This document shows, in pieces, positions 1 through 16,807 of a DNA stretch of 16,807 bases. The first letter of the stretch is position 1, and each line of letters begins with the position of its first letter. Origin of the DNA: Promethearchaeota archaeon (GTDB lineage: Archaea > Asgardarchaeota > Lokiarchaeia > Sigyniarchaeales > SOKP01); contig RDOE01000071.1 in NCBI GenBank assembly GCA_011364975.1, positions 1 through 16,807 of the forward strand, written 5' to 3'. The translations under genes and the position numbers were made by a program. The notes beneath the pieces were generated by a model. The model did no database searches, had not been told where the DNA came from, and worked only from the letters and a program-made list of their open reading frames with translations.

Positions 1-2
1 AT

Positions 3-2144
3 GCTGATAAATTAGGTTTAAAGAATGGTGGATCTGTAGAGGTAGAAAATCCAGATAATAAAAAAAAAACATCAGCAGTTATTGAAATTTCTAATATGGT
101 TTTGGATTTTGCAGGTCAAGTATCACGAAATATTATTGATACTCTTGAATTTACCGGTGTAGAATTAATTATTAGACCCATAAGTAGTACAGGTCTAGCA
201 GCTCCAAAATTGCAAGTTCCTAAGGTTCCTTCAACGCAGCCTCAACCTCGCGGTCAACCATCTCTAACACCGCTTCCCTCTAAACCCCCTGTATCAACAC
301 CAATCCGGACAACTCCGCAACCAACTTCTGCACCAATACCACAAACACCTCCCGCTCCTGAACCTAAACCAGTTCCGACACCAATTCCTCAAGTTCAACC
401 TACACCTAAACCCATACCTCAGCCAATGCCTCAACCAACGCAACTACCAAGACCAATGCCAATACCTCAGCCAATTCCCACACCACCCCCTATGCCTCAA
501 GTCCCCCCACCAAGACCTCCTCCTGGACAATACCAACAACCTCTTGCATCCCAAGATATGGGTATTAGCGCACCTCCTCCAGAACCTTATCCCAATAAAA
601 TTGATGTCAACATACTAAGTAGTCAAAAAAATGGACTTGTCCTTACAGCAGTGGTAGACGATTCTATCGAAGGAGGTAGAGTAAAAATTAACAGTATGAT
701 AACGCAACAGCTAGGACTCGGTCAAGGCATGTTAATTGCGTGGGAAGACCCAATTACAAGAGCTATGGGATCGGCTAGAATTGATATAGCTCCTGTAGGG
801 CCTTCGGAAATTAGAATGAGTCGTGATACTAAAGAAGACACAAACGTTATTTCTCAACAGATAGTTGTATATTCGACTGAACCACCTATTCAACAAGCCT
901 CAGAAATCATGTTGGAAGTTCAATCACAACCAAATCTTATGGGGTATGCTTTGGTAAGCCCAAGAACGCAACATACGTTATCACTCGTTCAAGACAATAT
1001 CTTGGCTTTCGAGGATGAGCTTACTGGAGCGATTGCCGCAGGAAAAGTGGAAATTTTGGAGTCCGTTCCAGATAATGCCATCATTATTGATAGCGAAATT
1101 CTGGAAGCTTCAGGTATTGGGAGTTTTGAAGTAAAAGTATATAAAAACCTAAGACCAATTATTCCTTTACAAAACATTTCATTAGGTATTTCCCCTATAT
1201 CTGGTGAAAATATGTGGGAAATTATAAGTACTGCTCGTCAGAATGTTGATTCTTTAAAAGGATGGTTATCTAATTATATTATTTTTAAAGGAATCAAATT
1301 AAGATGGAATGCAGTTAATATTGCTTGTTCCATTATTTCTACGGTTCCTGATTTAACTGGAGATGTTTTAGCACAAGTAACTCAAAACACAGCCATTAAT
1401 CTTACCCCTACTGGTTTAGTACCCTTTAATGCTATATTGATCATCGATATCAGCCGCTCGATGATGGCGAGGGATGTATATGTTCAAAATATAGCTCCCG
1501 CTATAGAAGGAATTAAAGCAGCCATGGAATCTCGAGAAATTCAAGAATTTCTAAAACATTTTAAAGCAGGTATTAATATCCCAAGAAGAATTTCCGCTGC
1601 ATTTGCAGCAGTATTATTTTTAAGTGAAAAAGTCGGAAGAGGTTTTGGAGAAAAAGTTTCAGTTATACGTTTTGCTGATGAGGCTCAAGTGCTTCCTTTT
1701 CAAAGCAGTTTCTATATGGATTCAGCAAGTGGTAAGAAGGGCGTATTAGAAGAGGCTGCGACAATGATTGTCGATAGAATAGGTAATGCGTATGGACAGG
1801 CTACCAATATGGGGCAAGCAATGGTAAAAGCGCATCAAGTCCTCACAGAGTTTGAAAAAATGAATCCAGACCAACCTACTATGATAGTACTTCTTACGGA
1901 TGGAGTTCCAACTGACGGAGATGAGTTTTTCAAATCTGTAAAAGTTTTCGCAGGCATGAATAATGTGATTTTATACATTGTTGGATTAGGAAACCCAGAT
2001 GATGATCTTATGACACGTGCAGCACAATTATGTGGCGGAGAATATTTCAAACCTGAAGATGCAGGAGAACTTTTAATTTGGTATTCAAAACGTGCTAGAG
2101 ATTTAACTGTAAAAATGAAATCTCATAAAGGAGAATTACAATAA
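3..2144 (+). CDS. 5'-truncated multidomain protein: Cdc48/NSF-N-like double-psi beta-barrel repeats + Pro/Gln-rich linker + C-terminal von Willebrand factor A domain
   Basis: The frame of the 96..2144 ORF has no stop back to the window edge (3..95 reads ADKLGLKNGGSVEVENPDNKKKTSAVIEISN), so the true start probably lies upstream. vWA motifs: ILIIDISRSM (DxSxS at 1446-1460), VSVIRFADEA, ATNMGQAM, MIVLLTDGVP, LYIVGLG, AAQLCGGEYF. Three similar barrel-like units: KLGLKNGGSVEVENP, QLGLGQGMLIAWEDP, TLSLVQDNILAFEDE. The vWA call is strong; the barrel assignment is by eye. Confidence 0.8.
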   Translation, partial: ADKLGLKNGGSVEVENPDNKKKTSAVIEISNMVLDFAGQVSRNIIDTLEFTGVELIIRPISSTGLAAPKLQVPKVPSTQPQPRGQPSLTPLPSKPPVSTPIRTTPQPTSAPIPQTPPAPEPKPVPTPIPQVQPTPKPIPQPMPQPTQLPRPMPIPQPIPTPPPMPQVPPPRPPPGQYQQPLASQDMGISAPPPEPYPNKIDVNILSSQKNGLVLTAVVDDSIEGGRVKINSMITQQLGLGQGMLIAWEDPITRAMGSARIDIAPVGPSEIRMSRDTKEDTNVISQQIVVYSTEPPIQQASEIMLEVQSQPNLMGYALVSPRTQHTLSLVQDNILAFEDELTGAIAAGKVEILESVPDNAIIIDSEILEASGIGSFEVKVYKNLRPIIPLQNISLGISPISGENMWEIISTARQNVDSLKGWLSNYIIFKGIKLRWNAVNIACSIISTVPDLTGDVLAQVTQNTAINLTPTGLVPFNAILIIDISRSMMARDVYVQNIAPAIEGIKAAMESREIQEFLKHFKAGINIPRRISAAFAAVLFLSEKVGRGFGEKVSVIRFADEAQVLPFQSSFYMDSASGKKGVLEEAATMIVDRIGNAYGQATNMGQAMVKAHQVLTEFEKMNPDQPTMIVLLTDGVPTDGDEFFKSVKVFAGMNNVILYIVGLGNPDDDLMTRAAQLCGGEYFKPEDAGELLIWYSKRARDLTVKMKSHKGELQ
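201..593 (+). repeat. Proline/glutamine-rich low-complexity coding region with (P-X)n periodicity and polyproline runs
   Basis: Translation includes PEPKPVPTPIPQVQPTPKPIPQPMPQPTQLPRPMPIPQPIPTPPPMPQVPPPRPPPG. The DNA is C-rich with repeated CCA/CCT codons, unlike the rest of the window. Confidence 0.9.
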
Positions 2145-2312
2145 TCTTAGAATAATATTCATTATCCGTATATAATGATTCTAAACTTGTATTTGTCATT
2201 TATCATCTATAGCTTAATTTTTTAAAAAATTCTATTTAAAGATGATTACCAGAAGGAACAGTGTTTTTCTAAATCTTTTTTTTTTACGAATTATATTATA
2301 GTACGATAAGCT

Positions 2313-4766
2313 ATGGAAAATGATAATCAACTTCCCATTTATAAAAACAATGCTCAACCCATCAACCAAAGAGTTGAAGATCTAATCTCAAGAATGACAC
2401 TTGAAGAAAAAGTAGCTCAATTAGGTTCCAGATATTCAAATGAGTTAATAGATTCGAATGGTTTATCTGAGGAGAAATTAGAGCGCTATTTGAAAAATGG
2501 AATTGGCCAAATTACACGGATAGGGGGGGCATTAAATCTTGTACCTGAGGAAATCCCTAAATACGCTAACGCAATCCAGCATTTTTTATTGGAAAGAACT
2601 CGTTTAGGTATTCCTGCGATAATGCATGAAGAATGTTTATGTGGATATACTTCAAGAGGAGCCACGGTTTTTCCACAAATTATTGGAGTTGCATCAACGT
2701 GGAACCCTAATTTAGTTGAGAAGATGACATCAATCATAAGAACTCAAATGAGAGTTGTTGGAGCTCACCAAGGTCTCTCTCCTGTACTTGATATCGCTCG
2801 TGATCCCCGTTGGGGAAGAACAGAAGAAACCTTTGGGGAGGATCCTTATTTAGTGTCAAAAATGGGGGTAAGTTATGTTAAAGGACTTCAAGGAGATTCT
2901 TTGGAAACTGGAATCATGGCAACCGCAAAACACTTTTTAGGATATGGATATACTCTAGGAGGACGAAATTGGGGCCCCTCATTGATCCCTAAGAGAGAGT
3001 TATTAGAGGTATTTGCCCGTCCATTTGAAGCGGCGATTCAAGAGGGGAAAATTGGTTCAGTTATGAATTCTTATAGTGAAATTGACGGCCTACCATGCGG
3101 ATTTTCACATAAAATATTAACAAAACTTTTACGAGATAAGCTGGGTTTTGATGGATTAGTGGTATCTGACTATGGCACAATTGCTTTGGCCTCAAGATTA
3201 CATGGAATTAGTTCGGATCAAACAAAAGCAGCGATTATGGCCTTAGAGGCTGGTCTTGATGTTGAATTACCAACCACAAGTGGTTACGGAAGGGCGTTTG
3301 TAAGAGCTATAAAAAAAGGGGAAGTAAATGAAGAGCTTGTAAATCGCTCGGTAGCGAGAGTTTTAAAAAAAAAGTTTGAGCTTGGTTTATTTGAAAATCC
3401 ATTTGTGGAAGAGGAAAAAGAATTGATAGAGCAATTTTTTTCTAATCATAAAAACAAAGAATTAGCTCATAGAATTGCTCGAGAATCAATAATTTTATTA
3501 AAAAATGAAGATGGACTGCTACCGTTAAAGAAAACATTAAAATCCATTGGAATAATTGGACCAAATGCTGACAGTGTTCGAAATTTATTTGGAGATTATA
3601 CCTTTTTGAGCCAATTTGAATTAGAAGTAGTTAACATCGCTGGTTATCGCCAAGTTACTAAGGAACAAGATTATTTATTTAAAGAGTTATTAGCAAGTAA
3701 AGATCCTGAAGCATTTGCACGAAAAATTTATAACTCTCAGAGCGTGCTAGAAGCGATAAGGGCGAAAGTTTCATCTACAACAACAGTATTATATACTAAG
3801 GGTTGTGAAATTTTGAGTAATGATAAAAGCGGGTTTAAGGAAGCCATTGATATTGCTAGGGAATCTGAAGTAGTTATTCTGATATTAGGTGAGAAGTCAG
3901 GTTTAGTACAAGATTGTACTACAGGTGAATCGCGAGACAGAACTAATATAGACCTTCCGGGAGTTCAAGAAGACTTAATGAAAGAGATCTATGCTTTAGG
4001 AATACCTATTATATTAGTTTTAATAAACGGAAGACCATTATCAATATCATGGGCGAAAGAGCACATTTCTGCGATAGTAGAAGCATGGCTTCCGGGTGAA
4101 CAAGGTGCCATAGCGATAGCTGAGGTTCTTTTTGGAGATTATAACCCTGGGGGAAAATTACCAATTTCCATTCCAAGACATGTGGGCCAGATACCCATTT
4201 ATCATAATTGTAAACCTACTGGCAATCTTTCTGTTTGGTCTTGGAACTATGTTGAGGAAAATACTACACCACTTTTTCCTTTTGGTTATGGTTTAAGTTA
4301 TACTACTTTTGAGTATAATAATTTGCATATTAACAAATCTGAAGTATCAATTGAGGATTCAATCGAAATTTCGGTAGATTTGAAGAATGTTGGAAGCGTT
4401 CCTGGAGATGAGGTTGTTCAATTATACTTAAAAGATAAAGAAGCTAAGGTCACTCGCCCTTTAGAAGAACTTTTCGGATTTAAAAGGATTAATTTAAAAC
4501 CTGAAGAGAAGATTACTATAACTTTTGAAATTCCAATCAAACAATTAGCATTTTATAATGAAAAAATGGAATATGTTGTAGAACCAGGCTTAATATATGT
4601 CTATATAGGAAGTATCCATAGTAATTTTGATTCCAGACCGTTAAGTTTAGATGAGCTTTTCTCACAAAAAGATGTAAAATTGAAAGGACAGTTTAAAATA
4701 GTTGGAAAACCCGAGAAGGTAATTGGAAAAAAGACTTTTTTTTCTGATGTGAGAGTTAAGCTTTAA
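2313..4766 (+). CDS. Glycoside hydrolase family 3 (BglX-like beta-glucosidase/beta-xylosidase) with C-terminal fibronectin-III-like domain
   Basis: GH3 motifs: MTLEEKVAQL, RLGIP, HEECLCG, ATVFPQ, RDPRWGRTEETFGEDPYL, TAKHF, GLVVSDY (nucleophile Asp), GESRDR, PGGKLPIS, PLFPFGYGLSYTTF, GDEVVQLY. No obvious signal peptide, so probably cytoplasmic. Confidence 0.95.
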   Translation: MENDNQLPIYKNNAQPINQRVEDLISRMTLEEKVAQLGSRYSNELIDSNGLSEEKLERYLKNGIGQITRIGGALNLVPEEIPKYANAIQHFLLERTRLGIPAIMHEECLCGYTSRGATVFPQIIGVASTWNPNLVEKMTSIIRTQMRVVGAHQGLSPVLDIARDPRWGRTEETFGEDPYLVSKMGVSYVKGLQGDSLETGIMATAKHFLGYGYTLGGRNWGPSLIPKRELLEVFARPFEAAIQEGKIGSVMNSYSEIDGLPCGFSHKILTKLLRDKLGFDGLVVSDYGTIALASRLHGISSDQTKAAIMALEAGLDVELPTTSGYGRAFVRAIKKGEVNEELVNRSVARVLKKKFELGLFENPFVEEEKELIEQFFSNHKNKELAHRIARESIILLKNEDGLLPLKKTLKSIGIIGPNADSVRNLFGDYTFLSQFELEVVNIAGYRQVTKEQDYLFKELLASKDPEAFARKIYNSQSVLEAIRAKVSSTTTVLYTKGCEILSNDKSGFKEAIDIARESEVVILILGEKSGLVQDCTTGESRDRTNIDLPGVQEDLMKEIYALGIPIILVLINGRPLSISWAKEHISAIVEAWLPGEQGAIAIAEVLFGDYNPGGKLPISIPRHVGQIPIYHNCKPTGNLSVWSWNYVEENTTPLFPFGYGLSYTTFEYNNLHINKSEVSIEDSIEISVDLKNVGSVPGDEVVQLYLKDKEAKVTRPLEELFGFKRINLKPEEKITITFEIPIKQLAFYNEKMEYVVEPGLIYVYIGSIHSNFDSRPLSLDELFSQKDVKLKGQFKIVGKPEKVIGKKTFFSDVRVKL

Positions 4767-4780
4767 TTCTAACTTAAAAA

Positions 4781-4802
4781 TTCTATTTCTTTCAATTTTT
4801 TT
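4781..4802 (+). terminator. Possible archaeal oligo-T terminator after the GH3 gene
   Basis: ttctatttctttcaattttttt lies 15-36 nt after the stop codon. Weak evidence given the AT-rich background. Confidence 0.35.
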
Positions 4803-4835
4803 AATAATAAATTTTCTTTAATGCGATTATTATTC

Positions 4836-4850
4836 TATAAAATTTTTATA
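4836..4850 (+). promoter_or_regulatory. Candidate TATA box (TTTTTATA) within an AT palindrome upstream of the AbrB-ACT gene
   Basis: tataaaa-t-ttttata is an inverted repeat about 70 nt upstream of the ATG at 4921 and contains an archaeal TATA-like TTTATA. Low complexity. Confidence 0.3.
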
Positions 4851-4920
4851 CTTAAAATTTAATAATAATTATAAGAAAAGTTAAGAGTGAAAAAATCACT
4901 GTTTAATCTGCGTATATATT

Positions 4921-5328
4921 ATGACTAAAAAAACTTATATCATAACGATCGATGATCGTGGACGTATTGTCATCCCGAAACAAGCCAGAAATGATTTAGG
5001 AATAACTACAAATTCTCAATTAATGATGGTAAGCGATTCTGAAGTAAAAGAAATGAAAATTTCTCCAATAGGGTTAAAAGGAGAGGGAAACCTTATAAAA
5101 TTAAAAATTACCATGAAAGATATTCCTGGAGCACTAGCAAAACTAGCGACTCTTTTTGGTGATCTTAAATTAAGTATGATGTATAGTGAAGCTGTTATTG
5201 TTGAGAAGGATAAGACCGCAGTGTGGACAGTTATTTCAGAAAGTCCCGAATCTCCTTTAGAGGATCTTGAAAATATTTTAAAGGAAAAGGGAAATGCTAT
5301 AAAAGTTGAATTTTTACCTTTAGAATAA
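4921..5328 (+). CDS. AbrB/MazE/SpoVT-type DNA-binding domain fused to an ACT ligand-binding domain (transcription regulator)
   Basis: N-terminal ITIDDRGRIVIPKQARNDLGI is the swapped-hairpin AbrB signature. LKITMKDIPGALAKLATLFGDLKLSM matches the ACT pattern (DxPGxLxxl). Confidence 0.88.
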   Translation: MTKKTYIITIDDRGRIVIPKQARNDLGITTNSQLMMVSDSEVKEMKISPIGLKGEGNLIKLKITMKDIPGALAKLATLFGDLKLSMMYSEAVIVEKDKTAVWTVISESPESPLEDLENILKEKGNAIKVEFLPLE

Positions 5329-5362
5329 GTGAAAACACAATTTAATAGAGAGAAGTTTATAT

Positions 5363-6196
5363 ATGGCTAAAAAGAAAAAAAAAGATAAATTGACTGCTGA
5401 GGATATAATTTCAAATTATACCTTAGACTCTGCATTAAAAACATCAAAAACAACTGAATCAACCTTACATAATCTTTTACAAACTGTATCAGAAGACAAA
5501 GGTTTTATAACCCCAAAAGAAGAGGAAGTACGTATTGAGCCTCAATTATCATATGAAACGAAGAGGAAAATAGCGGAAGATTATTTACTCGAAGATAAAC
5601 CTCTTTCTGAAAGAGAACCCGTTGAAGAACGCTCTAAGATTAAAATAACTCCTTCTGAAGAAATTAAGTCTGATATTCAGCAAGATAAGGCTCTTAAAGC
5701 TGGGATTCAATCGGAAGAAAAGCCTAAGTCTGAAGCCCAAACAAATGAGAAGCCTAAAACTGAAATCCAATCAGGAGAAGAACCAGTTATAGCAGAAACC
5801 ATGAAAAAGGAACCCCATTTTTCTAAAAAAGATAGTATCTATGCCAAACTTGCAAAATTTTTTGAAGAATTATTTGAAGGGTATTTAGAACGATACGATC
5901 GTTGGGAATATTCCATTTCTTCAATTCTTTCAATCTTGAGAAAGATGAGAAAAATTACCAAAAAGAATTCAGAAGATTTAGTTCAATCAATTGATAATAT
6001 GTATAAAACTATTCAATTTAACTTAGAAAATTTTAAGTTAAAAAGGGATGAGGTGGAAAGAATTGCCGATGTAGATGTTGAGTCTATGTCTAGCGAATTC
6101 AAGAAAGTGTTAGGATTACTGGAGTTACAAGTTAAAGAATATCAATTTAAACTTTTAACTGATGAATATGTCCGAGAGAATAATCCTATAATGTAA
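5363..6196 (+). CDS. Hypothetical protein: basic N-terminus, charged disordered middle with 10-aa repeats, amphipathic helical C-terminal domain
   Basis: 277-aa ORF, 34 nt after the AbrB-ACT gene and 48 nt before the actin-like gene. Starts MAKKKKKDK. The last ~120 aa have helical/coiled-coil-like hydrophobic periodicity. Confidence 0.8.
   Translation: MAKKKKKDKLTAEDIISNYTLDSALKTSKTTESTLHNLLQTVSEDKGFITPKEEEVRIEPQLSYETKRKIAEDYLLEDKPLSEREPVEERSKIKITPSEEIKSDIQQDKALKAGIQSEEKPKSEAQTNEKPKTEIQSGEEPVIAETMKKEPHFSKKDSIYAKLAKFFEELFEGYLERYDRWEYSISSILSILRKMRKITKKNSEDLVQSIDNMYKTIQFNLENFKLKRDEVERIADVDVESMSSEFKKVLGLLELQVKEYQFKLLTDEYVRENNPIM
5666..5785 (+). repeat. Four degenerate in-frame 30-nt tandem repeats
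   Basis: KSDIQQDKAL / KAGIQSEEKP / KSEAQTNEKP / KTEIQSGEEP. DNA units begin aagtctga, aaagctgg, aagtctga, aaaactga, and two end in aagcct. Confidence 0.7.
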
Positions 6197-6244
6197 ATTA
6201 AATAACTTAATTTCTTTAAATTTAAACAATCTATAATAACTGTT

Positions 6245-7414
6245 ATGTCCCAAACGGAAAATGATAATGTACGTCCATTAATATTAGAATTTGGTACTGA
6301 TACATTTAGAATGGGTTTTGCAGGAGATGATTTCCCCGATATAATAGCACCAAGTATCTATGTCAATATCTCAGATTATTTATTTAATTCAGATATAATA
6401 AATGGTTTGGAAGAGATTTACACCAATCCGATCAAGAGTTCTGAGCTTGTGGGTCATGAAGCTTTAAAGTATCAAAATATACTAAAATTGCATGAATTCA
6501 AGAAAGAAAATAATTATAACATTCTAATGAAATTTTTCATGCATTACTATTTTATGTTAAAAATTCCTCAAGAACTTCAATTTCAACAACCATTGATTAT
6601 ATTAAGTCCATTCCATACCTCTGAAATTGAAAAATCAAAATTGCAGGAAATATTTCTTAATTTATTGAACTTTCCATCTTTAATGTATTTATCAGAATCT
6701 CAAGCTATTCTCTCTACTCTTCAAAAAGCTAGTGGAGTAATAGTGAACATGGGTGAAACATATACTTACATCTCATCAATTTTCCATGGATTTACTAATA
6801 TTATGGCACGTGATTTATTTCCAATCGCCGGAAAAGATCTTACTGATTATTTACTAAGCTTAATTGTAAGTAAAATAGGTTCGAGTAAAAGTATTTATAT
6901 TGATTCTATGATCGCCAAAGAAATTAAAGAAAAATTATCATTATGCGTGTCAAATCCAAAAGAAGAGAAAAGACGAGTAAAAGAGGGATTAACAAAATAT
7001 GATAGAATTGTTGATTTACCAGATGCTACTCAGTTAAAATTGAATTTAGAACGTTTTTTATTGTCCGAACCATTATTTAATCCTAAATTAATTCATATTG
7101 ATTATATTGGGATTGCTGAGGCCGTATCTAAAGTAATAAAGACTTGGGATCGTGAAAATTGGGAATCCTTATTACCAAATATAATACTTTCGGGAGGTAC
7201 AAGCTTAATTCCAGGATTTAATGAACGATTAGAACTTGAATTGCAAAAGTTTTTTTCAGACAAATTAAGGAGTAAAATAAAAGTTATAGCACCATCAGGT
7301 CGGGAAAATATGAGCTGGATCGGCGCATCCATTTTATACTCTAAGGATCAACTGAAAAAAGGTTGGATTGTGAATTCAAATAATAATAATTTAAAATTTT
7401 CATCAGAGGATTAA
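6245..7414 (+). CDS. Divergent actin-related protein (Asgard ARP-like; eukaryotic actin family rather than MreB/FtsA)
   Basis: Collinear with actin: LILEFGTDTFRMGFAGDDFP (cf. [20 protein letters not shown]), LVGHEA (YVGDEA), IAGKDLTDYL (LAGRDLTDYL), EIKEKL (DIKEKL), LPDATQLKLNLERF..EPLFNP (LPDGQVITIGNERF..ETLFQP), IILSGGTSLIPG (VLSGGTTMYPG), IKVIAP..SWIGASIL (IKIIAP..VWIGGSIL). Confidence 0.93.
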   Translation: MSQTENDNVRPLILEFGTDTFRMGFAGDDFPDIIAPSIYVNISDYLFNSDIINGLEEIYTNPIKSSELVGHEALKYQNILKLHEFKKENNYNILMKFFMHYYFMLKIPQELQFQQPLIILSPFHTSEIEKSKLQEIFLNLLNFPSLMYLSESQAILSTLQKASGVIVNMGETYTYISSIFHGFTNIMARDLFPIAGKDLTDYLLSLIVSKIGSSKSIYIDSMIAKEIKEKLSLCVSNPKEEKRRVKEGLTKYDRIVDLPDATQLKLNLERFLLSEPLFNPKLIHIDYIGIAEAVSKVIKTWDRENWESLLPNIILSGGTSLIPGFNERLELELQKFFSDKLRSKIKVIAPSGRENMSWIGASILYSKDQLKKGWIVNSNNNNLKFSSED

Positions 7415-7444
7415 GCTAAATGATCCAGATTGTGAGAATTTAAT

Positions 7445-10048
7445 ATGGAGAGAAGCAAAGTGACAGTAAATTCAAACGTGAAAAAGGATTTTCTCGAAAA
7501 TTTTCAAAATAGAGTAATTCAAGGAAGACGACTTCTTCAAACTGCTAATCATCGTTGGGCAGATAAATTACTTTCAGATTTATATTATGATATTGAAAAA
7601 ACTGAATGGTTAGACATTCAAAAGAAACATCAATTAATAATGATTATAGCAAATTCTTGGTGGATGTATATAAATTCGCTTACTTTAAAGACTGAGGAGG
7701 GTTATAATGTTGATATAATCCGATATATCGATGCTTATAAGCGATTTTTTTCATTTCTAGCAAAATTAGATGATTTTTATCTCTTCAATAATTTCGCTAC
7801 CGAGTTATTAAAAATTTTCATCCAAATGGATGATTTATCTCAATCAGGTATTACTAAATTTATTAACTCGTTTAGCATTAAACTTATTGAACGCCAAGAA
7901 TATATTAAATTATTAGAATTACAGATTGTATTAATGTTTTTAAGAAAGTCAGTTATTCCTCAAGAATATTTTCATCTTTCAATGGAACATCTTGGAAGAA
8001 CAATTTTTAAATTAGAACCCCAAAAACGTGGTTTATTTATTCATACTTTCTTGGAAAATGTAAATTCAAATTATGAATTGATGGAAGATTCAAATGAGTT
8101 TATTATATTTATGCATAAAGTTTTAACTCACAGAATACCGGGTTATTTAAAAGATGAGTTTAGTAATTTACCTAAAATTGTTATAAATAAAAACAATTTT
8201 GATGAAATTTTAGTATCACTTGAAGATCTAATCTTCTACTTGAACAATATTGGAGAATACCAATGGATTATATCGATAATTAAAAATCTATTCTATAAAG
8301 TAAAAAGTTTTAAATCTTACGGTGATGCGGTGACATATATTCGCAAATTCATTTATTTTACAATTTCTAGGAATCGTTTTGAAATAGCATTTGAGATATA
8401 TGATTTTTTAGAAAGTTTATTTATGTATCAGGGAGATCTTGGTTATGATAATATCTTAATTGAATTATGGGTTGAAGCTTGTAAAAAATTTGTAGATATG
8501 AAAGAAAAAAAATATCTACTCCAGTCTCTTGAGAAATTAAATACTCATTTAAAATTACCTCAAAATAATGCTCAAATATATCATTATTTTTATACATCTA
8601 ACTTTCTGTGGATTTTTAAATCACTATTTTTTTCATTAGAGCAAAAAGATTTTTGGAGAATGATGTTTTATCGCTCATTGTATGAAGAAAAAGATTTTGA
8701 GTTAGCAAATAAGATTCTATCCTTTCTAGATAAAAATCTTACAACGCTAATTTTAAATCCAATTGATTTGTACAATGAGACAGAATCTCTAAAAAAAGAT
8801 ATATATTCGTTTGAAAGTAATGATAAATATTTTAAATCTATTCATGAAGGTTTTGTTATCAAACAAATTATCTTTCGAATCAATTCTGAGGGTGTAATAT
8901 CTTACAGGATGATCTCGAGTGATAATGAGATTATAGAAGGAAAAATCGAAGATGAATATTGGAATGATGCCCAAATTTTAGAAATTTATTATGATATTTT
9001 TTCAGATAAGCCAAATAAAAAGTATAATTTAACACTCCATGATTTTGGCAGAATATTATATATTTTTCTTCCAAGAAAAATCCGATCTTTATTCAAACAA
9101 ATTGAAATCAAATCTCTAAGAGTTATTCCTGAAATATATTTTATTTTAGATAGTATGACAGTTCCATTTGAGTTATTATTTGATAATAATTTTTTTCTCT
9201 TAAAATATTCAATAAGTTATATTATCGGTGAGCCTCCATTAGGAGGTATAACATTTGGATATGAGTCCGAAACTAATTTTGAGATTCAAGAGTCATCGAA
9301 TAAATTCAATGTTCTTATTATTGATTGCATAAATTCTACAGGCCCTTTAAAATGGAATGAGGAGTCAAAAAGTAAAGAACTTGTTTTTCCTTTTGAAGCT
9401 GGAGTTAATGAGTTTGAACACATTACTGAATTCTTCAATCAGAGGGAAGAAATAGCTCAAATCGCAATAATTTCTGGCACAAACTCAACAAGGGAGAACA
9501 TTTTGTCGAATATTAATAATGGCTCAAATCATATCATTCATTTTGTTGGTAATATTTTTTATTCAAAATGGAATCCACATGATAGCTTTTTACTTACTAA
9601 TAACAATGAAATCATTACATTTGATGATATAGATTCTGCAATAAGAAATGCAAATACACAAATTCACCCCTTTTTATTTTTCAATTCTCAAATATTTAAT
9701 GTACAAGGGAAAAAGTTAAGAAATGTTATTCGAACATTTGGAGAAATGATTAAAAAATTTGATTATGATATGATTTCAGGGATTATATCTAAAAATTATC
9801 CGATATTTGATAATGAAACAAAAGAAATTGTAGTGAATTTTTATATCAATCTTTTCAATCATAATAGTCAAGGGATATCACTCTTAAAGGCAAGACAAGT
9901 ATGTATGGCAAATAAAATGACAAAAATAATGGAGGATAAGGTACGAGATTTAGAATCAGATCAAGGTACGTTTAGTATAGATCCCCAGAGTTCTTTAGCT
10001 ATTTCAAGTTATATGCTTTTTGGAAAACCTTGGAAAAAATTAGACTAA
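7445..10048 (+). CDS. Large alpha-helical (solenoid-like) protein with a C-terminal CHAT (caspase-HetF-like, clan CD) domain, predicted catalytically inactive
   Basis: CHAT motifs occur in order from ~9040: FGRILYIFLP, IYFILDSMTVPFELL (cf. LPWELL), FFLLKYSISY, VLII, TRENIL, HIIHFVGN (cf. iiHFaGHG), FLFFNSQ (cf. lvflNAC), FYINL, GISLLKARQ, YMLFGKP (cf. fvlyGdP). The first ~450 aa are predicted all-helical. Confidence 0.78.
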   Translation: MERSKVTVNSNVKKDFLENFQNRVIQGRRLLQTANHRWADKLLSDLYYDIEKTEWLDIQKKHQLIMIIANSWWMYINSLTLKTEEGYNVDIIRYIDAYKRFFSFLAKLDDFYLFNNFATELLKIFIQMDDLSQSGITKFINSFSIKLIERQEYIKLLELQIVLMFLRKSVIPQEYFHLSMEHLGRTIFKLEPQKRGLFIHTFLENVNSNYELMEDSNEFIIFMHKVLTHRIPGYLKDEFSNLPKIVINKNNFDEILVSLEDLIFYLNNIGEYQWIISIIKNLFYKVKSFKSYGDAVTYIRKFIYFTISRNRFEIAFEIYDFLESLFMYQGDLGYDNILIELWVEACKKFVDMKEKKYLLQSLEKLNTHLKLPQNNAQIYHYFYTSNFLWIFKSLFFSLEQKDFWRMMFYRSLYEEKDFELANKILSFLDKNLTTLILNPIDLYNETESLKKDIYSFESNDKYFKSIHEGFVIKQIIFRINSEGVISYRMISSDNEIIEGKIEDEYWNDAQILEIYYDIFSDKPNKKYNLTLHDFGRILYIFLPRKIRSLFKQIEIKSLRVIPEIYFILDSMTVPFELLFDNNFFLLKYSISYIIGEPPLGGITFGYESETNFEIQESSNKFNVLIIDCINSTGPLKWNEESKSKELVFPFEAGVNEFEHITEFFNQREEIAQIAIISGTNSTRENILSNINNGSNHIIHFVGNIFYSKWNPHDSFLLTNNNEIITFDDIDSAIRNANTQIHPFLFFNSQIFNVQGKKLRNVIRTFGEMIKKFDYDMISGIISKNYPIFDNETKEIVVNFYINLFNHNSQGISLLKARQVCMANKMTKIMEDKVRDLESDQGTFSIDPQSSLAISSYMLFGKPWKKLD

Positions 10049-10152
10049 ATCTAAAAATTATAATCATTTACAAAACTTAGTGAATCACATAAACTTAATT
10101 AAAATTAATCATATTAAAAACTAAAATATATAACTAATGATGTGAATTTGTT

Positions 10153-10692
10153 TTGTCGGAAAGAATTATTGAACTTCGCGTTGAAAATACAAGGCTTAAG
10201 GAGCAGGTTCAGGACTTAGAGAACAAAGTTCTCTCATTAGTGGGTATGGTAAATTTAGAATCTTCTGAAGGGGTAGATGGAAAAAAAATAATAAATGACC
10301 GATTACTTCGTTTAATTACCACCACATCTTCCCAATTGAATATTGTCGCTCCAAGAATTGACTTATTTTATGCCAATGAACTTAAAAGAGTTGTAAAAAA
10401 GGGAATTCCTGTTTTAATTATTATGAATGACCGAGGAAACATTCCAAAGGAATTTCAAGAAGTATTTGATGAATTAAAACTGGTTTCAGGTATTAGTATT
10501 GTTAGTAATCCTAATGTTAGATATTTATTAGTATTTAATTCAGAAGAAGCAATTTACTCAGGAGGATCGTTAGTAAAAGATGAACTGGAAAAGTCGATTC
10601 TAATCGTAACCACTGTAAGAGAAAGCGCAAAACTTAGAAAGATTGCTGAGATTTTTACCATGATGCTCCCATCTTTCATGAGACCAAAATAA
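10153..10692 (+). CDS. N-terminal coiled coil + phospholipase D/TrmB-like fold lacking the HKD motif
   Basis: TTG start. IIELRVENTRLKEQVQDLENKV shows heptads. SQLNIVAPRID..ELKRVVKKGIPVLIIMND matches the PLDc_2/TrmB N-half pattern. VRYLLVFNSEEAIYSGGSL aligns with HxKxxxxD...aivGSaNl with H, K and D replaced. Confidence 0.7.
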   Translation: MSERIIELRVENTRLKEQVQDLENKVLSLVGMVNLESSEGVDGKKIINDRLLRLITTTSSQLNIVAPRIDLFYANELKRVVKKGIPVLIIMNDRGNIPKEFQEVFDELKLVSGISIVSNPNVRYLLVFNSEEAIYSGGSLVKDELEKSILIVTTVRESAKLRKIAEIFTMMLPSFMRPK

Positions 10693-10773
10693 AGTCATTA
10701 GTTCAGACTTTAAGAAAAAATTAAATAAAAATTTCCTATTTTAGCTAAATATTTAATTTGAAAAGGAATTATC

Positions 10774-10914
10774 TTGAAGAAAAACAAAACTCTGAAAGAA
10801 CCTCAGAAAAAAGAAGGAAATGTTTATAATTTAACAGATACTGAAATGAAATTAAATGAGAGTTTTGATTGGGATTTCATTTTTGATAGAGAATGGTCGC
10901 GAACAAAAAAGTAA
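10774..10914 (+). CDS. Putative 46-aa small protein (not in the ORF track)
   Basis: TTG at 10774, preceded by AAAAGGA, reads MKKNKTLKEPQKKEGNVYNLTDTEMKLNESFDWDFIFDREWSRTKK* (TAA 10912-10914). It fills most of the 200-nt gap and overlaps the MTase start by 22 nt. Confidence 0.4.
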   Translation: MKKNKTLKEPQKKEGNVYNLTDTEMKLNESFDWDFIFDREWSRTKK

Positions 10915-13088
10915 TTGATTCGAGAGATATTTCGGATTTATTTGGGCTTAATTCCAAAATATTTCGGGATCTTTATGAATTTTTAGAGAATCAATCTAAT
11001 ATTGAAGATTTAGAATCTCAAAAAAGATTTAATAGATGGAAATCAACTTTTTTTTCCATTTATGGTGAGGATGTAGACAAACCACTTTTCCTTAAGCATA
11101 GTTATTTTATTTTATTGTTAAGAGTAATAACTAACATAAAGTTTGGAGGAGAAATCACTGATGAGGTTCGTAAAAATAAAGGTCATAACGATAAATTTGA
11201 TGTAAATCAACTATTTTTTCCCGAAGTTGAAAATTTCTTTCTTCCCGAGATCTCAAAAGAGTTATTTAATAAAATTGCATCAATTTTAAATGATTCTCTC
11301 TTTGCGCATGAAGATTTATTTCAAAGGATATATCAACAAATCTTCTTAATAATTACTAGGCATAAAATAGGGGAATTTTATACACCATCACCTCTTGTCA
11401 AAAAAATGTTAGAGAAGACTTATAAATTTGGTTTAAAGACATTAGATCCAGCTTGTGGGTCAGGAAGTTTTATAATTGAGATTATTAACAAAATTTTAAA
11501 TTCAGAATTATCAAATTCTTTAAAAGTTGAAGCTATAGAAAAAGTATATGGCTTTGATATCAATCCACTAGCTACTTTAACTACAAAAGTAAATATTGTG
11601 TTATTGTTAGAAAAATTTGCCAATAAGTTAGAATTATTTCCTGCTATTCATATTCATAACATAGATGGGCTTTTTCCAGAAAATTCTAAGAAAGTATCTC
11701 TCTTAAAAATTAATGAAATTTATAATTCTTTTGATTTAGTAATTGGAAATCCTCCTTGGTTAACTTATAAAGATTTAGTTAGTAAAGAGCACCAAACTCA
11801 GGTTCGCTTATTAGCGGAAGAACTAGACATCAAACCACCAAGCCAATATATTACTCATATAGAACTTGGGTCTATATTTTTTTATGCATCAGCTATAAAG
11901 TATTTAAAGATAAATGGCGTTATTTTTTTTGTTATTACTAAAAGCATATTAAATGGAGATCATTGTTATAAATTTCGTGCTTTTACAATATTTAAAAATA
12001 TAGAAATTTGGGATTTTCCAGAAAGTTACTTTTTTAACGTTCAACATATCTGTTTAAAAGCACAATATATTGGAAAAAGTAACCAAATTACTATTCATGA
12101 TAAATATCCCATTAAGACGACTATTGTTGATAACAGTTTTGAGGATAAAAAGATTTTATACTATTCTAGTTTAAAATTAGAAGAAAAAGGTGCCAAAATT
12201 ATTTTACCTGAAAGTGAGTTACGATTAATTAATTCATTATCAGAAAGTGATTATAAAAGAAAATTTTTTCAAGGGGCAACCTTAGTCCCTAAAACATTGA
12301 TATATTTTAAAGTGGAACAAAAATTAAATAATATTTTAATAATATCTTCTGATCCGGAAATACTTAAGCGGGCAAAAAAGAAATGGAAATTCCAATTAAA
12401 TAATCAGAAGATTGAGGACAAATTCTCTTTTAAAACTTTTTTAAATCGCGATATGGTTCCTTTTTATATCAAGCAGTATAAACGTGTTTTTTTACCTATA
12501 AACGCTCAATATGAACTTGATAATGCTTTTTTAAAAGAAAATCCCCTTGCGTTAGAATTTTATAATAAAATAAACAGATTATATCAAGAAAATAAAAAGC
12601 AAACTAGTAAAATAAATACACTTTTTGCGAACTTAAATTATTGGAATAAATTAACTAAGCAAAAAGTAAATAAAGCCTATATTGTGACTTATAATGCTAG
12701 TGGTTCCAATTTAAAAGCTGCTGTTATTGATAATTCGCAAGAAAACCTTATAATTAGTTCTGAGGACTATTACTATTCTACAGATTCCATTAACGAGGCA
12801 TCCTATTTATCCGCTGTTTTAAACACACCTCTTCTTTCTAAATATATGAAGTTAATAAAATCAAGTAGACATATTCACAAAAGACCTTTTTCTTTTCCAA
12901 TCCCTGCTTTTGATAAGGAGAATCCTATCCATAGAAAGCTAGCAAATAAAGGTCAAAAATATTATTCCGTGGTTCAAGATTTAGTAGCTAATAATCAAAA
13001 CATATCCTCTGAAAAAGTAAGAATTTTTATTCATCAGAAACTAACAAAATTGAATGAGTTAGTAAAAGATCTTATGTTTAAACTTTAA
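10893..13088 (+). CDS. N6-adenine DNA methyltransferase, gamma class (Eco57I/type IIG-like MTase + target-recognition region), no visible nuclease domain
   Basis: Motif X GEFYTP, motif I LDPACGSGSF, motif II YGFDINPLA, motif IV DLVIGNPPW. The C-terminal region is TRD-like, with EASYLSAVLNT and RHIHKRPF. Confidence 0.88.
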   Translation: MVANKKVIDSRDISDLFGLNSKIFRDLYEFLENQSNIEDLESQKRFNRWKSTFFSIYGEDVDKPLFLKHSYFILLLRVITNIKFGGEITDEVRKNKGHNDKFDVNQLFFPEVENFFLPEISKELFNKIASILNDSLFAHEDLFQRIYQQIFLIITRHKIGEFYTPSPLVKKMLEKTYKFGLKTLDPACGSGSFIIEIINKILNSELSNSLKVEAIEKVYGFDINPLATLTTKVNIVLLLEKFANKLELFPAIHIHNIDGLFPENSKKVSLLKINEIYNSFDLVIGNPPWLTYKDLVSKEHQTQVRLLAEELDIKPPSQYITHIELGSIFFYASAIKYLKINGVIFFVITKSILNGDHCYKFRAFTIFKNIEIWDFPESYFFNVQHICLKAQYIGKSNQITIHDKYPIKTTIVDNSFEDKKILYYSSLKLEEKGAKIILPESELRLINSLSESDYKRKFFQGATLVPKTLIYFKVEQKLNNILIISSDPEILKRAKKKWKFQLNNQKIEDKFSFKTFLNRDMVPFYIKQYKRVFLPINAQYELDNAFLKENPLALEFYNKINRLYQENKKQTSKINTLFANLNYWNKLTKQKVNKAYIVTYNASGSNLKAAVIDNSQENLIISSEDYYYSTDSINEASYLSAVLNTPLLSKYMKLIKSSRHIHKRPFSFPIPAFDKENPIHRKLANKGQKYYSVVQDLVANNQNISSEKVRIFIHQKLTKLNELVKDLMFKL

Positions 13089-13186
13089 AATCTTAAAGAT
13101 TAATTTTACAAAAGTTTTTCTTTAATAAATAATTTCAAATTATGAATACGAGAGAAAAAAAGTTAAGTTTTTAGTGACATATAAAT

Positions 13187-14335
13187 TTGAATTTTAAAGA
13201 TTTAGGAATTAATGAAACTTATATTGACTTATTAAATAAGATTGGCATTGTTAAACCAACTCCTGTCCAAGAAAAAGCTATTCCTCTAATTTTAAAGAAT
13301 CGACATATTATGGTTCAGGCTCGAACAGGAAGTGGAAAAACATTAGCTTATATTTTACCGCTTTTAGAACGGATGGATAGTCAATTTAATGAAGTGTTGA
13401 TTTTAGTTCCAACTCGTGAGTTGGCAACACAGGTATTTGATGTGATCAATGATATTGGAACTCATAGAATAAGAGCTTTACCTATTTATGGAGGAGTATC
13501 CATTAATAATCAAATCAGAGAATTAGAAAAAGGAATTCATATAATTGTTGGAACTCCTGGTCGAATCATTGATCTTTTTAAAAGAAAGAAGCTTCGCCTT
13601 CAGAATGTTAAATATGTGGTGTTAGATGAGGGTGATCGCCTTTGGGATATGGGTTTCGCCCCAGATGTGAAATACATTTTGAATAAAATAAAAACCAATT
13701 ATCAGTTTATGTTATTTTCTGCAACACTTCCTTCTGAGATAAGAGATCTAATCAAAATGTATTCAAAGAACAATTTTGAATTCATTAATTTAAGCCGTGA
13801 TCAGATAACCGTAGGAAATACTAAGCAATTTTTTTATATGATTGATAGATATGAACAAAAGTATACCACATTTCTTAAAGTTTTAAGAAGGGAAAAACCA
13901 GAACATGTTTTAGTATTTGTTAATACCAAAAAAACAGCAAATTGGTTAGGTAATAAATTAGAAACTGAAAAAAAATTTCATTTGAAATTCAATGTGATCT
14001 CAGGAAATCTTTCTCAAGCTCAAAGAGAGAGAATATTAAACCTCTTTCGGGATCATAAGATTAATCTCTTAATTGCCACAGATGTAGCGGCAAGAGGGTT
14101 AGATATTGAAAATATATCCCACGTAATAAATTACGACATCCCAAAATTTCCTGATAACTATGTTCACCGCATAGGAAGAACTTCCCGTATGAATAAGCCT
14201 GGAGTAGCCATTACTTTATGCTTGAAAGATGAATATGAATATCTTTGTCATATTGAGGGAGTTATCGAACGGGAAATTAAACAAAAATTTTTAGAAATCC
14301 AAGAAAGTACGTATTATCATAATCCCTTTTTTTAA
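13187..14335 (+). CDS. DEAD-box RNA helicase (minimal two-RecA-domain core; motif II DEGD)
   Basis: TTG start. Q motif FKDLGI..PTPVQEKAIP, motif I ARTGSGKT, Ia PTRELA, GG, Ib TPGR, II DEGD, III SAT, IV LVFVNT, V TDVAARGLD, VI YVHRIGRTSR. Confidence 0.95.
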   Translation: MNFKDLGINETYIDLLNKIGIVKPTPVQEKAIPLILKNRHIMVQARTGSGKTLAYILPLLERMDSQFNEVLILVPTRELATQVFDVINDIGTHRIRALPIYGGVSINNQIRELEKGIHIIVGTPGRIIDLFKRKKLRLQNVKYVVLDEGDRLWDMGFAPDVKYILNKIKTNYQFMLFSATLPSEIRDLIKMYSKNNFEFINLSRDQITVGNTKQFFYMIDRYEQKYTTFLKVLRREKPEHVLVFVNTKKTANWLGNKLETEKKFHLKFNVISGNLSQAQRERILNLFRDHKINLLIATDVAARGLDIENISHVINYDIPKFPDNYVHRIGRTSRMNKPGVAITLCLKDEYEYLCHIEGVIEREIKQKFLEIQESTYYHNPFF

Positions 14336-14479
14336 CTTGTGTATTAGGTTATTTACCAATATTACTAAGATGATATTTCTAGTCTTTTTTCTTATAAATT
14401 AGTAAAACTTGAGATTCTCTTTTTTTAAATAATATAGGAAAAAACATTATTTTAAGACAAAAATTATGTTGATTTCAAG

Positions 14480-16204
14480 TTGAAAATCTTTAAACTCAAC
14501 GAATATTTAACCGTCAAATTAGAAGATGGTTTTACAAATATTTATGTCAATGATGAATATTTTGAACAATGTAAGTTTCTACTTCTTGAAATACCTAAAG
14601 AAGATTTAAGAAATTTTGACCAAATCGAATCTATAGATGAAGCAGCAAATTTATTAAGTCGAGAAATGGAAAATATTGACCCAGAAGCATTAGATTTATC
14701 TCCTGAAACCGAATTCTGGGGTCATTGCTCGAATTTACAAGTTTGGATCGAAAATGATTATGATACAAGATTAATGCATTCAAATTTAGCTTTTCCCCTC
14801 TTAAAACATCTCACTCGAGCTGGAGATCCAAAAGCTAAGAGGGTTTTTAAAGAGGAAATTGCTAAGCGATTATTGAGTGGTTATCCTACAGTAGTAAACT
14901 ATTTATTAGAAGAAGGTTATTTGCATGAATTTACAATTGAGGAGAAAGAGAGTTTATCAGAACAATTAGCTGAAAAAATCTTATTAATTAAAGATTTTGA
15001 AGAATTTTGTAATGTATATACATCCTATCATAATTCTGGCTTTGAGTTTTTAAGTACAATTGTTAAAGATAGATTCAGTGAATACATCTCAAATAACGAT
15101 TTTTTAGAAAGCAATATCGTCATTCCAAGAAGATTCTTAAATAGTTTTGATTTTAGAGAAGTTGAAGAGCTTTTTAGTCTAATAAAACCTCAAATTTTAA
15201 AGTTAATGTATAATAATTTGCGATTTTTAAATTTAAAAGTATTTTCTGATTACGGGGTTAAAAATGCTCGACGAGCTTTAAGAGAAGAAATAATTAAAGT
15301 ATTACTGGAAAATAATGACGATGTAATTAAATATTTAATTGAAGAAAAGTATTTGAAAGTCTTAAACAGGAGTGATTTAGAGATGTTTATTGATTTTCCT
15401 GGATGTTCAGATTTAATTTTAGATTATCTAAAGAGTAAACCTAATAGAATTCGGAGAGGGGTTTACGTAAATGGTAATTTTATCAAAGAGAAAGACGGAA
15501 TACTTAATTTAGAAGGATATGGAATAGAGGATTTAAATAAGGTTAAAGGTTTTAATAATTTGAAAAATATAGTAGAATTGAACCTTGCTGGAAATAAAAT
15601 TAAATCGATCGATTGTATTCAGAATTGTATTAATCTTAATAAATTAAAACTAAATGATAATTTAATCCCTGAAGATTTCATAAATCAATTAGGAGGGATG
15701 GATTCAAATGGATATGTAAAGCAGTCCAAAAGTTTTATTGTATACTCAAGAATCAAGAATCACATTGGAGTAATTTTTAATGAACGAAATCACTTAAAAG
15801 TTTTAGATCTACCGGACTTAAATATAAAATCAATAAACTCTATTAGTTCGATTTTAAATTTCCAAGAATTAACAATTTTAGATCTAAGTCGAAATAAGAT
15901 TTCTAAAATTGAGGGAATTAGTCATCTAAAAAAGCTCAAACGTTTGAATTTATCTTATAATTCTATTTCTAATATTCAAGGTTTAGACGAATTAACAAAC
16001 TTAGAAGAACTATTACTAGAACATAATCATATAAGTGAAATTAGTGGTTTAAGAAATTTGAGCAAATTAAGAATGCTTACTTTAGGGCATAATAATATAT
16101 CTCATAGTCTGATAAATGAACTCGGAGGATTTAAAGATTACATGTTTGGTCGAGTACAATATCCTCAAAAATTAGTAGAATATTGTATTAATAAATCTAG
16201 TTGA
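14480..16204 (+). CDS. Leucine-rich repeat protein (SDS22-like LRRs) with a Lokiarchaeal-type N-terminal domain
   Basis: LRRs include LTILDLSRNKISKIEGISHL, LKRLNLSYNSISNIQGLDEL and LEELLLEHNHISEISGLRNL. The N-terminus (FKLNEYLTVKLE..TNIYVN..QCKFLLL..SIDEA..EFWGHCSNLQVW..YDTRL.HSNLAFPLLK.L...GD..AK.VFKEEI) matches my recollection of an expanded Lokiarchaeal family. Confidence 0.88.
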   Translation: MKIFKLNEYLTVKLEDGFTNIYVNDEYFEQCKFLLLEIPKEDLRNFDQIESIDEAANLLSREMENIDPEALDLSPETEFWGHCSNLQVWIENDYDTRLMHSNLAFPLLKHLTRAGDPKAKRVFKEEIAKRLLSGYPTVVNYLLEEGYLHEFTIEEKESLSEQLAEKILLIKDFEEFCNVYTSYHNSGFEFLSTIVKDRFSEYISNNDFLESNIVIPRRFLNSFDFREVEELFSLIKPQILKLMYNNLRFLNLKVFSDYGVKNARRALREEIIKVLLENNDDVIKYLIEEKYLKVLNRSDLEMFIDFPGCSDLILDYLKSKPNRIRRGVYVNGNFIKEKDGILNLEGYGIEDLNKVKGFNNLKNIVELNLAGNKIKSIDCIQNCINLNKLKLNDNLIPEDFINQLGGMDSNGYVKQSKSFIVYSRIKNHIGVIFNERNHLKVLDLPDLNIKSINSISSILNFQELTILDLSRNKISKIEGISHLKKLKRLNLSYNSISNIQGLDELTNLEELLLEHNHISEISGLRNLSKLRMLTLGHNNISHSLINELGGFKDYMFGRVQYPQKLVEYCINKSS

Positions 16205-16309
16205 AATGTTAGGTTTTACATTTTTGCTATAACAATAGCAAAATTTGCTTTATTCAGAGAGAACATAAAAAGATTGAAGAGGAATAATTTGAAAAAAGAA
16301 CTTCAGAAA

Positions 16310-16807
16310 ATGAGGAGGAAAAATTATTCCACTTTGGATTTACTTGAAGACCTAAGAAAAGTGATTCAAGCTAATTCAGAAATTCTTACTACAATATTTC
16401 CTTCAAGAATTAGTAGATATTCTGATAGAGACTTATCTCGTTTATGGCGGGATACTAATTATCAATATATCAGAAAAATAAGAGGGAAAATAAAATTGAA
16501 TCCTAATTTTATATTTTCAATTGAAGCAATTATGCTCTTAAAAACTAGATTGGTTGAAAATTTTGGGGTGAAATCAATAATTTGTTTACATATAATTTCT
16601 AAGTATAAAAAAAACCAACTATCTTCTCTTATTTTCATTGAAAAATTAAAAAATGAGTTAGCTAGAATTTCTGGAAATGTTTTTTTAACTGATGAGGAAT
16701 TCAGTTTGATTCTAGGTTTCGACAAAGATTTTATTCACCGAACTTTTGATACATTAAAAAATATTAAAAGTGCTCGTTGGTATAATCCTCATTATAAATT
16801 TACTCTT
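16310..16807 (+). CDS. 3'-truncated hypothetical protein (not in the ORF track), basic, with an internal repeat
   Basis: ATG at 16310 (in-frame TTGs at 16274 and 16289) is open for 166 codons to the window end: MRRKNYSTLDLLEDLRKVIQANSEIL...ARWYNPHYKFTL. An open frame this long is unlikely by chance in AT-rich DNA. Confidence 0.75.
   Translation, partial: MRRKNYSTLDLLEDLRKVIQANSEILTTIFPSRISRYSDRDLSRLWRDTNYQYIRKIRGKIKLNPNFIFSIEAIMLLKTRLVENFGVKSIICLHIISKYKKNQLSSLIFIEKLKNELARISGNVFLTDEEFSLILGFDKDFIHRTFDTLKNIKSARWYNPHYKFTL

Follow-up and report, generated by a model that had tools for sequence, protein, structure and literature searches.

A pseudo-CHAT protein is the genomic partner of a divergent actin-related protein in one order of Asgard archaea

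A four-gene module in Asgard archaea

The window analyzed here is a stretch of 16,807 nucleotides from a Promethearchaeota archaeon, and it carries a module of four genes in the order orf277, actin-related protein (ARP), pseudo-CHAT and orf179, with all coordinates given on the forward strand. The first gene, orf277 (5363..6196, defined by translation and an alignment of 17 orthologues), encodes a basic, disordered and helical protein. Its N-terminus bears a MAKKKKK motif and its C-terminus a conserved helical domain of ~120 aa; a disordered linker, rich in proline in some lineages, contains a PQLSYExKKKIAEDY-like motif that is conserved. Nothing of note matched orf277 in Pfam, NCBIfam or the PDB sequences, and a protein atlas search with its C-terminal part returned no usable match. 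The ARP (6245..7414, 389 aa) lies directly upstream of the pseudo-CHAT gene and is recognized by the Pfam Actin model (E 2.3e-52). Among PDB sequences it is closest to actins (E ~1e-37), and it is the weakest of the three actin-family matches in its own genome. The last gene, orf179 (10153..10692), encodes a protein with a coiled coil at the N-terminus and a PLD-like domain (AF2 pLDDT 81.4), with Foldseek matches to NucT (6ehi_A, E 4.5e-7, TM 0.65/0.73) and also to Zucchini, TrmBL2 and FAM83, while its profile matched NucT in the PDB at E 0.031. In an alignment inspected by eye, orf179 has Asn at the expected position of the HKD histidine, which suggests that it may be a second pseudo-enzyme.

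The pseudo-CHAT gene (7445..10048) has an ATG start and an intact frame of 867 codons, encoding 867 aa. In the AF2 model (mean pLDDT 79.9), an N-terminal, TPR-like alpha-solenoid of ~24 helices (7472..8800, residues ~10-452; DSSP on the model and Foldseek) is followed by a middle beta/alpha domain (8858..9100, residues ~472-552, with strands at 472-479, 484-491 and 496-505 and helices at 509-552) and by a CHAT domain with the caspase-hemoglobinase fold (9122..10045, residues ~560-867; hhalign and VIA-align), in which confidence is low for the loop 575-617. Homologues number 260 at E<=1e-3, the mean column identity among orthologues is 73% (n=37), and among 131 positive genomes most of the listed full-length matches keep an unbroken frame. 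A Pfam scan gave no TPR repeat match in the protein, NCBIfam holds no family covering it, and a PDB sequence search with the family profile returned a single chance match (eS24, E 0.076). Positions 5363-10692 were found in 20 DNA sequencing runs from 7 studies, and no RNA run was listed. Neither the family nor its pairing with the ARP is described in the literature covered by our full-text search.

The module is confined to a single order of Asgard archaea (Lokiarchaeia/Promethearchaeota, going by record titles). In most genomes it gives one match, it occupies the same place in 117 of the 134 genomes of the family, and it diverges along with the genomes. Of 80 related loci, 79 have the ARP gene directly before the pseudo-CHAT gene, and it adjoins a CHAT-like gene in all five diverged loci from other families of the same order, where the CHAT-like identity is down to 22-26%. 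The outer genes follow the same pattern, with orf277 present in 77/80 related and 5/5 distant loci and orf179 in 70/80 and 5/5, respectively.

A CHAT domain with both catalytic residues replaced

The Pfam CHAT model (PF12770) matches residues 562-729 of the 867-aa protein at E 5.4e-5 and 23.2 bits, against a cut-off of 24, and of 16 family relatives, 8 are matched at E<=0.01 and 4 score at or above the cut-off (P0137, 38.2 bits; P0136, 29.9; P0134, 26.2; P0165, 24.0). Homology to CHAT domains holds despite this narrowly missed score because a profile-profile comparison by hhalign of the C-terminal 348 residues, with 17 members of the family as the query and 20 bona fide CHAT domains as the template, gave a probability of 99.9% (E 2.5e-33). 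The structural comparisons agree. The best VIA-align match was the SAVED-CHAT protein 8tl0_C (Z 16.9, rmsd 3.0 over 183 residues, model range 615-867), with metacaspase-4 (Z 13.6) and caspase-7 (Z 13.3) also matching model residues ~615-867, and by these Z scores the model has the caspase-hemoglobinase fold. For the full model, the top Foldseek matches were TPR-CHAT (7zoq_A, E 1.4e-8), DdvA and separase, with full-length alignments also to 7y8t_B and 7xsr_C and further matches to TPR proteins such as LGN/Pins and Rap/NprR. In its layout of a solenoid followed by a CHAT domain, the predicted structure resembles TPR-CHAT/Csx29, DdvA and separase.

Bases 9527-9565 give NHIIHFVGNIFYS, in which HFVGN occupies 9539-9553, and bases 9665-9703 give HPFLFFNSQIFNV, in which FFNSQ occupies 9677-9691. 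In the hhalign alignment, the codon of Asn703 (9551..9553) aligns with the His in the "AGH" motif, and that of Gln749 (9689..9691) with the Cys in the "naC" motif, two columns that hold H in 19/20 and C in 19/20 of the reference CHAT domains. Where an active CHAT protease carries its His-Cys dyad at the ends of two central strands, this protein therefore has N703 and Q749, and with N/Q in place of the dyad, cysteine-protease chemistry is not possible. The replacement extends to the whole family. Position 703 is N in 120/120 close orthologues and N (11), Y (2), S (1) or T (1) in 15 distant full-length relatives, while position 749 is Q in 119/120 close orthologues and R (8), Q (5), K (1) or L (1) in the distant ones. 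None of the 135 family sequences has His or Cys at either dyad column. Since Q749 is not kept outside the core clade, the chemistry of the former cleft varies by lineage. An earlier note on this DNA, made from the sequence alone, had reported the two motifs and the intact 867-codon frame, had read the C-terminal part as a CHAT domain of the caspase-hemoglobinase type with His replaced by Asn703 and Cys by Gln749, and had argued that this was not decay. Translation, fold comparison and conservation bear out all of these points, and close orthologues retaining H and C, which the note had named as a refuting case, do not occur among the 120. To judge by the alignments, the loss of the dyad is old, fixed and selected and is neither chance nor decay. 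The protein is a clear and ancient prokaryotic example of a caspase-fold pseudo-protease, in archaea, and Asgard archaea are the archaeal lineage closest to eukaryotes.

After the first caspase-fold strand there is a family-specific insertion (9332..9355) that carries N630, P634 and W637, each of which is found in 15/15 distant relatives and in at least 90% of all 135 sequences. It belongs to a 17-residue stretch without a counterpart in the CHAT template in hhalign, and the model has a hairpin at 635-646. We take the N630-P634-W637 hairpin to be located at the loop that forms the S1 pocket in caspases, and N630, W637, N703 and Q749 would cluster in space, as judged from the published topology of the caspase fold.

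A probable non-catalytic partner of the actin-related protein

The pseudo-CHAT protein is the obligate genomic partner of the divergent ARP. Beyond the conserved gene order, this is seen in the genomes in which the pair is missing. Five genomes of two genera have no pseudo-CHAT gene genome-wide, and their best matches to the ARP profile score 187-196 bits, about where yeast actin does (193.8 bits); the module ARPs score 453-481 bits, values inflated by the inclusion of these sequences in the model. In the two of these five genomes that were inspected at the locus level (L090 and L091), orf277 and orf179 are directly adjacent. Both genes are missing and the flanking genes lie side by side, and therefore the ARP/pseudo-CHAT pair has been gained or lost as a unit.

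We consider it probable that this permanently inactivated solenoid-plus-CHAT protein is a non-catalytic scaffold that works with the ARP, through physical binding as we infer. The most likely mechanism is that the former substrate cleft survives as a site that binds peptides and holds them without cutting. Such a cleft would be lined by N703, D/N747 and Q/R749 together with the family-specific N630-P634-W637 hairpin, and a second surface for docking would be available on the solenoid. The cleft and the solenoid could jointly scaffold an ARP-containing complex, possibly by binding the ARP itself or the conserved linear motif of orf277. A complex prediction for the ARP with residues 260-867 of the pseudo-CHAT protein gave scores of 0.01 and 0.00 against a mark of 0.32, which in a run without controls weighs neither for nor against binding.

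Gene adjacency is a sign of functional linkage and not of binding, and the rival that survives best starts from this point. The pseudo-CHAT protein could be linked to the ARP by co-regulation only, as an independent adaptor or sensor that recognizes a small ligand, nucleic acid or another protein via its solenoid and makes no contact with the ARP. Adjacency and co-loss prove a shared pathway and not contact, and Csx29 and DdvA are solenoid-CHAT proteins that act as signal-controlled modules, according to the literature, including PMC11506125. However, in the ORF calls at 21 loci, the distance from the ARP stop to the pseudo-CHAT start is mostly from a few to ~45 nt, with gaps of a few nucleotides in several lineages, and in two lineages (L087 and L089) the genes overlap by 4 nt; a longer apparent overlap at one locus depends on the start codon chosen. 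The ARP and pseudo-CHAT genes also form a two-gene unit inside a larger conserved pair. This whole pattern, spacing included, is typical of subunits that are made together. We therefore regard linkage by co-regulation only as possible, though it is clearly the less likely of the two readings.

It is improbable that the protein is still a protease or another hydrolase that relies on non-canonical catalytic residues. Pseudo-enzymes sometimes have migrated catalytic residues, according to PMC10211241, and two features of the family could be seen in this light: a Cys at position 748, one before 749, is present in a few sequences (2/15 distant and 3/120 close), and S714 is nearly invariant. Against this, no family-specific His, Cys or other nucleophile is conserved over the 135 sequences (120 close and 15 distant). 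Both S714 and P711 are found in the consensus of active CHAT domains too and therefore look structural. An alternative dyad built on His699, which the earlier note had named as a possible alternative, was rejected, since position 699 is H in only 69/120 close and 8/15 distant sequences and is I or V in the other 51 close ones.

We give similarly little credence to the view that the module is part of an antivirus defense system. CHAT domains, PLD-like nucleases and type IIG-like methyltransferases are common in defense islands, and here a downstream 731-aa methyltransferase matches the PADLOC model REase_MTase_IIG (E 1e-30) and orf179 has a PLD/NucT-like fold. However, no protein of the module (n=4) matches any PADLOC model better than E 0.003: the pseudo-CHAT protein and the ARP gave no match to these models, and orf277 and orf179 gave only chance-level ones (E 0.003-0.0045). 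The fixed place of the module and its divergence along with the genomes are unlike the patchy and mobile distribution of defense genes, and the catalytic residues appear to be absent from both enzyme-like domains. The defense-island reading was rejected on the PADLOC result and the synteny. Least probable of all is that the protein serves an active CHAT or caspase paralogue as its decoy or regulator, as c-FLIP does for caspase-8. Animals have pseudo-caspases that control active paralogues, and the earlier note had named regulation of an active CHAT paralogue as one possible role, but this reading was rejected as largely refuted for the own genome (99.25% complete, 6% contamination), in which the only CHAT match is the pseudo-CHAT gene itself and Peptidase_C14 (PF00656) has no match.

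A more far-reaching version of the scaffold reading can be offered only tentatively. The ARP and the dead CHAT protein might make up the center of an ARP complex found only in Lokiarchaeales, which would control the Lokiactin cytoskeleton, for instance through nucleation, capping or anchoring, with orf277 (basic N-terminus, proline-rich linker and helical domain) as a nucleation-promoting or recruiting factor and orf179, with its coiled coil and pseudo-PLD domain, as a dimerizing anchor. If true, archaea would have used two retired enzymes to build an independent answer of their own to the problem that Arp2/3- or dynactin-type assemblies solve in eukaryotes. To our knowledge, Asgard archaea have several actin-related proteins without known roles. 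Work on cultured strains, as represented in PMC9834061 and PMC13716822, has so far centered on Lokiactin. A conserved and tightly coupled partner gives one Asgard ARP a concrete, testable context, and the four module genes can be co-expressed to look for complex formation and effects on actin filaments.

Comparison with known solenoid-CHAT proteins and pseudo-enzymes

Over the whole length, the best Foldseek match of the pseudo-CHAT protein is TPR-CHAT/Csx29 (7zoq_A) of type III-E CRISPR (Craspase), in which a single chain likewise carries a helical-repeat N-terminal half and a CHAT domain. Csx29 binds Cas7-11 and is active as a His-Cys protease, whereas the pseudo-CHAT protein has N and Q at the dyad and an ARP as its partner gene. 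Pfam found no Cas7-11 (gRAMP) or other type III-E effector domain in the 11 ORFs of the window, in which the sole Cas-named match is a weak one to a Cas3-like helicase C-terminal domain (E 0.0094) within a DEAD-box helicase. The CHAT domain itself is most similar to that of SAVED-CHAT, a CBASS-type effector, but the pseudo-CHAT protein lacks the SAVED sensor domain; SAVED-CHAT is presented as an activated protease filament in the description of 8tl0. The anti-sigma factor DdvA, a TPR-CHAT protein (8rw5/8rot), shares both the solenoid and the CHAT domain (Z 14.4-14.7, model residues 283-860). DdvA differs from the pseudo-CHAT protein in retaining H862 and C907, in being anchored to the membrane and in having an ECF sigma factor as its partner (PMC11506125).

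The likeness to TPR-CHAT/Csx29 and separase that the earlier note had proposed to look for is recovered by Foldseek, which adds DdvA; human separase (peptidase C50, 9hms_C) is matched at E 1.8e-5. In separase, a large helical solenoid is joined to domains of the caspase fold, one of them a pseudo-protease domain without catalytic function. Separase also has an active protease domain, whereas the pseudo-CHAT protein has no His-Cys dyad. The Pfam model Peptidase_C50 (PF03568) gave no match to the pseudo-CHAT protein at E<=0.1, three active CHAT relatives gave weak C50 matches, and the family is not placed closer to separase than to prokaryotic CHAT domains. Beyond the fold, the pseudo-caspase c-FLIP and the pseudo-PLD scaffold FAM83 have no sequence kinship with the module, and c-FLIP acts on an active paralogue, of which the CHAT and Peptidase_C14 matches in the pseudo-CHAT protein's genome give none. 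Nevertheless, both are examples of what we propose for the module, in which enzyme folds would have been kept as binding modules after the loss of catalysis.

A CHAT fold without its catalytic dyad

We find that the 867-residue product of the intact reading frame at 7445-10048 (+), here called pseudo-CHAT, has the fold and the homology of a CHAT protease, that the catalytic dyad is absent throughout its family, and that its gene is obligately coupled to that of an actin-family protein, ARP. The window is AT-rich (25-42% G+C) and carries most of its long reading frames on the + strand. Translation of 9527-9565 gives NHIIHFVGNIFYS and that of 9665-9703 gives HPFLFFNSQIFNV, the His-region and Cys-region motifs of the protein, which places both motifs where the earlier note had read them. 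Pfam CHAT (PF12770) falls just short of its curated cut-off of 24 (23.2 bits, E 5.4e-5) and matches residues 562-729, profile positions 25-182 of 289, including the His region and ending short of the Cys region. When a profile of 37 orthologues (A1) was run against 1.84 billion representative proteins, 116 proteins matched at E<=0.001, comprising full-length relatives (830-911 aa, with E values as weak as 1.5e-19), numerous fragments and, from E 7e-14 upwards, proteins of other architectures. A Pfam scan of 36 of the 116 found a strong CHAT domain (E 3.4e-22 to 1e-52) in all 20 other-architecture proteins scanned, with fusions to TPR, LRR-Roc, receiver or ACT domains, while eight of the 16 family relatives scanned gave CHAT at E<=0.01 and four reached the cut-off. 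The C-terminal 348 residues of 17 family members aligned by hhalign with the 20 CHAT domains, which are the nearest ones, picked up by the family's own profile, and no random sample, at a probability of 99.9% (E 2.5e-33, 276 aligned columns). This alignment pairs IIHFVGN with iIHyAGH and FLFFNSQ with LvflnaC, so that N703 occupies the catalytic His position and Q749 the catalytic Cys position; the reference domains have H in 19 of 20 at the former (Q in P0198, a 489-aa protein with receiver and CHAT domains) and C in 19 of 20 at the latter (S in one).

The AlphaFold2 model built from A1 (mean pLDDT 79.9, pTM 0.60, pLDDT below 50 only at residues 1-7, 458-461 and 575-617) has a helical N-terminal part of about 24 helices (residues 10-452), a small beta/alpha domain (472-552) and an alpha/beta domain that takes up the rest of the chain from about residue 560. 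A Foldseek search of the PDB ranked TPR-CHAT/Csx29 chains first (7zoq_A, E 1.4e-8), followed by the anti-sigma factor DdvA, SAVED-CHAT and separases, with low TM-scores (0.13-0.19) because the domain orientations differ. By VIA-align, model range 615-867 matched SAVED-CHAT 8tl0_C with a Z of 16.9 (rmsd 3.0 over 183 residues) and range 283-860 matched DdvA (Z 14.4-14.7); metacaspase-4 and caspase-7 gave Z values of 13.6 and 13.3. The caspase-hemoglobinase fold on which the earlier note's reading depends is thus present in the model.

The dyad was surveyed in the 120 best homologues (59-85% identical) and 15 distant full-length relatives, leaving out fragments shorter than 800 aa and P0137, a 715-aa relative that ends before the Cys region. 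Position 703 is N in all 120 close sequences (distant: N 11, Y 2, S 1, T 1), and position 749 is Q in 119 and P in one (distant: R 8, Q 5, K 1, L 1), with no His or Cys at either column in any of the 120 or the 15. The replacement by Asn and Gln first read from the single sequence is a property of the close orthologues at large. The alternative catalytic His that had been considered, His699, is H in only 69 of the close sequences (V 29, I 22) and eight of the distant ones, and no family-wide Cys accompanies it; Cys820 is kept in 113 close and no distant sequences, position 748 is C in three and two, respectively, and no other His or Cys is conserved family-wide in this set. Among residues kept in at least 13 of the 15 distant sequences and in 90% or more of the whole set, P711, S714, G810, A816 and G860 are common to active CHAT domains, while N630, P634 and W637 are peculiar to the family. 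The latter three lie within 17 residues that the CHAT template lacks (hhalign) and that the model shows as a hairpin following the first strand. Since the loop after the first strand lines the S1 pocket in caspases, this most conserved family-specific feature would, by analogy, adjoin the former active site. Internal stops are absent from most of the full-length matches listed (present in genomes G191, G164 and G168), and we conclude that pseudo-CHAT has been under long purifying selection.

Distribution and coupling to ARP

Nearly all relatives come from records whose titles name Promethearchaeota or Lokiarchaeota, and 102 species genomes of the genome collection encode one. The profile matched in 131 of 400 genomes of the phylum. 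Within the order, the window's own family has matches in 117 of 134 genomes and two others have them in 1 of 1 and 7 of 14; elsewhere in the class, another two families gave only weak matches, confined to the CHAT region, and no match was found in the remaining 249 of the 400 genomes. One contig titled Nanopelagicaceae bacterium (DATKTW010000028.1) holds a complete Lokiarchaeal module at 69% identity and has probably been binned or labelled wrongly; close orthologues (55-67% identity) also appear in several records whose titles read Hod-, Hermod-, Thor- or Odinarchaeota.

The ARP gene (6245-7414, +; 389 aa) lies 30 bases upstream of pseudo-CHAT and belongs to the actin family (Pfam Actin E 2.3e-52; best PDB sequence matches actins, about 1e-37), being the weakest of three actin-family matches in its genome (best E 4.4e-87). 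Divergent Asgard actin homologues of this kind are called ARPs in the literature (PMC9834061). Aligned with yeast actin, both phosphate-binding loops differ (EFGTD for DNGSG, NMGET for DSGDG), and nucleotide hydrolysis may therefore be altered.

When the proteins encoded in the window were searched by tblastn in 80 related loci, ARP was matched in 79, orf277 (5363-6196) in 77, an AbrB/ACT protein (4921-5328) in 71, orf179 (10153-10692) in 70, a methyltransferase in 69, a vWA protein in 58 and a DEAD-box helicase in 42; gene order is kept in nearly all loci, and the ends of contigs account for some of the missing matches. The core order orf277, ARP, pseudo-CHAT, orf179 also holds in all five loci taken from outside the window's family but within its order, although identity to the window's proteins falls there to 22-26% for the CHAT-like protein and 30-33% for ARP. 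The distance from ARP stop to pseudo-CHAT start is mostly a few to about 45 nt (ORF calls in 21 loci), with a 4-nt overlap in L087 and L089 and a longer apparent one in L086 that depends on the chosen start codon.

Of the 14 genomes of the second large family, 12 have orf179 and seven have pseudo-CHAT, a difference that traces to five genomes of two genera. In two of the five (loci L090 and L091, genomes G135 and G132), orf277 directly adjoins orf179 with nothing between. A genome-wide profile including distant members, run without an internal positive control, found pseudo-CHAT in none of the five; the narrower A1 profile did pick up distant pseudo-CHAT in sister genera (E 1e-17 to 1e-49). 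The best ARP-profile match in the five scored 187-196 bits, level with yeast actin (193.8) and with the second-best actin of module-bearing genomes (189-196); module ARPs scored 453-481, a figure inflated by their presence in the model. ARP and pseudo-CHAT thus behave as a unit and are present or absent jointly, by insertion or loss, within a flanking pair that persists without them.

Three further observations concern the neighbourhood. The 731-aa methyltransferase (10893-13088, +) is an N6-adenine DNA methyltransferase of the type IIG/Eco57I/MmeI kind (PADLOC REase_MTase_IIG E 1e-30), and it stays in synteny at 69 of 80 loci. Restriction-modification genes do not usually do so, which points to an orphan methylase with a housekeeping role. 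A GH3 glycosidase (2313-4766, +), between the vWA and AbrB/ACT genes, occurs in only seven of 80 loci (33-37% identity) and appears to be a variable insert in surroundings that are otherwise fixed. The family's nearest active CHAT relative, P0170 (451 aa, E 7.2e-14), is short and carries an ACT domain at its C-terminus; the conserved neighbourhood likewise includes the AbrB/ACT protein, a parallel that may be a coincidence.

Flanking proteins and proposed role

The confidently predicted model of orf179 (+; pLDDT 81.4) has an N-terminal coiled coil and a PLD-like domain, with fold matches to NucT 6ehi_A (E 4.5e-7, TM 0.65/0.73), Zucchini, TrmBL2 and FAM83; its profile reached NucT in the PDB at E 0.031. 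In its alignment (A4), read by eye, N-V-R/K-Y-L-L replaces the H-x-K motif, with Asn at the expected position of the HKD histidine, and if this reading is right it suggests a second retired enzyme in the module. Weak orf179 homologues occur without the module in other orders of the class (L092-L094). The orf277 protein (+) begins with a conserved MAKKKKK sequence, continues into a disordered linker and closes with a helical domain of about 120 aa that is likewise conserved; it had no match in the PDB. Within the linker a single short motif is conserved (PQLSYExKKKIAEDY-like) and some lineages also have runs of proline, and the layout loosely recalls recruiting or nucleation-promoting factors.

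A partnership between pseudo-CHAT and ARP is strongly suggested by the genomic data. We propose that pseudo-CHAT would act as a scaffold and not as an enzyme, holding partners with its solenoid and with what was once the substrate cleft. The likeliest partner would be either ARP or the linear motif conserved in orf277, and the four module products would then work jointly. The rival with most weight is an adaptor in the same pathway as ARP that makes no contact with it. Next comes a cryptic hydrolase. A defence component ranks third, but PADLOC matched none of the four module proteins, and most genomes of the family carry the module in one and the same position, mostly as a single match per genome. 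Last is regulation of an active CHAT paralogue: the window's own genome (99.25% complete, 6% contamination) has no second CHAT and no Peptidase_C14 match, and therefore no such paralogue to regulate. The earlier note's observation is confirmed and its interpretation is borne out in part: the pseudo-protease reading stands, and the paralogue-regulator reading is not supported.

Comparison with known systems

Separase has both a pseudo-protease domain and an active one. Dyad loss is, judging from the aligned columns, sporadic among other CHAT domains, and since dead domains arise elsewhere too (Gln at the His column in P0198, Ser at the Cys column in one of the 20 references), pseudo-CHAT alone is not unprecedented. 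Full-text searches of the literature gave no record of the family, of its confinement to a single Asgard order or of its association with an ARP, though tables accompanying Asgard genome papers could list the family. The nearest solved solenoid-CHAT proteins in structure are described as enzymes: Csx29/TPR-CHAT is described as an RNA-activated protease, and DdvA retains H862 and C907 (PMC11506125).
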